Assembly: GCA_902788805.1 (NCBI GenBank)
Contig: CADALO010000002.1
Location: forward strand, 66,349-130,348
DNA: 64,000 bases
Source of the DNA: an uncultured Bacteroidota bacterium
Lineage (GTDB): Bacteria; Bacteroidota; Bacteroidia; Bacteroidales; P3
Reading direction: 5' to 3'
Shown: positions 1 through 64,000 of the stretch, piece after piece
How positions within the stretch are numbered: position 1 is the stretch's first letter
Layout of the letters: each line of letters starts with the position of its first letter
Made by a program: the position numbers and the translations under genes
Notes under the pieces: model-generated
Seen by the model: only the letters and a program-made list of their open reading frames with translations
Databases searched by the model: none
What the model was told of the DNA's origin: nothing

Positions 1-174
1 GATTGCAGGATCGAGCTCGTCGGGCAGGTTGACCCAGCCAAGGAAGTCGTTGCCCTTTCCGTTGCCGGCAAGCAGGGCCTTCTTGGCAGCCAACACTTCA
101 CCGGCAATCTGCTGCAACTCGGCATCAGTCACATACTGGCGGAGATGTTCGGTATCAATTCTTACTTTATTCAT
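1..174 (-). CDS. pgi: glucose-6-phosphate isomerase, N-terminal 58 codons only (gene continues past left edge)
   Basis: Not in ORF track (open at window edge). Reverse complement from ATG at 174-172 reads MNKVRIDTEHLRQYVTDAELQQIAGEVLAAKKALLAGNGKGNDFLGWVNLPDELDPAI without a stop. The GKGNDFLGW..LP block is the N-terminal signature I recognise from Bacteroidota-type PGI. Confidence 0.7.
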   Translation of the reverse strand, partial: MNKVRIDTEHLRQYVTDAELQQIAGEVLAAKKALLAGNGKGNDFLGWVNLPDELDPAI

Positions 175-222
175 AATTAGTGCTATTTGAATTTGTTACT
201 ATTTCCCTCTCAAAAGAAAGTG

Positions 223-230
223 CAAAGATA
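223..230 (-). promoter_or_regulatory. putative -7 promoter box TATCTTTG for pgi
   Basis: caaagata on + strand = TATCTTTG on - strand, 49 nt upstream of the pgi ATG. Fits the Bacteroides primary-sigma -7 consensus TAnnTTTG. Confidence 0.5.
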
Positions 231-531
231 CACAAAAAACGACATCTGGCAAAATTATTCTTTATTTTATCCACAAAAAAAGCAATAAAATTTGAATTTT
301 TTTTGAAAAAAACGAAACAAAACGCTGTCTTCTAACGTATATATGGCCAGATAGAACAAAAATTTTTTTAGAAAACGGCTGTTGATAACTTTTTTTAACA
401 TTCAAGGATACTGACTGAAAAACAAAACTTTAGACCAAAACATAAACTACAAACAACAAGTGTCGACAGCACCAAACAAAAGAAAAAACCAAAAACAAGA
501 AAAAAAACTTTCGCAATTCCGAAAAATATAG

Positions 532-539
532 TATTTTTG
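532..539 (+). promoter_or_regulatory. putative -7 promoter box TATTTTTG for OmpA-family gene
   Basis: TAnnTTTG match 48 nt upstream of ATG 587, in an AT-rich 410-bp intergenic region. Confidence 0.45.
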
Positions 540-586
540 CAAAGTTATTTATGTGTAATAATAATTCAAAAAAAAATTATAAAATT

Positions 587-1837
587 ATGTTGAAAAAACT
601 ATTTAAAATTGGAATGCTTGCAGGTGCTCTTCTGATTGCTTGCAGCGCAAATGCTCAGGAAAAAGAGTATACTCTGGTTTATCCTCAGTATGGTTTCTGG
701 AGCAACTGGTCCCTCGGCGGTTCTGTACTGTACAGCTGGCAGTACGAGCACGGCGGAATCCTTGACTGGCGCGATGGTAGCAACATCGGTGCAAGTCTGT
801 TCTTCGAGAAAGAGCTGAGCCACATTTGGGCAATGCGTATTGTCGCCCAGACTCCTGGTCTCTATCACGGCTGGGGCGATGACGCTCTTCCTATTGGAGC
901 ATACAACAGAGACGGCATCCGCGGTTACGACCGTTATGGCAAAGCTGGTGTTGACTTCAAGATGAGCTTCCAGGGTCTGTGCAAAGGCTACGATCCTGAC
1001 AGAAGAGGCAACCTCTACCTGTTTGCAGGTGTTGGTGCTACCTTCAGCCGCGACGATGTTGAGCTTGGCTTCATCGGTATGTATATGCAGGGCGGTCTTG
1101 GTTGGAGCTACAAAGTTTGCGATCACTCCACCATCTTCGTTGAGATTTCGGATGACATCGCTGCCGACATCGCCAGCCCGATCCACCAGTGGCACGACAA
1201 CACCGGTATGGTTTCTCTCGGCTATATGTATAACTTCGGTCCTACCCAGTCCGACCTCGACCTCATCGCTCAGCGCGCTATGCTGACCCAGGAGAACTTC
1301 GACAAGTTGAACAACGAAATCGACGGTCTCCGCAACGATCTCCGCGACGCTGCTACCCGCGAGGCTAAACTCAGAAACCGCATCAACGAGCTTGAGGCTA
1401 ACCAGAACGAGACCAACACTCAGATCATCAGAGGTGCTGCTGCCGACAACGGCGTTGCTGACAGCCTCCGCAAGGTCATTGAGGGCTACGAGACCAACAA
1501 GCACAACTTCTACGCTCTGCCGTTCTCAATCCTCTATGACGTAGACCAGTACACTGTTTCTGAGGACCAGATGAACAAGGTCAACGCTATCGCCAAGGTT
1601 ATGAAGGACAACGAAGATGTTAACTTCGAAATCGTTGGTTACTGCGACTACAGCGGTTCAGACGCTTACAACCAGAAACTCTCTGAGAAGCGTGCTGAGT
1701 ACGTGAAGAAACTCCTTGTGAAACGCGGTGTTGCTGAGGATCGCCTCACCACTAACGGCAAGGGCAAGTCGATGAGCTTCGGCGACATCAAGAATGCCAT
1801 CAACCGTCGCGTCTCCTTCTATCGCGTAAACAAATAA
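587..1837 (+). CDS. OmpA-family outer-membrane protein with central coiled coil
   Basis: ORF 551..1837. I moved the start to ATG 587, which gives the signal peptide MLKKLFKIGMLAGALLIACSANAQ. Has a heptad-like segment LNNEIDGLRNDLRDAATREAKLRNRINELEANQ. C-terminal OmpA/peptidoglycan-binding domain (GYCDYSGSDAYNQKLSEKRAEYVKKLL...NRRVSF). Confidence 0.85.
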   Translation: MLKKLFKIGMLAGALLIACSANAQEKEYTLVYPQYGFWSNWSLGGSVLYSWQYEHGGILDWRDGSNIGASLFFEKELSHIWAMRIVAQTPGLYHGWGDDALPIGAYNRDGIRGYDRYGKAGVDFKMSFQGLCKGYDPDRRGNLYLFAGVGATFSRDDVELGFIGMYMQGGLGWSYKVCDHSTIFVEISDDIAADIASPIHQWHDNTGMVSLGYMYNFGPTQSDLDLIAQRAMLTQENFDKLNNEIDGLRNDLRDAATREAKLRNRINELEANQNETNTQIIRGAAADNGVADSLRKVIEGYETNKHNFYALPFSILYDVDQYTVSEDQMNKVNAIAKVMKDNEDVNFEIVGYCDYSGSDAYNQKLSEKRAEYVKKLLVKRGVAEDRLTTNGKGKSMSFGDIKNAINRRVSFYRVNK

Positions 1838-1856
1838 GAGATAATCTCTGACAAAT

Positions 1857-1886
1857 AGAAAAGCCCGCAAATTGCGGGCTTTTTTA
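1857..1886. terminator. bidirectional rho-independent terminator between convergent OmpA-family genes
   Basis: agaaaAGCCCGCaaattGCGGGCTttttt: GC stem flanked by an A-run on one side and a T-run on the other. Lies between stop 1837 (+) and stop 1904 (-). Confidence 0.8.
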
Positions 1887-1903
1887 TTTAATACAAGTTT
1901 AAA

Positions 1904-3082
1904 TTATAAGGAAAGCACCTTGAACTCTACACGGCGATTGTGGGCACGTCCCTCCTCAGTAGCATTGGTGTCGATCGGCATACTCTTGCCAAAGCCATTG
2001 AATTGGAGACGCTTTGCATCGATTCCTTTAGAAATAAGATACTCAACAACAGCTTTGGCGCGGTTCTCAGAAAGGCGCTGGTTGTAATCTATCGAACCGT
2101 GGCCATCAGTATGTCCTCGCACCTCAATCTTCATATTAGGATGCGACTTGAGTATTGCAAGAAGGTTCTGAAGTTCATTATATGACTGTTGCAACAATGT
2201 CGCTTTGTCATAATCGAAGAAAATGTTCTGCAGGACGAATGTGGCACCCACAGCAAATGTATCAGCGGGAGGAGTCGCTTGCTCCTCAACATCAGCCATA
2301 GTATCAACGGATTTAACCTCATTGCACCCCAAGCACACTACTGACACATCATCTATATAGTAATATGCTCCAGGCAGAAGGTAGGTCAATGAATCCAAAT
2401 CTATTACATTCGATTGAGAGGCGGGATAGAAATTACCTATAGTCATAAATCGCTCACCGCCTTTTGCAGTGAAAACTCCACTGACTTGCATCCAGCCCTT
2501 TGTATCTGTAAGGACGCGCTCGTAGTCATTCACCACTTGGGGCTCAAAATAAGAAGACACGGTCTGTGATACACCCTGTCCAAGATGTCTTATCTCTTTA
2601 TTCAGCAATACACTACGGACCGTATCACTCACTCTATCCTCGGTAAACAGGGCACCTATTGTAGCTACAGCACCTGCAGAATACTCCGAGAGGCTGACAT
2701 AGAACGACACTCTGTACATCTCGCCGGCACGAAGTGGCTCGACAAGCTGAGTTTGCAGATATTCTCTATAATCTGTCTTAGAGCAATAAATGCCACAGAA
2801 ACCATTGCCAGAATGCGCATCCTGAACTCCAAGCTTATTCTTGGGTACGCCGCAATCGCGTGAACCACATACATTATAATAGTCCGCCGACCCCGCAGTA
2901 GGCTGATACCAAGCATCAACTATGGTCAGAGTACCAAGTGCATCTATCTTGCGTGGGCACTCTCGATATTCTTCGAACGACGGATTGTATACAAGGTTGG
3001 GGGCCAACTTCGTCCGCGTCTGTGCGTTGACCGCAGCGAAGTAGCACAATGCCACAGATAACAGCATCCACCTTTTCCTCAT
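1904..3082 (-). CDS. OmpA-family protein (N-terminal beta-rich domain plus C-terminal OmpA domain)
   Basis: ORF 1904..3160. Start moved to ATG 3082 (MRKRWMLLSVALCYFAAVNAQ signal peptide), which also removes the overlap with the upstream gene. C-terminal VRGHTDGHGSIDYNQRLSENRAKAVVEYL...NRRVEF. Confidence 0.85.
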   Translation of the reverse strand: MRKRWMLLSVALCYFAAVNAQTRTKLAPNLVYNPSFEEYRECPRKIDALGTLTIVDAWYQPTAGSADYYNVCGSRDCGVPKNKLGVQDAHSGNGFCGIYCSKTDYREYLQTQLVEPLRAGEMYRVSFYVSLSEYSAGAVATIGALFTEDRVSDTVRSVLLNKEIRHLGQGVSQTVSSYFEPQVVNDYERVLTDTKGWMQVSGVFTAKGGERFMTIGNFYPASQSNVIDLDSLTYLLPGAYYYIDDVSVVCLGCNEVKSVDTMADVEEQATPPADTFAVGATFVLQNIFFDYDKATLLQQSYNELQNLLAILKSHPNMKIEVRGHTDGHGSIDYNQRLSENRAKAVVEYLISKGIDAKRLQFNGFGKSMPIDTNATEEGRAHNRRVEFKVLSL

Positions 3083-3083
3083 A

Positions 3084-4220
3084 TTACTTTGTATTATCCA
3101 GTGTTTGCAATAGACTATTCCACAACAAGGTAGCAGTCCTGTCCCACGAGAACAAATCACGACGTACCCTACCCTTTTCTATCAGCGACCGCTTCAATTC
3201 CTCATTACCGGCCACATCCTGCATCGCCTTAGCAATCTCCTCCACCGACAACGGGTCTACAAGAATAGCAGCATCGCCAGCCACCTCGGGCATAGATGTT
3301 ACATTTGACGTAATAACAGCGGTCTCTGCATAAAAGGCCTCGAGTATAGGTATGCCAAAACCTTCGAACAACGATGCATAAACCAACGCTTCGGATGCTC
3401 CCATTAACTGAGCTAAAACATCTGATTCTATGTGTCCTATGAAGCGAACATCCGACTGGTAACGCATATTGTCGTAAGCCTCAGCAAGCTCATCCTGCCA
3501 CCAGTAACGGTTCCCCACAACCAATAGTTGCATCGAATCATAAGGTCGGTTGGCCTTGTATTTGTCAAACGCCAACAATATATTTGTCAAGTTCTTACGA
3601 CGAGAGATTGTACCCACATAAATGAAAAATGGCTTGCCGTCAGTGAACTTCTGCCTGGTTGTTGCCTTCTCCTCTTTGCTGCAAGGGCGATAGAAACTGT
3701 GAGCGCCATCGTATACAACGTCAATCTTCTTGGAATCAATACCATAAGTATTAGAAATATCTTGCTTGGAATATTCCGACACAGTGGCAATCCTTGTCGC
3801 TCTGCGGGCAAACAAAGGGAAGTAGTGCTTCATATAACGCTGATGTGATGGACGCAAATAGTCCACGGCGTGCTCAAAGTTAAGATCGTGAATAACCGTC
3901 AATGTAGGCACCGGTGTGCGCAATGACATCCAACCGTCTGGGGAAAGGAAAAGATCTATCTTTAAGCGACGTAATGCCCTCGTTACGCTCCATTCAAAAA
4001 ACATATACCACAGCAAAGGATGGCGCGCCTGCGGATGAAGCACCACAGGGCGCACATTGTCGGCATAAATGAATTGACTGTCAGGCTTGCGGTCAAAGAA
4101 GAAATAAAACTCGTGCTCGGGATGTGAAAGCACAATACGCTTGAGGGTCTCAGCAGCGAACCATCCGATGCCGTCCAGTCTGTGAGGAAGCAGCAAACGA
4201 GTATTGACAGCTATGCGCAT
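3084..4220 (-). CDS. GT-B glycosyltransferase (family 1/4 type)
   Basis: 378 aa. C-terminal half carries the typical E-x7-E region (ASLFEGFGIPILEAFYAETAVITSNVTSMPEVAGDAAILVDP). Confidence 0.85.
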   Translation of the reverse strand: MRIAVNTRLLLPHRLDGIGWFAAETLKRIVLSHPEHEFYFFFDRKPDSQFIYADNVRPVVLHPQARHPLLWYMFFEWSVTRALRRLKIDLFLSPDGWMSLRTPVPTLTVIHDLNFEHAVDYLRPSHQRYMKHYFPLFARRATRIATVSEYSKQDISNTYGIDSKKIDVVYDGAHSFYRPCSKEEKATTRQKFTDGKPFFIYVGTISRRKNLTNILLAFDKYKANRPYDSMQLLVVGNRYWWQDELAEAYDNMRYQSDVRFIGHIESDVLAQLMGASEALVYASLFEGFGIPILEAFYAETAVITSNVTSMPEVAGDAAILVDPLSVEEIAKAMQDVAGNEELKRSLIEKGRVRRDLFSWDRTATLLWNSLLQTLDNTK

Positions 4221-4227
4221 ATCGTAA

Positions 4228-4821
4228 TTACTGTTTGGGAATAGGTTTATTCAAAACAACAGCTTCTATCACTCTTGGGAAATATTCTTTCTCTAACAGA
4301 TGTATTTTCGCTGCCACATCGTCGGCCGTATCAGCCGGAAGGACTTCGCAACGTGCTTGGAACAAGGTTGTTCCGCAGTCATAGCGATGGTCTACAATAT
4401 GAATCGTGATTCCAGTTTCCTTCTCGTGATTGGCCACCACAGCCTCGTGCACATTGTGACCATACATCCCTTTACCGCCATATTTGGGCAGCAATGCCGG
4501 ATGTATGTTTATAATGCGATTAGGGAATGCTGCCAACAGATTTTCAGGCACCAATAAAAGGAAGCCTGCCAGAATAACATAGTCGATTTCGCGACTTTTA
4601 AGAAAAGTGAGAACATCATCTGTCTCATAGAAGCTATGACGGTTGAAATAGCGAGCTTCAATGCCAAGCTTCTCTGCTCGTGTAGCCACGTATGCATCCC
4701 TTTTATTATAAATGATGACATTAACGTTTACTTCCGGTTTATCAGCAAAGTATTCGCTAATCTGCTGAGCATTGGTCCCGTTTCCAGAGGCAAGTATTGC
4801 TAATTGAATCACTTTAGACAT
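4228..4821 (-). CDS. purN: phosphoribosylglycinamide formyltransferase
   Basis: 197 aa. LAILASGNGTNAQ N-terminus, IINIHPALLPKYGGKGMYG and HxVxxxxDxG-like motifs of PurN. Confidence 0.9.
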   Translation of the reverse strand: MSKVIQLAILASGNGTNAQQISEYFADKPEVNVNVIIYNKRDAYVATRAEKLGIEARYFNRHSFYETDDVLTFLKSREIDYVILAGFLLLVPENLLAAFPNRIINIHPALLPKYGGKGMYGHNVHEAVVANHEKETGITIHIVDHRYDCGTTLFQARCEVLPADTADDVAAKIHLLEKEYFPRVIEAVVLNKPIPKQ

Positions 4822-4900
4822 ATTAAATTGAGTTATATTAGATTCAAAGACAAAAGAAAAATGGTAAAAAAAGTATTCCGATTTTTCTCAAAAGAAAGTG

Positions 4901-4908
4901 CAAATTTA
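4901..4908 (-). promoter_or_regulatory. putative -7 promoter box TAAATTTG for purN
   Basis: caaattta on + strand = TAAATTTG on - strand, 80 nt upstream of purN ATG 4821. Confidence 0.45.
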
Positions 4909-5183
4909 TGAATAATTATTGGATTTTAAGAAAAAAAAGACAAATAAATTATTAAACACTGTGAATCAGTGTTATGCGCCACAATGATTTGCATATTTAT
5001 TTGATTTTCAATATGGTTTTAAAGTGAAAAACCACGAATTTGAAAGGATTTTTTTATCACTCATATAGCATTGTGTCACAAATTGTTAATATATTTAACA
5101 CTGAGAAAGATTAATAAAAGTTGTGTGTATGTGATTTTTTTTTCGTTTCTTTGCAAATTGTTTAATCCAAAAAATTGAGAAAA

Positions 5184-5420
5184 ATGTCTGAAATTGCAAC
5201 TAAAGTAAAAGCTATCATCGTTGATAAGCTTGGTGTCGATGAAAAAGATGTTACTCCAGAAGCTAGTTTCACCAATGACCTCGGAGCCGACTCGCTCGAT
5301 ACCGTTGAGTTAATTATGGAACTTGAGAAAGAGTTCGACATTCAGATCCCCGAAGCTGAAGCTGAGAAGATTGCCACCGTTGGTGACGCTATCTCCTTCA
5401 TCGAGAAGGCTGGAAAATAA
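5184..5420 (+). CDS. acpP: acyl carrier protein
   Basis: ORF 5175..5420 starts at TTG. ATG 5184 gives [18 protein letters not shown]...[19 protein letters not shown], with the DSLD phosphopantetheine site. Confidence 0.95.
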
Positions 5421-5431
5421 ATGATTCTTCA

Positions 5432-6679
5432 ATGAATCTGAAGAGAGTAGTTGTTACAGGTCTGGGATCACTTACCCCGATAGGTAACGATGTCTCCACA
5501 ATGTGGAGTGCAATGCTTGCCGGAGTAAGTGGTGCCGGACCGATTACTCGCTTTGATTCGACCGACTTCAAGTGCAAAATAGCCTGTGAAGTCAAAGGGT
5601 TTGACCCCCTGAATCATTTTGACAGAAAAGAAAGCAGAAAACTTGATCTTTTCTCACAATATGGTCTTGTAGCCTCAGAAGAAGCTATCAAGGACTCTGG
5701 TTTGACCGACGAAACCATTGACAAAACAAGAGTCGGCGTCATTTGGGGAAGTGGCAACGGAGGAGTGCAGACATTCCAAGATGAGGTGCGCGAATATGAG
5801 CACTCGGGATGCATTCCAAGGTTCAGCCCTTTTTTTTGTACCCGTATGATTGCCAACATCTGCGCCGGACTGATTTCCATCAAACACGGTTTCCGTGGTC
5901 CCAACTACTGCACTGTAGCAGCGTGTGCCTCCTCGGCAATAGCCATCAGCGATGCCTTCAATCTGCTTAGATTGGGCAAAGCCGATGTCATCATTGCCGG
6001 CGGCTCTGAGGCTGCCGTAGTGGAGTGCAGCATCGGTGGCTTCGGCTCTATGCAGGCTCTGTCGTGCCGCAACGACGACCCTGCTACAGCTTCACGTCCG
6101 TTCGACAAAGACCGTGACGGATTTGTCCTTGCCGAAGGTGCAGGCGCACTCGTTCTTGAAGAATTGGAGCACGCCAAAAGACGCGGAGCCAAGATTTATG
6201 CCGAACTGACCGGCTGCGGCCTTTCGGCCGATGCCTACCACATCACCGCATCACACCCCGAGGGACAAGGAGCATACGAGGCTATGAAATATGCCATCGA
6301 GGACTCTGAAATGAAACTCGATGACGTTGACCATATCAACACCCACGGTACGTCGACGCCTATCGGAGACATCTCCGAGCCCAAAGCCATTGCCCGTCTG
6401 TTTGGAGAACACGCAAAGGAAATCAACCTAAACTCCACGAAATCAATGACAGGCCACCTGCTTGGCGCTGCTGGCAGTGTTGAAGCCATCGCAACAATCC
6501 TTGCCATCAAGAATGGCATTATTCCTCCCACGATAAACCATTTCACCGACGACCCGAACATCGAGCCTCTCAATTTCACCTTCAACAAAGCAGTGAAGAG
6601 AGACATTCGTTTCGCACTCAGCAATGCATTTGGATTCGGTGGGCACAACATCAGCCTGGCTTTCCGCAAAGTCGACTAA
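5432..6679 (+). CDS. fabF: beta-ketoacyl-ACP synthase II
   Basis: 415 aa. RVVVTGLGSLTPIGN N-terminus, active-site region VAACASSAIAI, C-terminal NAFGFGGHNISLAF. Directly follows acpP. Confidence 0.95.
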   Translation: MNLKRVVVTGLGSLTPIGNDVSTMWSAMLAGVSGAGPITRFDSTDFKCKIACEVKGFDPLNHFDRKESRKLDLFSQYGLVASEEAIKDSGLTDETIDKTRVGVIWGSGNGGVQTFQDEVREYEHSGCIPRFSPFFCTRMIANICAGLISIKHGFRGPNYCTVAACASSAIAISDAFNLLRLGKADVIIAGGSEAAVVECSIGGFGSMQALSCRNDDPATASRPFDKDRDGFVLAEGAGALVLEELEHAKRRGAKIYAELTGCGLSADAYHITASHPEGQGAYEAMKYAIEDSEMKLDDVDHINTHGTSTPIGDISEPKAIARLFGEHAKEINLNSTKSMTGHLLGAAGSVEAIATILAIKNGIIPPTINHFTDDPNIEPLNFTFNKAVKRDIRFALSNAFGFGGHNISLAFRKVD

Positions 6680-6697
6680 ATCATATACATTACCAAT

Positions 6698-7444
6698 ATG
6701 ATATGGCTTAGGGAACATAAAGGCAACGAGGAATTTTACAAGTTTTTCAAGAATATCTTAGGATTTACGCCTCGCCGCACAGAGATCTATCAGACCGCCT
6801 TCATCCACAAATCGAAGTCTGTCGAGACTCTGCAGGGGCACCGTGTAAACAACGAGCGCTTGGAGTATCTCGGCGATGCTGTTCTGGGTGCTATAGTGGC
6901 CGAATATCTATACAAAAAATTTCCCTATCAAGGCGAAGGATTCCTGACTGAGATGCGCTCAAAAATAGTCAGCCGCGCCAACCTTAACAAACTTGCACAG
7001 AAAATAGGTCTCTCGCAGCTGATAAAATACAACCGCGAACAACAGGGCATCTTCAAATCCATCGACGGCGATGCCTTCGAAGCGCTCGTAGGAGCCATCT
7101 ACCTTGAGAAAGGCTTCAACTTCACGCGCAAGGTTATTGTCGACCGCGTAATCAAGCTGCATCTGGATGTCGAAAGCCTGTCGCATCAGGAGTGGAACTA
7201 CAAGAGCAAACTGATAGACTGGGGACAAAAGAAGAAATACAAAGTATCGTTCGAAGTCATCAAGGTGCTCTACGAAGGCAAAGTCAACGCCAGCCGGCGC
7301 GAATATGAGGTACAGACCCTCATCAACGGCGAACCAGCTGAAACTGCTGTCGAATACTCCATCAAAGCCGCCGAACAGCTTGCCGCCGAAAAGACCTACA
7401 AAAAGTTGGTTGAAGAAGGTAAAATCACGCCTGCCACAGAGTAG
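6698..7444 (+). CDS. rnc: ribonuclease III
   Basis: 248 aa. RNase III signature NERLEYLGDAVLG plus a C-terminal dsRBD-like region. Classic fabF-rnc neighbourhood. Confidence 0.95.
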   Translation: MIWLREHKGNEEFYKFFKNILGFTPRRTEIYQTAFIHKSKSVETLQGHRVNNERLEYLGDAVLGAIVAEYLYKKFPYQGEGFLTEMRSKIVSRANLNKLAQKIGLSQLIKYNREQQGIFKSIDGDAFEALVGAIYLEKGFNFTRKVIVDRVIKLHLDVESLSHQEWNYKSKLIDWGQKKKYKVSFEVIKVLYEGKVNASRREYEVQTLINGEPAETAVEYSIKAAEQLAAEKTYKKLVEEGKITPATE

Positions 7445-7453
7445 CAAACGCCA

Positions 7454-9556
7454 TTAAAAGTGCCAGCGAAGCTGCACTTTCACCTCCTGTTTCTTATTAC
7501 CTGCTATTGCATCATAGCCCGAGCCCACCGACTCCTGTTCCGGGTAGTATGACAATGCATACTTGACCGCAAACGACAACCGACTGCTTATTTCATACCT
7601 GCAAATCAGGTAACTCCTCACGCCACGACCATTGAAAAGCGGTACCGAATACTCATACATCAAGTCGCTCTCGTATGCATAAAGTCTTGCATCATAGTCG
7701 GATATGTCAAACAAAGACAGCCGCAGTCCTACAATCAGAGGATGCTCTTTTATCTCCCTCCGATAACTGACCTCCTGAAATATAAGTGAACCTCTTTCAA
7801 CAGGTTGCCCCTCTTCCTCGAACCAGGAAAACATCACACGCGACACGAAACGCCATCCCGACGGTGCATTGTAGTCCAATGTCGCCTGCACCTGCTGTCG
7901 ATTCACAGACGCCACACTGTATAGCTGCCCTTCTGTGTTCCTTTGAGACGCCTTATAGCGGTATTGACAATCCAACACGGTATTGGTTACCAACTCCTTG
8001 GATAACTTCAACCGATACTCAACGCCCGTCGAAGGACTGTAAATCCGATATCGCATATAGGGATAACGGAAGAAATCGGCATATGACTGAAGATTAATAT
8101 AGAAAGGCAACCGTGTATTGAAAGACAATATCATCCCGGACACATTTCCCACCGAAGAACCCTGCCCTAACATATTGGCATACAGATTTTGATATGTCGG
8201 AGAGCCGTAACGATAAGCCAACGACATCTGACTATTGTCCCCCATCTGAACCTGCATACCGCCAATCGCGGCAAGCGGCAACCAACCCGATTCCGCAACC
8301 AGACTCTTAGATGACTCATTGTAAGACATTGCCGCCTCGCCGAACAAGAAAACACTGCCAGCATTGTATGTAGCGTCAAGGCCATAGTTGAGATTCTGCT
8401 TGCCTCTGAAAGCAAAGCTGTTATATGCATAATCAAAAGGCCTCAGCTCATTGGCAAACAGCGTGGCGTATGCCGTACCGCCAACGACCAGACGGCCGTT
8501 GCCATACTGCAGATGACCGCCGATTAGCTGTTCATTAAGACAATCCTTCTTCGACAGTTCCAACTCAGTCCTATGCAGACCCGACTGATAGATACTCTGA
8601 TACACAGGCTCCGCACCGTCCGAACTATCCGCCGTTGCAAGCGTGGCATCGCGATTGACATAGGAATAAAACAGCGTCATTCCCAGCGTCTTGCCATTGC
8701 CTTTTGGCAGCAGCGACACCGTTGCAGCGGCACCTCTCATATAGCCATACTCGCTGAAAGCACTGGCCGATTTTATGCCCGCGCCATAACGCCGCAGCGA
8801 CATCCCACTCGAAAGCCACGGCGCAAAACCACTCCACAATGTGACGCCCTGACCAAACTGCAGCTGATACTTGCCTACAACAGCCCGCTTCAATCTGCCA
8901 AAGTTCTTCAGCATCAGATGGTAACCATAGCTGTCGAGCCCCATTCGCCTCACGCCGCCGACATTTCCAAAAGCAAGAGCCTCGCCAGCATCATTCTCGC
9001 CAGAAAGCTGGAAGTCAACACGGTCGGAATACCTAAGATTATACTTGAAATAGTAGCGGAACGGCGAACCTTCATACTTCTCCTCCTCATAGCCTCTGCT
9101 CGAGGGCATAACCCGCTTCGTTCCCATAGTCAGCCCACTGCGAGCGTGCCGGAGCATCTGCCACAGTCCAACATCTTCATCCTCAACAGGCTCGGCTTTG
9201 ACAAAATGACGCAACATAGCAACAGCCATCGAATCAAAACCATTGACAAAATACAACTCAGCCAAAGAAGCCATCGGGCCGTTCTGCACAATATACGCCT
9301 TCAGCGACGCGCGCTGGAAATCAGACAGGAACAACAGTTCCTGCAGCAGGTCGGAAGCAGTGTCGTTAAGATTTATAGGGCTTTCGGAAAAATACTGCAA
9401 CTGCTCCAGGTAGTCGTCGGGCACAGTTTCCGAGTCGTTCTGCTCGGCCCACTGTTCAAGCACCTCCTGCCACACGGCATCGTCGTCGGACTGGCCGAAA
9501 GCGACAGCGGCACAAACTATCCAGATGATGAAAAACAGAACGCCCCGACGTGCCAT
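7454..9556 (-). CDS. helix-hairpin-helix (ComEA-like) N-terminal domain fused to a large predicted outer-membrane beta-barrel
   Basis: 700 aa. Signal peptide MARRGVLFFIIWIVCAAVAFGQ. HhH-like segment LLFLSDFQRASLKAYIVQNGPMASLAELYFVNGFD. The rest has alternating beta-strand patterns and ends ...KVQLRWHF (terminal aromatic, typical of OM barrels). Confidence 0.6.
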   Translation of the reverse strand: MARRGVLFFIIWIVCAAVAFGQSDDDAVWQEVLEQWAEQNDSETVPDDYLEQLQYFSESPINLNDTASDLLQELLFLSDFQRASLKAYIVQNGPMASLAELYFVNGFDSMAVAMLRHFVKAEPVEDEDVGLWQMLRHARSGLTMGTKRVMPSSRGYEEEKYEGSPFRYYFKYNLRYSDRVDFQLSGENDAGEALAFGNVGGVRRMGLDSYGYHLMLKNFGRLKRAVVGKYQLQFGQGVTLWSGFAPWLSSGMSLRRYGAGIKSASAFSEYGYMRGAAATVSLLPKGNGKTLGMTLFYSYVNRDATLATADSSDGAEPVYQSIYQSGLHRTELELSKKDCLNEQLIGGHLQYGNGRLVVGGTAYATLFANELRPFDYAYNSFAFRGKQNLNYGLDATYNAGSVFLFGEAAMSYNESSKSLVAESGWLPLAAIGGMQVQMGDNSQMSLAYRYGSPTYQNLYANMLGQGSSVGNVSGMILSFNTRLPFYINLQSYADFFRYPYMRYRIYSPSTGVEYRLKLSKELVTNTVLDCQYRYKASQRNTEGQLYSVASVNRQQVQATLDYNAPSGWRFVSRVMFSWFEEEGQPVERGSLIFQEVSYRREIKEHPLIVGLRLSLFDISDYDARLYAYESDLMYEYSVPLFNGRGVRSYLICRYEISSRLSFAVKYALSYYPEQESVGSGYDAIAGNKKQEVKVQLRWHF

Positions 9557-9561
9557 AACAT

Positions 9562-10395
9562 TCAGAATCTATAGTTTAACGACAACTGTGGCGTCAGGCC
9601 GAGAACACTGTGGAACTCGGCCGCAATATCGGCACCGAAGTGCTCCTTGCGCAAGCCGAAGCCGAAGGTATAGAGCGCTGGCTGGGTATTGACGCCGACC
9701 CTGAAGGCATACACCTCGTGAAACAGGTACTCGACTCCGAATCGGAGCGTGGCCAGATGCTGCAGGTCCTTCTCCACCTCCGCCACAGCGAGAAGCCGCT
9801 CCGTGAGCCGATACGACAAGCCCAGATTAAGCAGCGCTGGGAGGCGCGGAGAGGCGTCGGCGTCCGAGACTACCGCAGACGGGTTAAAGGCTCTGAAACC
9901 GACGGAAAACGCCTTTGTTGGGGCATATCGCAGCGCCAATGAGAACGTCATCCTGTTCAGCGGCTCGTAATAGGGGTCCGACGTGCCTGAATGCAGGTAA
10001 TGGAACCCCACTCCCATCGCTATACGCTGGCCAATGGGGATACCATACAACAGATTCACACCCTGTTCGTTGTAGTCAGCATTGCCGAAATGCAGGAATG
10101 TCAACGCCCCCGCCCCGAATCCGACAGGCACCACGCCGCCGAACGATGCACATCCCATCCCCTCCTCCATAAAGCCCTGCCTGAAGCTCGCCGCGACAGC
10201 GATATTGTCCACCTTTGCAAGCGTAGCGATATTGTGCATTGCCGACTCCTCATCGCCAAGCGCAACCGCCGCCCCGCCCATTGCGGCACTGCGGCCACCC
10301 ATAGCAGGGAAACTGAACTGTGCAAAAAGTGGCGTTGCAAAAAGCAACGCCACCATAAAGACAAGTTTTAAAGGAATGGCTGTTTGCCGTCCCAT
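9562..10395 (-). CDS. small outer-membrane beta-barrel protein, PorV/PorQ-like
   Basis: 277 aa. Signal peptide ends FAQ. N-terminal GGRSAAMGGAAVALGDEESAMHNIATLA resembles the PorV/PorQ-family opening motif. Ends LSLNYRF. Only 5 nt from the downstream barrel gene. Confidence 0.5.
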   Translation of the reverse strand: MGRQTAIPLKLVFMVALLFATPLFAQFSFPAMGGRSAAMGGAAVALGDEESAMHNIATLAKVDNIAVAASFRQGFMEEGMGCASFGGVVPVGFGAGALTFLHFGNADYNEQGVNLLYGIPIGQRIAMGVGFHYLHSGTSDPYYEPLNRMTFSLALRYAPTKAFSVGFRAFNPSAVVSDADASPRLPALLNLGLSYRLTERLLAVAEVEKDLQHLATLRFGVEYLFHEVYAFRVGVNTQPALYTFGFGLRKEHFGADIAAEFHSVLGLTPQLSLNYRF

Positions 10396-10421
10396 TTTGT
10401 GTTCAAATTACCGTTAAATCT

Positions 10422-11138
10422 CTACTTCCACAAACCGCGATGAGTGTAAGCGGCATCGATAAGGTCGTGGATCATAGCGTAACGACGGCTGTTGAACTCA
10501 CCGTTGATGGTAGCCTGATCGAAGTAGTCGCTCAGGACCAAGCCGTTAGCCTGGATATCGTCCCAGTTGTCATTGAGACGCTTAACATCAGAACTGGTGA
10601 AATAGTAGGCGTCGACATTGTTGAAGGTACCCTTCATATTGTGGCCGTATCCCGGATATTCGGTGATGGTGATAGTGCCGCCGTTGGAGATGTACCAAGC
10701 GGTATCGCTGACGGCAATCAGGAGCACATTGAGGCCCGAAGGATTGAAGAAAATGTCGGCGATAGAGTCAAACTTGAAGTCACGCAGACGATCGGCGGTG
10801 AGGACGTTCGAGAGCGTGTAGGTACCCGTGGTGGTATCCGAAACCTGGAAGCCCATAAACGGGAATGCAAGCGCCTGCTCGCGGAGGTTCACATTGGCAA
10901 AAATGTCAATGGTTCCGATGACGGCCTGATTTTCGATAACGGTATCGATGTTATCGGTAATCGTCGAAGCGAAGTGGATAGTGGTGTCATTGCTATAATA
11001 GCCATTCTGACCGGTGATTGTAATCTCAGCGCTTCCGAGGAGACCCTCTTCTACGGCATCGATTATCAAACCTTCGTCGCACGATGAAAGCGACATCATA
11101 AGGAGTGCTACAGCACTGAAAAGTAAACTTTTTTTCAT
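10422..11138 (-). CDS. hypothetical lipoprotein
   Basis: 238 aa. MKKSLLFSAVALLMMSLSSC lipobox. I recognise no family. Confidence 0.7.
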   Translation of the reverse strand: MKKSLLFSAVALLMMSLSSCDEGLIIDAVEEGLLGSAEITITGQNGYYSNDTTIHFASTITDNIDTVIENQAVIGTIDIFANVNLREQALAFPFMGFQVSDTTTGTYTLSNVLTADRLRDFKFDSIADIFFNPSGLNVLLIAVSDTAWYISNGGTITITEYPGYGHNMKGTFNNVDAYYFTSSDVKRLNDNWDDIQANGLVLSDYFDQATINGEFNSRRYAMIHDLIDAAYTHRGLWK

Positions 11139-11191
11139 AATTGTGATTGTTTTATTAAAACTTGGAATGAATTATATACATTAACGTGGTT

Positions 11192-11506
11192 TTACAGATT
11201 TTGTTTCATTTGAACCAAAAAATTTTTCAATTCGGTCAAAGTTTCGACAATCTGGAGGTTCCTGTCGGGTGCTTTGTCGCTCTTAAGTTGCTGGCGTGCA
11301 CCGTCTAACGTCAATCCACATTCTTTTGTAAGATAGTGAATCCTGCGCAGCAAATCGATGTCCTGCTGAGTGTAGCTTCGGGTACCTCGCTTGTTTTTGA
11401 CCGGACGCAGCTCCTTGAATTCCGTTTCCCAAAAGCGGAGCATCGAGGTGTTTACGCCCAACATCTCGGCGACTTCGCCAATGCTATAATACAATTTCCC
11501 TTCCAT
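11192..11506 (-). CDS. small MerR-family transcriptional regulator
   Basis: 104 aa. N-terminal HTH YSIGEVAEMLGVNTSMLRFWETEF...RGTRSYTQQDIDLLRRI is typical of MerR. Confidence 0.85.
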   Translation of the reverse strand: MEGKLYYSIGEVAEMLGVNTSMLRFWETEFKELRPVKNKRGTRSYTQQDIDLLRRIHYLTKECGLTLDGARQQLKSDKAPDRNLQIVETLTELKNFLVQMKQNL

Positions 11507-11593
11507 ATTGTTGAATTTATGATTGTTAACTTATAAATAGCGGCCTAAGGCCCTCGCCCGCCCTTCCACGCGCCAAGCAGGGACCAACACTGG

Positions 11594-11677
11594 TTGTTGT
11601 CCGCTTGTTGTCCGCTTGATGTCCGCTTGTTGTCCGCTTTAAAAGCGGACAACAAGCGGACATCAAGCGGACAACAA
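11594..11677. repeat. near-perfect hairpin whose arms are tandem 11-nt units TTGTTGTCCGC / TTGATGTCCGC
   Basis: ttgttgtccgc ttgttgtccgc ttgatgtccgc ttgttgtccgc ttt | aaaa gcggacaacaa gcggacatcaa gcggacaacaa. The roughly 33-bp complementary arms show no mismatch. Lies between the LptD-like stop (11732) and the MerR start (11506). Confidence 0.9.
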
Positions 11678-11731
11678 AACCTTGCCTGATATGTATGAAG
11701 TGCGTTCCATTATCGTCATTTTCAGCTGTTT

Positions 11732-14347
11732 TTAGTAAACATAGTAGCCTTGGTTGGATTGGTAGTTCTCGCGTTTCTCGTATTTGACATCGGACAACGA
11801 GCTGGCTTTCACGTTGATAGAGAAGTTCCAGCTCTTGTAGTAGCCGAAAGGCACCCAGTTGAAGCGCATCTCCCAGCAGTGGAGGTCACGGTAGATATCG
11901 ATGCTGGTGTACGACATACCCTTGTTGGTGAAATCATAGCCTGTCGAGAAGTTGAACTTCCAGTTCTCGGTCAGAGAGAAGTTGCCCGACACTGATACCG
12001 AGTGGGTTATATCACGTTTTATGTTGAAGCGGGCGGCATCGTAGGCGCTGACATAGCTGAGGGTGTAGTTGAGCGATATGTTCCACGGCACCGAGAAGTC
12101 GGCGTAGGTGCCCATCATCAGCGACGGGCTGAGATCGTAGGGCGTTTGCATTATTGGGGCTATCATTTCGCCTTTGCCTTTGGGCACATCTTTCTTGAAG
12201 GTGTTTTCGTTCAGGCTCCACGACAGTTGCGCGCTCCAGGTGGACTGCTTGTGGAGGAAGAGTTTTTTGCGTGTGTTCCAGAGGAAGACGTTATGCTTGT
12301 TGCCGAGTGTGTCGATTTCGTAGGGCGAGAAGGAGCCTGAGTAGTTCAGTACGAGCATTTTGAACAGCGTGGTGCGGCCCGACACGTTGAGGTCCGACCA
12401 GTTGAGCGAGTCTCTGGCTATGTCGTAGTTCATCGACAGAGTCAGGCTTTCGATCAGCATCACTTTCTTCAGCTCGTCGGCGGTGTCGCGCAGTGGTTTT
12501 ATCTTGGCTTCCAGGTTATTGCTGACAGAGAAGCCTATCTGTCCCGAGCGGCCGTCGGCTGGGCCTCCATAGAGACTTTGTTCGAAAATGGAGTAGCGGT
12601 GAACGTAGCCGGTGGTGTCGGTGTACGACTTCCAGTAGCCAAAGCGTTCGCTGCCGAAGTCGGGGCGGTAGTTGAACGACAGGCTTGGGTTCACGACGTG
12701 GCGCAACGCCTTCAGCGGGCCGTACTTGAAGTTGAACATACCGTAGATGCGGGTGGAGAGCGATGAGTTGAACGACACATCGCGATTGGCTCGGAATCCG
12801 CGTATGGTGTCTATCTTGAGCACACCGTTCGAATCCAGGTTCTTATCGATGGTTGACCAGTGCCAGCGCTCGTTGTAGGACACCGAGTTGGTCCAGTTGA
12901 AGAACTTGAGAACCTTGAGCGTGCTTTGTATCGGCAAGCGGTGGCTGATGCCGTATTGCATCTGGTTCAGTATACTCTTTTTCAGGATGTTGGTATCCTG
13001 CGCATTGACATTGTTAGCCCCCTCGAGGACATACGACATCGAGATGTTCTCGTACCACTTGTAGGCTCCCGAGGGCACTTTGCGTCGCAGCGGATAGAAG
13101 GTGTTGCTGCTCAGCGAGAGCGAGGGTAACTGTATGTTCATCAGGCCGGTCTGTATGTTGTAGGACTCGCGGGCCGACAGCGCGAGATTGAACCAGGAGC
13201 CAAGCGAGGTGGAATAGCTGACGCTTGAGGTCGTGGTGCTGTTAAAGTAGTCGTTGGCGTTTGTCGTGTTGCGGTTGTAGTTACGGCTGATGAGGTTCAC
13301 ATTGGCCGAGAAGCGGCTGTTGGGATTGGCTTTGGCGTCCTGGTCGTGTCGCCAGGCAACCTTGAAGTCGCCATACTTGTTGAAGGTGTTGGTATCGCCG
13401 CGGATACCGGTCTTGGTGATGCCGTAGCGTATGTCGAAGTTGCCCTTGTACTTGTAGCGGCGGTAGTAGTTCGACTTGGCTTCAGCGGCCCAGCTCAAGT
13501 TGGTGTATATCTCGCCGATGAGGGCAAGGTCGACGAAGTCGTTGATTGCAAAGTAGTAACCGCCGTCTTTCAGGTAGTAGCCACGGCCATTCATCCAGCC
13601 ATAGGATGGCATAAGGATGCCCGAAGTGCGGTCGTGAGCCAGCGGGAAGAAGGCGAAAGGCAGGGCCAGCGGAGTGGGCACATCCTCGATGCTGACATAG
13701 GCCGGACCGGTGAAAATCTTGTCGTTGGCAATAAGCTTCGACTCTGAGAAGTTGATGGCAAAATGAGGATGGGCGTAGTTGCAGGTGGTGTATTGGCCGC
13801 TGCTGAGGTACATCACAGAATCGTTGATTTTCTTAATCTTGTCGCCGTGCAGGTAGCCGTCGCCTTCCTGCGTTATGACACCGTAAATGATGCCTTTTCC
13901 GCTGTTGTAGTTGTAGGTCAAAGTGTCGGCGTTGTACTCTGAATCGCCTTGCTTGAATATCGGGCGCCCCTTGTACTTGCCGCTGCTGTCGGCCACACCG
14001 CGGGCGTGGAGCTGTTGCCGGTCGAAGTCCAACTCGACGGCATCGGCCTTGAGGTTCATACTCTGGAAGGTTATTTCACCGTCGCGGTACAGAAATGCCT
14101 TTTTGCTGTCAAGGTCTATCGCCACAGAGTCGGTGGCCTTGTAGGTGACAATCTCGGTCACGGCATCCTTCGACAACGGCAGGAGGCCATTCGAGCTGAC
14201 GACAGAGTCTTTTGCAAGAGACATAGAATCAGACTGTTGGTTGCTGCGAGCAATCGTATCTTGCGCGTAAACAGCCTGTGCTCCCACAAACAGAAAAAGT
14301 AACGGAAGTAGCCAAAGTTGAAAATTATATGATTTTCTGATACTCAA
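11732..14347 (-). CDS. LptD-like LPS-assembly outer-membrane protein (Bacteroidota type)
   Basis: 871 aa. The only nearby in-frame start is TTG 14347. Signal peptide ...LLFLFVGAQAVYAQ. OstA-like N-terminal region (AFLYRDGEITFQSMNLKADAVELDF...GKGIIYGVITQEGDGYLHGDKIKK) followed by a long barrel. Confidence 0.65.
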   Translation of the reverse strand: MSIRKSYNFQLWLLPLLFLFVGAQAVYAQDTIARSNQQSDSMSLAKDSVVSSNGLLPLSKDAVTEIVTYKATDSVAIDLDSKKAFLYRDGEITFQSMNLKADAVELDFDRQQLHARGVADSSGKYKGRPIFKQGDSEYNADTLTYNYNSGKGIIYGVITQEGDGYLHGDKIKKINDSVMYLSSGQYTTCNYAHPHFAINFSESKLIANDKIFTGPAYVSIEDVPTPLALPFAFFPLAHDRTSGILMPSYGWMNGRGYYLKDGGYYFAINDFVDLALIGEIYTNLSWAAEAKSNYYRRYKYKGNFDIRYGITKTGIRGDTNTFNKYGDFKVAWRHDQDAKANPNSRFSANVNLISRNYNRNTTNANDYFNSTTTSSVSYSTSLGSWFNLALSARESYNIQTGLMNIQLPSLSLSSNTFYPLRRKVPSGAYKWYENISMSYVLEGANNVNAQDTNILKKSILNQMQYGISHRLPIQSTLKVLKFFNWTNSVSYNERWHWSTIDKNLDSNGVLKIDTIRGFRANRDVSFNSSLSTRIYGMFNFKYGPLKALRHVVNPSLSFNYRPDFGSERFGYWKSYTDTTGYVHRYSIFEQSLYGGPADGRSGQIGFSVSNNLEAKIKPLRDTADELKKVMLIESLTLSMNYDIARDSLNWSDLNVSGRTTLFKMLVLNYSGSFSPYEIDTLGNKHNVFLWNTRKKLFLHKQSTWSAQLSWSLNENTFKKDVPKGKGEMIAPIMQTPYDLSPSLMMGTYADFSVPWNISLNYTLSYVSAYDAARFNIKRDITHSVSVSGNFSLTENWKFNFSTGYDFTNKGMSYTSIDIYRDLHCWEMRFNWVPFGYYKSWNFSINVKASSLSDVKYEKRENYQSNQGYYVY

Positions 14348-14362
14348 TATCTAAAAAGTTAG

Positions 14363-14391
14363 TATCTTTGCATTTTGAAAATGCAAAGATA
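14363..14391. promoter_or_regulatory. 29-nt perfect palindrome containing two facing TATCTTTG -7 boxes
   Basis: TATCTTTGCATTTTgAAAATGCAAAGATA. All 14 pairs checked base by base, dyad at 14377. The + box at 14363-14370 is 67 nt upstream of amidase ATG 14437. The - box at 14391-14384 is 37 nt upstream of the LptD-like TTG 14347. Confidence 0.6.
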
Positions 14392-14436
14392 GTACAATTT
14401 GCGAAATCTATAAAAACAAAAAATATACATCTGTAA

Positions 14437-15759
14437 ATGAAACGTTTATTCATACTTTTTATTGCGTTATTCATTGTTTCCGGTGTTGCATTTTCACAAA
14501 AAAGAGAGCCCGGAAAAGTAAAAACTCTGGTCATTGACCCGGGTCACGGCGGAGACAAACCCGGCGCCATCGGCAAACAATGCCAGGAAAAAGACCTTAC
14601 CCTGTCGATAGCAAAGAAGTTCGGCAAACTGGTTAAGGACAACTATCCAGATGTCAACGTGATATTCACCCGCACGACAGATGTGGACGTTACGCTGTCG
14701 GACCGTGCCAAAATAGCCAACCGTGCCAAGGCCGACTTGTTTGTTTCCATACACATCAACTCACATCCTACCGCAGTTCCTACGGGAATGGAGACTTATG
14801 TTATGGGACTTTCGCGCAGCCGTGCCAATATGGAGGTGGCAAAGAAGGAGAACGCAGATATTCTGTTGGAAAAAGGCTATAAGGACAACAGCGAGTATCA
14901 AGGCTTCGACCCCAACTCGCCAGAGAGCTACGTTATGTTTGCAATGTACCAGAATGCCTATATCGACAAAAGCCTTAACTTTGCGCAATTCACTCAAGAC
15001 CAATATAAAGCATCTATAAAGACCACCAACCGTGGCGTGAAACAAGCCGAGTTCTTTGTGCTCTACAAGACAGCGATGCCTGCTGTGCTTACCGAAGTGG
15101 GATTTATCAGCAACCCGACAGAGGAGGCCTATATGCTGTCGGACGAGGGACAGGCCACCATTGCAGTGTGTCTGCTCAATGCGTTTGCCAACTATAAGGC
15201 TCACGAAGAGGGCGTTGCAAAGCCTAAGAAGATGGAGATAGACCTGCCTGGATATGGCAAGAACAAAGGCAAAAAAACGGAGCCGAAAGAGGACGATGTT
15301 GAAATCAATGTACCTGACACTCAGGCTGAACAGAACGATGCAATCGCTGAAACAAAGCAAGAGTCGCAGGAAGAGGAAAGCACAAAGACTAACGTTGAGC
15401 TGCCAGAGAAGAATGTTCCTCCGTCAATTGAGCCTTTCCGTCAGGAAGAGCCCGAGATTCAGAGTGTTGTGACAAAAGATGAGGTTGTTGTCGAGGGCGT
15501 TACCTATCGCGTTCAATTCCTCACCAGCGAGAAGGAACTAAAAGAGGGCTCCAAGGAATTCAAAGGCGTTACCGGCTATCAACTTTATAAACAGGGCAAC
15601 GTCTATCGCTACACTATGGGCAACGAGACGACAGTCTCAAGGGCTAAAAGCATTCAAAGCGAGATGCGCAAAAAGGGCTTTAAGGATGCATTTGTGATTG
15701 CCTTCTATAACGGCAAACGCATCAGCCTGCAAGAGGCCCGCGAGCTGCAGGAGCAATAA
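14437..15759 (+). CDS. N-acetylmuramoyl-L-alanine amidase (Amidase_3) with low-complexity linker and C-terminal SPOR-like domain
   Basis: 440 aa. VIDPGHGGDKPGA and ADLFVSIHINS zinc-amidase motifs. E/K/Q-rich linker. C-terminal YRVQFLTS...VYRYTMGNETTVSRAKSIQSEMRKKGFKDAFVIAF resembles SPOR. Confidence 0.85.
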   Translation: MKRLFILFIALFIVSGVAFSQKREPGKVKTLVIDPGHGGDKPGAIGKQCQEKDLTLSIAKKFGKLVKDNYPDVNVIFTRTTDVDVTLSDRAKIANRAKADLFVSIHINSHPTAVPTGMETYVMGLSRSRANMEVAKKENADILLEKGYKDNSEYQGFDPNSPESYVMFAMYQNAYIDKSLNFAQFTQDQYKASIKTTNRGVKQAEFFVLYKTAMPAVLTEVGFISNPTEEAYMLSDEGQATIAVCLLNAFANYKAHEEGVAKPKKMEIDLPGYGKNKGKKTEPKEDDVEINVPDTQAEQNDAIAETKQESQEEESTKTNVELPEKNVPPSIEPFRQEEPEIQSVVTKDEVVVEGVTYRVQFLTSEKELKEGSKEFKGVTGYQLYKQGNVYRYTMGNETTVSRAKSIQSEMRKKGFKDAFVIAFYNGKRISLQEARELQEQ

Positions 15760-15795
15760 ACACAGCCCACTATCAGTAATCTAAAATCCATTAAC

Positions 15796-16500
15796 GTGCT
15801 TGTAGTAAACAACATATCGAAACTATACGGACAACAACGTGCCCTTGACGGGGTAAGCTTCAGCATAAAACCCGGCGAGATTGTAGGCCTGCTCGGTCCT
15901 AACGGCGCCGGAAAGTCAACACTGATGAAGATTATTACCTGCTTCATCCCGCCTTCGGACGGTGAAGTTACGGTGTGCGAACACAGCATCTTCGACGAGC
16001 CGCAACAGGTGTGCCGCTGCATCGGTTATCTGCCTGAGCACAATCCACTCTACACAGATATGTATATCCCTGAATTCTTACGCTTTACTGCCGATATCTA
16101 TGGCATCAAGGATAGTAAGAAAAGGGTGGATGAGATGATTGAGCTGACGGGTCTCGCGCCGGAACTTGGCAAGAAAATCGGTGCACTTTCGAAAGGATTC
16201 CGCCAACGTGTAGGACTGGCCCAGGCAATGATTCACGACCCTCAGGTACTTATACTTGACGAGCCCACAACGGGTCTCGACCCCAATCAGTTGGAGGAGA
16301 TACGCAAAGTGATTCGCAATGCCGGAAAGCACAAGATTATTCTGCTTTCGACGCATATTATGCAAGAGGTCGAGGCAATGTGCAGCCGCGCCATCATCAT
16401 CAACCACGGCCAGATTGTTGCCGACAGCAGTATTGAAGATCTCAAAGGCAAAAGCCACGAGAGCATAGAACATATTTTCCAAAAACTTACAAAAGACTGA
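15796..16500 (+). CDS. ABC transporter ATP-binding protein (ABC-2/GldA-like), no adjacent permease
   Basis: 234 aa with a GTG start. Walker [10 protein letters not shown], signature LSKGFRQR, Walker [12 protein letters not shown]. Confidence 0.85.
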
Positions 16501-16508
16501 ATCGCAAT

Positions 16509-17345
16509 ATGACACGGGAAGAACTTATAAACGCCATACAGAAGAAGCAATCATTCCTCTGCGTCGGACTGGATAGCGACATCAACAAAATACCGCAGCA
16601 CCTTAGGAATGAGGAAGATGCAATATTCCTTTTCAACAAGGCTATCATCGATGCAACGCTTCCTTATACTGTTGCATACAAGCCAAATCTGGCTTTCTAT
16701 GAATCGGCAGGCATCAAAGGTCTTATGCAACTCAAAAAGACTATGGACTACCTCCACAGTCTTGACGACAAGGTGTTTACGATAGCTGACGCCAAGCGCG
16801 GCGACATAGGCAACACCTCGCAGCAATACGCCAAGGCGTTCCTCGACCCACAGGGCGACTTCAACTTCGACTCGATGACCATAGCACCTTATATGGGTGA
16901 AGATTCCGTAACACCCTTCACTGTATACGATGGCAAATGGGTTATTCTGCTGGCACTTACATCTAACAAAGGGGCATTCGACTTCCAGTTCATAAAGACC
17001 GAGTATGACGACCGCAACCTCTTTGAACACGTGCTTCAAAAATCGCAGCAATGGGGCACACCCGACAATATGATGTACGTAGTTGGAGCAACCAAAGCGA
17101 ATATGCTCAAAACTGTAAGAAGCATAGTACCAAATAGTTTCCTACTCGTACCTGGTGTCGGTGCCCAGGGCGGCAGCCTTGCCGAAGTGTGCCGCTACGG
17201 ACTCACCAAAGACTGTGGACTGCTCGTCAACTCCTCACGTGGAATCATCTATGCTTCGGGCGATACCGACTTTGCCCAGCGTGCTGCTGACGAAGCCCAT
17301 AAACTGCAACTACAAATGGCCTCCGAGCTGTCTAAAATCCAATAA
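16509..17345 (+). CDS. pyrF: orotidine-5-phosphate decarboxylase (long type 2 form)
   Basis: 278 aa. [21 protein letters not shown] and VPGVGAQGG motifs. Confidence 0.85.
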
Positions 17346-17346
17346 C

Positions 17347-17859
17347 GTGGACAATAATCTCGAACAACAGATCTATTCAGCCAGACGTCGGTCGCTTCGC
17401 ATATTGCTTGTACTTAGCTTCATAGGCTCGGGAGTATCATTTCTCAGCAACTTTATGACAGGTGCCATTCTGCCTTTTGCAAAGACGATGTATGAGTCTG
17501 GCAGTATGACCTTTCCGAGCGAAATGACGGTCTATGTTGAAGAACTGCTTGAAACACCGCGTTCATTCTTTTTTAGCAGTGCCTTACTTTATGGATTGTC
17601 GTTGACGGGCGCTATTTTGATGTGGAATCTGCGGAAAAGCGGCTTCCATCTCTACACCCTCGCACAACTGCTTATTCTGCTTATTACACTGCTATTCCTT
17701 GGCAGAGAGCACGTTGCATTAGGCAATATAATGTTCACATTACTTTTTATAATATACTATTATATTGCAATGCGCAACCTTGGTGTATTTGACAAAGGTG
17801 CACTCAATGAAACAATAGCAGAAAAAGAAGAAGGCCAGGACAACGAATGTCACAATTGA
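17347..17859 (+). CDS. hypothetical multi-pass membrane protein (start uncertain)
   Basis: ORF 17155..17859 overlaps pyrF in another frame. Plausible start is GTG 17347, right after the pyrF stop. About four hydrophobic segments (ILLVLSFIGSGVSFL, LLYGLSLTGAILMW, LAQLLILLITLLFL, IMFTLLFIIYYYI). Confidence 0.5.
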   Translation: MDNNLEQQIYSARRRSLRILLVLSFIGSGVSFLSNFMTGAILPFAKTMYESGSMTFPSEMTVYVEELLETPRSFFFSSALLYGLSLTGAILMWNLRKSGFHLYTLAQLLILLITLLFLGREHVALGNIMFTLLFIIYYYIAMRNLGVFDKGALNETIAEKEEGQDNECHN

Positions 17860-18722
17860 CGCAATGTCCGTGCAGAATTTAAATTAGATATAATAATATT
17901 TCCCACGCTTACAGCCATAGAAATGTAGCGTGGAATATCGTCATTGCGGTCTGACATACGTTTCTGACGATCGTTCGGTTCAATGTAAACAACGTCGTTG
18001 TTATGCAAGTAATAATACGGCGAGTCAAGCATTTCTTTCTTTGTCAGGTCAACCTCACCCAAAGTTTTTTGGCCATTCTCATCACGCATTATAACAACGT
18101 TTTCGCGCTGACCATAATCTGTAATATCCCCACAGATTGCCAAAGCTTCCAGAATGGTTAGGCGCGTTCCTGGAACGTGGATTTGCTGTGGAGCACGAAC
18201 CTCACCGACCACTGTCACGCGAAAGTTCATCAGCTTTGTAGTTACAACAGGGTCAATAACATATCCATCTTCTTTCAAACGCTGCTCCAAATAATGCTTA
18301 AGGCTGTCCTGCGTAATGCCAACAACAGACAACTGACCCAGTATAGGAAAATTAATTGTACCTTTCTCTGATACAAAATAGCCTTCTACTTCTGCCACAT
18401 ACTGCTGACTTTCACTACTTATATTACTTTTCGACTGGTCTATAACTCCGCGTCTCAATGTGTCAAGATACTCAAGACTTGAGCCAGTAAGAGTTACTTT
18501 ATGAGTCTCCTGATTAAAGGGGATAACACTCTCCGGAGTCTTGGATTCGACATATATATACAACTGGTCGCCGGGCAGGATTGTTGCCGTATAGACGGCA
18601 AGGATATCCTGTGCGCTGTCACGCTGAGCATCGCTTATGTACGCTATTTCCTTAGTGTGACAAGACACGAAGAGTAGCGGTAAAACCAGAAGCAATAATC
18701 TGAATTGAACTCCATTTCTCAT
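17850..18722 (-). CDS. Wza/BexD-type polysaccharide-export outer-membrane lipoprotein (Poly_export plus SLBB)
   Basis: ORF 17850..18800. ATG 18722 gives MRNGVQFRLLLLVLPLLFVSC lipobox. ILPGDQLYIYV, INFPILGQLSVVGIT and RVTVVGEVRAPQ are typical of the family. Confidence 0.8.
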   Translation of the reverse strand: MRNGVQFRLLLLVLPLLFVSCHTKEIAYISDAQRDSAQDILAVYTATILPGDQLYIYVESKTPESVIPFNQETHKVTLTGSSLEYLDTLRRGVIDQSKSNISSESQQYVAEVEGYFVSEKGTINFPILGQLSVVGITQDSLKHYLEQRLKEDGYVIDPVVTTKLMNFRVTVVGEVRAPQQIHVPGTRLTILEALAICGDITDYGQRENVVIMRDENGQKTLGEVDLTKKEMLDSPYYYLHNNDVVYIEPNDRQKRMSDRNDDIPRYISMAVSVGNIIISNLNSARTLRQL

Positions 18723-18762
18723 AAGGATAAGTATTGTGGTTAATAACCTGTTTCCAAAACAA

Positions 18763-19566
18763 TTACATAGGCTTAATGCGGCGTGCAAGTTTGGCAGCAA
18801 GACCCGGACAGAACTGCTTGATGTATGCCATCAGCAACTCATAACGTCCGACAAGGACCTCACGCTTTTTCTTATACACAGCCTTAACAATCTTGTCTGC
18901 AGCTTGTTGAGGCGTAACGCCACCAGCCTGACCAGCATCCATCTTGCCGTGCTGCTTGCCATCCTTCTCGAGGGCGTATTTAGAAATATTTGTCTGTACA
19001 CGACCCGGACAAACAATCGTGACACGAATATTCTGGTCGTAGGTCTCGGCCTGAACAGTCTCGAAGAAGCCATACAGCGCGTGCTTTGCCGAGCTATAAG
19101 CGCAACGCAATGGGAAACCAAAGCGTCCTGCAATACTGGTAGTTACCACCAATTGACCGCCACCACGCTCTATCATTCGCGGCAGGATGTTCTTAGTCAA
19201 AATTACAGGAGCATAGTAGTCGATATCCATAACCTTGCGGATGACACGCATTTCCGTCTCAACGGTTGTACCGCGCTGGCTGATACCCGCATTGTTATAA
19301 AGAACATCAATGCCACCAAACTGATTCCAAGCCTTTTCCGCCAAGGCGTCAAGACCATCACTATCGCTCAAATCGAATGGCAATGCAGCAGCATCGGGGG
19401 CACCAAGTTCTTTGCAACGATTAACCACACCTTCAAGCAAATCGGCTTCAAGGGCAGTGACGATTATGCGCGCCCCCTCTTGTGCAAAACGATAGGCAGT
19501 AGCCTCGCCAATGCCCGATGAGGCACCCGTAATCCAAACAACTTTATTATTGAATTTTTTACTCAT
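18763..19566 (-). CDS. SDR-family oxidoreductase (CapC-like candidate 3-dehydrocapnine reductase)
   Basis: 267 aa. VVWITGASSGIGEA Rossmann motif and YSSAKHAL catalytic Y-x3-K. Only 6 nt downstream of the cysteate-synthase-like gene. Confidence 0.8.
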   Translation of the reverse strand: MSKKFNNKVVWITGASSGIGEATAYRFAQEGARIIVTALEADLLEGVVNRCKELGAPDAAALPFDLSDSDGLDALAEKAWNQFGGIDVLYNNAGISQRGTTVETEMRVIRKVMDIDYYAPVILTKNILPRMIERGGGQLVVTTSIAGRFGFPLRCAYSSAKHALYGFFETVQAETYDQNIRVTIVCPGRVQTNISKYALEKDGKQHGKMDAGQAGGVTPQQAADKIVKAVYKKKREVLVGRYELLMAYIKQFCPGLAAKLARRIKPM

Positions 19567-19572
19567 TAAGTG

Positions 19573-20790
19573 TTATTTTTCAACCAGTTCACGGAACCAA
19601 CCTGCTCGGTCGCTGCCCTCACCGGTATTGAGAAGCACAGTGTCGCCACTCTTTATCAAGCCTTTGTCCACGGCCTGGAAAAAACCGGAATAACACACCA
19701 TCGACGCAGGGCCCATAAGTGTCCTCTGCGACTTCTTCATTTCCTTACCATACTGCGGCAGTTCGGCCTCTGCAACACGCAAAAACGTGCCACCCGACTT
19801 ACGAACCAGAGGAGCTACGAGAGGATAGTTGCCCGGATTGGCAGCCGTGAGGATACCTATACGCGTCTTTATGTCTTTCTTGGCCTCATAGTCTTTCTCC
19901 CAGCCTTCGGTGAACCCAGTGGCAGTGGCTTTCTCCCACGCCGTCACCATCGGGTCACACTCGTCCTGCTGGACAAGCAGCATACGCGGCAGCTCAGCGT
20001 CGGCATCAATCATACCGCAGCGCTTCAGGTCGCGGAAACCCTTCTCGAATGCCAACGGCGATGTGCCACCGGCAACAGCCTGCATATAAACCGTAGGCAG
20101 CTGTCCCATCTGGCGCAGACACTCGTATGCCAACAGACGCTTTGACTCAATGCGCAATGGGTCGGTATTGCCACCACTGATAAGCACGTGGTTTTCTTTA
20201 TGATAGGCTGCAGCCTCAGCTTTGGCATCGCCATAGCCGCCTTTCGAAATAACAATTGGTTGACCTACCTTGCGGATAGCCTCGACAGTGGCGGGGTCGA
20301 TGCAATTGGGAGCGAATTCAGTGAACTTGATGCCGGCCTTTGCAAGATAAGTCGCAAAAGCCACACCTGAGTTGCCAGTAGAAGCCAGGCAATATTCCTT
20401 CACTCCGTTCTCTTTCAGCACCGTGGCAGCCAGCGCTGCGCTGATGTCCTTGAACGAGCCGCTACCGGCGTTCTGGTCGTTGCGGTAAACAAACACCTTG
20501 CAATCAATGCCTTTCTCTTTGGCGTATGACTCAAGATTGTCCCAACGCTCCATCGGTATCAGACCCTCGTTGAAACTGACCACATTGTCGTGCTTCTCAA
20601 TGGGGAGGACATCAAAGTAATAATCTTGGTATGAGCCATTTATGGGCTTTCCAAAACTAAACGGAGTGCTGTCGGTGTATTCCACTTCAGCATAGCCGCT
20701 TCCGCACTCACACTGCTGGTCTTGCTGAAACCAAGTGGCAAAGTCAGCTATGACTTTGCCACATTTCTTGCATCGAAGTTGGTATTTCAT
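19573..20790 (-). CDS. ThrC-fold PLP enzyme with N-terminal zinc ribbon, cysteate-synthase-like (CapA-like)
   Basis: 405 aa. N-terminal CKKCGK...CECG ribbon, PLP-lysine motif GSGSFKD, glycine loop AVAGGTS. The assignment rests on architecture plus neighbours (AONS paralog and SDR). Confidence 0.6.
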   Translation of the reverse strand: MKYQLRCKKCGKVIADFATWFQQDQQCECGSGYAEVEYTDSTPFSFGKPINGSYQDYYFDVLPIEKHDNVVSFNEGLIPMERWDNLESYAKEKGIDCKVFVYRNDQNAGSGSFKDISAALAATVLKENGVKEYCLASTGNSGVAFATYLAKAGIKFTEFAPNCIDPATVEAIRKVGQPIVISKGGYGDAKAEAAAYHKENHVLISGGNTDPLRIESKRLLAYECLRQMGQLPTVYMQAVAGGTSPLAFEKGFRDLKRCGMIDADAELPRMLLVQQDECDPMVTAWEKATATGFTEGWEKDYEAKKDIKTRIGILTAANPGNYPLVAPLVRKSGGTFLRVAEAELPQYGKEMKKSQRTLMGPASMVCYSGFFQAVDKGLIKSGDTVLLNTGEGSDRAGWFRELVEK

Positions 20791-20810
20791 TCGGTCGTTG
20801 ACAGGTTTTT

Positions 20811-20882
20811 GTTGATATGTTGATATGTTAGATGTTGATACGTTTTGGCCATATCAACATCAAACATATCAACTTATCAACG
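20811..20882. repeat. hairpin built from tandem GTTGATAT octamers, between two genes of the sulfonolipid cluster
   Basis: gttgatat gttgatat gttagat gttgatac g ttttgg cc atatcaac atcaaac atatcaac ttatcaac g. The arms are complementary apart from about 3 mismatches. Sits 7 nt after stop 20889 and 21 nt before ATG 20790. Confidence 0.85.
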
Positions 20883-20888
20883 AATTAT

Positions 20889-22154
20889 TCATCCTTTCTT
20901 AATGATATGCATATCGGGCATCGGCTTGTTGTAGAAGCCGGCATCGAGTTTCTTCTTGACCTCGCGGAACACCTCAATGGTGCGGTTGGCGTGTTCCATC
21001 GTGTGGACAGCCGTCGGGATGATGCGCAGCATAATCTGACCCTTCGGCACAACGGGATAAACCACAATTGAGCAGAAGATTCCGTAATTCTCGCGCAGGT
21101 CGACAACGACGTTGGTACCCTGGTTCACATCGCCTGGGAAGAACACCGGCGTGATGGGGCTTTCGGTGACACCCGTGTTGAGACCCTCAGCCTGCAGCGA
21201 CTTCTGCAAATGGGTCGAGAGTTCCCACAGCTTCTCACGGTACTCGGGATGCTGGTTGATAATCTCCAAACGGCGCTTGACACCCCAAACGATAGGCATC
21301 GGCAGGCTCTTGGCGTAGATCTGCGAGCGCATATTGAAGCGCAGATAGGTGATGATATCCTCATCGTTGCAGCCGATAAAGCCGCCGATGATGGCCATCG
21401 TCTTGGCGAAAGCGCAGAAATAGAGGTCAATGTCGTCGGCGCAGTTGAAGTGGGTGTGCGTACCGCGACCCTCGGGACCCATAACGCCCATACCGTGGGC
21501 ATCGTCGATAAGGATGCGGAAGTTGAACTCCTTCTTCAGAGCAACAATCTTGTCCAGCGCACCGAGGTCGCCTTCCATACCGTAGACACCTTCGGTAGCC
21601 ACCAGTATGCCGCCGCCCTGCTTCTCGGCCAGAGCAGTGGCCTGAGTCAGCTGCTTGCGCAGGCTCTCGATGTCGTTGTGCTGATATTTGAAACGCTTGG
21701 CACCCGTCACGCGGAAACCGTCGATCAGGCAGGCGTGAGCCTCGCTGTCATAGACGATGACATCGCGCAGGCTGACGATGGTGTCAAGGATGCTGATCTG
21801 TCCTTGATAGCCGAAGTTGAGCAGGTAGCCGTATTTCTTGTGCGTGTACTCGCACAGCATAGCCTCAACCTCCTCGTGCAGAGCGGTGTGACCCGACATC
21901 ATACGGGCGCCCATCGGGTAAGCCAGACCCCAGCGGCGTGCACCCTCCTCATCGGCGGCGCGCACCTCGGGATTGTTGGCTAGACCCAGGTAGTTGTTAA
22001 GGCTCCAGTTCAGGACCTTCTTGCCGTTGAACGTCATCTCGGGACCCAGCTCGCCTTCGAGCTTCGGGAAATAAAAATAGCCATCGGCCAGCTTGCGATA
22101 CTGTCCTAAAGGACCGCCGGTCGATTCTTTGATTCTTTCAAAAATATCTTTCAT
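20889..22154 (-). CDS. alpha-oxoamine synthase family PLP enzyme (CapB/SulA-like candidate cysteate C-fatty-acyltransferase)
   Basis: 421 aa. NNYLGLANNPEV, DSEAHACLIDG, ILIDDAHGMGVMGPEGRGT and CAFAKTMA (PLP lysine) are AONS-family motifs. Clearly distinct from the SPT paralog at 49872..51056. Confidence 0.65.
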   Translation of the reverse strand: MKDIFERIKESTGGPLGQYRKLADGYFYFPKLEGELGPEMTFNGKKVLNWSLNNYLGLANNPEVRAADEEGARRWGLAYPMGARMMSGHTALHEEVEAMLCEYTHKKYGYLLNFGYQGQISILDTIVSLRDVIVYDSEAHACLIDGFRVTGAKRFKYQHNDIESLRKQLTQATALAEKQGGGILVATEGVYGMEGDLGALDKIVALKKEFNFRILIDDAHGMGVMGPEGRGTHTHFNCADDIDLYFCAFAKTMAIIGGFIGCNDEDIITYLRFNMRSQIYAKSLPMPIVWGVKRRLEIINQHPEYREKLWELSTHLQKSLQAEGLNTGVTESPITPVFFPGDVNQGTNVVVDLRENYGIFCSIVVYPVVPKGQIMLRIIPTAVHTMEHANRTIEVFREVKKKLDAGFYNKPMPDMHIIKKG

Positions 22155-22238
22155 ATCTTTTAAATTTTATCTTTAATATCAATGTAACAATATAGTTGCC
22201 AGTCACAAACGGCATTTGCCACGTGACGGTTCGAGAAG

Positions 22239-22246
22239 CAAAGATA
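22239..22246 (-). promoter_or_regulatory. putative -7 promoter box TATCTTTG for the sulfonolipid cluster
   Basis: caaagata on + strand, 85 nt upstream of ATG 22154. Confidence 0.45.
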
Positions 22247-22284
22247 CTAAAAAATCTTAAAACGGCAAACAATCCTTTAATAAC

Positions 22285-22335
22285 ATAAATAAAAATAAAC
22301 AAAACACATTGCCCCGCACAATGTGCGAGGCAATG
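22285..22335 (-). terminator. orphan terminator-like hairpin plus T-rich tail (minus strand)
   Basis: cattgccccgcaca a tgtgcgaggcaatg (14-bp arms, 1 mismatch) at 22307-22335. On the minus strand it is followed by GTGTTTTGTTTATTTTTATTTATG. No annotated minus-strand gene ends here. Confidence 0.35.
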
Positions 22336-22622
22336 ATGTCTTTTATACAGTAACGGCGCTCTTCAGCCCCTATTTCTTCACAATTGTCTTCACTCCGTAT
22401 TTGTCTTTGGTGCGCACCACTAGGAGGGTTGCTGACAAAATGTATACCCTTTTCAAAATGCATAGTCACAAAAAAGTGCTATTTCGCTGCAAAGAAATGC
22501 AAAAAAATACAAACCCATCATAATATTCTATTTAAAAAGACTTTATCCGAAGATTTTTTTCAATATGACACTTCTGCAAAAAAACACCACCAAACAGACC
22601 CACATAGGACAATCTACCTAAA

Positions 22623-22828
22623 AAGTTATTAACAAAATTCTATCAAACTTTACCAATGTAAAATTTGATAAGAATTTGGTAAAACTTTGAGTAAACTTTG
22701 ATAGGAAGATGGTACCTCGAAATCAGGGAGTTAAAATTTGGCCATTTTTGCCCTTTTTCGGCCCCTTCCGGAGGTGAGTTATTAACAATTTCGGAGGCCT
22801 GTTTTTGGCGAAAATGAGTTTGGCACGG
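22623..22828. repeat. dispersed intergenic element, copy A (inverted relative to copies B and C)
   Basis: Aligns over about 206 nt with the reverse complement of 32040..32250. This includes a 54-nt identical block (22647-22700 = rc 32173-32226). GTTATTAAC palindromes at 22625 and 22778. Confidence 0.9.
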
Positions 22829-22975
22829 CATCCGGAGCGCAGGCTTCCAGCCTGCAAGAATTTCGGCACGGAAAACATCGGCAAAAGTCTGTCGGTGTCC
22901 ATCTATACTTCCACGCATTTTCACAAAAAATCCCTCTACATACAACATTTTCGGGGTTTTGACGTAATTGTCTGT

Positions 22976-23428
22976 ATGGAAGCTAAGAATATTATCGAAA
23001 TAAAGAATAAGAAAGCTGAATATCAGTACTTCCTATTGGATTCATATACCGCGGGACTGGTGTTGACGGGCACGGAGATAAAGAGCATCCGCGAAGGGCG
23101 CGCCAACCTGACGGACGCTTACTGCGCCTTTATCGGCAACGAGCTGTATGTAAAGCAGATGCACATTGCCGAATATCGTTTCGGCAGCTGGCTGAACCAC
23201 GCCGCCAAGCGCGACCGCAAGCTGCTGCTGAACCGCAAGGAGCTGCGCAAACTGCAAAACAAGATCAAGGAACGCGGCTTCACCATCGTCCCTACCCTGC
23301 TGTTCATCAATCCCGAAGGCTACGCCAAACTGGATATTTCGCTGGCACGAGGCAAGAAGTTCTTCGACAAGCGCGAGACCATTAAGGAGAAAGACACACG
23401 CCGCGATATGGAGCGACAGCTGAGATAA
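22976..23428 (+). CDS. smpB: SsrA-binding protein
   Basis: ORF 22805..23428. ATG 22976 gives [41 protein letters not shown]..., the canonical SmpB N-terminus and length (150 aa). Confidence 0.9.
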
Positions 23429-23437
23429 GGTTAAAGG

Positions 23438-23469
23438 GTTGATTTGTTGATTTGTTTGAGGGTTGAAGG
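23438..23469. repeat. four tandem 8-nt units (GTTGATTT GTTGATTT GTTTGAGG GTTGAAGG) in a 54-nt C-free tract
   Basis: Read directly. No cytosine on the + strand from 23421 to 23474. Lies between the smpB stop and the lysC start. Confidence 0.85.
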
Positions 23470-23550
23470 GTTTTCGTTTTAGTCTTCGTTTTCGTAAATA
23501 CTAAATCTATCTGAAGTTAACGTTAAGGTCAAAGTTAAGGTTAGAATATT

Positions 23551-24819
23551 ATGAAAGTCTTTAAATTCGGCGGTGCATCCGTCAACAGCGTCGAGGCCAT
23601 AAAGAATATGGCTCACATCGTGGCCGACCATCTTGACGAGCCGCTCGTGGTGGTGGTGTCGGCTATGGGCAAGACCACCAACCTGCTGGAAAGAATAATC
23701 CCCGGCATCCCAAAGTCGGACGAGGAGCGCAGGGCGTTGTTGAAACAATCTGAAGACTACCACTTTGGCATAGCCAACGAACTGCTTGACGACGGCGACG
23801 AAACCTTTACAAAGCTTCGCGGACTATTTGCCGAGCTTGAGAGGGTCTCGACCTCTAATCCAGGCAATTATAATTTCGACTACGACCAAACAGTGTCGTA
23901 TGGTGAATTGATCTCTACAACACTTATTTCCGGCTACCTTAACAGCATTGGAATCAGCAATGAATGGGTAGATGTGCGCCAGGTGATACGCACCGACGAG
24001 AACTACCGCGAAGGCAATGTAGACTTTGAGACCACGCGCCGCCAAGCACAAGAAACAATCAATTCACAATTCACAATTCACAATTCACAATTAATCATCA
24101 CCCAGGGATTTATTGCGGGAACAGACAAAGGGACAACTACCACGCTCGGACGCGAGGGTTCGGACTACAGCGCCTCTATCCTCTCCTATTGCCTCGATGC
24201 AGACAGTATGACCATCTGGAAAGACGTGCCAGGCTTCCTCAACGCCGACCCGAAGTTCTTCGCAAACACAGTGAAGATAAATAAGATACCATTCAACGAG
24301 GCCATCGAGCTGGCCTACTATGGTGCATCGGTGATTCACCCCAAGACAGTCAAACCGATACAGAACAAGGGCATTTGCCTTAACATAAAGTCGTTTATCG
24401 ATCCTTCGGCCGAGGGCTCAATCATAGGTCCCTATAGCAGCATCGAACCACTTACACCCCTGTACATTTTCACAAACAACCAGCTGCTTATCTCCATACA
24501 ACCTAAAGACTTCTCGTTTATTGCCGAGGATAATCTGCAAACAATTTTCGCTGTACTGGCTGAATTGAACATACGCGTCAACCTGATGCAGAATTCGGCT
24601 TTGAGCTTCTCGCTTTGTATGAACTACAACGAGATACTGCTCAACAAGATTCGCGAGCGCCTCGAGAGTCAGTTCCGACTGGTTTACAATACTGGACTGC
24701 AACTGATTACAATACGATACTACAATCAACAGATTATTGACGAGATTGTCGGCGACAGGACCGTGCTGCTTCAGCAACGTTCACGCACAACAACACAGCT
24801 TTTAGTTGATTCCAAATGA
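23551..24819 (+). CDS. lysC: aspartate kinase
   Basis: 422 aa. MKVFKFGGASV N-terminus, VVVVSAMGKTTN, TLGREGSDYSA, two C-terminal ACT-like regions. Confidence 0.9.
   Translation: MKVFKFGGASVNSVEAIKNMAHIVADHLDEPLVVVVSAMGKTTNLLERIIPGIPKSDEERRALLKQSEDYHFGIANELLDDGDETFTKLRGLFAELERVSTSNPGNYNFDYDQTVSYGELISTTLISGYLNSIGISNEWVDVRQVIRTDENYREGNVDFETTRRQAQETINSQFTIHNSQLIITQGFIAGTDKGTTTTLGREGSDYSASILSYCLDADSMTIWKDVPGFLNADPKFFANTVKINKIPFNEAIELAYYGASVIHPKTVKPIQNKGICLNIKSFIDPSAEGSIIGPYSSIEPLTPLYIFTNNQLLISIQPKDFSFIAEDNLQTIFAVLAELNIRVNLMQNSALSFSLCMNYNEILLNKIRERLESQFRLVYNTGLQLITIRYYNQQIIDEIVGDRTVLLQQRSRTTTQLLVDSK
24061..24092 (+). repeat. heptanucleotide microsatellite (AATTCAC)x4.5 inside lysC
   Basis: aattcac aattcac aattcac aattcac aatt, translated in frame as NSQFTIHNSQL. 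Confidence 0.95.
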
Positions 24820-25490
24820 TTTATAGGCTGACGAAAAGCAAATTCATACTCGGTTTGCAATGCGAGAAGGCTTTGTATCTTGACGTATACAAGCCGAATC
24901 TGGCATATTATCCTCCTGAAACTCTGGCCCGTTTCCGTAAAGGACGCGACTTTGAGGCAAAGGTTAAGGCGCTGTTTCCAAATGCCATAGACATCAGCCA
25001 ACAGCTTGGACGCAACATTCAGCGCTACCCTGAACTGACTGCCCGGATACTCGAACAGCCCGGCGAGGTGAACCTCTATGAGGCTGGTTTTGTTTATAAT
25101 GAGGTGCTTGTGCTTGCCGACATCGTACACAAAGACATCAACGGAACAATCTCAATCTACGAAGTGAAGAACTCGCCTTCGGTCAAAGAGGTTTTCCGTC
25201 GCGATGTCAGTATACAGCACTATGTTATCAGCCACTGTTTAAGCAACATAGATTCCTTTTCGATTATCTATAACGATGGTGAGGACAATCCGGTTTATGA
25301 GGAACTGCTGCCCGAAGCACAAGCAGCTGAGCCGCTGATAGCAAAGCAGGTAGAACAATTCAAAGATGTTCTTCAAGGTATGGAGCCACAGGTTAAGACC
25401 GGCACGCAATGCACTGTGCCATACGAGTGTCCGTATCGTCGTTACTGCAATGGCAATGTGAGCGCCCAGTTAGAACTTGGAGGCTTTTAG
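24816..25490 (+). CDS. PD-(D/E)XK nuclease, Cas4/DUF2779-like with Cys cluster
   Basis: 224 aa. D...E-x-K pattern (LADIVHKD...SIYEVKNS). One N-terminal Cys (LGLQCEK) and a C-terminal C-x5-C-x4-C (CTVPYECPYRRYC). The ATGA start overlaps the lysC stop. Confidence 0.6.
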   Translation: MIYRLTKSKFILGLQCEKALYLDVYKPNLAYYPPETLARFRKGRDFEAKVKALFPNAIDISQQLGRNIQRYPELTARILEQPGEVNLYEAGFVYNEVLVLADIVHKDINGTISIYEVKNSPSVKEVFRRDVSIQHYVISHCLSNIDSFSIIYNDGEDNPVYEELLPEAQAAEPLIAKQVEQFKDVLQGMEPQVKTGTQCTVPYECPYRRYCNGNVSAQLELGGF

Positions 25491-26540
25491 AAGGGCATCA
25501 CGGACCTCGTTCTCGTCAAGGACGACATCAATCACCGGCGCACCGATTTCTTGCAGCAACACACATAGAATCAATCCATCAGCGTTCTTTTTGTCCTGTC
25601 GCATATACGAAAGGATGCCTTCGGTGTCTTTCAGAGTGATTTCCGGGAATGAACACAAGTAACGCAACATTCGGCAATAATTATCGTATATTTCTTCGCT
25701 CATTCCAAGCTTCTTAACAGACAAATAGAGCTCGCATTTCAACCCTATACCCACCGCAATACCGTGAGGAATGGATTGACCTTTTTCATTCAGATAACTC
25801 TCTATGGCGTGACCGAAAGTGTGACCGAAGTTGAGAATCTTACGTATTGACTTTTCAGAGGGGTCAACCTCGACAACACTTTTCTTGAATTCAACACATT
25901 GTGGAATAAAAGACATTATTTCCTTTATAGGAATCTTTGCACAGCCCAAAGCGAGTCTGAGCAATCCTTCAAATGCATATTTGTCGCAGAGAAGCAATGT
26001 CTTCGCCATCTCAAATATGCCAGAAACCAAGTCTTTAGGTTCTAATGTGTCGAGAAAATCCGGATGTATGCAGACGGCCTCTGGTTGATGGAAGAAACCC
26101 ACCTGGTTCTTTGCATTCTCAACATTCACTGCCGTTTTGCCCCCTATGGCAGCATCGATCATACCTATCAGTGTAGTGGGAATGTTGATGTATCGTATTC
26201 CACGCTTGAAACCGGCAGCAACAAAGCCGCCGATGTCGCTCACGCACCCGCCTCCAAGGTTCAGAATCACGCTGTTGCGGTCAGCTCCGCTGTCGAGCAA
26301 TGCGCCCCACAACTGGGCAGCGACCTCAAGCGATTTGGCCTCCTCACCGACAGGGACCTCAAAGAATTCGGCTTGCTCCAAAGCAGAGACACGGCTGATA
26401 AGGACCGGCAAACAATGAGTGTAAGTGTTTTCATCAACAATGATAAAGAACTTTGAATCTTTATAATCCTCACCCATCAGCATACGATTCAGTTTCGCCA
26501 ACGGGGTGATACGCGAAGGAAAAAAATATTTTGTTTTCAT
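25470..26540 (-). CDS. aroB: 3-dehydroquinate synthase
   Basis: 356 aa. LGGGCVSDIGGFVAA, PTTLIGMIDAAIGGKT and FGHTFGHAIE motifs. Confidence 0.9.
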   Translation of the reverse strand: MKTKYFFPSRITPLAKLNRMLMGEDYKDSKFFIIVDENTYTHCLPVLISRVSALEQAEFFEVPVGEEAKSLEVAAQLWGALLDSGADRNSVILNLGGGCVSDIGGFVAAGFKRGIRYINIPTTLIGMIDAAIGGKTAVNVENAKNQVGFFHQPEAVCIHPDFLDTLEPKDLVSGIFEMAKTLLLCDKYAFEGLLRLALGCAKIPIKEIMSFIPQCVEFKKSVVEVDPSEKSIRKILNFGHTFGHAIESYLNEKGQSIPHGIAVGIGLKCELYLSVKKLGMSEEIYDNYCRMLRYLCSFPEITLKDTEGILSYMRQDKKNADGLILCVLLQEIGAPVIDVVLDENEVRDALLKASKF

Positions 26541-26595
26541 ATAAACATCATATTACTAAATAGATAGCAGACTATAAAAAAGCAATTAAGCAATA

Positions 26596-26603
26596 CAAAA
26601 TTA
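26596..26603 (-). promoter_or_regulatory. putative -7 box TAATTTTG for aroB
   Basis: caaaatta on + strand, 56 nt upstream of ATG 26540. Back-to-back with the sigma-factor promoter. Confidence 0.4.
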
Positions 26604-26626
26604 CACGAAAAATCTGATTGCTGTGA

Positions 26627-26634
26627 TAATTTTG
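26627..26634 (+). promoter_or_regulatory. putative -7 box TAATTTTG for ECF sigma operon
   Basis: TAnnTTTG match 39 nt upstream of ATG 26673. This argues against the TTG 26640 start used in the ORF track. Confidence 0.4.
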
Positions 26635-26672
26635 TTTTTTTGGCGTTTAATATAGGCAAACAGAGCCACACG

Positions 26673-27155
26673 ATGACACAGGACGAACATCCCTTTATAA
26701 AAATGGTGACAAATCATACGGCATTGATTGACAAGATATGCCGCTCGTTTTGTGGTAAAAATATAGAGGACAACGAGGACTTGAGGCAGGATATTATATT
26801 GAATCTGTGGCGAGGATGGAAGCGCTGGAAACCATATCATAAGCCGATAACCTGGATATACCGCGTGGCAACGAACACTGCTATCAGCTGGAAACGCAAT
26901 AGAATTAAACAGATTGAAACCCAGCCTTTATACGATTATGACATACCACAAGACGACAATAATAAAGAAGCAATAGAACAACTCTACAATCTTATCCTAC
27001 AGCTACCCGCCTACGACCAGAAACTGCTACAACTATACATAGAGGGATGGTCGGGAACAGAAATCTCAAAGATGATGCAAATATCTGAAAGCAACGTAAC
27101 TACACGCATCGCGCGGATAAAAGGTAAACTAAAAGAATTAAACAGCGAATTATGA
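26673..27155 (+). CDS. ECF-type RNA polymerase sigma-70 factor
   Basis: Region 2 (EDLRQDIILNLWRGW) and region 4 HTH (GWSGTEISKMMQISESNVTTRIARIKGKL). Confidence 0.85.
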   Translation: MTQDEHPFIKMVTNHTALIDKICRSFCGKNIEDNEDLRQDIILNLWRGWKRWKPYHKPITWIYRVATNTAISWKRNRIKQIETQPLYDYDIPQDDNNKEAIEQLYNLILQLPAYDQKLLQLYIEGWSGTEISKMMQISESNVTTRIARIKGKLKELNSEL

Positions 27156-27424
27156 ATACCGAAGAACTTATAGAACAATTGCACGAAACCAACGCTGCCG
27201 AGCGGCAAAAAGAACAGACGAAGCACATACAGTTCCGGCCTTGGTTGTTGACAGTGCCAGTGGCAGCAGCGGCAGTGATACTGTTGCTGCTATTGCCCAA
27301 ACAGGGCGAGGCCAAGCCACAAACAACAACCGGAACACAGGTGTACTGCAACAGCAGCTGCAGCCCCGACGACGTAATGGTCTTGATTCGAGAAGATATA
27401 ACCCATATACAGCAAAACCTATGA
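27152..27424 (+). CDS. small single-pass membrane protein, candidate anti-sigma factor
   Basis: 90 aa. ATGA overlap with the sigma gene. One TM segment (WLLTVPVAAAAVILLLLL). Confidence 0.5.
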   Translation: MNTEELIEQLHETNAAERQKEQTKHIQFRPWLLTVPVAAAAVILLLLLPKQGEAKPQTTTGTQVYCNSSCSPDDVMVLIREDITHIQQNL

Positions 27425-27885
27425 AACGAATAATTCTTTTTGCCGCTATACTCACGGCACTAACCTCAGTTAGCCAAGCACAGACAGCCCTTTACAAGAA
27501 ATACTCCAATATAAAGGGATTGAACGCCTACTGCGTGGAGCGATTCCCATTGGGAAACAACGATTCCGTGACACTCACCTACTTTGTCGCCGACGACAGT
27601 TCAACTTACAACTTTATAAAAAAAGAGTTGCAGAATCTGCCTAAGCCATCAATCTCGGCAGAACTCACTGTAACACCTGAAAAAAAGGCTATTGAGGCAA
27701 CTACAAAAAGAGACCTAAAGGCTGTCATTATTTACACAAGGAAGGCCTTGACTGGTGACAAAGGTGAATATATGATGTTTCTGCCATCGGACAGGAAGAG
27801 CATTCTTGTCTTCCACAACCAAAAACTAAGCGACAAGTTGGCAGTAATAAAATATATGATTGATACAGAATTCAAAAACGACTGA
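27421..27885 (+). CDS. hypothetical secreted protein
   Basis: ORF 27241..27885. ATG 27421 gives signal peptide MKRIILFAAILTALTSVSQAQ and an ATGA overlap with the previous gene. Confidence 0.6.
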   Translation: MKRIILFAAILTALTSVSQAQTALYKKYSNIKGLNAYCVERFPLGNNDSVTLTYFVADDSSTYNFIKKELQNLPKPSISAELTVTPEKKAIEATTKRDLKAVIIYTRKALTGDKGEYMMFLPSDRKSILVFHNQKLSDKLAVIKYMIDTEFKND

Positions 27886-27887
27886 CA

Positions 27888-30116
27888 ATGAGACTATTGC
27901 TGGCAATATTGCTGATAACCATAACACTGTCTGTCTCAGCACAAACCACGGACAGCACAAAGGTTAGGATGAATTCTGTGAGGCTGAAAGCCATCAGCAT
28001 CAAGGCTCCGCGACCAGTGTACAGTATGGACGGCGAGATAGTGAGCTACAACGTGGCCAACGACAGAACAATCAATGGCTTGACGGCGATGGATGCCATC
28101 AAGAACTCACCGACAGTAGAGGTCGACGAGGAGGGCAACATCACTATGCGTGGCTCAGAGAAGGTACAGGTGTGGCTCAACGGCTACCCCACAGGTATGA
28201 ACGGCGCAAGCCTTAAAGCGTTTTTTGAGTCGTTGCCCGCCGAGGCTATCGAACGCATCGAAGTAATAAAGAATCCTTCTGGCAAATATATGGTTGAGGA
28301 TGGGAGTCATATAATCAACATCGTAACATCGAGCAAGTTGCGCCGTTCCGAACTGCTGATGTTCGGTGCCAGCGCCAGCAACCGCCCTTACTTCAGCCCC
28401 TGGGCAAGTTATCTGCTTAAGAACGACCGCCTGACAATGAACCTATACGCCAACTTCGGCAACACCAACAGCTATGCCAACGAACACGGCTACAGCATCT
28501 TCCTGCGCGACAACGGCACAAGTGTCGACACTTCGCAACGCAACACCTACCGCGACACCTCTGGCGGACACCAAATCAACAGCTCTCTATGGTTCAACCT
28601 CAGCTACATCGTCGACTCCGTCACCGACATCAGCGTTATGTCAATGTATACGTTTCAGCGCCAACTGGCGGCCATCTCGAACTACAACTATGAGTACTGG
28701 CATTACTATCCTGACAGCCTGCATTACCTCTACAGCAATCGCACCAACCGCACCGGATACAACGGTTCCGGCTTCACGAATATCAGCTTCAAACACCGAT
28801 TCCGCAAGAAAGGCCATAACATCTCGTTCGGACTCTCTTCGAACTATAGCAACAACTGGAACGACATCACGCTGACACGCGACTATACACCATTATCAAG
28901 CCTTCTTTCGCCTGTCATTGCCGACTACAGCAAGCTGCAAGGGAAAAGCGCCGGCCGCCTTAGTCTAAGTCTCAGCGCAAACTACACTCTTCCGCTCGGT
29001 GAAAATGATGAGCTGTCGCTCAGAGCCACTGGCTCACCCATCAACCGCCACACAAACACAACAAACAATTATTATGCCGATCTTGCTGTCAATCCCGAAC
29101 TCTTCAACATCTCCGACAGCCTTCGCAACGGCACTGTTTACAGCAACAGCCCGTCGACAAGCCTGAACCTCTCGTGGCGACACCAGTGGAAACGCCTCAC
29201 GATGAGCATCGACCTGTGGGGGCAATCCAAGCGCCTGCGGTCGGAATACAGAAAATTCTTTCCTGACAGCAGCACCTATCACTTCCTGACCGTCGAGCCG
29301 TCGCTGAACCTCACCCTCCGCACCAAGTCTATGCACTATCTGCGCTTCAAATACAACCTCGCCTTCACCAACCCCAGCGCATCAAACCTCACCGCCTCAC
29401 GCACATACGGCGAAGACAGCTATAGCATCGGCAATCCGAACATTAAAAGCTCACACACACACAAGTTCAACCTCAGTTGGAACAAATACTTCAGCGGTGG
29501 AAGCTCAATTGGCATTGAAAGCTACGCCAACTTCACCGCCGACGGCATCGAGTCTGTGACCGAAACAACCGTCGAACCCGACCTATGGCTCGGCAGAATA
29601 TTGCAATACACAATACCCTACAATGTCGGCCAATCGCACAAAATAGGCATCGAAAGCAATGCCACCTGGCGCCCTGCATCATACTTCAACATCCGTCTCT
29701 ATGCGAACCTCTATAACGATGGCTACAGTATTGACTATCCGACAGGTACACAGAGCGATGACAACACCTCCTGCAACTTCCGCATAAGCACGACAACAAA
29801 GATTGCAAAACGGGTAAACATCAATGTCTCCGGCAGTTACAATTCACCACAGATGATGCTGTTTGGAGAGAAACAAAGCTCATTCAACCTCAGTCTCAGT
29901 GTGAGCGGCACATTCTTCGACGACAGGCTTTCAGCCTACGTCAAAGTCACCGACCCGTTCAACTGGAACCGCAGCCAAAACTGGACATACGCGCCGTTGT
30001 ATCAGAGTTATAACTCACATCACAGCGACAGTCGGTTCATCACACTCGGCATCAGTTGGCGCTTCGGCAAAGCCGAACTCGAATGGCAGGCACACAAAGG
30101 CGCCTCAGAAGATTGA
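27888..30116 (+). CDS. outer-membrane beta-barrel family protein (TonB-dependent-receptor-like plug plus barrel)
   Basis: 742 aa. Signal peptide. Plug-like region (TAMDAIKNSPTVEVDEEGNITMRGSEKVQVWLNG...ERIEVIKNPS). Long Y/N/S-rich strand region ending ITLGISWRFG. Confidence 0.6.
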   Translation: MRLLLAILLITITLSVSAQTTDSTKVRMNSVRLKAISIKAPRPVYSMDGEIVSYNVANDRTINGLTAMDAIKNSPTVEVDEEGNITMRGSEKVQVWLNGYPTGMNGASLKAFFESLPAEAIERIEVIKNPSGKYMVEDGSHIINIVTSSKLRRSELLMFGASASNRPYFSPWASYLLKNDRLTMNLYANFGNTNSYANEHGYSIFLRDNGTSVDTSQRNTYRDTSGGHQINSSLWFNLSYIVDSVTDISVMSMYTFQRQLAAISNYNYEYWHYYPDSLHYLYSNRTNRTGYNGSGFTNISFKHRFRKKGHNISFGLSSNYSNNWNDITLTRDYTPLSSLLSPVIADYSKLQGKSAGRLSLSLSANYTLPLGENDELSLRATGSPINRHTNTTNNYYADLAVNPELFNISDSLRNGTVYSNSPSTSLNLSWRHQWKRLTMSIDLWGQSKRLRSEYRKFFPDSSTYHFLTVEPSLNLTLRTKSMHYLRFKYNLAFTNPSASNLTASRTYGEDSYSIGNPNIKSSHTHKFNLSWNKYFSGGSSIGIESYANFTADGIESVTETTVEPDLWLGRILQYTIPYNVGQSHKIGIESNATWRPASYFNIRLYANLYNDGYSIDYPTGTQSDDNTSCNFRISTTTKIAKRVNINVSGSYNSPQMMLFGEKQSSFNLSLSVSGTFFDDRLSAYVKVTDPFNWNRSQNWTYAPLYQSYNSHHSDSRFITLGISWRFGKAELEWQAHKGASED

Positions 30117-30153
30117 TACACAATAAAAGAAACGGAAGGTCGTTACCTGCAAT

Positions 30154-31989
30154 ATGGAAACCAAACTCGAACTTCTTTCGCCTGCCAAGAACCTCGAACA
30201 AGGCAAAGCCGCCATCGACCACGGTGCCGACGCTGTATATATCGGAGCACCGCTCTTTGGCGCCCGCGTTGCTGCCGGCAACAGTATCGAGGACATAGAG
30301 GAGCTGGTAAGATATGCCCATATCTTTGGTTCCAAAGTGTTTGCAACCGTAAACACCCTGCTTTTCGACAACGAGTTGGAAGATGCACGACAGCTGATGT
30401 GGCAACTCTACAACGCCGGCGTCGATGCCGCCATAGTGCAGGATATGGGACTCTTAGAACTTGACCTGCCACCTATAGAACTGCACGCCTCGACACAGAC
30501 CCATAACTATGACCCGCGACGCATAAAGCTCTTGGAACAAGTAGGTTTCAAACGCATAATCCTCGCTCGCGAGACATCATTGGAGCAGATGAAAGCACTG
30601 CGCCAAACTGTCACTGCCGACCTTGAGGCTTTCGTGCAGGGTGCCCTCTGCGTATGCTACAGCGGACAATGCTATATGAGCCTCTACCTCAACGGGCGCA
30701 GCGGCAACCGAGGAAGCTGCTCGCAGCCCTGCCGATCGGCTTACGACCTCGTCAACGGACAGGGAAAGACCCTGAAACACAACGAGCACCTTCTGTCGCT
30801 CAAAGACTTTTCGGCCGCACAACACATTGAAAGTATGATTGATGCCGGCATAACATCATTCAAAATCGAAGGGCGTCTGAAAGACCTGACCTACGTAAAG
30901 AACGTGACGGCATACTATCGACAACTGCTCGACAGCATAATTGCATATCACGAAGGACTAAAAACCTCGTCGTCAGGTACAACAACATTCTATTTCACCC
31001 CTGATCTTGAACGGACCTTCAACCGAGGCTTTACCGACTATTACCTGCAGAAACGCCAGCCAATGGCCTCAACCACAACGCAGAAATCTCTGGGCAAGAA
31101 GATTGGCACCGTGCTGTCGGCAAACGGCAACCGTCTGATAGTGAGCTCTTCCGACACTATTTCCGCCGGCGACGGCCTTTGCTACTTCAACAGCGAAAAG
31201 CAACTGGAAGGGTTCCTTGTGAATAGTGTATCGGGCAACACAATCATAACCAACAAGCCATTGAATATCAAGGCTTCCACCACGCTATGGCGCAACAACG
31301 ACCACGCCTTCGAAAAACAACTGCAAGCAAAGAGCGCCGAACGTAAAGTAGCTGTTTCTATGATACTTACCGACTCCGATTCTGGTTTGCAACTAACCGT
31401 TGCCGACCAGGACGGCTGCTGTGCCTCCGCCTCCGTCGAATGCGAAAAGGCTCTTGCACGAGACGAAGCAAAAGCGATAGAGAGTACAAAAACACAGCTG
31501 TCGAAACTTGGAGGTACTCCATTTGGAATCAATACAGTAACCATACAGACACAGCATCCATACTTTATTCCAGCATCGATGCTCAACAACCTGCGTCGCA
31601 AGGCAATAGACAAACTCGTAGAAGTAAGGATACAGCACTTCCACCCAAAAGATACGGTGCTCATTCCAAACGAGATACCCTATTATGAATTCTCTCTTGA
31701 CGGACGAGCCAACATAGTAAACAGTAAAGCCGAAGCCTTCTATCGCCGACACGGTGCAACTGCCATAGAACGGGGCCCTGACCAGCCGGGAATAGGCTTC
31801 AAAAAAGACTTTCCACTGATGACAACGAAGTACTGCCTGCGCTACGAACTGAGCCAATGCCTGATGCACAAATGCAACAAAAGCGTAGCATCCGATTACG
31901 CCGGCGACCTGTTCCTGCTCAATAACGGGCGCCGCTTCCGACTTGCCTTCGACTGCAAGCGCTGCGAAATGCAGATTCTTCCGCTTTAA
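30154..31989 (+). CDS. U32-family peptidase-like protein (long form)
   Basis: 611 aa. ELLSPAKNLEQGKAAIDHGADAVYIGAP N-terminus and the Cys-rich GALCVCYSGQCYMS...GNRGSCSQPCR block typical of U32. Confidence 0.85.
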   Translation: METKLELLSPAKNLEQGKAAIDHGADAVYIGAPLFGARVAAGNSIEDIEELVRYAHIFGSKVFATVNTLLFDNELEDARQLMWQLYNAGVDAAIVQDMGLLELDLPPIELHASTQTHNYDPRRIKLLEQVGFKRIILARETSLEQMKALRQTVTADLEAFVQGALCVCYSGQCYMSLYLNGRSGNRGSCSQPCRSAYDLVNGQGKTLKHNEHLLSLKDFSAAQHIESMIDAGITSFKIEGRLKDLTYVKNVTAYYRQLLDSIIAYHEGLKTSSSGTTTFYFTPDLERTFNRGFTDYYLQKRQPMASTTTQKSLGKKIGTVLSANGNRLIVSSSDTISAGDGLCYFNSEKQLEGFLVNSVSGNTIITNKPLNIKASTTLWRNNDHAFEKQLQAKSAERKVAVSMILTDSDSGLQLTVADQDGCCASASVECEKALARDEAKAIESTKTQLSKLGGTPFGINTVTIQTQHPYFIPASMLNNLRRKAIDKLVEVRIQHFHPKDTVLIPNEIPYYEFSLDGRANIVNSKAEAFYRRHGATAIERGPDQPGIGFKKDFPLMTTKYCLRYELSQCLMHKCNKSVASDYAGDLFLLNNGRRFRLAFDCKRCEMQILPL

Positions 31990-32039
31990 TCTCTGCCCAG
32001 GAAAGGGCTGTCAGCAAAACTGACAAAAGTGGATTGACA

Positions 32040-32250
32040 CCGTGCCAAAAATGGAGTGCGGTGCCATAAAAAACGCCCTTCAAAAATGTTAATAACTTTT
32101 CATTTTCAGCCTCAAAAAAGGCCAAAAAACGGCATTTTTCAACACGCTGATTTCCAGATACCAAATTCCTACCAAAGTTTACTCAAAGTTTTACCAAATT
32201 CTTATCAAATTTTACATTGGTAAAGTATGATAGATTTTTGTTAATAACTT
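32040..32250. repeat. dispersed intergenic element, copy B
   Basis: See copy A. Contains five phased 11-nt units at 32159-32213 (TACCAAATTCC TACCAAAGTTT ACTCAAAGTTT TACCAAATTCT TATCAAATTTT) and GTTAATAAC at 32088 and 32240. Confidence 0.9.
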
Positions 32251-32386
32251 GATAGATTTTATAATCAGAAGAGCGGTGAAGAAGGGGCGGCAAGGTACGT
32301 ATGATGGGCATTGGAAAGTCCGGACCCAAAAGAACGTCAAATTTGAAAAAAGCATTCCCAATTGAGTAGTTTTTCGTACTTTTGCA

Positions 32387-32394
32387 GATAGCTT
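32387..32394 (+). promoter_or_regulatory. putative -7 box TACTTTTG for cutC
   Basis: TAnnTTTG match 32 nt upstream of ATG 32426. Confidence 0.45.
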
Positions 32395-32425
32395 TTATTA
32401 TCAAACAACGACATAACACTCTGAT

Positions 32426-33124
32426 ATGCACGTAGAAATCTGTTGTAATTCAATTCTTTCAGCGCGCAATGCCAAGGCGGGAGGAGCGTATAGGATTGAG
32501 CTGTGCCAGGCGTTGGGCGAAGGCGGAACAACGCCGTCGGCAGCGGCTATCGAATACTGTGTCAAGGAGTTAAATCTGCAGACGCGAGTGCTGATACGTC
32601 CGCGTGGCGGCAATTTCGTTTACGACAACGACGAGATGCGCGTTATTTTGCGCGACATCGAGCTGACCAAACACCTTGGGGCACACGCCGTGGTTGTGGG
32701 CTTCTTGACTGCAGAGGGCGACATTGATACCGAGAATACACGCAGAGCCGTGGAAGCAGCTGATGGTATGGGCATTACTTTTCACCGAGCTTTCGACGAA
32801 TGCCGCAATCCGAAGGAAGCTTTGGAGCAGATTATCGACTGCGGATGCCACAAACTGCTGACTTCGGGCTGCAAGGCGACAGCCTGGGAGGGACGTGAGA
32901 TGCTAAAAAAACTTCTATCGCAGGCCGGTAGACGAATAGGTATTATCGGCGCGTCAGGCATAAGAGTCGATAATGTGCATCAACTCGTCTTGGAAACAGG
33001 ACTTTACGAGGTCCACGCCTCCCTGAAACACACCGTTGACGGGCTCACTTGTACGGCCATAGACCAAGTGCGTGAATTTATGAACATTACGGACGATTTC
33101 CCCAATTATCCGCCAATTAACTAA
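32426..33124 (+). CDS. cutC: copper homeostasis protein CutC family
   Basis: 232 aa. MHVEICCNSILSARNAKAGGAYRIELCQAL..GGTTPS and ITFHRAFD motifs. Confidence 0.85.
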   Translation: MHVEICCNSILSARNAKAGGAYRIELCQALGEGGTTPSAAAIEYCVKELNLQTRVLIRPRGGNFVYDNDEMRVILRDIELTKHLGAHAVVVGFLTAEGDIDTENTRRAVEAADGMGITFHRAFDECRNPKEALEQIIDCGCHKLLTSGCKATAWEGREMLKKLLSQAGRRIGIIGASGIRVDNVHQLVLETGLYEVHASLKHTVDGLTCTAIDQVREFMNITDDFPNYPPIN

Positions 33125-33139
33125 AAACTAAATATCAAT

Positions 33140-35890
33140 ATGAAAAGGTTTTATGCATTATTGTTAACCTCGCTGGCGCTGTTGCTTACAACAACATCGT
33201 GCCACAAGGAGAAGCATTTTATCACCGACAAAGAATATCGTGCACAGGTGCACGCCGACTTCCTTGAACGTCAAGAACTTGCCGCGGGCCGAGCCGACGC
33301 GCTTTTCGCAGGTATGGACACCTTGGACACCGAGACGCGCGAGGCGATGGAGTTCCTGTATGCCTATATGCCCTACAGCGACTTGGCCGACTATGACCAA
33401 TCGTTTTACTTGCAGCAGGTTAGAGCCGCCTTTGCCGCTCGCGAACGCTTCAGTTGGGGCAGCAAGATTCCAGAGGATATATTCCGTCATTTTGTGTTGG
33501 TTTATCGCGTGAACAACGAGAATCTCGATACAGCCAGATTGCTGATGCAAAAGGAGTTGGCTCCGAGAGTGGAAGGCTTGAGTATGTATGATGCCGCTTT
33601 GGAGGTAAACCATTGGTGTCACGAGTATGTTGCCTACCGCGCCAGCGACAGCCGTACCTCGGCACCGCTGGCCACTATGCGTACATCCTTAGGCCGCTGC
33701 GGCGAGGAATCAACCTTTACCGTCACCGCTTTGCGCAGCGTGGGAATACCTGCACGCCAATGCTATACGCCACGTTGGGCACATTGCGACGACAACCACG
33801 CCTGGGTTGAAGTGTTCATCGCCGACAGCAACCGATGGTTTTTTCTCGGTGCCTGCGAGCCCGACCCAGAACTGGATATGGGCTGGTTTGCAGTGCCTTC
33901 CACACGTTGTATGATGGTGCACAGCAAAGCCTTCGGACGATACAAAGGCGACGAGGAGGTTGTGAAACAGACAGCACTCTACAGCGAGCTTAACCTGCTG
34001 AGCCACTATGCTCCTACGAAGAAAATAACGATTACGGTATATGACCACACCGGCAAACCGGTTGAAGGCGCAGATGTTAAGTTTAAGTTGTACAACTACA
34101 GCGAATTCTATCCGTTGGCCACCATCAAGACAAACAAGGAAGGAAAAGCCTCGCTGACCACCGGATTGGGCGACCTTCAGATTTGGGCCACGGACGGTAA
34201 ATGCTACAACAATACAAGATTTGATGTTCGCGAACAGGCTGAAACCGAGCTATATCTGATTTACGAAAACCCCGAAACAACTGACGTCTTAGACAATATA
34301 ACAATGATGGACGTCATTCCGCCTGAAGCCGGAGAAGCCAAAGTGACACCAAGCGAAGAAAAAAGCCGTATAAACGAGCAGCGCAAAGCCCACGAAGATT
34401 CTATCCGCGATGCTTACGTTGCCACATTCCCAACGAAAGAAAACTACAAGAACCTGCTGAAACCCAGCAAGAACCTGTCAGACGAGCAGGCTTGGGAGAT
34501 AATCCACAAGGCTGAAGGGAACTATAAGGAGATTGCGAAATTCATCAACAACCACGCCGATGAGGATTTGACGGAAATGGTAACAATTACCTGCCCCTGC
34601 CTGGAAGAGGACAAGAATGGAGAGTATCATTCCGTCGGTGGCGGCGAAAACAAAACGTATTTCTTATACGACTATCTACATACCTTTAGCGACAAAGATA
34701 TGCGCGATATAACGGCTGAAACGCTTGGGGCACATTGGTGCAAACCGACGGTACCGGCCATTATGGAGACTTATGAAGAATTCTATGTAAAGGGCATAAT
34801 GCCTGCCAGGATCAGCAACGAGATGGTGCGTCCTTGGCGGCAGTTCCTTAAAGAAAAACTTGCAGACATAAAGGATGTCAATAGCCTGATAGTATGGACG
34901 AAAGAAAACATCTTGGTCGACGATACCGGCAACTACTACAACTGTCCCATCTCGCCACGCGGAGTATACGAGCTACACCACAGCGACCGTCACAGCCGCG
35001 ATATCTTCTTCGTCGCTGCCTGCCGCTCGCTGAACATCCCAGCCTATCTCGACAACGCCACAAACACCATCTATGTATGCAACGGTGACGCTGAAAAGCT
35101 CTGGAAGAAAGGCAAATGGGAAGCAATCAGTTTTGAAGAGAAAACTGCCGTACAACCTACCGCAACGCTGACGCTGACATACAAGCCAACCAAAGACTTG
35201 GCCAAACCTGTCTATTGGTCACACTTCTCGTTGGCCAAATACAAGGACGGCGACTTCGTCACATTTGACTTCGAGGACGACAAGCGTATGGACAAATTCC
35301 CTGCAACAATTGCCTTGGAACCAGGATATTATTGCTTGACAACAGGTAATCGCTTCCCTGAAGGCGACGTGCTGGTAAGAGAAGATTATTTCAAAGTCAA
35401 AGAAGGGCAAAAAATCACTAAACAAATAATTCTAAGACCTTTGGTTGAGCGTCTTGTAGCGGTTCAAGCCTCTATTGACCCCAAGCTGGAAATAATACCC
35501 GGAATGGCTACATTAGCCGACTATGCTGGCGAAACGGGTATGCTGTTTATATTTGTTGGCGACTACAAAGAACCCTCGAAACACCTTATCAAGGAGATGC
35601 AGTCGCTCAACAAGGAATACACAGCCTGGGGCGGTATGACCTACCTTGTAGCTCCGGCGTCGGCCAAACCAGCTTCGTGGAAACTGCCTAATACCGACTA
35701 TATTATCAGAGAGCCTAACGACAAGGACCCGTTTGAAAAAGTGATACTTGAGGCGCTTGAAATGGACTTGAGGAACGACTATCCGCTTGTCGCACTCGTC
35801 GACAAAAAGGGTAAAATCCTATTCCGAAGCCACGGCTACTCCATTGGGCTGGCCGAGCAAATATTGAAAAAAATGAACGCAAAGAGCTGA
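33140..35890 (+). CDS. large transglutaminase-like (Cys-His-Asp) domain lipoprotein
   Basis: 916 aa. Signal plus lipobox (LLTTTSC). Transglutaminase core SLGRCGEESTFTVTALRSVGIPARQCYTPRWAHCDDNHAWVEVF. Confidence 0.7.
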   Translation: MKRFYALLLTSLALLLTTTSCHKEKHFITDKEYRAQVHADFLERQELAAGRADALFAGMDTLDTETREAMEFLYAYMPYSDLADYDQSFYLQQVRAAFAARERFSWGSKIPEDIFRHFVLVYRVNNENLDTARLLMQKELAPRVEGLSMYDAALEVNHWCHEYVAYRASDSRTSAPLATMRTSLGRCGEESTFTVTALRSVGIPARQCYTPRWAHCDDNHAWVEVFIADSNRWFFLGACEPDPELDMGWFAVPSTRCMMVHSKAFGRYKGDEEVVKQTALYSELNLLSHYAPTKKITITVYDHTGKPVEGADVKFKLYNYSEFYPLATIKTNKEGKASLTTGLGDLQIWATDGKCYNNTRFDVREQAETELYLIYENPETTDVLDNITMMDVIPPEAGEAKVTPSEEKSRINEQRKAHEDSIRDAYVATFPTKENYKNLLKPSKNLSDEQAWEIIHKAEGNYKEIAKFINNHADEDLTEMVTITCPCLEEDKNGEYHSVGGGENKTYFLYDYLHTFSDKDMRDITAETLGAHWCKPTVPAIMETYEEFYVKGIMPARISNEMVRPWRQFLKEKLADIKDVNSLIVWTKENILVDDTGNYYNCPISPRGVYELHHSDRHSRDIFFVAACRSLNIPAYLDNATNTIYVCNGDAEKLWKKGKWEAISFEEKTAVQPTATLTLTYKPTKDLAKPVYWSHFSLAKYKDGDFVTFDFEDDKRMDKFPATIALEPGYYCLTTGNRFPEGDVLVREDYFKVKEGQKITKQIILRPLVERLVAVQASIDPKLEIIPGMATLADYAGETGMLFIFVGDYKEPSKHLIKEMQSLNKEYTAWGGMTYLVAPASAKPASWKLPNTDYIIREPNDKDPFEKVILEALEMDLRNDYPLVALVDKKGKILFRSHGYSIGLAEQILKKMNAKS

Positions 35891-35908
35891 TAAATAAGAA
35901 TAATTTAT

Positions 35909-35916
35909 TACTTTTG
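35909..35916 (+). promoter_or_regulatory. putative -7 box TACTTTTG for glmS
   Basis: TAnnTTTG match 99 nt upstream of ATG 36015. Confidence 0.35.
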
Positions 35917-36014
35917 TTTTTCGTAAAAAGGACAGATATTAACTGAAATATCTGTTCAAAGTGCGTGTTATCAATAAATTAAACAATAAATACATAAACC
36001 AAATACTATAGAAA

Positions 36015-37883
36015 ATGTGTGGAATTGTAGGATACATCGGGGAACAGCAAGCCTACCCCATCTTGATTAAAGGGCTTCACAGACTCGAATATCGTGGCTA
36101 CGACAGTGCCGGAGTATCAATGATTAACGCCCAGGGCGATTTGAACGTCTACAAAGCCAAAGGCAAGGTCTCCGCATTGGAAGCCTCGGTAGAGGACAAA
36201 GACGTAAGCGGAACCATAGGTATTGCCCACACACGCTGGGCCACCCACGGCGAGCCCAACGCCACCAATGCCCACCCGCACTACTCGCAGTCCAAAAACC
36301 TGGCACTTGTCCACAACGGCATCATTGAAAACTACAAGCCGCTGCGCATTGAGATGGAGAAAAACGGTATGACGTTCTGCAGCGAGACCGACACCGAAGT
36401 GTTGGTTCAACTGGTTGAGTACACGCAGAATACACATAACTGCGACCTCTATACTGCTGTTCAGTTAGCACTGAAGAGCGTCGTCGGTGCATACGCTATA
36501 GCCATCCTCGACAAACGCAATCCCGACCAACTTATCTGCGCCCGCAAAGGCAGTCCGCTGATTATCGGTGTGGGCAGCGAGAACGACAAGAAAAACGGGA
36601 ATGCCGAATTCTTCCTCGGTAGCGATGCAACTCCCATAATTGAATACACCAACAAGGTCATCTATCTTCAGGATGAGGAAATTGCAATAATGAACCGCAA
36701 AGGCGACCTGAAAATCACCAACTTGAGTAACGTTAAGCAGACGCCTCAACTGGTGACGCTGCAGATGAACCTTGACGAACTGGAGAAAGGTGGCTACGCC
36801 CACTTTATGCTCAAGGAAATATACGAACAGCCTGCCGCAATGCGCATCTGCACCAAAGGCCGACTGAACGTTGTGGACAAAGATGTCCTGCTGAGCGGTA
36901 TCATTGACCATAAAGAAAAGTTCATCAACGCCCGACGCATCATCATCTGCGCCTGCGGAACATCTTGGCACTCAGCCCTTATCGGAAAGTATTTCATCGA
37001 AGAGGCGGCACAGATTCCCGTAGAAGTGGAGTATGCCTCCGAGTTCCGCTACCGCAACCCCGTTATCTTCCCCGACGATGTAGTGATTGCTGTGTCGCAG
37101 TCGGGCGAAACCGCCGACACCTTAGCCGCCATCCAGCTGGCCAAGAGCAAGGGGGCTTTCCTATACGGAATTTGCAACGTAATCGGCTCCTCAATCCCTC
37201 GAGCCACCGACAGTGGCACCTACCTCCACGTGGGTCCTGAAATCGGCGTAGCGTCGACAAAAGCCTTCACAGGACAGGTCATAACACTCATAATGCTCGG
37301 GCTGGCCATAGCCAAGGAGAAAAAGACCCTCAGCGAAGATATGTTCCATATGCTTGTCGACGAACTGCAGCAGATTCCCGACAAGATGCAGTGGACACTT
37401 GACAACAACAAGGGCATAGACCAATTCGCACAGATGTTCACCTACGCCCGCAACTTCATCTATCTGGGACGCGGATACAACTACCCCGTGGCACTGGAAG
37501 GAGCACTGAAACTCAAGGAAATCAGCTATATCCACGCCGAGGGATACCCAGCAGCCGAGATGAAGCACGGCCCCATTGCCCTCATCGACGAAGAAATGCC
37601 TGTCGTGGTCATCGCCCCGAAGCGCGGTATGTACGAAAAAATTGTCAGCAACATACAAGAAATCAAGTCACGCAAAGGCAAGATCATCAGCGTTGTCACC
37701 GAAGGCGACACCGTCGTCAAGGGAATGTCCGACTACTGCTTCGAGATACCCGACACACGCGACTGCTACGTGCCTCTGCTGGCCATCCTGCCGTTGCAGC
37801 TCCTCTCCTACTACGTGGCCATCGCCAAGGGCCGCAACGTCGACCAGCCGCGCAACCTGGCCAAATCAGTGACAGTAGAGTAA
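36015..37883 (+). CDS. glmS: glutamine--fructose-6-phosphate aminotransferase
   Basis: 622 aa. MCGIVGYIG N-terminal nucleophile, two SIS domains, C-terminal LAKSVTVE. Confidence 0.95.
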   Translation: MCGIVGYIGEQQAYPILIKGLHRLEYRGYDSAGVSMINAQGDLNVYKAKGKVSALEASVEDKDVSGTIGIAHTRWATHGEPNATNAHPHYSQSKNLALVHNGIIENYKPLRIEMEKNGMTFCSETDTEVLVQLVEYTQNTHNCDLYTAVQLALKSVVGAYAIAILDKRNPDQLICARKGSPLIIGVGSENDKKNGNAEFFLGSDATPIIEYTNKVIYLQDEEIAIMNRKGDLKITNLSNVKQTPQLVTLQMNLDELEKGGYAHFMLKEIYEQPAAMRICTKGRLNVVDKDVLLSGIIDHKEKFINARRIIICACGTSWHSALIGKYFIEEAAQIPVEVEYASEFRYRNPVIFPDDVVIAVSQSGETADTLAAIQLAKSKGAFLYGICNVIGSSIPRATDSGTYLHVGPEIGVASTKAFTGQVITLIMLGLAIAKEKKTLSEDMFHMLVDELQQIPDKMQWTLDNNKGIDQFAQMFTYARNFIYLGRGYNYPVALEGALKLKEISYIHAEGYPAAEMKHGPIALIDEEMPVVVIAPKRGMYEKIVSNIQEIKSRKGKIISVVTEGDTVVKGMSDYCFEIPDTRDCYVPLLAILPLQLLSYYVAIAKGRNVDQPRNLAKSVTVE

Positions 37884-37902
37884 AGCACCACAATAAATGA
37901 AA

Positions 37903-37932
37903 ACAGCGGGCCGCACGGCTCGCTGTTTTTTT
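37903..37932. terminator. bidirectional terminator shared by glmS (+) and the tRNA-Lys pair (-)
   Basis: acagcgggccg ca cggctcgctgt followed by ttttttt on + strand. On the minus strand the same stem is followed by TTTTCATTT. The T-run abuts the 3-prime end of tRNA copy 1. Confidence 0.75.
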
Positions 37933-37933
37933 G

Positions 37934-38006
37934 TGACCACGCTGGGGCTCGAACCCAGGACCCCATCCTTAAAAGGGATGTGCTCTACCTGCTGAGCTAC
38001 GTAGTC
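37934..38006 (-). tRNA. tRNA-Lys (anticodon UUU), copy 1
   Basis: rc = GACTACGTAGCTCAGCAGGTAGAGCACATCCCTTTTAAGGATGGGGTCCTGGGTTCGAGCCCCAGCGTGGTCA. 7-bp acceptor stem (one G-U), anticodon loop CTTTTAA, GGTTCGAGCC T-arm. CCA is not encoded. Confidence 0.9.
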
Positions 38007-38025
38007 AACGCATTGATTTTCCTTG

Positions 38026-38098
38026 TGACCACGCTGGGGCTCGAACCCAGGACCCCATCCTTAAAAGGGATGTGCTCTACCTGCTGAGCTACGTAGTC
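38026..38098 (-). tRNA. tRNA-Lys (anticodon UUU), copy 2 (identical)
   Basis: Identical 73-nt sequence, 92 nt from copy 1. Confidence 0.9.
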
Positions 38099-38129
38099 AA
38101 CGTATAGTTTACCCTCAATTTTGAGTTTG

Positions 38130-38137
38130 CAAAAGTA
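38130..38137 (-). promoter_or_regulatory. putative -7 box TACTTTTG for the tRNA-Lys pair
   Basis: caaaagta on + strand, 32 nt upstream of the 5-prime end of tRNA copy 2. Confidence 0.45.
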
Positions 38138-38443
38138 CTACTTTTTTAATTACTGGCAAAATATTTTTCAAATATCAGTCTGCATATTGGCTTATCGCAT
38201 TAATAATCAACAAGTAACAGATACAAATGCCGGCAATAAAAAACCATACAGCTTCCACAAAAAACACAACTGTCTTAACGGCAATTCTCCAAAATCGCAC
38301 TCTTTTTATTAAGCCGAAAACCGGTTGACATCGTATAGTCCCCTCATTCACTCAAAGCGAGATGTCAATTCCGGCTGCATCGTCCTAAAAGCCTCAAAAG
38401 CCACTACCTCATCAGCAAAAAAGCTGCAATTCCGATAAACCAA

Positions 38444-38473
38444 GTCTGTTTGATGTCCGGACATCAAACAGAC
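38444..38473. repeat. 30-nt perfect palindrome GTCTGTTTGATGTCC|GGACATCAAACAGAC
   Basis: Read directly. Arms contain TTGATGTCCG, the same decamer found in the 11594 hairpin. Confidence 0.9.
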
Positions 38474-38634
38474 AAATACCAGTGAAAAATCATCTTTGTG
38501 CCTTTCAAATTTCTGTTAGATCGCCCCGCCATCATCCACTCTTCCCATTTGCTCCACTAGCTTTTCCCGCATCGCTCAAAGTGCCGTTTTCTCTTCATTT
38601 AAATTTTTTATTTTGCCAGTTCAAAAAAAAGATG

Positions 38635-38642
38635 TATTTTTG
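38635..38642 (+). promoter_or_regulatory. putative -7 box TATTTTTG
   Basis: 31 nt upstream of ATG 38673. Confidence 0.45.
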
Positions 38643-38672
38643 TATTTCAATTCTAAACCAAAAAACCAGAAA

Positions 38673-39086
38673 ATGGACTATTCAATCAACATAAAAAAAG
38701 GTCTCGGCGACATCACCTTTGGGATGCCTGTAGAAGACGTTGTGACTCTGCTCGGCGAGGCAGAAGAGGTAGAAAGTATGGAGAATGCAGCCGACGAACC
38801 CACAACAATACTCCACTACAACGACGGCCTGCTGACGCTTTTCTTTGAAGGCGAAAACCCCGTACTGCAGTGCATTGACATCTCTGACGAGGACGCAACG
38901 CTTTTCGGTGAAAATGTTTTCGACCTTTCCGAGAAAGAGATCGTACAGCTTATGGTAAAAAACAATTACTTCGAACAGGATGTCGATGAGGAGGCCTGGG
39001 GCGAGCGCCGCATCTCGTTTGGCGAAGGCAATATAGATTTCTTCCTCGAAAACGACGAGCTGCTTGCCGTTGTTTTCGGCAGCTGA
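38673..39086 (+). CDS. hypothetical cytoplasmic protein
   Basis: ORF 38613..39086 starts at TTG. ATG 38673 (MDYSINIKKGLGDITFGMP...) fits the promoter spacing. Acidic, no signal peptide, no family recognised. Confidence 0.55.
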   Translation: MDYSINIKKGLGDITFGMPVEDVVTLLGEAEEVESMENAADEPTTILHYNDGLLTLFFEGENPVLQCIDISDEDATLFGENVFDLSEKEIVQLMVKNNYFEQDVDEEAWGERRISFGEGNIDFFLENDELLAVVFGS

Positions 39087-39089
39087 ACT

Positions 39090-39719
39090 ATGATGGAAAC
39101 CGCCCGCGCCCTTTTCCCTACCGCCTATTTCCCTTCTATCGCCCTGACTGCCGCTATGCTACAGTCGGGCACGATTGTAATCGAGCAGCAAGAATCATTC
39201 CCTAAGCAGACGCACCGCAACCGTACAGTCATCCTTACAGCTAACGGTCCAATGACGCTGAGCGTTCCCGTTGTGCGATGCAACGGCTCGCACACTAGAA
39301 CCGCCGACATCGACATTAGCTATGCCGAACACTGGAACCTGATCCATTGGAGGGCAATGGAAGCAGCCTACAATTCGTCGCCTTTTTTTCTATACTATCG
39401 CGACGGGATTGAACATATCCTGATGCAGAAATATGACCGGCTAATAGAATTGAACGAGGCACTTCTAAAGTATGTATTTACAAAACTGAAAGCACCCTGC
39501 ACCATTTCATATACCAATAATTATGTAAAGCCTAACGGCGATGCCCGCGACTATCGTGACCGCTTTTCATACAAGCACCCCGAGCGACTGCCCTACAGCC
39601 CCAGATACGAACAAGTGTTCTCAGACCGTATGCCTTTCAACAGCAATGTCGGCATACTGGATCTGCTCTTCAACTTGGGGCCTGAATCCAAAGAATACCT
39701 CTCGAAAATCACAATCTAA
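39090..39719 (+). CDS. WbqC-family protein
   Basis: 209 aa. FPTAYFPSI...IEQQESFPKQTHRNRTVILTANGPMTLSVPV matches my recollection of the WbqC-like family opening. Confidence 0.65.
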   Translation: MMETARALFPTAYFPSIALTAAMLQSGTIVIEQQESFPKQTHRNRTVILTANGPMTLSVPVVRCNGSHTRTADIDISYAEHWNLIHWRAMEAAYNSSPFFLYYRDGIEHILMQKYDRLIELNEALLKYVFTKLKAPCTISYTNNYVKPNGDARDYRDRFSYKHPERLPYSPRYEQVFSDRMPFNSNVGILDLLFNLGPESKEYLSKITI

Positions 39720-39748
39720 ATACCATAGTCTATGGCATTTAGACCCTT

Positions 39749-39764
39749 TGTTTCACGTGAAACA
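39749..39764. promoter_or_regulatory. 16-bp perfect palindrome TGTTTCACGTGAAACA (candidate operator, copy 1 of 3)
   Basis: Read directly, in the convergent WbqC/mnmG intergenic region. Confidence 0.5.
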
Positions 39765-39795
39765 GCCAAATATGCCATAATATTGGTATAAAACA

Positions 39796-39828
39796 GCCGT
39801 AAACATCATAGTCTATGATATTTACGGC
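39796..39828 (-). terminator. hairpin downstream of mnmG (candidate terminator)
   Basis: gccgtaaa c atcata gtc tatgat a tttacggc (8 + 6 bp), 29 nt after the mnmG stop, followed on the minus strand by TGTTTTATACC. A related CATAGTCTATG hairpin overlaps the WbqC stop at 39718-39740. Confidence 0.5.
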
Positions 39829-39856
39829 GTATTGTGGCGAGCAACTCCGCACTATT

Positions 39857-41743
39857 TTATCTGCAATTCATCATTATCAACAACACCGATATATCCGCTG
39901 GCGACACACCGCTTATACGCGACGCCTGACCAATAGTTTGAGGACGCATCTTTGAGAGTTTTTCCCTCGCCTCAAATGACAGAGCGGAAATAGAATGGTA
40001 ATCTACCCCGTCTTTCAACGGTAGGTTTTCATACTTCAATATCTTTTCCGCCACTTCTTTTTCCTTCTCTATATAGCGGTTGTATTTGATCAAAATCTCT
40101 GCAGATTCGCACACTTCTCGACGAATGGATTCTGGTATATGAGTCAGCATTTCACCCAAAGATGGCGACATTGTGAACAGGTCTTGCATAGTGATTTCTG
40201 GGCGCAATAGTAGATTGGAAAGCTTAACTTTTTGCGATAACGGAGCGGAATTATGCTCTTCCAAATAGCTGTTTGAGTCGTTCGGCAGGATTGAAGTCTG
40301 ATCAATGGCTTCTGACAACCTGGCTGTATAACGCAATTTCTCATTGACTCTTTCAAGACGCTCTTGCGAAGCCAAGCCTATGGCGTGCGACAGCGGCGTA
40401 AGTCTTATGTCGGCATCGTCCTGACGCAAAAGAATGCGGTATTCGGCACGAGATGTAAACATACGATAAGGTTCGTCAACACCCTTCGTTACCAAATCGT
40501 CTATCAAGACGCCTATATAAGCCTGCGACCTGCCTAACACGAATGCAGGCTTACCTCGCAGTTTCAGCACTGCATTTATACCAGCCATCAGCCCCTGGCA
40601 AGCAGCCTCTTCATAGCCTGTAGTGCCGTTAATCTGTCCCGCAAAATACAGGTTTTCTATGCGTTTTGTCTCTAGAGTATACTTCAATTGCGTTGGTGGA
40701 AAGTAGTCATACTCAATAGCATAGCCAGGCTTGAAAATCCGAGCCTGCCCAAATCCTTCGATTGAGTGAAGAGCATCCAACTGCACATCGAGAGGCAGAG
40801 ACGAGGAGAATCCGTTAAGGTAATACGAGTTCGTCTTGAGACCTTCCGGTTCCACGAAAAGCTGGTGTCTGTCTTTGCCGGCAAAACGTTCAATCTTGTC
40901 TTCTATAGACGGACAATATCTCGGCCCACGCCCCTGAATACGACCTGTAAACAGCGGCGACTTCTCAAATCCGGAACGGAGTATATCGTGCGTGTGCAGG
41001 TTTGTATAAGCCAAGAAGCAAGGCTTCTGTTCTGTAAGGGTTTTTGTTTGGGGACTGAAAGAGAATTTTTGCGGATCGTCGTCACCAGGCTGCTCTGCCA
41101 GAACACTAAAATCTATTGTCCGCCCATCGATTCTGACTGGTGTGCCAGTCTTCAACTTTTCAACCTCAAAACCAGCCTCCTTCAATTTATCTGACAAGCC
41201 AAAGGCGGGCCTCTCCCCTATCCTTCCACCGCTCAAAACAGTCTCTCCAATGAATATTTGACCATTCAGGAATGTGCCGTTTGTCAGCACGACAGCCTTT
41301 GCAGGTATGGTTATCTGCATCCGAGTTACGACGCCAGACACTACTTCGCCATTGGTTATAATATCAACGACCTCATCCTGCCACAGGGTAAGATTTGGCG
41401 TATTTTCGAGCACATAGCGCCAGTTGGATGAGAAAACGGCCTTGTCGCATTGCGCACGTGGACTCCACATCGCGGGGCCTTTAGAGCGGTTGAGCATACG
41501 GAATTGTATCATTGAACGGTCAGTAACAATCCCCGACCAACCACCAAGAGCATCAATCTCCCGGACAATCTGACCTTTTGCCACGCCGCCCATTGCAGGA
41601 TTACACGACATTTGGCAGATTGTATCAAGGTTTTGGGTAACCAGCAACGTCTTTGCACCAAGTCCTGCAGCGGCTGCAGCAGCCTCGGCACCAGCGTGAC
41701 CGGCACCTACAACAACAACATCATATTCTTCGAACCGCATCAT
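39857..41743 (-). CDS. mnmG: tRNA uridine 5-carboxymethylaminomethyl modification enzyme
   Basis: 628 aa. YDVVVVGAGHAGAEAA FAD motif. High-identity feel to GidA/MnmG throughout (GPRYCPSIEDK, FAGQINGTTGYEEAA). Confidence 0.95.
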   Translation of the reverse strand: MMRFEEYDVVVVGAGHAGAEAAAAAAGLGAKTLLVTQNLDTICQMSCNPAMGGVAKGQIVREIDALGGWSGIVTDRSMIQFRMLNRSKGPAMWSPRAQCDKAVFSSNWRYVLENTPNLTLWQDEVVDIITNGEVVSGVVTRMQITIPAKAVVLTNGTFLNGQIFIGETVLSGGRIGERPAFGLSDKLKEAGFEVEKLKTGTPVRIDGRTIDFSVLAEQPGDDDPQKFSFSPQTKTLTEQKPCFLAYTNLHTHDILRSGFEKSPLFTGRIQGRGPRYCPSIEDKIERFAGKDRHQLFVEPEGLKTNSYYLNGFSSSLPLDVQLDALHSIEGFGQARIFKPGYAIEYDYFPPTQLKYTLETKRIENLYFAGQINGTTGYEEAACQGLMAGINAVLKLRGKPAFVLGRSQAYIGVLIDDLVTKGVDEPYRMFTSRAEYRILLRQDDADIRLTPLSHAIGLASQERLERVNEKLRYTARLSEAIDQTSILPNDSNSYLEEHNSAPLSQKVKLSNLLLRPEITMQDLFTMSPSLGEMLTHIPESIRREVCESAEILIKYNRYIEKEKEVAEKILKYENLPLKDGVDYHSISALSFEAREKLSKMRPQTIGQASRISGVSPADISVLLIMMNCR

Positions 41744-41776
41744 TAAACACTTTATAATATAGAATATTACGCAACT

Positions 41777-41792
41777 TGTTCCACGTGAAACA
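41777..41792. promoter_or_regulatory. CACGTG-centred palindrome TGTTCCACGTGAAACA (copy 2, one mismatch)
   Basis: In the 52-nt ybeY-mnmG spacer, 34 nt upstream of mnmG ATG 41743. Confidence 0.45.
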
Positions 41793-41795
41793 ACG

Positions 41796-42224
41796 TCAAC
41801 AATTCATTGTCTTCAACAGCTCCAAGGACTCATTTTCCTTCTGTCGCATCAGAGCAGCATCGGCATCCAACTTATCTTTGAATCCTAACAAATGAAGCAC
41901 TCCGTGAATGACAACCCTGTGCAGCTCTTCTTCAAACCCGACAGCAAATTGCTTGGCGTTCTCCCCTACCCTATCAATACTGATCATAATGTCACCCGAC
42001 ACAGAGTCTCCCTCAACGGTATCGAACGTTATGATGTCAGTATACGTGTCGTGATTCAGAAATTTCACATTTGCATCGTAAACATATTCGTCCGAACAGA
42101 AGAGATAGTTGATTTTTCCGACACACATAGAATGGTTTTTTATCACTTGAGCAATCCACTTTTTCAAAAGTGGCTCATCATTGAGAGAAAAATCTATATC
42201 GGCGTTTGAAAAGTAGATAGCCAT
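41796..42224 (-). CDS. ybeY: rRNA maturation RNase YbeY
   Basis: ORF to 42245. ATG 42224 (MAIYFSNADIDF...) fits the usual YbeY N-terminus. Zinc motif HGVLHLLGFKD. Confidence 0.85.
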   Translation of the reverse strand: MAIYFSNADIDFSLNDEPLLKKWIAQVIKNHSMCVGKINYLFCSDEYVYDANVKFLNHDTYTDIITFDTVEGDSVSGDIMISIDRVGENAKQFAVGFEEELHRVVIHGVLHLLGFKDKLDADAALMRQKENESLELLKTMNC

Positions 42225-42416
42225 AGTATAAATCGATGAAATCAATTATTAGACAAGCAAACCTGTATATGGCATATTCCAACACAACAATCTGATTCTG
42301 TGTATAATAAAACAGGAATCAAACTATTATTCCTCAATTTCCACGAGACAAATAAGCTCGAGCAGGGAAACTCTACAGGCAAATGAAAAGAAAAAGGGGA
42401 AACAGATGGAGACGGG

Positions 42417-42884
42417 CTACGCATAGACAGTCTTTGGCGCATAATAGTTTCGCAAAGTCATAATCCGCTCCAAGGCACGAGAGGTTTCAATACCATTGAT
42501 GACAAAATCGAGACGAACGGTACTACCCCCGTTTTGGAAACTCAAACCATCAGAAAGAGTTTTCATCAAAAACAAGCCAGTACCCCTACCCTCTTGAGCC
42601 GGGATAGAGCCGTAACCAGAATAGTCAAAACCATTACCCTCATCGGTGACGGAAAAGTATACGCCGCCGTTGCAGAGGTCGCTTTCAATTGTCACATCCT
42701 TGCTCACATCACTATTGTTGCCGTGAACAATAGCATTTTCAACGGCCTGGAGCAGCGACATAGAAATAGTACCGGCATAATTATTGATGTTGTAAGTATC
42801 ACAAACGGCACTTACAAAACGTTCAACCTCTATCAAATTGTTAATATCAGACTGTATAACAAGCTTTTCCATAGAAAAATGCAA
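42417..42884 (-). CDS. HATPase_c-type ATP-binding protein, RsbW/SpoIIAB-like anti-sigma Ser kinase
   Basis: 155 aa (alternative start ATG 42872, MEKLVIQ). LLQAVENAIVHGN (N box) and DEGNGFD...GRGTGLFLM (G boxes). I found no STAS or sigma partner nearby. Confidence 0.6.
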   Translation of the reverse strand: MHFSMEKLVIQSDINNLIEVERFVSAVCDTYNINNYAGTISMSLLQAVENAIVHGNNSDVSKDVTIESDLCNGGVYFSVTDEGNGFDYSGYGSIPAQEGRGTGLFLMKTLSDGLSFQNGGSTVRLDFVINGIETSRALERIMTLRNYYAPKTVYA

Positions 42885-42899
42885 ATACTATCTCAACCA

Positions 42900-42907
42900 C
42901 AAAGATA
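42900..42907 (-). promoter_or_regulatory. putative -7 box TATCTTTG for the RsbW-like gene
   Basis: caaagata on + strand, 16 to 28 nt upstream of the two candidate ATGs. Confidence 0.4.
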
Positions 42908-43044
42908 CATCATTTTTTTGAAACACCAAGCATATTTCAAAAAAATTCTTAAACAACTGAAACCGTACAACATAGAGTCATACCAAAATAAAGTACGGGA
43001 ACACCCTTGAAACGAGGCATAAACGGGGTAGGGGAGAGGACGAA

Positions 43045-46000
43045 TCAAAACTTAAAGAAATAGTCGTTGACCTTGTTCTTATAGTAGTTATTCAACGAGG
43101 GAGGAGTGGTATGGAACAATTCCATATTCTTCTCTTGCAGCTTCTTATACTGTTCGAGGTCGCCTTGCGACGGCTGGTATATGTCCTTGCCTTCGGTACT
43201 CTCACGGCGATCCTCTTTTTCACGTTCCATCTCTGCCTTCTCGTGCTGAAGCAAGCGCGTCATAATTTGCTGTTGACGCTGTATTGTCTGACGCGTAATT
43301 GTCTTGTTAACAAGGTCAGCCTCAGTTTGTTCCATCTGACGCATAATATCCTCGACCTCCTTTGCCAGCTTGCTGTTGCCGCCGCTTTGGTTCTTCATTT
43401 CCTGCCCATACTCTTGCATCATACGGCGTATCTGCTCCTGCTGTGCAGCCATTTTAGCGAACTCCGAACTCATCGAATTACGTTCGCCAATCTTAGTGCG
43501 TCCGGGCTTGTTTCCTTGCTTCTCAAGCTCTTTTTTGAGCGACTGCATCTGCTTGTTAAGCTCCTCCTGCATCTGCCGCATCGACTTAGGCGAAGGCTTG
43601 CCCGACCCGGGGTTCTGGCACTGGCCATTCTTCATCTTCATACCTTGACGCTTGCAGCTTCCTTGCTGCTTTTGTTGTTGATTCTGACGCATTTGGTTCT
43701 GCATCTGGTCAAGAGATTCGGCAAGGACGAGCGACAAATTGTTCAGCGACGTCATAGAATATTGCATACTCTTTGACGGCGTAGTGTTGTGGAAACGGCC
43801 ATAAATTGACTGATTGTATTGCAAAAGGGCCGACATCGACTTAGCAATGTTGGAATTAACTTCGGCCAGCTCCTTGTTGACGACGGCGGCTACGGCAATC
43901 TGTCTCTTCGCCAAGGCGCGCAACGAATCCTCAACATTGCGGAAATCGTCCTTCAAACGGTTCTGGTCGACGATAATCTGCTGATACTTTGGATCCTGCA
44001 CATTCACCGCACTGAGAACAGATATAAGCGACTCTTGGTTGAAAGAAAGCTGCACAAGGTTCTTGAGCAAAAGGCGTATTTGCTCTGAATCCTCGGCAAG
44101 TTCTTGCTGTTCAATGTCCATCTGGGCCTGAGCAAGCTGCTCCGAAAGTTGGTGCAGCTCGTCAGCTGCCGACTTTTGCGACTTGGAAGCATCCTTTTTC
44201 TTGCCCTTTTTAAGGCTGTTTTCTGCCTCCTGTTGCTTCTGTTCTATCTGGTTCTGAAGCTCCTTGTCAGCCTTGAAATCCGATGGATTATCGAGTGATT
44301 TATAGTCCTTTTGTATCTGTTCAATATCCTTTTTCAGCTGCTGGAACTGCTCCGAAAGTTGCTGTTGCTCTGACAAATTTTGCTTTGAATCATCCTGTTT
44401 CTTTGACAGTTCCTCCTGCTTTTTGGCCAAATCCTCAGCCTTGTTCACAGCCTGCTCCACCTTCTTCTCCAGCTCAAGTCGCTTCATCAGTTCAATGTTC
44501 TGGTCAAGCTGCTTCTCAAGGTCTTCGTTCTTCAGTTTCATATTCTCCAGTTCTTCCTGCACCTTCTTCTTGTCCACCTCGTTCATCAGGCGGTCCATCT
44601 CTTTCATTAACTCCTTGATTTCGTCGCTCATAACCTCATCGAACAGGCGGTCAAGCTCTTTCTGTTTCTCCATCAGATGCTCACTCTGGTCGCGGAACTT
44701 CTCTTCCAGACGCTGGTTTTCCTTCATCTGCTGGCGCATCTGCTGCAGCTGGTTGCGCACTTCCTCTTGCTTCTTTTTGAGTTCCTCAATCTGCTTCTTG
44801 TCTTGCCACGTAAGTTCCTTCTTGTCAACCAGTTTACGCATCATCTCGTTGATCTCGTCCTGTAACTTACGCAGTTCCGAAACCGACATATCCGCCTGCT
44901 TGTTAATCTCAGAAGTCGACGAGCGCAAGATATGGTCAATCTCCTCTTCTGTAGGCACTTGTATCTCGAACGACTGCGACTGGGTCGATTTCGCCCCATT
45001 CACACCGTCGTTGTCCCACACCTCGAAGTAGTATTTTATATGGTCCCCCGGATTCAACGCAACCTGCGAGAAATCAGACGAATAATAAAACTCCTGCGAT
45101 GCGTCGCGGGTAATGGCAACCGGAACACGCTCTATCGACTTGATCGAAGTGTCAGACACGTTGGTCTTCAGCACAACAAACTCAAGTTTCGAGAAACCGT
45201 AGTCATCCTTAATCTGCCCTTTAAAGAATTGTCGCTCAGGCATCAGCGAATCGCTCATCTGCATAACGGCAATCATCGGGTAAGCGTCGTCAATAACCGA
45301 CACCGCATAAGTGAGCGTATCAGATACAATACGGCTGTTGTTGACGAAGAAACCGTATGAGAATGAGCTCATTGCCCTTACTGCTGCCGAAGTCCGGCCA
45401 TTGTCATTAGGTAGCAATATACGGGGCTTGCCCTCCGTCAAGAACACCAACGAATCGGCATCACGTGTCTGGAAAACCCACTCAATCCGCGTGCCTTTCG
45501 GGACCGTCAAATCGCCTTCATTCTGCAGCGTTTCGGCCTCTTTGCCGGTATAAGCAGGGTAGGAGAGGCGTGCCTGGTAATGCACCACCGCCGGGCGCGG
45601 CATAACCTCGAGCCTGTAGACCTTCGACACAACACCGACTGCCGAAAACTGCAACTCGTGTGAGCGTTGGATATTCTTGAAAAGATAGCTGAAATGCGTA
45701 TTGTCGAGCTTCCGCATACGATAGCTGACCCCGTCGACAAGGATGGCCACATCGTTCGGAATCTCGTCACCTTCGACCATTATATTGACCGTGAAATCCT
45801 CCTGTTGCGAAGCTGACAAATCGCTGTTTTCCAAAACAAAAGCAAACGGTGCAGGCTTTTCATAGAAGGTAGAATGCTTTATCAGACGCTTTGACGGCTC
45901 GGTGATGAACGACGGCGCAACGATAAGCGCAACAACAAGGAAAAGCAACGGCACCGCCACATACTTAACATACCTCACATTGCCGCGCAGGTCGATGGCC

Positions 46001-46431
46001 TTCAGGAAAGGTACCGGCGACAGCTGCGCCGACTTCTGGTCTATTGACGCCAGCAGCAACTCGTTGTCTGTCGCAGCGCCCATCTGCTGCAACTGCAAGA
46101 GGTTCAGCAGCTTGTCGCTCACCTCGGGGAAATAGTCGCCTATTATTTTCGCCGCTGTCTCGTAAGAGATGCACTTGCCCAGTCGCATCATTCTCAGCAG
46201 AGGCACAACTACATAGATACCCAAAATGGCAGCAATGGCAACAATGAACGACCAGAACAGGACCGTCCTGACACCGATGCCAAACCAGCCAAAATGCTCA
46301 AGCACAACTACCGCGATATAGAGCAACAAAATGCCGGCCGCAGCAAGCAACAGGCCCTTTATAAGCCTGTTCTTGTAGTACTTGCGGATGAAAGCATCCA
46401 GTTTCTCTATTATGTTGCCCTGCAATGACAC
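43045..46431 (-). CDS. DUF4175-like giant membrane-anchored coiled-coil protein (non-ATG start likely)
   Basis: ORF extends to ATG 46557, but the first 42 codons look non-native. GTG 46431 or TTG 46425 gives ...QGNIIEKLDAFIRKYYKNRLIKGLLLAAAGILLLYIAVVVL, which matches the family N-terminus as I recall it. Two to three TM segments, then about 450 aa of extreme K/E/Q coiled coil. Confidence 0.65.
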   Translation of the reverse strand: MSLQGNIIEKLDAFIRKYYKNRLIKGLLLAAAGILLLYIAVVVLEHFGWFGIGVRTVLFWSFIVAIAAILGIYVVVPLLRMMRLGKCISYETAAKIIGDYFPEVSDKLLNLLQLQQMGAATDNELLLASIDQKSAQLSPVPFLKAIDLRGNVRYVKYVAVPLLFLVVALIVAPSFITEPSKRLIKHSTFYEKPAPFAFVLENSDLSASQQEDFTVNIMVEGDEIPNDVAILVDGVSYRMRKLDNTHFSYLFKNIQRSHELQFSAVGVVSKVYRLEVMPRPAVVHYQARLSYPAYTGKEAETLQNEGDLTVPKGTRIEWVFQTRDADSLVFLTEGKPRILLPNDNGRTSAAVRAMSSFSYGFFVNNSRIVSDTLTYAVSVIDDAYPMIAVMQMSDSLMPERQFFKGQIKDDYGFSKLEFVVLKTNVSDTSIKSIERVPVAITRDASQEFYYSSDFSQVALNPGDHIKYYFEVWDNDGVNGAKSTQSQSFEIQVPTEEEIDHILRSSTSEINKQADMSVSELRKLQDEINEMMRKLVDKKELTWQDKKQIEELKKKQEEVRNQLQQMRQQMKENQRLEEKFRDQSEHLMEKQKELDRLFDEVMSDEIKELMKEMDRLMNEVDKKKVQEELENMKLKNEDLEKQLDQNIELMKRLELEKKVEQAVNKAEDLAKKQEELSKKQDDSKQNLSEQQQLSEQFQQLKKDIEQIQKDYKSLDNPSDFKADKELQNQIEQKQQEAENSLKKGKKKDASKSQKSAADELHQLSEQLAQAQMDIEQQELAEDSEQIRLLLKNLVQLSFNQESLISVLSAVNVQDPKYQQIIVDQNRLKDDFRNVEDSLRALAKRQIAVAAVVNKELAEVNSNIAKSMSALLQYNQSIYGRFHNTTPSKSMQYSMTSLNNLSLVLAESLDQMQNQMRQNQQQKQQGSCKRQGMKMKNGQCQNPGSGKPSPKSMRQMQEELNKQMQSLKKELEKQGNKPGRTKIGERNSMSSEFAKMAAQQEQIRRMMQEYGQEMKNQSGGNSKLAKEVEDIMRQMEQTEADLVNKTITRQTIQRQQQIMTRLLQHEKAEMEREKEDRRESTEGKDIYQPSQGDLEQYKKLQEKNMELFHTTPPSLNNYYKNKVNDYFFKF

Positions 46432-46657
46432 AAAACGCAATATTAGGACTGGATAACGACAAAGTATAAAAAATATTGTTTCAAGTATAAATATGTGTTT
46501 TTTTCGACCCTTCTCTGTGAAAAAGACGGCATCCGTAAAACACGAAAAGACCTCCAAAATCGGTGAAAATGCAAAATGACTCGCATTTCAAAGAATTTAG
46601 CATATATCCACCTGAAAAACAATATATAACAAAGGTTGTAAAAAGATTTTAGACAGG

Positions 46658-46784
46658 TCGAAAAAGGGCCAAAAACGCCATTTCTCAACACCCTGATTTC
46701 CAGGTACCAAATTCCTACCAAATTTTACCCAAATTCTTATCAAATTCTAACTAAAGTTCAAGATGGTAGAATTTGATAGGAATT
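46658..46784. repeat. dispersed intergenic element, copy C (diverged, same orientation as B)
   Basis: GGCCAAAAACGCCATTTCTCAACACCCTGATTTCCAGGTACCAAATTCC TACCAAATTTT ACCCAAATTCT TATCAAATTCT AACTAAAGTTC aligns with copy B and keeps the 11-nt phasing. It lacks the GTTAWTAAC palindromes. Confidence 0.8.
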
Positions 46785-46948
46785 TATCAAAAAGTCGGGT
46801 GGAAAATAGTATAGTGGACGGGCAGTTTCAAGACCAGTTTGGGGATAAAAAATTAGGGGCGATGTAAAAATCGGAAGCGAATTGTTACATATTAAAGCGA
46901 ACAGATAAAATGTCGAAAAACCCTTTATATAATACTTAAAACCAAATA

Positions 46949-47353
46949 ATGATGAAAACACTAAAGAGATTTGCAATGCTGCTTTTCGCTGCAGCAATGA
47001 TTTTTGCCGCTGCCGCGTGCAGCAAGGAAGAGGGAATCGAGGAAAGCCAGATTGTCGGCAAGTGGCAGTTCCCCACCGATGTCGAATACAGCGATTTCAA
47101 AGGTAACACCCTGGAAATAAACGGCGACCACACGGCGATTATGCATATAAGCCGCTTCGAGGTGGGTTTTGCCTGGACGCTGGAGGGGTCCCATTTCGTG
47201 GCCACCCGCGAACAAAGCGGGGTGCGGGCCGACATCGATTTCGAGATAACCGGCATCAACGAAAGCGCTATGAGCATTGAGGGCTGCTACACTCTGAGCG
47301 GAACCAAAACCGAACGACATAACATCACGTGCACGGTCAGCAAGCTGCAATGA
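46949..47353 (+). CDS. hypothetical small lipoprotein
   Basis: 134 aa. MMKTLKRFAMLLFAAAMIFAAAAC lipobox. Confidence 0.7.
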   Translation: MMKTLKRFAMLLFAAAMIFAAAACSKEEGIEESQIVGKWQFPTDVEYSDFKGNTLEINGDHTAIMHISRFEVGFAWTLEGSHFVATREQSGVRADIDFEITGINESAMSIEGCYTLSGTKTERHNITCTVSKLQ

Positions 47354-47363
47354 GCACGTCGTT

Positions 47364-47398
47364 TTCACATTCGGGGGCGCCCGCGGCAAACGGGCGCC
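47364..47398 (+). terminator. rho-independent terminator
   Basis: GGGGCGCCCG cggcaaa CGGGCGCCCC ttcttttt: 10-bp perfect GC stem plus T-tract, 11 nt after stop 47353. Confidence 0.85.
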
Positions 47399-47481
47399 CC
47401 TTCTTTTTACCAGTGCGAACAAATAAAATTTGGTCGTTCCGCGAAAAGTGTATATCTTTGCAAATCGAAACAATCGAAAAT

Positions 47482-48282
47482 ATGGGCAAAGTAGTATTGA
47501 TAACCGGTGCGTCGTCGGGCTTTGGCAAGGCGACGGCCGAACGTTTGGCGGCAAAGGGCTACACCGTTTATGGAACCAGCCGTAACGAGATGCAACACAA
47601 TGACATACACTTCCTTGTGATGGATGTTCGCGACCACGATTCCGTGTCGCGTGGCGTGGAACGGATTGTCGAGGAGCAGGGCAGGATAGACGTGGTTGTG
47701 AACAACGCCGGAATGGGCATCGGAGGGTCGCTCGAGATGGCCACCGGCGAGGAGATTGAGCTGCAAATGGGCACCAACTTCCGTGGCTGCGTCAACGTGT
47801 GCCAGGCCGTGCTGCCGGTGATGCGCCGGCAGGGTGGGGGACAGGTCATCAACCTCAGTTCCATAGGCGGCGTGATGGGCCTGCCGTATCAAGGCTTCTA
47901 CTCTGCATCCAAGTTTGCAATTGAAGGCTTTACCGAGGCTTTGGCGGCCGAAGTTCGCGGTTTCGGCATCAAGGTCTCGATGGTGGAGCCGGGCGATTTC
48001 GCAACCAACTTCACCGCGCGGCGCAAGAATTCCGAATTGACCGCGAAAAGCGCCGCCTACGGCGCCAGTTTCGCCCGCTCCTTGGAACTCATCGAGAAAG
48101 AGGAGAACGGCGGCCTACGGCCCGAAAAACTGGCCAAAACGATAGAGAAAATCATCTGCAGCCGTCGCCCACGCCTGCGCTATGTGGTGGCCAACCTCGA
48201 GCAGAAGCTTTCGGTGCTGCTCAAACGCATCATTCCAGGCAACTGGATGGTAGGGATTTTAAGGAACTATTATAAAGTGTAA
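47482..48282 (+). CDS. SDR-family oxidoreductase
   Basis: ORF 47329..48282. ATG 47482 gives MGKVVLITGASSGFGKA. Catalytic YSASKFAIEG. Confidence 0.85.
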   Translation: MGKVVLITGASSGFGKATAERLAAKGYTVYGTSRNEMQHNDIHFLVMDVRDHDSVSRGVERIVEEQGRIDVVVNNAGMGIGGSLEMATGEEIELQMGTNFRGCVNVCQAVLPVMRRQGGGQVINLSSIGGVMGLPYQGFYSASKFAIEGFTEALAAEVRGFGIKVSMVEPGDFATNFTARRKNSELTAKSAAYGASFARSLELIEKEENGGLRPEKLAKTIEKIICSRRPRLRYVVANLEQKLSVLLKRIIPGNWMVGILRNYYKV

Positions 48283-48300
48283 CCATTAACAATCAACAAG

Positions 48301-48675
48301 ATGAGAGACAATGGCAAAGACATCTGCAAACAATTGAAGGATATCCGTCAACAGATTGCTTCCGAGAACGACATACCGCTGGAAGAGCACGAATGCCACT
48401 ACGACGGTCCGTGCAATGGCACCTGCCCGCGATGCGACGCTGAGCTGCAATATCTCGAAAAGGAGATGGCTCGCCGCGGCAAACTGAGCAAGGCGGCGCT
48501 TGTGGCAGGCGTTACGTTGAGCCTTGCCGCTTCAGCTTGTACCACAGAAGGCAAGCCTTGGCCGGATCAACTTGAAGGTGATGTATACTATCCCGAGGAC
48601 ACCACCCAATGCCAGAATACAGAAATAGCCCCATCTGACAATGAGGCTATTAGTATTAATCCGGAAGAGATGTAA
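48301..48675 (+). CDS. hypothetical Cys-rich, membrane-anchored protein
   Basis: 124 aa. CHYDGPCNGTCPRCDAEL cluster followed by one hydrophobic segment (AALVAGVTLSLAASAC). Confidence 0.5.
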   Translation: MRDNGKDICKQLKDIRQQIASENDIPLEEHECHYDGPCNGTCPRCDAELQYLEKEMARRGKLSKAALVAGVTLSLAASACTTEGKPWPDQLEGDVYYPEDTTQCQNTEIAPSDNEAISINPEEM

Positions 48676-49797
48676 TTATATCTCCTTGCCGAAGACGGCG
48701 CGGGTCATAAGGGGCTCGGTTTGGTAGGTGGTACCCCAAATCTTCTCGGCTTCGTTGCCAATGATTTGCGGATTGGTGTAAGCCCAAATAACATTGTTTT
48801 TGATGGCGTTGCGGTTCATCTCGGCATAGTAGATCGAGTGGACGCCGCGCTTCTGCCATTCGGGGTGGACGCCGTTGAGCAGCAGGTCGATAGAGTCATA
48901 TTTATGCAGGGCCCGCAGCAGGTGGAACCATCCGAAGGGGAAAAGGCGACCGTTGGCTTTCTTGTATGCAGGTCCGAGGCAGGGGATGCTGAGGCCAAAT
49001 GCAATGAGATTGTCGTCCTTGTCGACAACGAAGTTGCAGAAATCCAGGTTAATAAAGGGGAAATATTCCTTGATATAGACATCAATTTCCTTCTCAGACA
49101 TCGGCACAAAGTCAAAGAGGTCCTTGAAGGCATCGTTCAACGTATGGAAGAACTTGCGGGCATATGGATAAACCTCGCTGCGTTTCTTGAATTTCAGCAG
49201 TTTAAGGTTGTACTTTTCAAGAATAAGCTGGTTTATGCGGGCAACCTTTTCGGGAATCGGCTGACTGGCGGGCATCTTGTATTGCTGCCAGCGGCAAAGT
49301 ATCTTGCAGTCAAGGCGTTCGATGAACCTGATATAATACTCGGGATTGTAGAGTGTGGTCATATTCTGATAGCCATCGAAGTTGTCTATCACCCAGCACT
49401 CCTTATCCATATCGGTGAAGCCGAAAGGACCTTCAATCTCAGTCATTCCTTTGCTGCGGCCATATTCCACGACCTTGTCGAAAAGGGCCTTGCAGACATC
49501 GAAATCCTCTACGAAATCGAACCATCCAAAGCGGACAGCCTTCTTGTTCCAACGCTCATTGACAGAGTGGTTTATGATTGCTGCCACGCGTCCCACGATC
49601 TTGCCGTTAACCGAAGCAAGAAACATTTTGAGGTCGCTATGTTCGAGTGAAGGGTTCTTGTCTGTCAGAATAGCCCTCTCGTCGCGGTTCAGCGGCGGGA
49701 TGTAGGAAGGCACATCCTTAAAGAGTTTGTTTGGAAATTCAATGAATCTGTTAAGGTCGCGGCGACCATTGACTTCACTAATAACAATGTTCTCCAT
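48676..49797 (-). CDS. uncharacterised acyl-CoA N-acyltransferase-like (GNAT-like) protein adjacent to SPT
   Basis: 373 aa. VGRVAAIINHSVNERWNKKAVRFGWFDFVED...GMTEIEGPFGFTDMDKEC resembles the roughly 370-aa proteins annotated GNAT in Bacteroidota. The fold call comes from memory, not a search. Confidence 0.45.
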   Translation of the reverse strand: MENIVISEVNGRRDLNRFIEFPNKLFKDVPSYIPPLNRDERAILTDKNPSLEHSDLKMFLASVNGKIVGRVAAIINHSVNERWNKKAVRFGWFDFVEDFDVCKALFDKVVEYGRSKGMTEIEGPFGFTDMDKECWVIDNFDGYQNMTTLYNPEYYIRFIERLDCKILCRWQQYKMPASQPIPEKVARINQLILEKYNLKLLKFKKRSEVYPYARKFFHTLNDAFKDLFDFVPMSEKEIDVYIKEYFPFINLDFCNFVVDKDDNLIAFGLSIPCLGPAYKKANGRLFPFGWFHLLRALHKYDSIDLLLNGVHPEWQKRGVHSIYYAEMNRNAIKNNVIWAYTNPQIIGNEAEKIWGTTYQTEPLMTRAVFGKEI

Positions 49798-49809
49798 AAA
49801 AAAACGAAA

Positions 49810-49845
49810 GGACTTTAAGGGCCTTCCTCAAGGACCCTAAAGTCC
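49810..49845 (-). other. strong intra-operon hairpin between SPT and the GNAT-like gene
   Basis: ggactttaagggcctt cctc aaggaccctaaagtcc: 14 of 16 positions pair. Sits 27 nt after the SPT stop and 13 nt before ATG 49797. Confidence 0.7.
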
Positions 49846-49871
49846 TTAAGGACATAGGCCGAGTGATGAAA

Positions 49872-51056
49872 TTATAATAATCCCAATTTTTTAAAGCATT
49901 TAACAGTCTTTTCGACCGCAAAATCTACTTGCTCAATAGTATGCGTAGCCATCCAGGCAAGACGTATAAGCGTGTCCTCGGGCGGCACGGCAGGCGATAT
50001 GACCGGATTTACAAAGACGCCCTCGTCGAGCAGCATCTTCGTTACCATAAATGTCTTCTCGTTGTCGCGCACGTAGAGCGGTATGATAGGTGTCTCTGTG
50101 TTGCCAATCTCGAAGCCCGCATCGCGGAACGATTTGAGGGCGTAGTTGGCCACCTTCCAGAGGTTTTCCTGGCGTTCCGGCTCGCTGCGCATAATCTCGA
50201 TAGCTGCTATTACCGAAGCCGTTGCCGAAGGCGGAATGCTTGCGGTGAAGATGTAGGGGCGCACATTGTGGCGCATCCAGTTGATGGTATCTTTGTCGGC
50301 AGCGATAAAGCCTCCGATAGAAGCAAGTGACTTGGAGAAGGTACCCATAATGAGTTCCGTCTTGTCAAGCAGATTGAAGTGGTCGGTAACGCCACGGCCC
50401 TCGCGTCCAAAAACGCCCAAACCGTGAGCCTCGTCGACCATAAGCGTAGCCTGGTATTTGTCGCACAGCACCTGCATTTCAGGCAGCTTAGCCACATCGC
50501 CTTCCATACTGAAAACACCATCGGTAACCACCAACTTGGCGGCATCCAACGGACAACGTTGCAGCACACGCTCAAGGTCCTTCATATCGTTGTGGCGATA
50601 CTTCAGAGTGTTGGCAAAAGTCAGACGTTTGCCCTCAATTATCGAAGCGTGGTCCATCTCGTCGAAAATGACATAGTCGTTACGACCCGTGATGCAGGGA
50701 ATGACGCCTGAATTGGCTTGAAATCCTGCCGAGAACAGCATTACGCCATCCTTGCCGAGGAAATCGGCCAAGATGCCTTCAAGTTTATGATGTATGTCCA
50801 AAGTGCCATTAAGGAACGGCGAGCCGGCACAACCGGTACCGTACTTGTCAATGGCAGCCTTTGCAGCTTCTTTAATCTTCGGATGGTTAGTAAGACCCAA
50901 ATAACTGTTGGAACCAAGCATCAGGATTCGTTTCCCTTCCATCGTAACCATCGTATCCTGATCGCTCGAAATCTCTCTAAAATACGGATATACGCCCTTG
51001 GCTTTTACTTCTTGGGGCGTTGTGTACCTGGAGAGTTTTTGTTGCAGTGGTTTCAT
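49872..51056 (-). CDS. spt: serine palmitoyltransferase (AONS family)
   Basis: 394 aa. GVYPYFREI, SNSYLGLTNHPK, DEMDHASIIEG, MVDEAHGLGVFGREGRG and GTFSKSLASIGG closely follow the Bacteroides SPT sequence as I remember it, including the length. Confidence 0.8.
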   Translation of the reverse strand: MKPLQQKLSRYTTPQEVKAKGVYPYFREISSDQDTMVTMEGKRILMLGSNSYLGLTNHPKIKEAAKAAIDKYGTGCAGSPFLNGTLDIHHKLEGILADFLGKDGVMLFSAGFQANSGVIPCITGRNDYVIFDEMDHASIIEGKRLTFANTLKYRHNDMKDLERVLQRCPLDAAKLVVTDGVFSMEGDVAKLPEMQVLCDKYQATLMVDEAHGLGVFGREGRGVTDHFNLLDKTELIMGTFSKSLASIGGFIAADKDTINWMRHNVRPYIFTASIPPSATASVIAAIEIMRSEPERQENLWKVANYALKSFRDAGFEIGNTETPIIPLYVRDNEKTFMVTKMLLDEGVFVNPVISPAVPPEDTLIRLAWMATHTIEQVDFAVEKTVKCFKKLGLL

Positions 51057-51125
51057 TAAAAGACTAATTATATAATAGTTTAAGAGTGCAAAATAACAAA
51101 AAAAAATCGGAAAAATCCGATTTTA

Positions 51126-51977
51126 TTATGATAAAAATTTGAAAAGTTGAGAAGTGAGTCGACTTGCTCCTATTCTAAAATTCTGGTTATTAGTAATTTC
51201 TTTTCCTAATATTTTTTTGTGTAAAAGGTAATAAATCAATGCGTCAGAGGGGTTGGAAATGCCTCCTGCAGCCTTGAATCCAACTGTTTTTTTAGAAATT
51301 TTAATATAATCACGCACTGCCAAAAGCATAACATAGGCAGCTTCGGGCGTGGCTCCAACAGGAATCTTGCCTGTCGATGTCTTTACGAAATCAGCACCGG
51401 CGTCGAGTACCAGCCTTGATGCATTATAAACATTCTCAGGTGTTTGCAGTTCACCTGTTTCTATGATAACCTTGAGTAAGGCACTATTTCCGCACACCTC
51501 CTTTGCCGCAGCAACTTCATCGAAGACAGCCGTAGTGTTACCCGTCAAGAAATCACCCCGGTTTATCACAAAGTCAACCTCATCCGCTCCCTCTTCTACA
51601 ACGTACTTTACTTCCTCTGTTTTAATGCGTTGCGGTGTCTGTCCAGCAGGGAAGCCGCCTGCTACCGATGCTACCTTGATACCGCTGTTCTCCAACTCCT
51701 TCTTGGCAACGCCGACAAAGCGAGGATATACACACACCGAAGCCACGTGGCTCTGCTTGCCGTCTGTCAGGTACATCTCGCGTGTCGCACGGCAGAACGT
51801 CTCGACCGAAAGCTGCGAGTCAGAACCGTTAAGCGTCGTGTTGTCTATACACGTAAAAACCTCGCTGAGCTTTGCTTTCCGCTCAGAGTCAGACAATTTA
51901 CCGATAGTTGCTTCTACTTCGGCAATGCATCCCTTAAAAGCACAAGGGTCAAAAACAAAATCATTTTCCATTCTCAA
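51126..51977 (-). CDS. deoC: deoxyribose-phosphate aldolase
   Basis: 283 aa. FVKTSTGK Schiff-base lysine region and KAAGGI motif. Overlaps the upstream gene by 17 nt (alternative start ATG 51971). Confidence 0.8.
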   Translation of the reverse strand: MRMENDFVFDPCAFKGCIAEVEATIGKLSDSERKAKLSEVFTCIDNTTLNGSDSQLSVETFCRATREMYLTDGKQSHVASVCVYPRFVGVAKKELENSGIKVASVAGGFPAGQTPQRIKTEEVKYVVEEGADEVDFVINRGDFLTGNTTAVFDEVAAAKEVCGNSALLKVIIETGELQTPENVYNASRLVLDAGADFVKTSTGKIPVGATPEAAYVMLLAVRDYIKISKKTVGFKAAGGISNPSDALIYYLLHKKILGKEITNNQNFRIGASRLTSQLFKFLS

Positions 51978-53118
51978 TCGTTTTCTTGTACGACTTGGCG
52001 AAATTCTCTTTGCTGAATGCAGGAATACGGTGCGACTTGCGGTAATCGGACGAAATGAACTTGTACAGCAAGTGCTTCTTGATGAACGGCGATACGTTCA
52101 TCTTTGAACGGCTCAAAAGCATTTTCCTCATCACACCCAAAAGTCGCCTCTCCATTTTGTCCAACGCACCTTCAGCAATAAGCAGATGGCGCGATTCCAC
52201 TATCATCTCGCGAATCGGCAAACTGATAGGACACACCTCCTCGCAACGTCCGCACAGGGTACAGGCAAACATAACGTGTTTGTAGCTCTCAATAGTTTCA
52301 AGATACGGCAGTGTCACGTTTGCCATAGGGCCGACAAAGACATTGTTGTAAGGCTCCTCGCCAATAGTTTGGAAAACAGGACAGACATCGTTGCAACGGC
52401 CACATTGCAGACACATCATTGACTGGCGTATCTCCTTGTTCTTCAACAGTTGCGAACGTTGATTGTCGATAATAAAGAGGTAGTTGTTACAATTCTCCGA
52501 CCCCCTGAAAACAATCATATCCTGTCTGCCGCTGCCCGAGTTGTACGAAACCAGCTGTTGATACATCTCCACCCAGTCGCTGTTACACAGAACCCTGTCG
52601 ATAGTAGTGAAGAAAACGTTGGTTTTATGATTCGTAAGTCGCTCAAAGCTGTTGTTTGTCTGGTTCAACAAAAGTATGGCACCGGTGTCCGACAGAATCC
52701 TGTCGGCATTGAAAAACTGCATATCGCCGTCCTCAGCCAGGGCAATCTTCTCGTCACGCAGGAAATATTTGATTCCCAACTCGCGGAAAACCGTGGAATT
52801 GTTGATATTAGGCAGACGCACAGACTTGACTTTGTGCACTTTGAACAATTTCTTCAAACTCTCGAAAACATCATTGTAGTCAGTTGCCCAAAACACAGCA
52901 TTGTGCTTGTTGGTAAAACGGTTCTCAAAGCGCGTCAGCTCCTCGTCAAGGTTCTCGACAGTATACCTCAACGCCGCCTTGAAACGCGAAATAGCAGAAC
53001 TGCTGAGCTTGAAATTCACTTCATTCTCAGCGTTCAGAGCAAAGTTCCTCGCACCGGCATTCGACTCTATAGCCTTCTCTGACGAATCCAAGAAGTTGAG
53101 ATAGAAATCGTCGTTCAT
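51961..53118 (-). CDS. LUD-domain / 4Fe-4S dicluster protein (LutB-like)
   Basis: 385 aa. Two ferredoxin-type motifs, CLQCGRCNDVCP and CTLCGRCEEVCP, after an LUD-like N-terminal half. Confidence 0.6.
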   Translation of the reverse strand: MNDDFYLNFLDSSEKAIESNAGARNFALNAENEVNFKLSSSAISRFKAALRYTVENLDEELTRFENRFTNKHNAVFWATDYNDVFESLKKLFKVHKVKSVRLPNINNSTVFRELGIKYFLRDEKIALAEDGDMQFFNADRILSDTGAILLLNQTNNSFERLTNHKTNVFFTTIDRVLCNSDWVEMYQQLVSYNSGSGRQDMIVFRGSENCNNYLFIIDNQRSQLLKNKEIRQSMMCLQCGRCNDVCPVFQTIGEEPYNNVFVGPMANVTLPYLETIESYKHVMFACTLCGRCEEVCPISLPIREMIVESRHLLIAEGALDKMERRLLGVMRKMLLSRSKMNVSPFIKKHLLYKFISSDYRKSHRIPAFSKENFAKSYKKTIENGK

Positions 53119-53119
53119 C

Positions 53120-53563
53120 TTAATCCAGCAACTTATTGATTTTCTCTACGCGGCGCTGGTGGCGACCACCCTCGAAGGGTGTTGAAAGGAAAATATCGAC
53201 AATCTTCAATGCCAGATCTTCCGGAATGAATCTTGCAGGCAAAGAGACAATGTTGGCATCGTTGTGCTGACGGCCAAGCTTTGCAATCTCCTCGTTCCAG
53301 CATAGCGCACAGCGCACATTTGGATACTTGTTGACAGTCATCTGCACACCGTTGCCAGAGCCGCAGATAACAATACCCCTCTTATATTCGCCTTTGTTAA
53401 CAGCACTGCCCACCTGATGAGCAAAGTCAGGATAGTCGACACTATCGTTCGAAAATGTACCAAAGTCTTTAACCTCAATATTTTTCGAGGCCAAATACTC
53501 TTTTACTTTCTCTTTGAGTTCGAAGCCGGCGTGATCGCAGGCAATAGGTATAATTTCACTCAT
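53120..53563 (-). CDS. rpiB: ribose-5-phosphate isomerase B
   Basis: ORF to TTG 53596. ATG 53563 gives MSEIIPIACDHAGFELK...ICGSGNGVQMTVNK, the canonical RpiB. Confidence 0.9.
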   Translation of the reverse strand: MSEIIPIACDHAGFELKEKVKEYLASKNIEVKDFGTFSNDSVDYPDFAHQVGSAVNKGEYKRGIVICGSGNGVQMTVNKYPNVRCALCWNEEIAKLGRQHNDANIVSLPARFIPEDLALKIVDIFLSTPFEGGRHQRRVEKINKLLD

Positions 53564-54174
53564 TTTCTTCTTTTTATTCTTTAATAACTTTTGCAAAAAT
53601 ACGATAAAAAAGCGACTTGCATATCACATATTCCTCTAAAGAAAGAATAATTATCACCAATTAATGTTATCTCGTTAAGCATTAGCCTCTTATGGTTTTA
53701 TAAACAATACATTGTTTAATATCTTGTGAAAAAATGATAATAATGATGTTGAAACAAAACGAAGAAGAACAAATGTTGATTAATGTTCAGAAAACAGTCA
53801 TTTTTCAAAAGAAATAATCACGAAAACAAACACAAAATGAAATGAACAAATAGCTGTTTACACCGAAATAAACAGGCTGTTCATTAAATCATAAAACAAT
53901 GAAAAGACAATAATTAGACGGTGAAAAGCATAAAAAACATAGTGAACAAAATATACTCAAAACACCAGCAAAACCGAGATACTAACAAATTAACACCCTA
54001 AAAAAATAAAAGAAAAAATAAATTTAATCCTTTTTATTATTTTTAGCTTCGCTTTGATGCCAAACAACCTCTCATTTTTTTAAAAAATTCGGGTGAATTT
54101 TAGATAACTATCAGTTTGTGCAGGAGTATATAGAACGTAGTTGAATGTATATATCCTCACCCTAACTCCGTGTC

Positions 54175-54265
54175 TTCAACCATATATCAACGTTACTTCA
54201 ACGATAGTTTAACCATTATATATGGTAGAAATATGGTTGAACGATGGTTAAACGATGGTTGAAAT
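54175..54265. repeat. iteron-like array: three tandem 11-nt units ATGGTTGAACG / ATGGTTAAACG / ATGGTTGAAAT facing complementary CAAC-type units
   Basis: Units at 54233-54265. The left side reads TTCAACCATAT ATCAACGTTAC TTCAACGATAG TTTAACCATTA. 54175-54185 pairs perfectly with 54231-54241. Confidence 0.8.
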
Positions 54266-54283
54266 AGCGGAGCAAGTCCGTAG

Positions 54284-54340
54284 TTGATATAATGGAGAGA
54301 TGTGCCTAAGAGCAAGCTGCCCTCCGGGTATTATATCAAC
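54284..54340. other. stem-loop with 11-bp perfect stem GTTGATATAAT/ATTATATCAAC and 35-nt loop
   Basis: Read directly, 150 nt upstream of the nadA promoter box. Confidence 0.7.
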
Positions 54341-54486
54341 AGGATTTGGAATTGCCGGTCATAATTACCAGATGTTGTGGAAATCATTTTCCGACATAAT
54401 TGACAACGACAAGGAAAATGGAAGGAACAACATAATTTCTGGTTAGAATAAAAGAGAGATTAAGGAGTATATTAAATTTTTTTTCG

Positions 54487-54494
54487 TATCTTTG
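54487..54494 (+). promoter_or_regulatory. putative -7 box TATCTTTG for nadA
   Basis: Preceded by a T-run, 73 nt upstream of ATG 54567. Confidence 0.5.
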
Positions 54495-54566
54495 CAGTTG
54501 CATAAATAGTGGGCTGATGAGATATTTGGCTCATTATGAGATTCTATTGTTTAAAATTGAAAGAAT

Positions 54567-55514
54567 ATGACAAACGAAGAGCTTAAAAATGAGATAATCC
54601 GTCTGAAAAAAGAGAAGAATGCCGTAATTCTTGGGCATTACTATCAGATTGACGAAATACAGGCCTTGTCGGACTATGTCGGTGACAGTCTTGCATTGGC
54701 ACAGGAGGCGCAGCGTACCGATGCGCCAATCATAGTATTCTGCGGAGTTCATTTTATGGCTGAAACTGCCAAGATACTCAACCCCACGCGCAAGGTTCTG
54801 TTGCCCGATGTCGAGGCAAGCTGCTCATTGGCTGAATCGTGCACCGGCGAGGATTTGCGTCGTTTCAAGGCTGAGCATCCGGGACATATAGTTGTTTCGT
54901 ATGTCAATTGTTCTGCCGAGGTGAAGGCTGAGTCGGATCTGATTTGCACATCGGGAAATGCTGAGAAACTTATCAACGCTTTGCCGAAGGATCAGAAGAT
55001 TATATTTGCGCCTGACAAGAACCTTGGCGGCTATATCAATCGTCAAACCGGTAGAAATATGGTGTTATGGAACGGTGTCTGCACCGTCCACGATGCGCTG
55101 GAGGCAGAGAGTATACTGAAACTGAAGCAGCAGAATCCCGATGCTCCTGTCATTGCCCATCCTGAGTGCAACAGTGCTGTTCTGGCCGTATCGGAGTTTA
55201 TCGGGTCGACAAAGGCGATGCTCAACTATGTTGCCAAGTCGGAACATAAGCGTTTCATCGTAGCTACCGAGTCGGGAATCCTATACGAGATGAGGAAGAA
55301 CAACCCCGACAAGGAGTTTATTGCCGTGCCGAGTGGTGAGAGTTGCGCCTGCACCGATTGTTCGTATATGAAGATGAACACCCTGGAGAAGTTGTACAGA
55401 TGCCTGCGTGACGAGCAGCCCGAGATTCTGCTCGACGCAGAGATGATAGAGCGTGCCCGCAGACCTATAGTGCGTATGCTTGATATGAGCCGTGAGTTGG
55501 GAATTATCAAATAA
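54567..55514 (+). CDS. nadA: quinolinate synthase
   Basis: 315 aa. ILGHYYQ, CGVHFMAETAKIL, VVSYVNCSAEVKA and AHPEC motifs. Confidence 0.9.
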   Translation: MTNEELKNEIIRLKKEKNAVILGHYYQIDEIQALSDYVGDSLALAQEAQRTDAPIIVFCGVHFMAETAKILNPTRKVLLPDVEASCSLAESCTGEDLRRFKAEHPGHIVVSYVNCSAEVKAESDLICTSGNAEKLINALPKDQKIIFAPDKNLGGYINRQTGRNMVLWNGVCTVHDALEAESILKLKQQNPDAPVIAHPECNSAVLAVSEFIGSTKAMLNYVAKSEHKRFIVATESGILYEMRKNNPDKEFIAVPSGESCACTDCSYMKMNTLEKLYRCLRDEQPEILLDAEMIERARRPIVRMLDMSRELGIIK

Positions 55515-55524
55515 TTTTCCCGAA

Positions 55525-56019
55525 ATGATTGGTCAGAAAGAGGTTTACGACTGTTTGGAGCGTCTGGGAATAAGCTATGAGTATTACGAACATCCCGAGG
55601 CTCCTACTATTGAGATTGCCGCTCAGTTCTACCGTGGCGAAGGCACGACGCTATGCAAGAATCTGTTTTTTCGCAACCACAAAGGCAACCGGCATTATCT
55701 GGTGATAATGAAGAGCACCTTCGAGATGGATATCCATAGTGTGGAGAAGATGCTGCATCAAGGCAAGCTGTCGTTTGCTTCGCCCGAGCGTATGATGCGT
55801 TATCTTGGTGTGAAGCCAGGTTCGGTAAGTCTGTTCAATCTGGTCAACGACAAGAATAAGGATGTGACATTGTTTGTCGATGCAGGGCTGCTGAAGGTTG
55901 AAAAAGTGAGTTTCCACCCCAACGACAACCGTGCATCGCTGGTGATAAGCAGCCAGGATATGTTGAAATTTATCGAGGAAATGGGGATAAACTATGAAGT
56001 GTTGAATCTCTATGAATGA
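55525..56019 (+). CDS. YbaK/ProX-type aminoacyl-tRNA editing domain protein
   Basis: ORF 55492..56019. ATG 55525 (MIGQKEVYDCLERLGISYEYYEHPEAPTIE...CKNLFFRN...VSFHPNDN) fits the prolyl-tRNA-synthetase-associated domain family. Confidence 0.7.
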   Translation: MIGQKEVYDCLERLGISYEYYEHPEAPTIEIAAQFYRGEGTTLCKNLFFRNHKGNRHYLVIMKSTFEMDIHSVEKMLHQGKLSFASPERMMRYLGVKPGSVSLFNLVNDKNKDVTLFVDAGLLKVEKVSFHPNDNRASLVISSQDMLKFIEEMGINYEVLNLYE

Positions 56020-56126
56020 AGAGAAATCCTGTTGTTGAAAAGGTAATACCGAATTGTTGATAACGTCATAAAAATACAAATCTGAATAATAATTATATAG
56101 TGTTGAAGAATAGTGAATTACAGGTA

Positions 56127-56142
56127 TGTTTCACGTGTAACA
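56127..56142. promoter_or_regulatory. CACGTG-centred palindrome TGTTTCACGTGTAACA (copy 3, one mismatch)
   Basis: 21 nt upstream of the pseudouridine synthase ATG 56163. Confidence 0.45.
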
Positions 56143-56162
56143 TTTTTTAGAGGAGAAAGCAG

Positions 56163-57035
56163 ATGAAAACATTGGAAATTGAAGTCAAGGAACCGATAAA
56201 ACTTCTTGAGCTTATAGAGAAAACTTTCCCTGACAGTAGTCGCACAAAGCACAAGGAAATTCTTGCACATAGAATCTATATTGCTTCTCGGCACATAACG
56301 CAATATGATTTCCCATTGGCTGCGGGAATGAAGGTCATTATTGAGGGCGATGAAAACAGGAACAAGCCTATGCGTGGAAATATGCCGATAGTTTATGAGG
56401 ACAGGTATCTGTTTGTTGTCGACAAGCCGGTGGGTCTTCTCAGTAGCAGCAATAATCCTGACGACCGGACGGTAATAAGCGAGTTGAACGACTATCTTAT
56501 GCGTCGTCGTTCGAGGCAGCGTGCCCACGTGGTGCATCGCTTGGACAGGGATACATCGGGATTGTTGCTTGTGGCCAAGTCGAAAGAGGTGGCGCGCGCA
56601 TTTGAGAGTGACTGGAAGGAGCGGGTTTACGACCGCGCCTATGTGGCTGTGACGTGGGGTGCTCCGGTGCCTGCCAACGGAACTGTCAGGTCGTGGCTTA
56701 CGGAGAACGAGTATGGAGTAGTGTCGTCGCCTACCGACAATGGCGGCAAGTTGGCTATAACGAATTATAAAACCCTGCGGAAACAAGGCAGATTTGCGCT
56801 GGTGCAGATGAACCTTGAAACAGGACGTCGCAACCAGATACGAGTTCAGATGCGCGAGTTGGGTCATCCATTGTTGAAGGATCCGATTTATGGGTATAGA
56901 GACGACAATTCGCCGCTGAAACGATTGGCGCTTCACGCCTTCAAGCTTTGCTTCCATCATCCCGTGACCGAGAAGGACATCAAGCTTGAAACACCGTTTC
57001 CGAAAGAGTTCACGGCTTTGTTTGAGGGCAGATAG
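56163..57035 (+). CDS. RluA-family pseudouridine synthase
   Basis: 290 aa. HRLDRDTSGLLLVAKS catalytic-Asp motif. GRRNQIRVQM. Confidence 0.85.
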   Translation: MKTLEIEVKEPIKLLELIEKTFPDSSRTKHKEILAHRIYIASRHITQYDFPLAAGMKVIIEGDENRNKPMRGNMPIVYEDRYLFVVDKPVGLLSSSNNPDDRTVISELNDYLMRRRSRQRAHVVHRLDRDTSGLLLVAKSKEVARAFESDWKERVYDRAYVAVTWGAPVPANGTVRSWLTENEYGVVSSPTDNGGKLAITNYKTLRKQGRFALVQMNLETGRRNQIRVQMRELGHPLLKDPIYGYRDDNSPLKRLALHAFKLCFHHPVTEKDIKLETPFPKEFTALFEGR

Positions 57036-57085
57036 TTTTATTAGGAATTATTTTCCTGTTTTGGGCAAATATTGGTTAAACTATA

Positions 57086-57577
57086 TTATTTGCGGTTGTA
57101 TAGGTATGAAGTTTGGGATGTGCCTTTAGGACATTTGAAAGACAGGAATGTTTCGTTGGCAGGAGGGGTGATTGTCATATTATCTTCGTACCGCTGCAGT
57201 TGACAGACAATAGTTGCTTTTTCAGTAGTGATGGTAATCTCGGCCACACTGGGTATTGTGCTTTTCCAAATGTTCCATTTTGCTTCGTATGTGGAAAAAA
57301 TATAGTTCCCGTCAGGGTCACGGTCAACTGCCACTTGCACTAGAACTGTGCCGTCGGAGCGGAATTCAATGTCGCGCATTAGGGAGTACACTTTCTCGCC
57401 CGCAACAGCAGCGTGCTCTCCACATAGACGAAGACCATAGCAGGATAGGGTATTTATTGCTTCTTTGAATTCCTATTTTCCTACAATGTCACTATCGGTT
57501 AAGTTTTATGCTGAAGCTTTGGCAGTCATCATTCCGAGTGCGCACACCATTGCACCAAGGGAAAATGCTTTCTTCAA
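57086..57577 (-). pseudogene. secreted-protein gene interrupted by two in-frame stops (TAA 57508-57506, TAG 57475-57473)
   Basis: Same frame reads TTG-KKAFSLGAMVCALGMMTAKASA * NLTDSDIVGK * EFKEAINTLSCYGLRLCGEHAAVAGEK-VYSLMRDIEF..., continuing into the 101-codon ORF 57086..57391, which has only a GTG start. Confidence 0.55.
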
Positions 57578-57657
57578 AAATATAATTGATTATATTAATG
57601 TGTTTTATTCAAGGCTAAAAAAAGCGTTTGTTCTTCGGTTGTGTTTCATATTGAAAA

Positions 57658-58158
57658 CTATTCAGCAGGCGTGAGCCTGATTCCTCCACATTGGGCAAAT
57701 CTACGGTTCATCGGGTAGGTGAAGCGGTAAGTGCCGAGATAATGTTCCAGCACTTCACGGAACTGCGACTGCCATTCGTCAGATGGTTTCTTGTCGCCTG
57801 AAAATGTATAAAAATAGTGTTCCACCGTACAGTTAGGAGCGAAGTAGGCGCGACCCCACAGGCGGTAAGGCTCCGTCCAGTTCATACCCGCTTCCCTCAT
57901 TGCGCCGCTCAATCCCTGCACAAATGCCATCCACGACTGCATATACTCCTGCGGTACGCTGTCGCCAAGTATGAACATACCGCTGGGCCAGATGGTTTCC
58001 AATGTGTCGAGCGTGATGCCCCTGTCGGTGACTTCCGAGAGAAGCATCGCCTTCTGCGGCATTTTGGCCAGTTGTTTCTCAAGAGATCGGCTGGCACTGC
58101 AAGAAGCGAAGAGCATTGCTGCGCCCAGCAAAGCTGTAAAGATTTTAGTGAGTTTCAT
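57658..58158 (-). CDS. hypothetical lipoprotein
   Basis: 166 aa. MKLTKIFTALLGAAMLFASC lipobox. 12 nt downstream of the LRR gene. Confidence 0.7.
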   Translation of the reverse strand: MKLTKIFTALLGAAMLFASCSASRSLEKQLAKMPQKAMLLSEVTDRGITLDTLETIWPSGMFILGDSVPQEYMQSWMAFVQGLSGAMREAGMNWTEPYRLWGRAYFAPNCTVEHYFYTFSGDKKPSDEWQSQFREVLEHYLGTYRFTYPMNRRFAQCGGIRLTPAE

Positions 58159-58170
58159 TGTATTGTTTTT

Positions 58171-59865
58171 TTATCGGATTACGGCTACTTTGCGGGCGGG
58201 ACGGTCGCCGACTTTGACAATATAAACACCGGTGGGCAGTAGTGTCTCATTGTGGACGGCGCGGCCTGTGATGTCGTAGATGCGCACCGTCTCGCCGTCG
58301 GCACCTTCGACCACGATGCGGCCATCGTGGGAATAGACTTTGGTGTTGTCAGCTTCAACATCATCAATACCCACAGCACGTACTATGCAGTCGTTCTCCG
58401 GAAAGCCCTGAACAGGATGATGGTACACCAATTCACCGTCTTTATGACAACAAACAAGAGGGCCGCTAAGTCCAAAACCTGTTCTTAAAGAGCCCATATC
58501 ACTACATCCAATTCCCTCAACGAATATCAGAGATTCTCCATAGTAAGTGTTATCGTTCAATACAATTGTGCGCCGGGAATCAACCGTGTAGGTGTCCTGA
58601 ACTATGAAAGTGATGACACTATATGAGTATGTTTCACGCATATAGAATGTGTCGCCAATGCTGAGCGACATATCAGCAATAAGGAAGTCCTCGTCCTCGT
58701 CAGTATATCTACCCCACAGCCGTCCCGTGGAGCGATCTTCACGCAACAGGAAATCATATTCCGGCACTCTATTTTCATCATATCCACCACGCCAGTATAC
58801 ATCCGAGTATTCCGCCTTCTTGTAGTTACGTTGGTCTACAACCGTGTCCCCTGCTATACGGATCAGATAGTTTTCCCACGGACAGTCGTAAAATGCCCCC
58901 ACAGCGTTCCACAAAGTTGTCTCCTGCCCGAAATAGGATTGGTATTCTGTCGGTTCGGTGCTGTCAGCGGCAAAGTGTGCGATGATAGACATATCTTCTG
59001 TTACAGTGACGGTGAGAGGATTATCAGTGACAATGTTTTGGTAGCCAGGAGTAATACTCCAACCATAGAAGTGATAGCCCTCGTCGGCGGTGGCAAGCAG
59101 TTCGGCTTGAGGATTGTTGCAGGTGGGCTCGCTGACAACCTCAACGCTTCCGTGTTCCTCATTGTCTGCTGCCACTTCCAGAGCATACCCCGGCTCCTCG
59201 ATAAAAGTGGAGAAAGAGCCGCCCCACTCAGACACGTATGATGCTGTGCTACCGCAAGGAATATAGACTGAAACGGAGTCAGCCATATCATAAAATGCAC
59301 CAGAAAAAGAAGTAGGAGCAACATTGTTCAACGAGTGAATTTCGGTGAGCGCATTGCAAAACAGGAATGCCCCGTAATAAATGAGGTTGACTTCTCGTCC
59401 AAGGGTTATGGATTGTAAACTGTAACATTTCGAGAATGTTTCTCTGCGGATTTCAGTAATGCTGTCAGGCAGGTGGACGGAGGCAAGCGAAGAGCAGTAG
59501 CCGAAAGAGTATTCTCCCATATATTTCACTGTGTTTGGAACGTAAACCGACGTCAAAGACTTGCAGTTGAAGAAAGCGCCCATCATATAGTCGTGGGTCT
59601 TAAGTTCGGTTACAGTATAAGTGATTCCGCAATAGGACACCGTTTCGGGGATGATTAGGTCGCCCGAGACATAGTTGCTGTCGCCGGTGCTGGTGCGTGG
59701 GTGGACCACGCTGACTTGGGTTGAGTCGTAGATTTTGTAGTAGAGCGTCTGTCCGCTCGGAGCAGTGGCGGAGAAGTCGTAGGCATAATACTGGCCATAA
59801 ACATTTGTCGCCAAGGTTAGCACTGCGATAAGTGCAAAGAGGGTTTTGATGCTGTGATGTTTCAT
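58171..59865 (-). CDS. BspA-type leucine-rich-repeat surface protein with T9SS C-terminal sorting domain
   Basis: ORF to 59928. ATG 59865 gives signal peptide MKHHSIKTLFALIAVLTLATNVYGQ. LRR units (FFNCKSLTSVYVPNTVKYMGEYSFGYCSSLASVHLPDSITEI...). C-terminal ...RIYDITGRAVHNETLLPTGVYIVKVGDRPARKVAVIR resembles Por_Secre_tail. Confidence 0.75.
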   Translation of the reverse strand: MKHHSIKTLFALIAVLTLATNVYGQYYAYDFSATAPSGQTLYYKIYDSTQVSVVHPRTSTGDSNYVSGDLIIPETVSYCGITYTVTELKTHDYMMGAFFNCKSLTSVYVPNTVKYMGEYSFGYCSSLASVHLPDSITEIRRETFSKCYSLQSITLGREVNLIYYGAFLFCNALTEIHSLNNVAPTSFSGAFYDMADSVSVYIPCGSTASYVSEWGGSFSTFIEEPGYALEVAADNEEHGSVEVVSEPTCNNPQAELLATADEGYHFYGWSITPGYQNIVTDNPLTVTVTEDMSIIAHFAADSTEPTEYQSYFGQETTLWNAVGAFYDCPWENYLIRIAGDTVVDQRNYKKAEYSDVYWRGGYDENRVPEYDFLLREDRSTGRLWGRYTDEDEDFLIADMSLSIGDTFYMRETYSYSVITFIVQDTYTVDSRRTIVLNDNTYYGESLIFVEGIGCSDMGSLRTGFGLSGPLVCCHKDGELVYHHPVQGFPENDCIVRAVGIDDVEADNTKVYSHDGRIVVEGADGETVRIYDITGRAVHNETLLPTGVYIVKVGDRPARKVAVIR

Positions 59866-59968
59866 TGTATTGTGGATTATTTGAACATTATTATGCGTTT
59901 TATTATATAGTCGTATTTTTAGGCTCATATCTTACAGTTGTTAATAACTTTTTATTCCGATGTGCAAT

Positions 59969-60173
59969 GTATGCACATAAAAAAAGCGTGAACTCTTAAG
60001 TCTTCATTGGTACTTTGAGGTCTTCGACTACCTAACTTCACCCAACTAAAACAAACAAGTCCACGCCATTGGAGGCGGGCGTTGTCGCATTTACTGGTGA
60101 AGTTTTGAAGTTGTCGAAGTTCCAAAGTACCAGATAAGCCACTTCGCTTTTTCCTATTCTATGATGTGCATAC
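59969..60173. repeat. 205-nt composite imperfect palindrome (candidate structured RNA or MITE-like element)
   Basis: Nested perfect helices around dyad ~60070: 59969-59978/60164-60173 (10 bp), 60009-60017/60123-60131 (9 bp), 60022-60028/60113-60119 (7 bp), 60034-60042/60096-60104 (9 bp). AAAAAGCG/CGCTTTTT also pairs. Confidence 0.8.
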
Positions 60174-60240
60174 TTAACTATGCGCTATGCTTCATTGGCA
60201 TCAGTATTGGTTAATAATTCTGTTTGATATTGAGGTCTAA

Positions 60241-60363
60241 TTAATTGAACTTTACTGGCGGAATGCCGAGCTGCTTACAGATGGCCTCGGGCAGTTGCTG
60301 GCACTGGCCGCTGTAAAGACCCGTGACGGGGTCGTGCTCAATGATAATGGTATATTCTGCCAT
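60241..60363 (-). CDS. 40-codon ORF resembling the N-terminal half of a HicB/UPF0150-type antitoxin
   Basis: Below the ORF-track size cut-off. MAEYTIIIEHDPVTGLYSGQCQQLPEAICKQLGIPPVKFN*. The pattern Y-T-I-I-I-E-x-D-x-x-x-G-x-Y-x-x-x-x-x-x-L-P is HicB-like. Has its own TATCTTTG box. Confidence 0.35.
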   Translation of the reverse strand: MAEYTIIIEHDPVTGLYSGQCQQLPEAICKQLGIPPVKFN

Positions 60364-60389
60364 AATATTATAGTTCAAATTTCAATTTG

Positions 60390-60397
60390 CAAAGATA
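60390..60397 (-). promoter_or_regulatory. putative -7 box TATCTTTG for the 40-codon ORF
   Basis: caaagata on + strand, 27 nt upstream of ATG 60363. Confidence 0.4.
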
Positions 60398-60530
60398 CAA
60401 ACTATTTTTGGATTGGCAAAAACAGATTTTTCAGATTTGCCATAAATGTGGTCGATAAGTATTGAAATAGCACTTTGTATGATATAGTTCATCGACGTAA
60501 TTGAGGCATAAAACAGCTGGTTCTGCACTG

Positions 60531-60649
60531 GGTCTTGTTCGTTCGTTGTTCGTTCGTTGTCCGTTTGTTGTCCGCTCGTTGTCCGATTACTGATCGAACA
60601 ACAATCGGACAACGAGCGGACAACAAATGGACAACGAGCGAACAAGACC
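60531..60649. repeat. second TTGTCCGC-type tandem-repeat hairpin
   Basis: ggtc ttgttcgttcg ttgttcgttcg ttgtccgtttg ttgtccgctcg ttgtccgatt ... aatcggacaa cgagcggacaa caaatggacaa cgagcgaacaa gacc. 11-nt units, with inner ~32-bp arms complementary apart from one G/A difference. Followed by CCCTTTTAT. Confidence 0.9.
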
Positions 60650-60826
60650 CCTTTTATCTATGGCTAAAGCAGTACGGCGCACTACTTTAGCCGATGGCCT
60701 ATCATGGGGCTTTAGTCAACCAATCAAAGTTTCAGCCATAGTTGAATCAACAAAAAAATAAGTTTTCTTTTTTGTACAATAAAGTCAAGGGAGAGTCGTT
60801 TTAAGTATATTAATTGTAAAAATAAA

Positions 60827-61450
60827 ATGGATTATAATACGAATAGGGGAGAAATGCTATACAGGGAGTATGGCCGCACAATAGAGAAAATAATAGAAAA
60901 AGTGTGTGCCACTCCTGAGAGTGAGGAGCGCAACGAGGCTGCCAGGGCTATCGTTACGTCGATGGCGCAAATTGCCGGTTTGTCGCTTCGCGACGATGTG
61001 GTGTACCATAAGCTGTGGGACCATCTTATGATAATGTCCGGTTTTGTGCTGGAGAGTGCCTGGCCGTTTGGACAGGAGGAATTGGCACAATTGAAGGAAC
61101 GCCACGAGACGACAGAGAACTCAAAGGCAGAGAAGCTTCCCTATAAGGACCGTACTATCGGCAGCCGTCACTATGGCGAATACCTTGAGTCGATGCTGCA
61201 CCATTTGAAGGACATTCCTGACGGCGAGGAGTACCGAATGCTTGTTACTCTCGTGGCGCAGCAGGCCAAACGCTCCTATCTTGTATGGAACGGAGAATTG
61301 TCGGACGACAACATAGTAGTGGAACAGATGGTGCGCATATCGGGCGACGAGCGTTTAAGGGAGTACCTTATCGACAAACCGATCGTTGTGCCGCCTAATA
61401 CCTTGCCGATAGAGACAGCACCGTCGAAAAAGAAAAAGAAGAGAAAGTAA
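60827..61450 (+). CDS. DUF4290-family protein
   Basis: 207 aa. MDYNTNRGEMLYREYGRTIEKIIE... and its position directly upstream of murA match the Bacteroidota DUF4290-murA pairing I recall. Lys-rich tail. Confidence 0.65.
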   Translation: MDYNTNRGEMLYREYGRTIEKIIEKVCATPESEERNEAARAIVTSMAQIAGLSLRDDVVYHKLWDHLMIMSGFVLESAWPFGQEELAQLKERHETTENSKAEKLPYKDRTIGSRHYGEYLESMLHHLKDIPDGEEYRMLVTLVAQQAKRSYLVWNGELSDDNIVVEQMVRISGDERLREYLIDKPIVVPPNTLPIETAPSKKKKKRK

Positions 61451-61483
61451 TAAAGTGAGGCATTAACTGAAACATAATCTGCT

Positions 61484-62845
61484 ATGAGTAGTTTTGAAAT
61501 AGAAGGCGGATACAAACTGAGGGGAACCATACTCCCACAGGGAGCCAAGAACGAGGCTCTTCAGGTGATATGCGCCGTGCTGCTGACTGAAGAGCGGGTG
61601 GTGATAGAGAATGTGCCCGACATCAGGGATGTGAATCATTTGATAGAACTTCTCAGGCTGCTCGGGGTCAAGGTTGAGACCCTTGCCTGGGATGGAGTGG
61701 GGAAGAGCTACGCTTTCCAGGCCGACGACATAAAGTTGGAGGTAATTGGCAGCCCTGAATATTGTTCGCTTGCTTCGCGTCTTCGCGGAAGCATTATGAT
61801 AGCCGGTCCGCTGCTGGCTCGTTTCGGTATGGCAGTTGTACCGCAGCCGGGTGGTGACAAGATAGGCCGCCGCCGCATTGACACCCATCTGACGGGTATG
61901 GAAATGCTCGGTGCCAAGATCGAGGACTTTCTGCTGCGCGTGCCTGCAACGGAAAACGGAAGAAGTGCCCAATATGGAGGCTACAGGCTCGATGCCGGCG
62001 ACGGGTTGACAGGCAGGTATATGCTGCTCGACGAGGCCAGTGTTACAGGTACGGCCAATATTATTATGGCTGCTGTTATGGCTAAGGGCACGACAACAAT
62101 AATGAACGCTGCCTGCGAGCCATACGTCTACCAGTTGTGCGAGATGCTCAACAAGATGGGTGCACGCATCAGCGGTGTACGCAGCAACAGACTTACAATC
62201 GAAGGTGTCGACAGCCTTGGCGGTACTGTACATCGTTTGCTGCCAGATATGATTGAGGTTGGCAGTTTTATAGGTATGGCTGCTATGACTCAGAGCGACA
62301 TAACAATAGGCAATGTGGCACTGGAGCATCTGGGCTTGATTCCGCAGGTGTTCCGTCGCCTGGGCGTGGAGATATGGCAGAAAGGCGACGACCTTTACAT
62401 CCCCGCAAAAGAGGTGTATGAAATAGACCGTTTTATGGACGGGTCGATACTTACGATTGCTGATGCACCGTGGCCAGGATTCACCCCCGACCTTATAAGT
62501 ATAGCGTTGGTTACGGCAATACAGGCCCGCGGCAGTGTGCTGATACATCAGAAGATGTTTGAGAGCCGATTGTTTTTTGTGGACAAGTTGATAGATATGG
62601 GTGCACAGATCATCCTTTGCGATCCTCACCGCGCTACGGTGATAGGACTGGCTCGTGAGCATCAGCTGAGGGGAATGCATATGACTTCGCCCGACATCAG
62701 GGCCGGTGTCGCCCTGCTTATCGCTGCTATGGCGGCACAAGGTGTCAGCCATATCGACAACATAGAGCAGATAGATCGAGGATATGAACATATAGACGAG
62801 CGCTTGAACGCGCTTGGCGCCAAAATAAAAAGAGTTGACTATTAA
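61484..62845 (+). CDS. murA: UDP-N-acetylglucosamine 1-carboxyvinyltransferase
   Basis: 453 aa. GAKNEALQVICAVLL, PGGDKIGRRRIDTH, LDEASVTGTANIIMAAV, HQKMFESRLFFVDKLIDMGA. Confidence 0.95.
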   Translation: MSSFEIEGGYKLRGTILPQGAKNEALQVICAVLLTEERVVIENVPDIRDVNHLIELLRLLGVKVETLAWDGVGKSYAFQADDIKLEVIGSPEYCSLASRLRGSIMIAGPLLARFGMAVVPQPGGDKIGRRRIDTHLTGMEMLGAKIEDFLLRVPATENGRSAQYGGYRLDAGDGLTGRYMLLDEASVTGTANIIMAAVMAKGTTTIMNAACEPYVYQLCEMLNKMGARISGVRSNRLTIEGVDSLGGTVHRLLPDMIEVGSFIGMAAMTQSDITIGNVALEHLGLIPQVFRRLGVEIWQKGDDLYIPAKEVYEIDRFMDGSILTIADAPWPGFTPDLISIALVTAIQARGSVLIHQKMFESRLFFVDKLIDMGAQIILCDPHRATVIGLAREHQLRGMHMTSPDIRAGVALLIAAMAAQGVSHIDNIEQIDRGYEHIDERLNALGAKIKRVDY

Positions 62846-62854
62846 GGTTTAGAT

Positions 62855-63634
62855 ATGTTTGGATTATTTAAAAAGAAAAAAACTCTGCCGACTTTTGCTC
62901 CGCTGGTGACAGATATGCACTGCCACCTGCTCCCCTTGGTGGACGACGGAAGCAAATCGCTCGAGGAATCGCTTGAAGTAATGCAGGCAATGAAGGAATG
63001 TGGATTTGAGGAGATAAAACTTACTCCTCACTTCAATTATCCGCGCTTCCCTAACAAGGCTGACGATATACAGGAGCGCTACAAGCATTTCTGTGCTGAA
63101 GTCGAGGCCAACAAAGGCGACAGGCAGATTCCCCGTATGACAAGCATCACCGGCGAATACCAGATAGGCGATGGCTTTGCCGATTATTTGGAAAGCGGAC
63201 AGCTTTTGACCTATCGTTTTGCTGATCCTAAACGCGGTTCGGAAAAAGGACTCTTGCTGATTGAGTTCTCCCTTCACCAGAAGCGTATGGGGCTTGAGGA
63301 CACGGTATTCAAACTGCAGATGGAGGGCTATGACGTCATACTTGCCCATCCGGAGCGTTATCCTTACTTCGACAGCCATAGCGAGGTGCTTGAGCAGTTC
63401 AAGGAACAGGGAGTGTATTTCCAGACAAACATCCTATCGTTCGACGGCTTCTACGGTGAGTCATCGCTGAAAAAAGCTTTCGACTACGTCGAGAATGGCT
63501 GGGTTGAGTTCCTTGGCACCGATATGCACAATGTGATGTATGCTGAAGCCCTGCGGCACGCCTCGTCCAACCGCAAGATAATCCAGCTTATAGAAAAGAA
63601 TGAATTTGAAAACAAAAACCTTGTCAGTAGATAA
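62855..63634 (+). CDS. CpsB/CapC-type PHP-domain protein-tyrosine phosphatase
   Basis: 259 aa. DMHCHLLPLVDDGS, ILAHPERY and GTDMHN metal-binding motifs. Confidence 0.8.
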   Translation: MFGLFKKKKTLPTFAPLVTDMHCHLLPLVDDGSKSLEESLEVMQAMKECGFEEIKLTPHFNYPRFPNKADDIQERYKHFCAEVEANKGDRQIPRMTSITGEYQIGDGFADYLESGQLLTYRFADPKRGSEKGLLLIEFSLHQKRMGLEDTVFKLQMEGYDVILAHPERYPYFDSHSEVLEQFKEQGVYFQTNILSFDGFYGESSLKKAFDYVENGWVEFLGTDMHNVMYAEALRHASSNRKIIQLIEKNEFENKNLVSR

Positions 63635-63649
63635 TTGAAAAAAAGAGAT

Positions 63650-64000
63650 ATGAACAGTTTAGATGCTATTTCGCCCATAGACGGACGCTATCGTTCAAAG
63701 ACAGAACCCTTTGCTAACTATTTTTCGGAGTCGGCGCTGATACGCTACCGTGTGCGTGTTGAAATCGAATACTATATTGCCCTTATGAATCAGTTGGGCA
63801 TAGAGTGCAACACTACAGATGCCGAGCAGCTGAGAGCGTTTTACCGCAACTGGAACGTTGATTCCGCCCAGAGGGTAAAAGATATAGAAAAGACTACCAA
63901 CCACGATGTAAAAGCCGTGGAGTACTTCATCAAGGAGCGTCTTGATGCCGTTGGCAGCACACTGCCTCGCGAGCTGGTACACTTCGGATTGACTTCGCAG
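63650..64000 (+). CDS. purB: adenylosuccinate lyase, N-terminal 117 codons (gene continues past right edge)
   Basis: Not in ORF track (no stop inside the window). ATG 63650: MNSLDAISPIDGRYRSKTEPFANYFSESALIRYRVRVEIEYYIAL...TTNHDVKAVEYFIKERL...HFGLTSQ, typical PurB N-terminus. Confidence 0.85.
   Translation, partial: MNSLDAISPIDGRYRSKTEPFANYFSESALIRYRVRVEIEYYIALMNQLGIECNTTDAEQLRAFYRNWNVDSAQRVKDIEKTTNHDVKAVEYFIKERLDAVGSTLPRELVHFGLTSQ

Follow-up and report, generated by a model that had tools for sequence, protein, structure and literature searches.

A dispersed family of intergenic palindromes with arms of 11-bp units in an uncultured Bacteroidales bacterium

The stretch of DNA analyzed here (the window, 64,000 nucleotides from an uncultured rumen bacterium of the order Bacteroidales) carries, between a gene of the LptD_2 family and a gene of the MerR_1 family, a long hairpin whose arms consist of tandem 11-nt repeats. 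The question raised by this locus is what an intergenic hairpin of such regular internal construction is, and by which processes it is formed and maintained. The initial annotation took it for something other than an ordinary terminator and suggested either an expansion mechanism or a protein-binding array, and we followed the element through its genome, through strains and a sister species, and through the RNA that covers the locus.

The window hairpin and its family

The copy at 11594-11677 consists of four 11-nt units on the left, which are the T, T, A and T variants of TTGWTGTCCGC, and three inverted units on the right, with TTTAAAA between them (Table 1). An inverted-repeat search delimited arms of 36 nt (11605-11640 and 11642-11677) that are 100% complementary, so the stem is 36 bp long, and the first left unit (11594-11604) is unpaired; TRF returned period 11 with 4.2 and 3.2 copies. 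The perfect hairpin of tandem 11-nt units described in the initial annotation is therefore confirmed by the units as read, their period and the complementarity of the arms, and its stem is long and uninterrupted as stated there, only longer than the ~33 bp given. Folded as RNA, the hairpin reaches -75.6 kcal/mol (z = -13 versus shuffles). A scan for terminator-like sites found none at the element, and the statement that no T-run follows it on either strand holds. Rfam 15 gave no match for the hairpin at the gathering score, only sub-threshold microRNA-precursor models, which is what any long hairpin gives, and a 46-aa ORF across the element (11526-11666) is an artefact of the stop-free repeats that codon scoring removed. 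The palindrome extends outward into a left outer arm, which is conserved at the orthologous site of the sister species discussed below. The right-side partner of this arm has been deleted, and the window copy is thus a damaged one, which lacks one unit and an 18-nt outer arm on the LptD_2 side. The LptD_2 stop codon lies 55 nt from the element and the element 88 nt from the MerR start; the spacer on the MerR side probably holds the promoter of the MerR-family gene.

Table 1. Coordinates of the window hairpin, its surroundings and the related palindromes in the window
Feature	Position	Strand	Sequence, family or basis
Downstream neighbor, 104-aa MerR_1 family gene	11192-11506	-	PF13411
Spacer, element to MerR-family gene start	11507-11579	-	Contig-level RNA evidence
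Left outer arm	11580-11593	.	GGGACCAACACTGG; alignment of 44 A-type copies including flanks
Left arm, unit 1	11594-11604	.	TTGTTGTCCGC
Left arm, unit 2	11605-11615	.	TTGTTGTCCGC
Left arm, unit 3	11616-11626	.	TTGATGTCCGC
Left arm, unit 4	11627-11637	.	TTGTTGTCCGC
Center	11638-11644	.	TTTAAAA, palindromic around its middle base
Right arm, inverted unit 1	11645-11655	.	GCGGACAACAA
Right arm, inverted unit 2	11656-11666	.	GCGGACATCAA
Right arm, inverted unit 3	11667-11677	.	GCGGACAACAA
Upstream neighbor, 871-aa LptD_2 family gene	11732-14347	-	PF19838
30-nt perfect palindrome	38444-38473	.	GTCTGTTTGATGTCC|GGACATCAAACAGAC; single occurrence in the genome
Second family member, B-type	60530-60650	.	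Units TCGTTGTCCGT / TTGTTGTCCGC / TCGTTGTCCGA, degenerate outer units

The genome containing the window (G000; 2.73 Mb in 25 contigs, ~50% GC) turned out to be rich in such elements. The genome-wide pattern search proposed at the outset found TTGTTGTCCGC 236 times against ~1.3 expected, and clustered TGTCC/GGACA words defined 79 loci with head-to-head hairpins of TGTCC units, which fall into three subfamilies, A, B and C. In 37 additional complete copies the units are of TGTAC type (TCGTTGTACAA and similar) in a like layout, so that the family amounts to at least 116 loci of ~100-150 bp each, or ~0.5% of the genome. The window hairpin, first viewed as a curiosity of three copies, is one member of this dispersed family. 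The TRF census of tandem repeats counted 202 arrays of period 11, by far the most frequent one, compared with 109 arrays of period 7 and 50 of period 8.

From the outside in, a copy consists of an outer arm, a run of 11-bp units (as a rule four) that have TTGT(C/A)C as their constant core, and a palindromic center rich in AT; the mirror image of these parts follows. The outer arms, CCAACWCYGG/CCRGWGTTGG, also written (G)TACCAACWCYGG and its complement, are common to all four subfamilies, and exactly 4+4 units are present in 53 of the 76 scorable loci (range 3-6 units per arm). Subfamily A, to which the window copy belongs, has 44 copies with units TTGWTGTCCGC and the center TTTWAAA; subfamily C has ~28, with units TYGTTGTCCAG and the center TCAWTGA; and in subfamily B, which includes the second copy of the window, the units end in CCGT or CCGA around the center GATCAnTGATC. 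An identical 67-nt inner core is found in 36 of the 44 A-type copies, where GTTTGATGTCCG is the usual junction of outer arm and first unit. The central base of the 44 A-type copies is T in 24 and A in 20, so the orientation of the center is random. Their inner three units are 85-98% uniform, the fourth, outermost one is variable, and complementarity between the outer arms is no more than ~55-65%, a gradient that fits homogenization starting at the center. Three B|C chimeras (C3:289323-289478, C5:42176-42331 and C6:14957-15112) have the asymmetric center AGTCACGAAC in common, and may have arisen by recombination of two subfamilies and been copied afterwards. Covariation of the outer arms as a sign of selected pairing was also considered and set aside, as it exceeds that of shuffled partners only weakly and is confounded by subfamily.

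The TGTAC-type copies, for example C1:40827-40932 and C3:224517-224654, show a peculiarity of their own, since many have a one-sided conserved tail of ~70 nt (..AACCGCCTCATTTCCAGnCCTTCAAGGGA beside CCAAC) that gives the copies carrying it a polarity. In 12 of 15 cases the tail is directed at a gene start; the distances, however, are 86-1055 nt, and the tail was rejected as a fixed 5' leader. A search for empty outer-arm palindromes that could serve as docking sites found none, its matches being the TGTAC subfamily itself. Likewise, a conserved sequence ending in ATG beside some copies is followed by no ORF and was dismissed as a gene start.

Both other places in the window that the initial annotation had connected with the hairpin were confirmed. 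The copy it had noted at 60531-60649 is real, spans one base more on either side, and lies between divergent genes with 58-nt arms and a folding energy of -90.9 kcal/mol (z = -14). The decamer said to recur at 38444-38473 is indeed there, as the perfect palindrome contains TTGATGTCCG. GATGTCCGGACATC is found nowhere in the genome except in this palindrome, which is probably, to judge from its sequence, the relic of an A-type copy collapsed to 1+1 units.

The distribution of the family is narrow. Apart from the window genome itself, only one of 41 relatives has the exact A pattern, and there the copies are few. Within the genus, 9 of 143 species have TGTCCG arrays, which are missing from all 118 genomes searched in 17 other genera of the same taxonomic family. 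TGTCC at 11-nt phase, with species-specific spacers, occurs in 30 of the 143 species (0-3 matches for the reversed control), and four phased TTGTCC were absent from 300 other genomes of 203 genera of the order. When GTDB was scanned with one genome per species, the hairpin architecture was found, among the matches listed, only in metagenome-assembled genomes named "uncultured Bacteroidales" from reindeer, cattle and yak, and the listed matches in unrelated phyla were plain direct arrays and not this element; IMG/VR gave 76 pattern matches, none with the hairpin architecture. The sequencing runs that contain the window locus are bovine and sheep gut metagenomes. Among the genomes searched and the matches listed, the hairpins thus appear to be confined to a single ruminant Bacteroidales genus. 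Taken together, these data place the window hairpin in a superfamily of dispersed, non-coding DNA palindromes that is specific to this lineage.

Variation between strains and between sister species

Ten contigs from ten other samples cover the window locus, and ten more cover the locus C1:48600. Those at the window locus encode the same MerR protein in flanks that are ~99% identical, and the element is present in all 20 contigs. The strain contigs at the window locus show that the full-length element there has both outer arms, and L038-L047 carry CTCCGTACCAACACCGG beside the right arm, where the window copy has lost its 18 nt. The number of units per arm varies from 3 to 5 among these ten contigs and G000, and while unit counts from short-read assemblies may carry errors, the variation recurs across assemblers and studies. 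The T/A pattern of the units is TTAT|TATT, TTTT|TTTT or mixed, and the center is TTTTAAA, TTTAAAA or TTTTTTTAAA; in addition, one copy contains a 3-nt insertion and another lacks the other outer arm as well as 48 nt of the adjoining flank. Changes of these kinds recur in the ten contigs at C1:48600, again in flanks of ~99% identity. Slippage of units, inversion of the center and deletion of flanks therefore occur between strains, and the expansion mechanism suggested by the initial annotation is borne out directly by the gain and loss of whole 11-nt units that a comparison of repeat counts, also advised there, revealed at both loci.

Within the collection, the species nearest to G000 is G149, and the flanks of the two are 82-95% identical. 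G149 has 267 TGTCC-array matches and not a single TGTCCG array, it shows the same sharp 4+4 mode, and the element is present at all nine orthologous loci tested. With 79 + 37 copies in the genome and these sites occupied in the sister species, the hairpin does not correspond to the neutral local duplication, with few copies and empty orthologous loci, that the initial annotation had named as the opposing outcome. Shared occupancy at 9/9 sites means that the sites are old and vertically inherited. In six of the nine (the window locus, C1:48600, C9:76482, C6:57137, C12:148346 and C5:13669), an A-type core in G000, with CCGC units and TTTWAAA, stands against a C-type core in G149, with CCAG units and TCAWTGA, although the outer arm and the flanks are orthologous; at the other three, both species have C-type cores with similar, not identical, unit mosaics. 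A different core subfamily inside orthologous flanks shows that cores have been replaced in concert, and judging from these alignments, either A might have replaced C or C might have replaced A at the fixed sites. A-like cores are also found in further species of the genus (RUG737 and others).

We consider that these findings are best explained, with a probability of roughly 0.6, by a family of REPIN/BIME-like DNA palindromes that is driven by conversion and slippage at fixed, vertically inherited intergenic sites and is not primarily a terminator. When the DNA is single-stranded or negatively supercoiled, the palindrome would be extruded to form a hairpin or cruciform, and the hairpin would slip in replication with gain or loss of units, or might be broken by the resident SbcCD nuclease; genes for SbcC and SbcD are present in G000. 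Repair from other copies by ectopic gene conversion would then homogenize the cores from the center outwards, and overwriting of whole cores by another subfamily would account for copies that are near-identical within a genome while orthologues differ between sister species. We infer the conversion mechanism from this pattern of sequences, in which neither a break nor a tract of conversion was seen, and the length of the outer arms, ~12-17 nt, which is short for RecA-mediated exchange, counts against it. A sharp preference for 4+4 units in both species, a TTGT(C/A)C core that stays constant at helical phase and an excess of copies between divergent genes hint at some constraint, and because slippage and conversion leave these three features unexplained, there is room for a protein-docking role.

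A related but more doubtful proposal is that the family is an intragenomic replicator that does not jump and is independent of RAYT, in which the outer arms would be fixed docking sites and the cores interchangeable cassettes with four phased TTGTCC units in each arm; one type of cassette would overwrite another at dozens of loci, so that gene conversion would act as a drive among non-coding palindromes. Such a replicator may be driven by breakage and repair of the hairpin or by a putative dedicated TTGTCC-binding recombinase or architectural protein; if the version with a TTGTCC-binding protein were true, the arrays would also help to organize promoter regions.

Alternatively, the elements could be MITEs, whose outer arms would be terminal inverted repeats recognized by a transposase in trans; the interiors of the subfamilies would then record successive bursts of amplification, and the replacement at orthologous loci would be re-insertion into a preferred target. 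Outer arms common to four subfamilies with different interiors agree with this idea, as do truncated copies, the chimeric B|C copies, a copy number that ranges from 1 to ~80 among species with a patchy occurrence within the genus, and empty sites in distant species, where only 13-30 nt separate the two genes of the window locus. Other observations speak against transposition. No target-site duplication was seen outside the outer arms of the 44 A-type and 37 TGTAC-type copies, a weak test given that no clean empty site in a close relative was available. Presence/absence polymorphism was sought at four loci, of which two yielded too few contigs, and none was found in the 20 strain contigs at the other two. 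An autonomous partner was also absent from G000, in which all arrays form head-to-head pairs that enclose no gene and no gene is bracketed by half-elements, and the three Y1 transposase genes of the genome have unrelated flanking palindromes. The sharing of 9/9 loci with the sister species and the lack of hairpin-type elements among the 76 IMG/VR matches point in the same direction, and we regard a MITE family as unlikely and transposition as a weaker reading than the conversion-driven family.

Gene context, transcription and possible binding proteins

Because stop-free repeats yield false ORFs, genes were called by codon scoring; 16 copies that a first, cruder gene caller had placed inside genes were artefacts of this kind and disappeared, and every copy in G000 (79 + 37 loci) is intergenic. 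Of 74 copies flanked on both sides, 36 lie between divergent, 28 between tandem and 10 between convergent genes, compared with 20, 43 and 10.5 expected from intergenic length (chi-square p = 1e-4), statistics that depend on our own, crude gene calls. Elements lie at a median of 205 nt from the start codon that faces them, far enough for a promoter to fit in between. Two loci have a canonical terminator of GC hairpin and T-run behind the upstream gene, with the element located past it.

At the window locus, an RNA contig from run X15 with a word depth of 113 covers 10400-11519 and ends 13 nt upstream of the MerR ATG (11506), compared with an RNA depth of 4.6 for the LptD_2 gene, both at the level of contigs; all four runs compared with the window consist of contigs, which cannot show RNA 5' or 3' ends. 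The RNA contig of the MerR operon begins downstream of the element, which is a hint against a terminator.

An element acting at the RNA level, such as a bidirectional factor-independent terminator, a stabilizer of mRNA 3' ends or a target of RNase III, would make use of the extreme stability of the fold and of the position of the window copy closely behind the LptD_2 stop, between a weakly and a strongly RNA-covered gene. RNA contigs at other loci run into the element, and a gene end is found on at least one side in 38 of the 74 copies. These observations are outweighed by the lack of a U-tract directly after the hairpin and by the placement of half of the copies between divergent genes, where there is no transcript to end, rather than at gene 3' ends; separate canonical terminators adjoin some copies. 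The AT-rich centers of all subfamilies are perfect DNA palindromes to the middle base, a form typical for a palindrome in DNA and not for a selected, stable loop in RNA; it is the sequence that is conserved, not pairing alone, and chimeric copies with mismatched arms persist. A function in RNA is accordingly very improbable. The element is not primarily a transcription terminator, a reading that is unlikely on these grounds, and the doubt that the initial annotation cast on an ordinary terminator was justified by the missing T-tract, the divergent-gene excess and the neighboring canonical terminators alike. Its usual place is upstream of promoters, and any effect there would be exerted at the DNA level, by absorption of supercoils or by docking of proteins.

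The docking of a protein is a possible, though not a probable, explanation of the whole. The 4+4 phased TTGTCC sites would bind a lineage-specific DNA-binding protein, for which a nucleoid-associated protein, a protein of the ribbon-helix-helix type or a recombinase are candidates; it would coat the DNA upstream of promoters along a single face of the helix, and co-evolution with it would account for both the palindromic shape and the concerted changes. The 11-bp period corresponds to about one helical turn, and over subfamilies A, B and C eight of the 11 unit positions are constant and two bases of the spacer differ. The sharp 4+4 mode in both species, the nearly two-fold excess between divergent genes with its 205-nt median and the presence of other phased 11-nt families in G000 would also be expected. 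TGTCC stays constant amid species-specific spacers in the 30 of 143 species, but this constancy is partly built into the search pattern. Furthermore, unit number varies freely among strains, the partner protein is only putative, and the neighboring genes are functionally unrelated, the pairs at four annotated loci being LptD_2/MerR, Peptidase_S66/HATPase, GSHPx/MarR and WecG/Colicin_V. It is also implausible that eight units at ~44 loci could have changed by parallel mutation without conversion. If a binding protein does exist, the phased arrays that lie upstream of promoters, more than 100 in number, would point to a layer of chromosome organization as yet unknown.

Two observations concern the locus C5:13669 itself. 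The perfect A-type copy there (C5:13669-13767) lies 73 nt past the end of sbcC and is convergent with it, which is probably a coincidence. The orthologous locus of the sister species (L076, G149:C48) contains ~240 nt between terminator and element that are absent in G000.

Relation to known repeats and other repeats of the genome

Among the known systems, the REP, REPIN and BIME elements of enterobacteria and pseudomonads are the closest in lifestyle, because the present family is likewise high in copy number, extragenic, hairpin-forming, differentiated into species-specific variants and joined with other repeats in mosaics. REPs have stems of 6-13 bp and a GTAG or CGTC tag (PMC3733652), and REP/REPIN elements are described as vertically inherited at orthologous intergenic sites and long-persisting (10.1101/2024.10.14.618302, 10.1101/2021.07.10.451892). 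In extragenic position, high copy number (79 + 37 loci) and orthologous sites (9/9 in G149) the family agrees with them. In contrast, its arms consist of 36-60 bp of phased 11-nt units with ends GGTACCAAC.. and no GTAG or CGTC tag, and it favors divergent promoter regions over gene ends. G000 possesses three Y1 (IS200/RAYT-like) transposase genes of PF01797 (C2:275264-275827, C12:19687-20163 and C20:20099-20569), and their flanks contain palindromes of other kinds, namely CCCCGTAGGGG (5 copies), GCCTCGAAGAGGC (13) / GTGTCGAAGACAC (9), and GTGCCTCCGGCAC, with no TGTCC or TGTAC arrays at the flanks of any of the three. An association of the 11-nt-unit hairpins with RAYT was therefore rejected, and the family differs from REPs in stem, tag and RAYT flanks; the three Y1 genes with their own small palindromes are candidates for the true REP-RAYT systems of this genome.

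The other comparisons are with parts of the architecture. Like the MITEs Correia, ERIC and BrickBuilt, the elements are small, non-coding and dispersed and have inverted ends. BrickBuilt/MITEPgRS of Porphyromonas gingivalis is a Bacteroidales element with an internal minisatellite (PMC4596501). Its units form a direct array between terminal repeats, whereas in the present family they form both arms of the palindrome.

Foldback (FB) elements of Drosophila and other eukaryotes have long inverted arms of short tandem subrepeats; they are kilobase-sized, rearrangement-prone and variable in unit number, and are linked to a transposase-bearing form. Arms of tandem subrepeats in variable number are common to both, an analogy in which nothing indicates homology. 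Another analogy is with the parC site of plasmid R1, in which two sets of five 11-bp repeats are bound by ParR. Contiguous phased 11-bp repeats, sometimes in two opposed sets, recur here with an exact 11-nt period and 3-6 units per arm, but iteron and centromere arrays such as parC are single plasmid sites beside the gene of their binding protein, whereas more than 100 copies are present in this chromosome with no adjacent partner gene. With intrinsic terminators, finally, the elements have in common a GC-containing hairpin and intergenic position, but the stem is 3-5 times longer, internally periodic and without a T-tract.

The family is thus a previously undescribed dispersed intergenic palindromic repeat, of which the unit architecture and the concerted replacement of cores are unusual, and in the literature we found no dispersed palindromic repeats of such kind described for gut or rumen Bacteroidales. 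Dispersed palindromic repeats have been well studied in Proteobacteria; here, palindrome arms are built from helical-turn units, and the wholesale swapping of cores between sister species, at the same sites and in orthologous flanks, provides an unusually clean case of concerted evolution, with cores near-identical within the genome and hypervariable between strains. The family also lends itself, as a natural system, to the study of how perfect palindromes of 100-150 bp are tolerated and remodeled by bacteria, and its polymorphic unit number could serve as a strain marker. Two contigs of G000 terminate within copies, and the DNA contigs of other metagenomes are broken at the element, where the summed word depth is 420-550 compared with 5-9 in the flanks; since the repeats break short-read assemblies in this way, they matter for the quality of metagenome-assembled genomes.

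G000 is unusually rich in phased short-unit repeats in general. It contains 14 separate period-33 arrays, whose unit is a conserved GGTGTGTCGCACCGTC block and a variable half, 34 period-7 CTCCGTT arrays and ~20 period-11 arrays of CACTCCCCTTT. Hairpins or arrays of other families are found in the window at 20808-20884, 46705-46811, 54175-54269, 32159-32215 and 22662-22707, with units TGTTGATA (period 8) and TACCAAATTCT, ATATGGTTGAA and AATTTGATAAG (period 11). At 37931-38102, ~340 nt from the palindrome at 38444, a sequence of 92 nt is duplicated exactly in tandem (1.9 copies, 100% identical) and has the appearance of a pair of identical tRNA genes side by side. In the strain contigs L056-L065, at ~2030-2390 (corresponding to G000:C1 ~47200-47570), hypervariable arrays of 8-9-nt units of the AAACCCTTT type lie upstream of an Fe-hydrogenase/Fer4 gene; their unit number is different in every strain, and strains L060, L061 and L063 have in their place an unrelated 77-nt spacer with AATTCAT heptamers.

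Follow-up and report, generated by a model that had tools for sequence, protein, structure and literature searches.

The locus described here raises the question whether a bacterial operon for sulfonolipid synthesis encodes its own exporter. It lies within a 64,000-nt stretch of DNA from an uncultured Bacteroidales bacterium, referred to below as the window. The original prediction assigned the first three genes of a four-gene cluster to the synthesis of the capnine-type long-chain base, and proposed that the fourth, a gene for a Wza-like outer-membrane lipoprotein, could be the missing route that moves the sulfonolipid to the outer leaflet.

Gene arrangement and intergenic elements

All four genes lie on the minus strand in the same direction behind the box TATCTTTG (Table 1). 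In transcription order they are separated by gaps of 98 nt (421-aa to 405-aa gene), 6 nt (405-aa gene to SDR gene) and 40 nt (SDR to Wza-like gene), and the predicted gene order, ORF lengths and short gaps agree with the sequence. The length of 290 aa given for the OPX (Wza-like) protein is counted from the ATG; a longer ORF starting from TTG reaches 18800. Downstream, there is a 10-nt overlap between the 3' end of the convergent gene for a predicted 170-aa membrane protein and the OPX stop, and a gene of 170–171 aa is called at the equivalent place in the sister genomes. Within about 8 kb, this gene is followed on the same flank by PyrF, an ABC ATPase, an amidase and LptD_2, and the opposite flank holds SmpB, aspartokinase, DHQ synthase and an ECF sigma factor. 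In this neighbourhood, the OPX gene has no Wzc, flippase, polymerase or glycosyltransferase near it, and the cluster contains no N-acyltransferase for the sulfobacin step.

The promoter box predicted upstream of the 421-aa gene is present, with a TTTG about 19 nt further upstream. However, the motif TANNTTTG matches 47 times in the window against 42.6 expected matches. Because the motif is not enriched, the box is only suggestive and is treated as a candidate promoter. A second -7-like box, TATGTTTG, is located at 20861–20868 in the 98-nt spacer ahead of the 405-aa gene. The repeat GTTGATAT that builds the hairpin in this spacer occurs in many copies in the genome of one relative, and other species carry different palindromes at the same site. 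The 40-nt gap between the SDR and OPX genes contains neither a terminator-like site nor a match to the -7 box. Its palindrome GTTAATAAC is not conserved in the sister species and shows no genome-wide enrichment (11 copies in 2.7 Mb).

Table 1. Coordinates of the genes and candidate elements in the window.
Feature	Position	Strand	Basis
Bacteroidota-type -7 box TATCTTTG, candidate promoter	22239..22246	-	motif match; 84 nt before SulA ATG
SulA/CFAT/CapB orthologue, predicted cysteate C-fatty-acyltransferase, 421 aa	20889..22154	-	ORF, homology, diagnostic residues
98-nt spacer with hairpin of GTTGATAT units and second -7-like box	20791..20888	-	sequence inspection
ThrC-fold PLP enzyme with N-terminal zinc ribbon, 405 aa; candidate cysteate synthase, uncurated branch	19573..20790	-	PALP
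Classical SDR, 267 aa; candidate 3-ketocapnine (3-dehydrocapnine) reductase	18763..19566	-	adh_short, NF004825
40-nt SDR–OPX gap, palindrome GTTAATAAC at 18739-18747	18723..18762	-	sequence inspection
Solitary OPX (Wza-like) outer-membrane lipoprotein, 290 aa	17850..18722	-	Poly_export and SLBB
Predicted membrane protein, 170 aa, GTG start, convergent, no known family	17347..17859	+	ORF

The first three genes as a probable sulfonolipid operon

Judged by its sequence, the 421-aa protein is clearly an orthologue of SulA/CFAT/CapB, as predicted. It carries an Aminotran_1_2 domain and aligns over its full length with SulA (PDB 7U7H; E 1.5e-174, 584 bits) and CFAT (PDB 28EH; E 2.3e-154, 517 bits), compared with 238 bits for the best Spt and 180–200 bits for KBL/BioF-type chains. 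[quoted passage not shown] Both lysines are invariant across ten homologues. His140, Cys142, Asn53/54 and Phe114-Gly115-Tyr116 are retained as well; the residues that contact the sulfonate are given in PMC13692747.

For the 405-aa protein, the predicted zinc ribbon (Cys7, Cys10, Cys27, Cys29) and the GSFKD lysine (Lys114) are both present in a protein with a PALP domain (129 bits). The predicted label CapA holds only in part. Among the genomes searched, homologues of this ThrC-fold gene occur only where SulA is also present, but the protein scores 92.9 bits against the archaeal cysteate-synthase model TIGR03844, far from the cut-off of 324.9, in a match that spans its whole length (3–395 on 1–382 of 398). 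In NCBIfam and the PDB it matches threonine synthases best, with E 1e-27 against ThrC structures and E 2e-16 against the sole solved cysteate synthase, yet the threonine-synthase equivalogs (TIGR00260, PRK08197 and other NCBIfam models) are missed with 60 versus 167 bits and 141 versus 303 bits, and the protein lies below every NCBIfam cut-off.

These matches, and a genome in which no second ThrC was found, would fit a reading in which the 405-aa protein is some ThrC-type enzyme, threonine synthase or other, and the trio makes no sulfonolipid. We consider this very improbable. The scores are far under the model cut-offs, and within the genus the gene is found only directly beside a SulA orthologue with the cysteate-specific lysine. 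No canonical ThrC is found in four complete genomes of the same genus, and the complete same-genus genomes that lack SulA contain no ThrC-like gene at all, which argues against a housekeeping enzyme. The gene adjoins SulA in 13 of 97 loci. In a Flavobacteriales locus, a homologue of 43% identity has a CapB-type gene as its neighbour, which lends orthology to CapA indirect support. These comparisons place the 405-aa protein on a separate branch of the ThrC fold, and it is likely a cysteate synthase. As the sole PALP-fold enzyme of a genome with a completeness score of 100%, it is a good candidate for a cysteate synthase of an uncurated type.

The 267-aa protein is assigned to the SDR family by adh_short (176.8 bits) and by NF004825 (237.8 bits, above the cut-off of 215). 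It shows both the classical SDR motifs (TGxxxGxG, NNAG, Y157xxxK) and the linkage to SulA, 6 nt behind the ThrC-like gene, that a candidate reductase should have. Of the 97 loci, 19 have an SDR no more than 3 kb away from SulA. Linkage of the ThrC-fold and SDR genes to SulA extends over several lineages, and homologous compact trios are seen elsewhere in the genus and at L104, a locus from the Flavobacteriales (Ichthyobacteriaceae).

The diagnostic SulA residues, this linkage in several lineages and the co-occurrence of the ThrC-fold gene with SulA support the predicted role of the first three genes, which most likely constitute a genuine capnine-type operon for the sulfonolipid long-chain base. 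The ThrC-fold PLP enzyme would supply L-cysteate, the SulA/CFAT orthologue, judging from its characterised relatives, would condense cysteate with an acyl thioester, acyl-ACP or acyl-CoA, to 3-ketocapnine, and the SDR would reduce 3-ketocapnine to capnine. This would be a compact and clean SulA/ThrC-like/SDR operon in a gut or rumen Bacteroidales.

The fourth gene encodes an OPX protein

Sequence and fold comparisons agree with the prediction that the 290-aa protein is a Wza-type lipoprotein, a real OPX protein. It starts with a lipoprotein signal with lipobox cysteine, MRNGVQFRLLLLVLPLLFVSC, followed by Poly_export (PF02563, 44.8 bits, cut-off 28) and SLBB (PF10531, 27.2 bits, cut-off 27). 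A profile of its family matches E. coli Wza (PDB 2J58) with E 3.6e-21, and the fold comparison with Wza gives a probability of 1.00. The ten best Foldseek matches of its predicted model are all Wza/OPX structures. Class 1 OPX proteins cross the outer membrane with a C-terminal amphipathic helix, Wza_C (PMC9603273). Here, a helix is predicted at residues 270–289 with pLDDT < 50 in the monomer model, and no Wza_C sequence match is found.

OPX genes usually accompany a PCP gene (Wzc or KpsE) or sit in a polysaccharide locus, although this is not a strict criterion; neither is observed in the neighbourhood. The predicted absence of Wzc near the gene is confirmed. The only two Wzc genes of the genome are on other contigs (C9 and C6), each behind its own OPX gene, so that no cognate inner-membrane partner of Wzc or KpsE type is free for the 290-aa protein, a point against the glycan-channel reading favoured below. 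A short Wzz adjoins an O-antigen ligase. OPX partners are often encoded at a distance (PMC9603273).

Conservation of the OPX gene behind the operon

The proposal that the OPX protein is a recruited fourth member of the operon, delivering capnine or sulfobacin to the outer leaflet as a conduit or insertase, draws on the co-directional 40-nt gap with neither terminator nor promoter match, on the lack of genes for glycan assembly nearby and on the retention of the arrangement in related genomes. To our knowledge, no route of sulfonolipids to the outer membrane is established in Bacteroidota, and a dedicated sulfonolipid exporter, if true, would be a real find. On the same side of the argument, lipid transport by TamL has been judged improbable in F. 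johnsoniae (PMC12045153).

Against this proposal stands the comparative evidence. In none of 96 related loci does an OPX ORF turn up within 10 kb of SulA (positive control 4e-125). Of the 143 species of the genus, 51 carry SulA, and the OPX gene lies on the same contig and adjoins the operon in only three, this species (G000) and its sisters G142 and G044, as well as in close metagenome contigs with shared flanks; the adjacency is missing in 48 of the 50 other SulA-bearing species. Where it is present, the entire neighbourhood is syntenic (AK-SmpB ... PyrF-ABC-amidase-LptD), so that the adjacency reflects shared ancestry and counts as one event. In six other species (G007, G008, G077, G088, G090, G115) the operon stops at the SDR gene and is followed by a convergent or unrelated gene.

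Orthologues of the OPX gene with 58–69% identity stand alone in no fewer than six further, unrelated contexts, also in species that carry the operon elsewhere (G007, G133, G115, G088, G057). The two dissociate in both directions. G130 has the OPX gene, with SulA and the ThrC-like gene not found, and G077, G090 and G076 have the operon with no OPX at E 1e-20. This OPX clade occurs in 14 species, and 13 of them have SulA, compared with 51 of 143 overall, but the 14 species are close kin and the co-occurrence is not independent evidence. In addition, the OPX fold is that of a hydrophilic glycan channel, as established for Wza (PDB 2J58), and we know of no OPX protein that carries lipids. On these comparisons the link between OPX gene and operon is lineage-specific and incidental. 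The exporter claim, for which only proximity speaks, is not upheld, a role of the OPX protein as sulfonolipid transporter is not likely, and we give recruitment as a lipid conduit hardly any weight.

Origin and role of the OPX protein

We favour, with a probability of about 0.75, the reading that the trio is a capnine-type operon and the OPX protein its incidental neighbour, an ordinary Wza-like lipoprotein moved by rearrangement. It would stem from a clade of solitary, mobile and fast-evolving OPX genes that was repeatedly relocated within the genus. In the common ancestor with the two sister species, a rearrangement with its breakpoint just past the SDR gene would have placed it 40 nt behind the operon, and it is now probably transcribed by read-through from the operon promoter. 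The most likely function is that of an outer-membrane channel for a secreted glycan, together with an inner-membrane partner encoded elsewhere. Most likely, the gene is a displaced paralogue of the two Wza–Wzc pairs of this genome.

Behind the operon, the gene is held under purifying selection (dN/dS 0.063 versus sister species G142), and it evolves 2–3 times faster than its neighbours (dN 0.19 versus 0.07–0.10 in the comparison with G044). Co-expression with the sulfonolipid genes is likely in this lineage because the gene is co-directional, lies 40 nt behind the SDR gene with no terminator- or promoter-like site between, and is under purifying selection. That the operon of this small lineage captured a wandering OPX gene for use, either to give the sulfonated lipid a way out at the outer membrane or to couple surface-glycan export to the sulfonolipid content of the outer membrane, seems far-fetched to us.

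The OPX protein could also serve another envelope role than glycan export, tied to an ECF sigma regulon, with its placement here still incidental. In five species (G115, G088, G130, G061, G134) the orthologue sits beside an ECF sigma factor and a pair of unknown genes, mostly in divergent orientation. Wzc never adjoins the solitary OPX, and its fast evolution relative to its neighbours would fit as well. However, domains and fold are those of Wza, the relatives at 50–51% identity (G009, G024, G023), again with no adjoining Wzc, sit among sugar-nucleotide genes, and a distant partner is common for OPX proteins. We regard this role as unlikely. Under displacement by rearrangement, the candidate is a neighbour and not a conserved partner of the operon, which spares a misdirected knock-out.

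Comparison with known systems

Similar to E. coli Wza (PDB 2J58), which belongs to the Class 1 OPX proteins and serves Wzx/Wzy-dependent capsule export, the 290-aa protein combines a lipoprotein signal, Poly_export, SLBB and, at low model confidence, a predicted C-terminal helix. It is smaller, with 290 aa and one SLBB compared with 379 aa and two SLBB, and unlike Wza it has some 30 extra residues inserted in the Poly_export domain, a part for which the predicted model is poor. In contrast to the two other OPX genes of the genome, it has no adjacent Wzc.

The trio shares its three-step logic, cysteate synthase, cysteate acyltransferase and ketoreductase, with Cys-CFAT-KCR of Chryseobacterium gleum and with CapA-CapB-CapC, the capnine pathway of C. 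ochracea and Ornithobacterium rhinotracheale (Liu et al. 2022, as cited in PMC11211663). Set against these systems, its ThrC-fold enzyme scores below the cut-off of the curated archaeal-type cysteate-synthase model and the cluster lacks an N-acyltransferase. The 421-aa protein resembles Alistipes finegoldii SulA (alfi_1224, PDB 7U7H) and Capnocytophaga ochracea CapB/CFAT (PDB 28EH) in detail. It aligns with both over the full length and shares with them the catalytic lysine, the extra active-site lysine and the Asn/His/Cys and Phe-Gly-Tyr residues around the sulfonate (PMC9304779, PMC13692747). In A. finegoldii the reductases are reported to be scattered, away from cfat and Cys (PMC11211663), whereas here the three genes are united in one tight operon.

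Organization of the gene unit

The first three genes of the unit (table) are a sulfonolipid long-chain-base operon of known kind, as originally predicted. SulA orthology, the adjacency of a ThrC-like gene and the linkage of an SDR (short-chain dehydrogenase/reductase) gene to SulA support this reading, and the ThrC-like member is a candidate for an uncurated type of cysteate synthase. All four predicted minus-strand reading frames were found. From SulA to the gene of the Wza-like outer-membrane polysaccharide-export (OPX) lipoprotein they are separated by 98, 6 and 40 nt, the latter two as predicted. The OPX gene is the final gene of the unit, since a convergent membrane-protein gene abuts its end. 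Housekeeping genes flank the unit at both ends, one group comprising LptD_2, an amidase, an ABC ATPase and PyrF, the other SmpB, aspartokinase, DHQ synthase and an ECF sigma factor.

Genes of the unit and the convergent gene at its end
Feature	Position	Orientation	Pfam
SulA/CFAT orthologue, 421 aa	20889-22154	minus	Aminotran_1_2
ThrC-fold enzyme, 405 aa	19573-20790	minus	PALP
SDR, 267 aa	18763-19566	minus	adh_short
OPX/Wza-like protein, 290 aa counted from ATG	17850-18722	minus	Poly_export + SLBB
Membrane protein, 170 aa	17347-17859	convergent to OPX	

Promoter and structured elements

The predicted promoter box, TATCTTTG, is present on the minus strand at 22239-22246, 84 nt upstream of the first ATG (SulA), and is a candidate promoter only, because this motif is not enriched in the window. 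A further -7-like box lies in the 98-nt spacer preceding the ThrC-like gene. In the 40-nt gap between SDR and OPX we could detect neither a promoter-type box nor a terminator-like site. This gap contains the palindrome GTTAATAAC, which occurs six times in the window against 0.48 expected. As an operator it was rejected, having only 11 copies across the entire 2.7-Mb genome and not being kept in sister species.

The only hits of an Rfam scan of 17000-23500 were hairpins that resemble plant miRNA families by chance, located in the spacer between SulA and the ThrC-like gene (20791-20888). The palindromic or repeat element of this spacer differs from species to species: GTTGATAT units in the window, with many matching sites in the genome of the relative G014, GGTTAAAAGG/CCTTTTAACC in G142 and G077, and three copies of TGTTGCAACGG in G007. 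A palindrome at 20735-20762, within codons 10-19 of the ThrC-like gene, has 12-bp arms (GTGGCAAAGTCA-N4-TGACTTTGCCAC) that are the same in five species, synonymous positions included, while its 4-nt loop is variable; it is partly broken in G007. A role as a structured regulatory element within the operon is possible. On the minus strand, a strong terminator-like hairpin at 22307-22335, with a T-run after it, lies upstream of the promoter; no ORF terminates there, and no Rfam family matched the region 22300-22640.

Origin of the OPX gene

Judged by sequence and fold matches, the Wza-like protein is a genuine OPX protein. Its lipoprotein signal ends in LLFVSC, E. coli Wza is hit by the family profile at an E value of 3.6e-21, and Wza/OPX structures make up all ten of the best fold matches; the model also has a C-terminal helix, predicted with low confidence. 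The gene is under purifying selection (dN/dS 0.063) and evolves 2-3 times faster than its neighbours. It is one of three OPX genes in the genome, the other two each being followed by one of the two Wzc genes. No Wzc adjoins the window's copy, as the original prediction stated; the role in export derived from this is not supported. A third chain-length-determinant gene (G000:C8:5999-8289) encodes a short Wzz-domain protein of 288 aa, directly followed by an O-antigen-ligase-type (Wzy_C) protein and with no OPX gene near. It is no obvious OPX partner and more likely an LPS chain-length regulator.

The OPX protein had been proposed as the missing route of sulfonolipid to the outer leaflet. The survey covered 96 SulA loci, of which genomes of the order supplied 16 and a species-genome scan the other 80, with flanks of up to 10 kb each; none matched the OPX-family HMM, which recovered the window's own gene at 4e-125 as control. 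Among 143 species genomes of the genus, 51 carry SulA and 14, the window's own included, have a member of the OPX clade (at least 58% identity). Adjacency of the two is limited to the window's genome, G142 (90% OPX identity) and G044 (75%). Metagenome contigs with OPX at 72-75% identity, including the MAG record GCA_017650005.1, show the same arrangement. Every adjacent case is collinear with the window from aspartokinase and SmpB through PyrF, the ABC ATPase, amidase, LptD and MerR, so that all of them go back to a single ancestral event. In six further species, whose SulA is 95-99% identical (G133, G115, G088, G077, G090 and G057), the SDR gene is followed by unrelated genes and then by a block found some 100 kb away in the window's genome. 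This order puts the breakpoint of a rearrangement in the window's lineage exactly at the SDR 3' end.

Operon and OPX gene also occur apart. In G077, G090 and G076 (80-90% complete) the operon is present and no OPX gene was found at E 1e-20; G130 (84% complete) has the OPX gene, and searches of it found no SulA and no ThrC-like gene. SulA is present in 13 of the 14 OPX-bearing species, 95-99% identical among them, owing to their close kinship. OPX orthologues of other species are solitary, in at least six other contexts. The commonest, and possibly the ancestral one, adjoins an ECF sigma factor. It was observed in five species (G115, G088, G130, G061 and G134), where the sigma factor is followed by two genes without a known family, one of about 212-264 aa and one of about 430 aa, mostly in divergent arrangement. 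OPX relatives at 50-51% identity, without adjoining Wzc, lie among sugar-nucleotide and polysaccharide genes.

The survey, the single ancestral event and this dissociation in both directions make the proposed export route unlikely; nothing other than proximity speaks for it. Most likely, the OPX gene is a displaced paralogue of Wza-Wzc systems that a rearrangement placed behind the sulfonolipid operon, where transcription from the operon promoter probably extends into it. Co-expression in the window's lineage is plausible.

The ThrC-like enzyme

The protein assigned to CapA has a ThrC fold, an N-terminal four-cysteine ribbon and Lys114 within GSFKD. It scores under the cut-off of every curated model, with 92.9 bits against 324.9 for the archaeal cysteate synthase model, and it should not be classed under TIGR03844. 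The threonine synthase model gives 141 bits against a cut-off of 303. With the family profile, ThrC structures score above the sole solved cysteate synthase. Similarity alone therefore does not settle the function.

The distribution of the gene is more informative. It is the sole PALP-fold (PF00291) gene found in the 2.73-Mb genome, scored 100% complete, where no other CysK-, TrpB-, IlvA- or ThrC-type match was detected. Complete genomes of the genus without SulA contain no ThrC-like gene of any kind, so that it is not a housekeeping threonine synthase. Within the genus it always directly adjoins SulA, as does a 43%-identical homologue in a Flavobacteriales locus. Taken together, its sole PALP status, its absence without SulA and this adjacency make a putative cysteate synthase the best reading. 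Four complete genomes of the genus gave no ThrC match, which with the lack of other PALP genes in the window's genome points to a broad amino-acid auxotrophy of the genus.

SDR and SulA

The candidate 3-ketocapnine reductase is a classical SDR with the full set of motifs, and 19 of 97 loci show it linked to SulA. In G115 and G088 it is directly followed by a convergent gene (L122:9402-11186, L123:6037-7821) for a 594-aa AMP-binding protein resembling acyl-CoA or acyl-ACP synthetases, possibly for acyl activation of the lipid. Recent horizontal transfer of the three genes within the genus is not supported: DNA identities of the ThrC-like and SDR genes (69-75%) are in line with those of the housekeeping flanks (70-75%, with 80% over one stretch of smpB), and SulA alone shows higher conservation (83-84%). 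In the sister species G044 (G044:C47:41012-42272), the match to SulA is split into two pieces that overlap (residues 1-153 and 148-419), reflecting either a frameshift or a MAG assembly error.

The assignment of the first gene to the CapB/SulA type is confirmed. Over its full length the protein aligns with SulA of Alistipes finegoldii (7U7H, E 1.5e-174) and CFAT of Capnocytophaga ochracea (28EH, E 2.3e-154); its scores against serine palmitoyltransferases and enzymes of the KBL/BioF type are much lower. Catalytic Lys251 and Lys282 are both present. The Asn/His/Cys and Phe-Gly-Tyr residues that surround the sulfonate (PMC13692747) are conserved here too.

Follow-up and report, generated by a model that had tools for sequence, protein, structure and literature searches.

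What kind of element is an array of short repeats, held in exact 11-nt steps, that recurs three times between genes in one stretch of a bacterial genome, and does it act as DNA or as RNA? The question is raised by 64,000 nt of sequence from an uncultured Bacteroidota bacterium (GCA_902788805.1, CADALO010000002.1:66349-130348), the whole of which is referred to below as the window. A sequence-only reading had described three copies there (A, B and C) and had left the choice between an iteron or arm-site array, a regulatory cassette and a non-autonomous mobile element. Dispersed non-coding repeats have barely been charted in Bacteroidales, and the control of transcription in uncultured ruminant-gut lineages is almost unstudied.

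Three copies of one element in the window

We built a profile from the three copies and searched the window with nhmmer. All three were recovered (E-values from about 1e-74 to about 1e-47, Table 1) and no other place in the 64 kb reached a comparable score. Copy C has a degenerate distal end and may extend to about 46559. The details given earlier for copies A and B were reproduced as well. The longest run of identity between copy A and the reverse complement of copy B is exactly 54 nt (22647-22700 versus 32173-32226). The CAAA cores of copy B follow each other in steps of 11 nt (32162, 32173, 32184, 32195 and 32206), as do the TTTG cores of copy A (Table 1), and GTTAWTAAC occurs in pairs that are 153 nt apart in copy A (22625 and 22778) and 152 nt apart in copy B (32088 and 32240). 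The pattern TTTGRTAN4TTTGRTA, with at most one mismatch, is matched five times in the window against 0.14 matches expected, and all five matches lie within the copies.

Table 1. Positions of the three copies and of their parts, counted from the first nucleotide of the window
Feature	Position	Strand	Basis or remark
Copy A	22606-22839	+	nhmmer E 6e-74 (profile from the three copies); A/B subfamily; orthologues L021, L033, L037, L042
Copy A, gene-proximal palindrome GTTATTAAC	22625-22633	.	A/B subfamily only
Copy A, two inverted iterons (TCAAACTTTAC and preceding unit)	22633-22653	-	sequence reading, family alignment
Copy A, five direct 11-bp iterons	22658-22712	+	TTTG cores at 22664, 22675, 22686, 22697; fifth core, at 22708, is GATG
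Copy A, near-invariant box GGTACCTCGAAATCAG	22711-22726	+	alignment
Copy A, distal segment with G/C clusters between A5 or T5 runs, GTTAAAATTTGGCCATTTTTGCCCTTTTTCG	22727-22760	+	alignments
Copy A, distal palindrome GTTATTAAC	22778-22786	.	A/B subfamily; counterpart in L009-type copies is GTTATCAAC
Copy A, distal-end motif TTTGGCACGG	22819-22828	+	common to A, B and L009-type subfamilies; absent from C type
Copy B	32031-32268	-	nhmmer E 3e-68; A/B subfamily; orthologues L014, L020, L044, L046/L047, L056
Copy B, box CTGATTTCCAGATACC (+ strand reading)	32147-32162	-
Copy B, five direct iterons (CAAA on + strand)	32161-32215	-
Copy B, two inverted iterons	32220-32240	+
Copy C, core	46647-46801	-	nhmmer E 2e-47; C subfamily; orthologues L005, L022, L024, L035
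Copy C, box CTGATTTCCAGGTACC	46693-46708	-
Copy C, five direct iterons	46707-46761	-	CAAA at 46708, 46719, 46730, 46741; first unit diverged
Copy C, gene-proximal end motif of C subfamily, CCGACTTTTTGATAAATT	46781-46798	-

All three copies are intergenic, and the neighbouring genes had been named correctly for each of them. Copy A has smpB (+ strand, start 22976) on one side; read on the minus strand, it lies upstream of a small terminated transcription unit, followed by a gene for an alpha-oxoamine synthase (serine-palmitoyltransferase-like) and a threonine/cysteate-synthase-like gene. Copy B is placed between a U32-family gene (stop 31989) and cutC (start 32426), 176 nt upstream of the latter. 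Copy C is placed between a gene of 1170 aa on the minus strand and a lipoprotein gene of 134 aa (46949), after which comes a KdsR-like reductase gene. This reductase, a short-chain dehydrogenase (47461-48282, + strand), scores 388.9 bits on the NCBIfam model for 3-ketodihydrosphingosine reductase, below the cut-off of 400; a short-chain dehydrogenase is also found downstream of the element copy in the related locus L005. With copy A ahead of the synthase pair and copy C ahead of the KdsR-like reductase gene, two of the three window copies precede genes of the sulfonolipid/sphingolipid type.

A dispersed family in uncultured gut Bacteroidales

The family had been presented as three copies. It is larger: at least 35 more copies lie outside the window, giving at least 38 in total (36 distinct), and these are spread over about 15 or more independent loci and kept in relatives, so that the element is neither confined to the window loci nor devoid of conservation. 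One genome per species was scanned with a pattern taken from the conserved box, which yielded at least 11 true copies. These belong to five MAGs of uncultured Bacteroidales, with sheep, yak and reindeer among the ruminant-type samples. Scanning metagenome contigs with a second pattern added at least 24 copies from ruminant metagenomes, and one extra copy, upstream of cutC, was not caught by the first pattern. The estimated density is about one copy per 20-80 kb of sequence seen. Gene calls in the related loci, which carry L numbers here, are ORF-based.

Neither the plasmid nor the phage record collections held a match, and no viral contig with a copy was among the matches listed for the second pattern; an origin in a plasmid, phage or virus was rejected on these grounds. 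At the gathering threshold, Rfam reports two tRNAs only in the window, and a relaxed search of the element returns only chance matches to microRNAs. The earlier statement that no named family fits is in line with these searches. A small ORF starting from AATGGCG was also discarded, its start codon and frame not being conserved. We conclude that the copies form a real and previously undescribed family of non-coding elements of about 160-240 bp in uncultured gut Bacteroidales. The consensus and model allow annotators of these genomes to label or mask the elements as a new feature.

Anatomy of the element

Full copies measure 215-237 nt and share a common core of about 160 nt. On the strand that reads TTTG, the core is composed, in this order, of inverted iterons (two in most copies, three in the C subfamily), a variable spacer of 4 nt, five direct iterons, the box GGTACCTSGAAATCAG, GTTGA, and G/C clusters between T5/A5 runs. 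In copy A the spacer is CAAT (22654-22657) and places the inverted iterons head-to-head with the first direct iteron. The initial description as an iteron array was accurate, the direct and inverted 11-bp units being in exact register. The five direct cores lie at offsets -47, -36, -25, -14 and -3 from the box, and this register is the same in all 34 distinct arrays, with no indels. Such tandem direct repeats of about one helical turn have the geometry of plasmid-type iterons. Each unit takes the form TTTGRTA followed by RRAN, with nine of its 11 positions constrained, including the G and the T-A steps.

Individual units have quirks that are common to all copies: the third interval, TTTG-AGTAAAC, is one base off, and the fifth core reads TTTG or GATG. 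Since these quirks are shared, the copies must be homologous, descending from one ancestral module and not from operators that evolved independently. A search of the window and of about 350 kb of related loci found no array of two units outside the elements. The invariance of the box GGTACCTSGAAATCAG is partly imposed, because the box formed part of the search patterns.

T5 and A5 runs are exchanged between subfamilies, and beyond the core the subfamilies differ at their ends. In the A/B subfamily, GTTAWTAAC flanks the core on either side and TTTGGCACGG lies distally; the distal part recurs in the L009 type, and the C type has CCGACTTTTTGATAAATT at its proximal end. The palindromes that had been described as bracketing the core are thus present in the A/B subfamily but are not a family-wide feature (the test for flanking inverted repeats was negative in 28 of 30 copies). 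At their distal end, copies of the A, B and L009 types have TTGGCACGGTGYCAA or TTTGGCACGG, a near-palindrome (32036-32050 and 22817-22828 in the window; also seen in L021 and L046).

Conservation and orientation

Array identity is 90-95% at most orthologous loci, against 60-79% in the flanks, and it exceeds that of both flanks by 11 points or more in five of 10 orthologous pairs. Between copy B and L046, whose CutC proteins are 89% identical, identity is 94-97% in the array, 70-80% in the rest of the spacer and about 95% in the first cutC codons. Taken pairwise by segment, an array value of 94% stands beside 72-79% in its flanks. Two comparisons, of copy C with L005 and with L022, count against selection on the array, which is slightly less identical there than the segment of inverted units. 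The paralogues A and B have arrays that are 94% identical, a value that could in part reflect gene conversion instead of selection. Together with the constant register and the nine constrained positions per unit, the identities between orthologues show selection on the DNA sequence of the array. Most dispersed repeats decay once inserted; this family keeps its array as conserved as adjacent coding sequence.

The copies cluster by locus across species and not by genome, which indicates that they are old and stably inherited, and all orthologues at a given locus are in one orientation. Downstream of the strand that reads CAAA, a co-directional gene is found at about 12 of the 14 informative independent loci (one-sided binomial, about 0.006), whereas on the opposite side genes point away from the element at only 8-9 of these 14. 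Exceptions to the bias are L012, which sits between convergent genes, and L013, which faces a convergent gene. An orientation set by the direction of replication was rejected: copies A and B are in opposite orientation, yet GC skew has the same sign across 20-36 kb.

The downstream genes have canonical TAnnTTTG promoters of their own, 190-290 nt after the box, that is, 100-170 nt beyond the edge of the element (the cutC promoter, for example, is TACTTTTG, 45 nt before cutC). The distance from element to promoter is variable and long for a classical activator, and the downstream genes (cutC, kbl, prfA and genes for an ECF sigma factor, a glycosyltransferase, an SPFH protein, lipoproteins and sulfonolipid/sphingolipid-type enzymes) have no single functional theme; both points count against a regulatory module. 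Among the three readings offered at the outset, the regulatory cassette is the best supported, on account of the purifying selection at orthologous loci and the orientation bias toward the downstream gene.

A candidate docking module for an oligomerising protein

The explanation that we favor, with a probability of roughly 40%, is that of a duplicated and now fixed cis-acting DNA module that would bind an oligomerising protein. One ancestral sequence would have been duplicated or mobilised in a ruminant-gut Bacteroidales lineage, possibly by transposition long ago, and the modules would since have reached fixation at about 15 or more loci between genes, where they would be passed on vertically and kept by the host. 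The element most likely acts as DNA and not as RNA. On one face of the helix, seven 11-bp iterons would be displayed, namely a head-to-head pair, four further head-to-tail units and one inverted unit on the other side; together with the box GGTACCTSGAAATCAG, they may form a multi-site docking platform for a sequence-specific oligomerising protein. This protein would bind the head-to-head pair and then extend along the head-to-tail units, with the invariant box marking a boundary or providing a second site. The complex would keep one orientation and stand 100-170 bp upstream of an ordinary sigma-A promoter, that of the adjacent gene, whose transcription, we infer, it could modulate through distant activation, repression, wrapping, a barrier or insulation.

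If the binding protein exists, the family represents a ready-made map of its targets and an example of regulatory wiring by the spread of whole modules. A broader proposal, which we regard as distinctly unlikely, gives the arrays the role of cis-elements in a global regulatory or chromosome-organising system specific to the clade. One oligomerising protein would use tens of fixed, oriented platforms per genome, and the regulon would have been wired by spreading one module of 160 bp instead of evolving each operator separately.

Alternative explanations

The alternative that survives best, although we consider it unlikely, is a non-autonomous, MITE-like element in which the 11-bp units would be subterminal transposase-binding sites and the copies would be insertions with no host function. 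If the family is an old mobile element, its iterons would be the binding sites of a transposase. The elements are indeed small (160-240 nt), non-coding, multi-copy and lacking a conserved ORF, as MITEs are, and they occur as several subfamilies at unrelated loci. Two copies from one reindeer MAG (L012 and L019, both 237 nt) end in inverted repeats of 18-20 nt, with CCGACTTTTTGATAAATT found inverted at the other end as an 18-nt match that is perfect in L012 and has one mismatch in L019; the position of L012 between convergent genes also suits an insertion without function. However, flanking inverted repeats are at the level of cross-copy controls in 28 of 30 copies, and beside L012 and L019 no target-site duplication is visible and no clean empty site is available for comparison. 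At the L012 locus the search for an empty site was uninformative: the closest full-length relative of the neighbouring tilS is 58% identical, and a 90% match covers 79% of the query on a contig of 788 bp. The earlier mobile-element reading has in its favor the terminal inverted repeats of two copies in one MAG; the clustering by locus speaks against it, and no target-site duplication was found.

Further points weigh against a mobile element of this kind. The build is asymmetric, with two or three units set against five plus a unique segment of 60 nt on one side only. Copies persist at their loci across species, the array is mostly better conserved than the flanks and the orientation bias toward genes is strong. 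There is no transposase nearby, no copy came from the viral contigs, plasmids or phages searched, and none of the 58 loci examined carried an autonomous element combining such ends with a transposase. Variation in occupancy at the cutC locus can be read in favor of mobility, the element being present at CutC identities of 100, 98, 89 and 84% and absent at 85, 83, 81 and 77%, but the difference comprises the whole region of 436 nt and is not a clean insertion. A composite transposon formed by the inverted copies A and B was rejected, because what they enclose is housekeeping genes and because their loci lie apart in relatives.

It is very unlikely, in our view, that the copies are paralogous small RNA genes or cis-acting RNA leaders whose UACCAAA/UUUGGUA motifs serve as a sponge for an RNA-binding protein. 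In favor of such RNAs, the family is scattered between genes, its sequence is conserved and its copies are oriented consistently with respect to the adjacent gene, and repeated single-stranded motifs may recall protein-sponge RNAs, by analogy with what is generally known of these. The signals of an RNA gene are nevertheless absent: Rfam gives no match at the gathering or relaxed threshold, the Bacteroidetes -7 box TAnnTTTG is missing in and beside every copy on either strand, and no intrinsic terminator is found inside the elements. The RNAalifold consensus of 14 copies is weak (-6.7 and -2.2 on the two strands), and U-runs become A-runs between subfamilies. The only palindrome, formed by the first inverted and the first direct iteron, has no covariation. 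Analysis of RNA covariation, proposed along with the original description, was carried out and came out negative, with a negligible consensus fold and no compensatory change.

Related structural candidates were set aside as well. A conserved RNA fold was rejected, the only helices predicted by RNAalifold joining different iterons. A hairpin or cruciform at the head-to-head iteron pair, and likewise a palindromic repeat of the REP/BIME type, would depend on the one palindrome, which contains recurrent C-A mismatches and nothing compensatory. As for promoters, the lack of TAnnTTTG rules against a standard Bacteroidetes promoter within the element; the units fall off this consensus because they read TA-N3-4-TTTG, with one or two extra bases. 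A sigma-54 promoter (TGGCACG-N4-TTGC) was considered at TTTGGCACGG, where TGGCACG, which occurs in A, B and L009-type copies, resembles a -24 box; the -12 element, however, is lacking or varies, and the C type is without the motif. An ECF-type promoter, GGAAAT-N17-GCGTTT, was dismissed by eye, its putative -10 element not being conserved.

We attach equally little credence to a shape-driven element, in which phased A3T3 and A5/T5 tracts would curve the DNA and attract nucleoid proteins or RNA polymerase with no sequence-specific recognition. AAATTT-type tracts recur every 11 bp, the G/C clusters with A5/T5 runs continue past the array, and swaps between A and T runs are tolerated. According to a wedge model, whose result is only indicative, the window copies rank in the top 0.3-0.8% of 140-bp windows from the window and related loci, and in the top 0.14-0.6% within the window itself. 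Under the same indicative model, however, when compared with AT-rich windows only, the copies fall between the 2nd and the 31st percentile even with the best of six offsets, and intrinsic curvature was rejected as the main property, being unexceptional among AT-rich DNA. The period of 11.0 bp is also out of step with the helical repeat of 10.5 bp, and the nine conserved positions of each unit include the G and T-A steps, which shape does not require.

Least of all do we expect a substrate of site-specific recombination, whether attP-like, with arm-type repeats next to a CCTG-N5-CAGG core, or an invertible segment subject to phase variation. In its length of about 200-240 bp, in having direct as well as inverted repeats next to a short inverted-repeat box, and in its A/T-rich bending tracts, the element would resemble attP as generally known, and the A/B copies are bracketed by GTTAWTAAC. 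The fourth core pair is not kept, however (CAGT, CAGA and CAGC variants), the copies do not flank inserted DNA, a recombinase gene was not noted in their vicinity, and a complete attP-like site is not expected in a chromosome. The context gives no support to the arm-site or att reading advanced at the start, and an inverton was rejected, with flanking inverted repeats not general, no promoter inside the element and a single orientation for all orthologues at each locus.

Likeness to known systems

A literature search for a described equivalent found nothing nearer than BrickBuilt of Porphyromonas gingivalis, a MITE-like intergenic element present in tens of copies, with units of 23 nt numbering from 1 to about 23 per copy (PMC4596501). 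BrickBuilt has small inverted-repeat ends and promoter activity and has been proposed to influence the transcription of neighbouring genes (PMC4596501). Both families are intergenic, belong to Bacteroidales, number tens of copies and place tandem short repeats between unique 'leader' and 'tail' parts. Compared by description, the element studied here differs in having 11-nt units of fixed number and register and an inverted unit pair, and in lacking general terminal repeats and a promoter consensus. BrickBuilt is the nearest described relative in kind.

RIP/BIME-1 of E. coli (with an IHF site), the Correia elements of Neisseria and the BOX elements of Streptococcus pneumoniae are short, modular, lineage-restricted intergenic repeats that do not code for protein. 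Some have a defined protein-binding site and some affect the expression of adjacent genes, and they are built around palindromes or terminal inverted repeats and capable of forming hairpins. Our element is like them as a scattered short intergenic repeat, but it has no conserved hairpin and does have seven phased iterons and an orientation bias.

Head-to-tail repeats of 11 bp have a geometry typical of cooperative binding by winged-helix or ribbon-helix-helix proteins. In parC of plasmid R1, ten 11-bp repeats are bound by ParR and adjoin the par genes, on plasmids; PHO boxes, bound by proteins of the OmpR/PhoB family, are direct-repeat units that overlap the -35 region and vary in number across the regulon. 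The element shares with both the head-to-tail period of 11 bp, divided into 7 conserved bp and a 4-bp spacer. Unlike parC, it has no adjacent par or rep genes, its neighbours are chromosomal housekeeping genes and it has no plasmid or phage match; a plasmid-type iteron or centromere array was therefore rejected despite the repeat geometry. Unlike PHO boxes, its array is 100-170 nt away from the -7 box and no shorter arrays occur outside the full element in the window and the related loci searched, so an operator of the PHO-box type for a response regulator fails on position and on variation in unit number. In kind, the element is a bacterial dispersed intergenic repeat, set apart by its fixed phased iteron array, its orientation bias and its strong conservation.

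Other features of the window

Several features near the copies, or elsewhere in the window, are recorded here in their own right. Between copy A and the alpha-oxoamine synthase gene lies a small independent transcription unit (22295-22470, minus strand), with a promoter-like TTTG...TTTCTTTGCA and, after some 150 nt, a strong intrinsic terminator whose stem has 13 pairs (22335-22307). A 68-aa ORF in this unit is probably not real, since it reads through the terminator. The unit is conserved in L037 and L042, has no Rfam match and has a fold z-score of -2.2; it could be a leader or a small RNA before the sulfonolipid-type genes.

In the window lineage, 436 nt (31990-32425) lie between the U32-family gene and cutC, and they hold two hairpins that resemble terminators, along with the element and a new promoter for cutC. 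In L054, whose CutC is 85% identical, the two genes are 3 nt apart (2497-2501). A U32-cutC operon seems to have been split in the window lineage. The most curved predicted DNA of the window is the cutC promoter region (32261-32440; end-to-end/contour ratio 0.63), downstream of copy B and outside the element.

Two near-identical tRNA-Lys(TTT) genes stand in tandem, 92 nt apart, at 37933-38098 on the minus strand. The window also contains a second, unrelated family of repeats with 11-nt units, at 11585-11689 and 60530-60650. It consists of four tandem GTTGTCCGCTT units followed by a perfect inverted copy, with arms of 36 nt that are 100% complementary (11605-11677), and its first copy lies directly past the 3' end of a gene of 871 aa.
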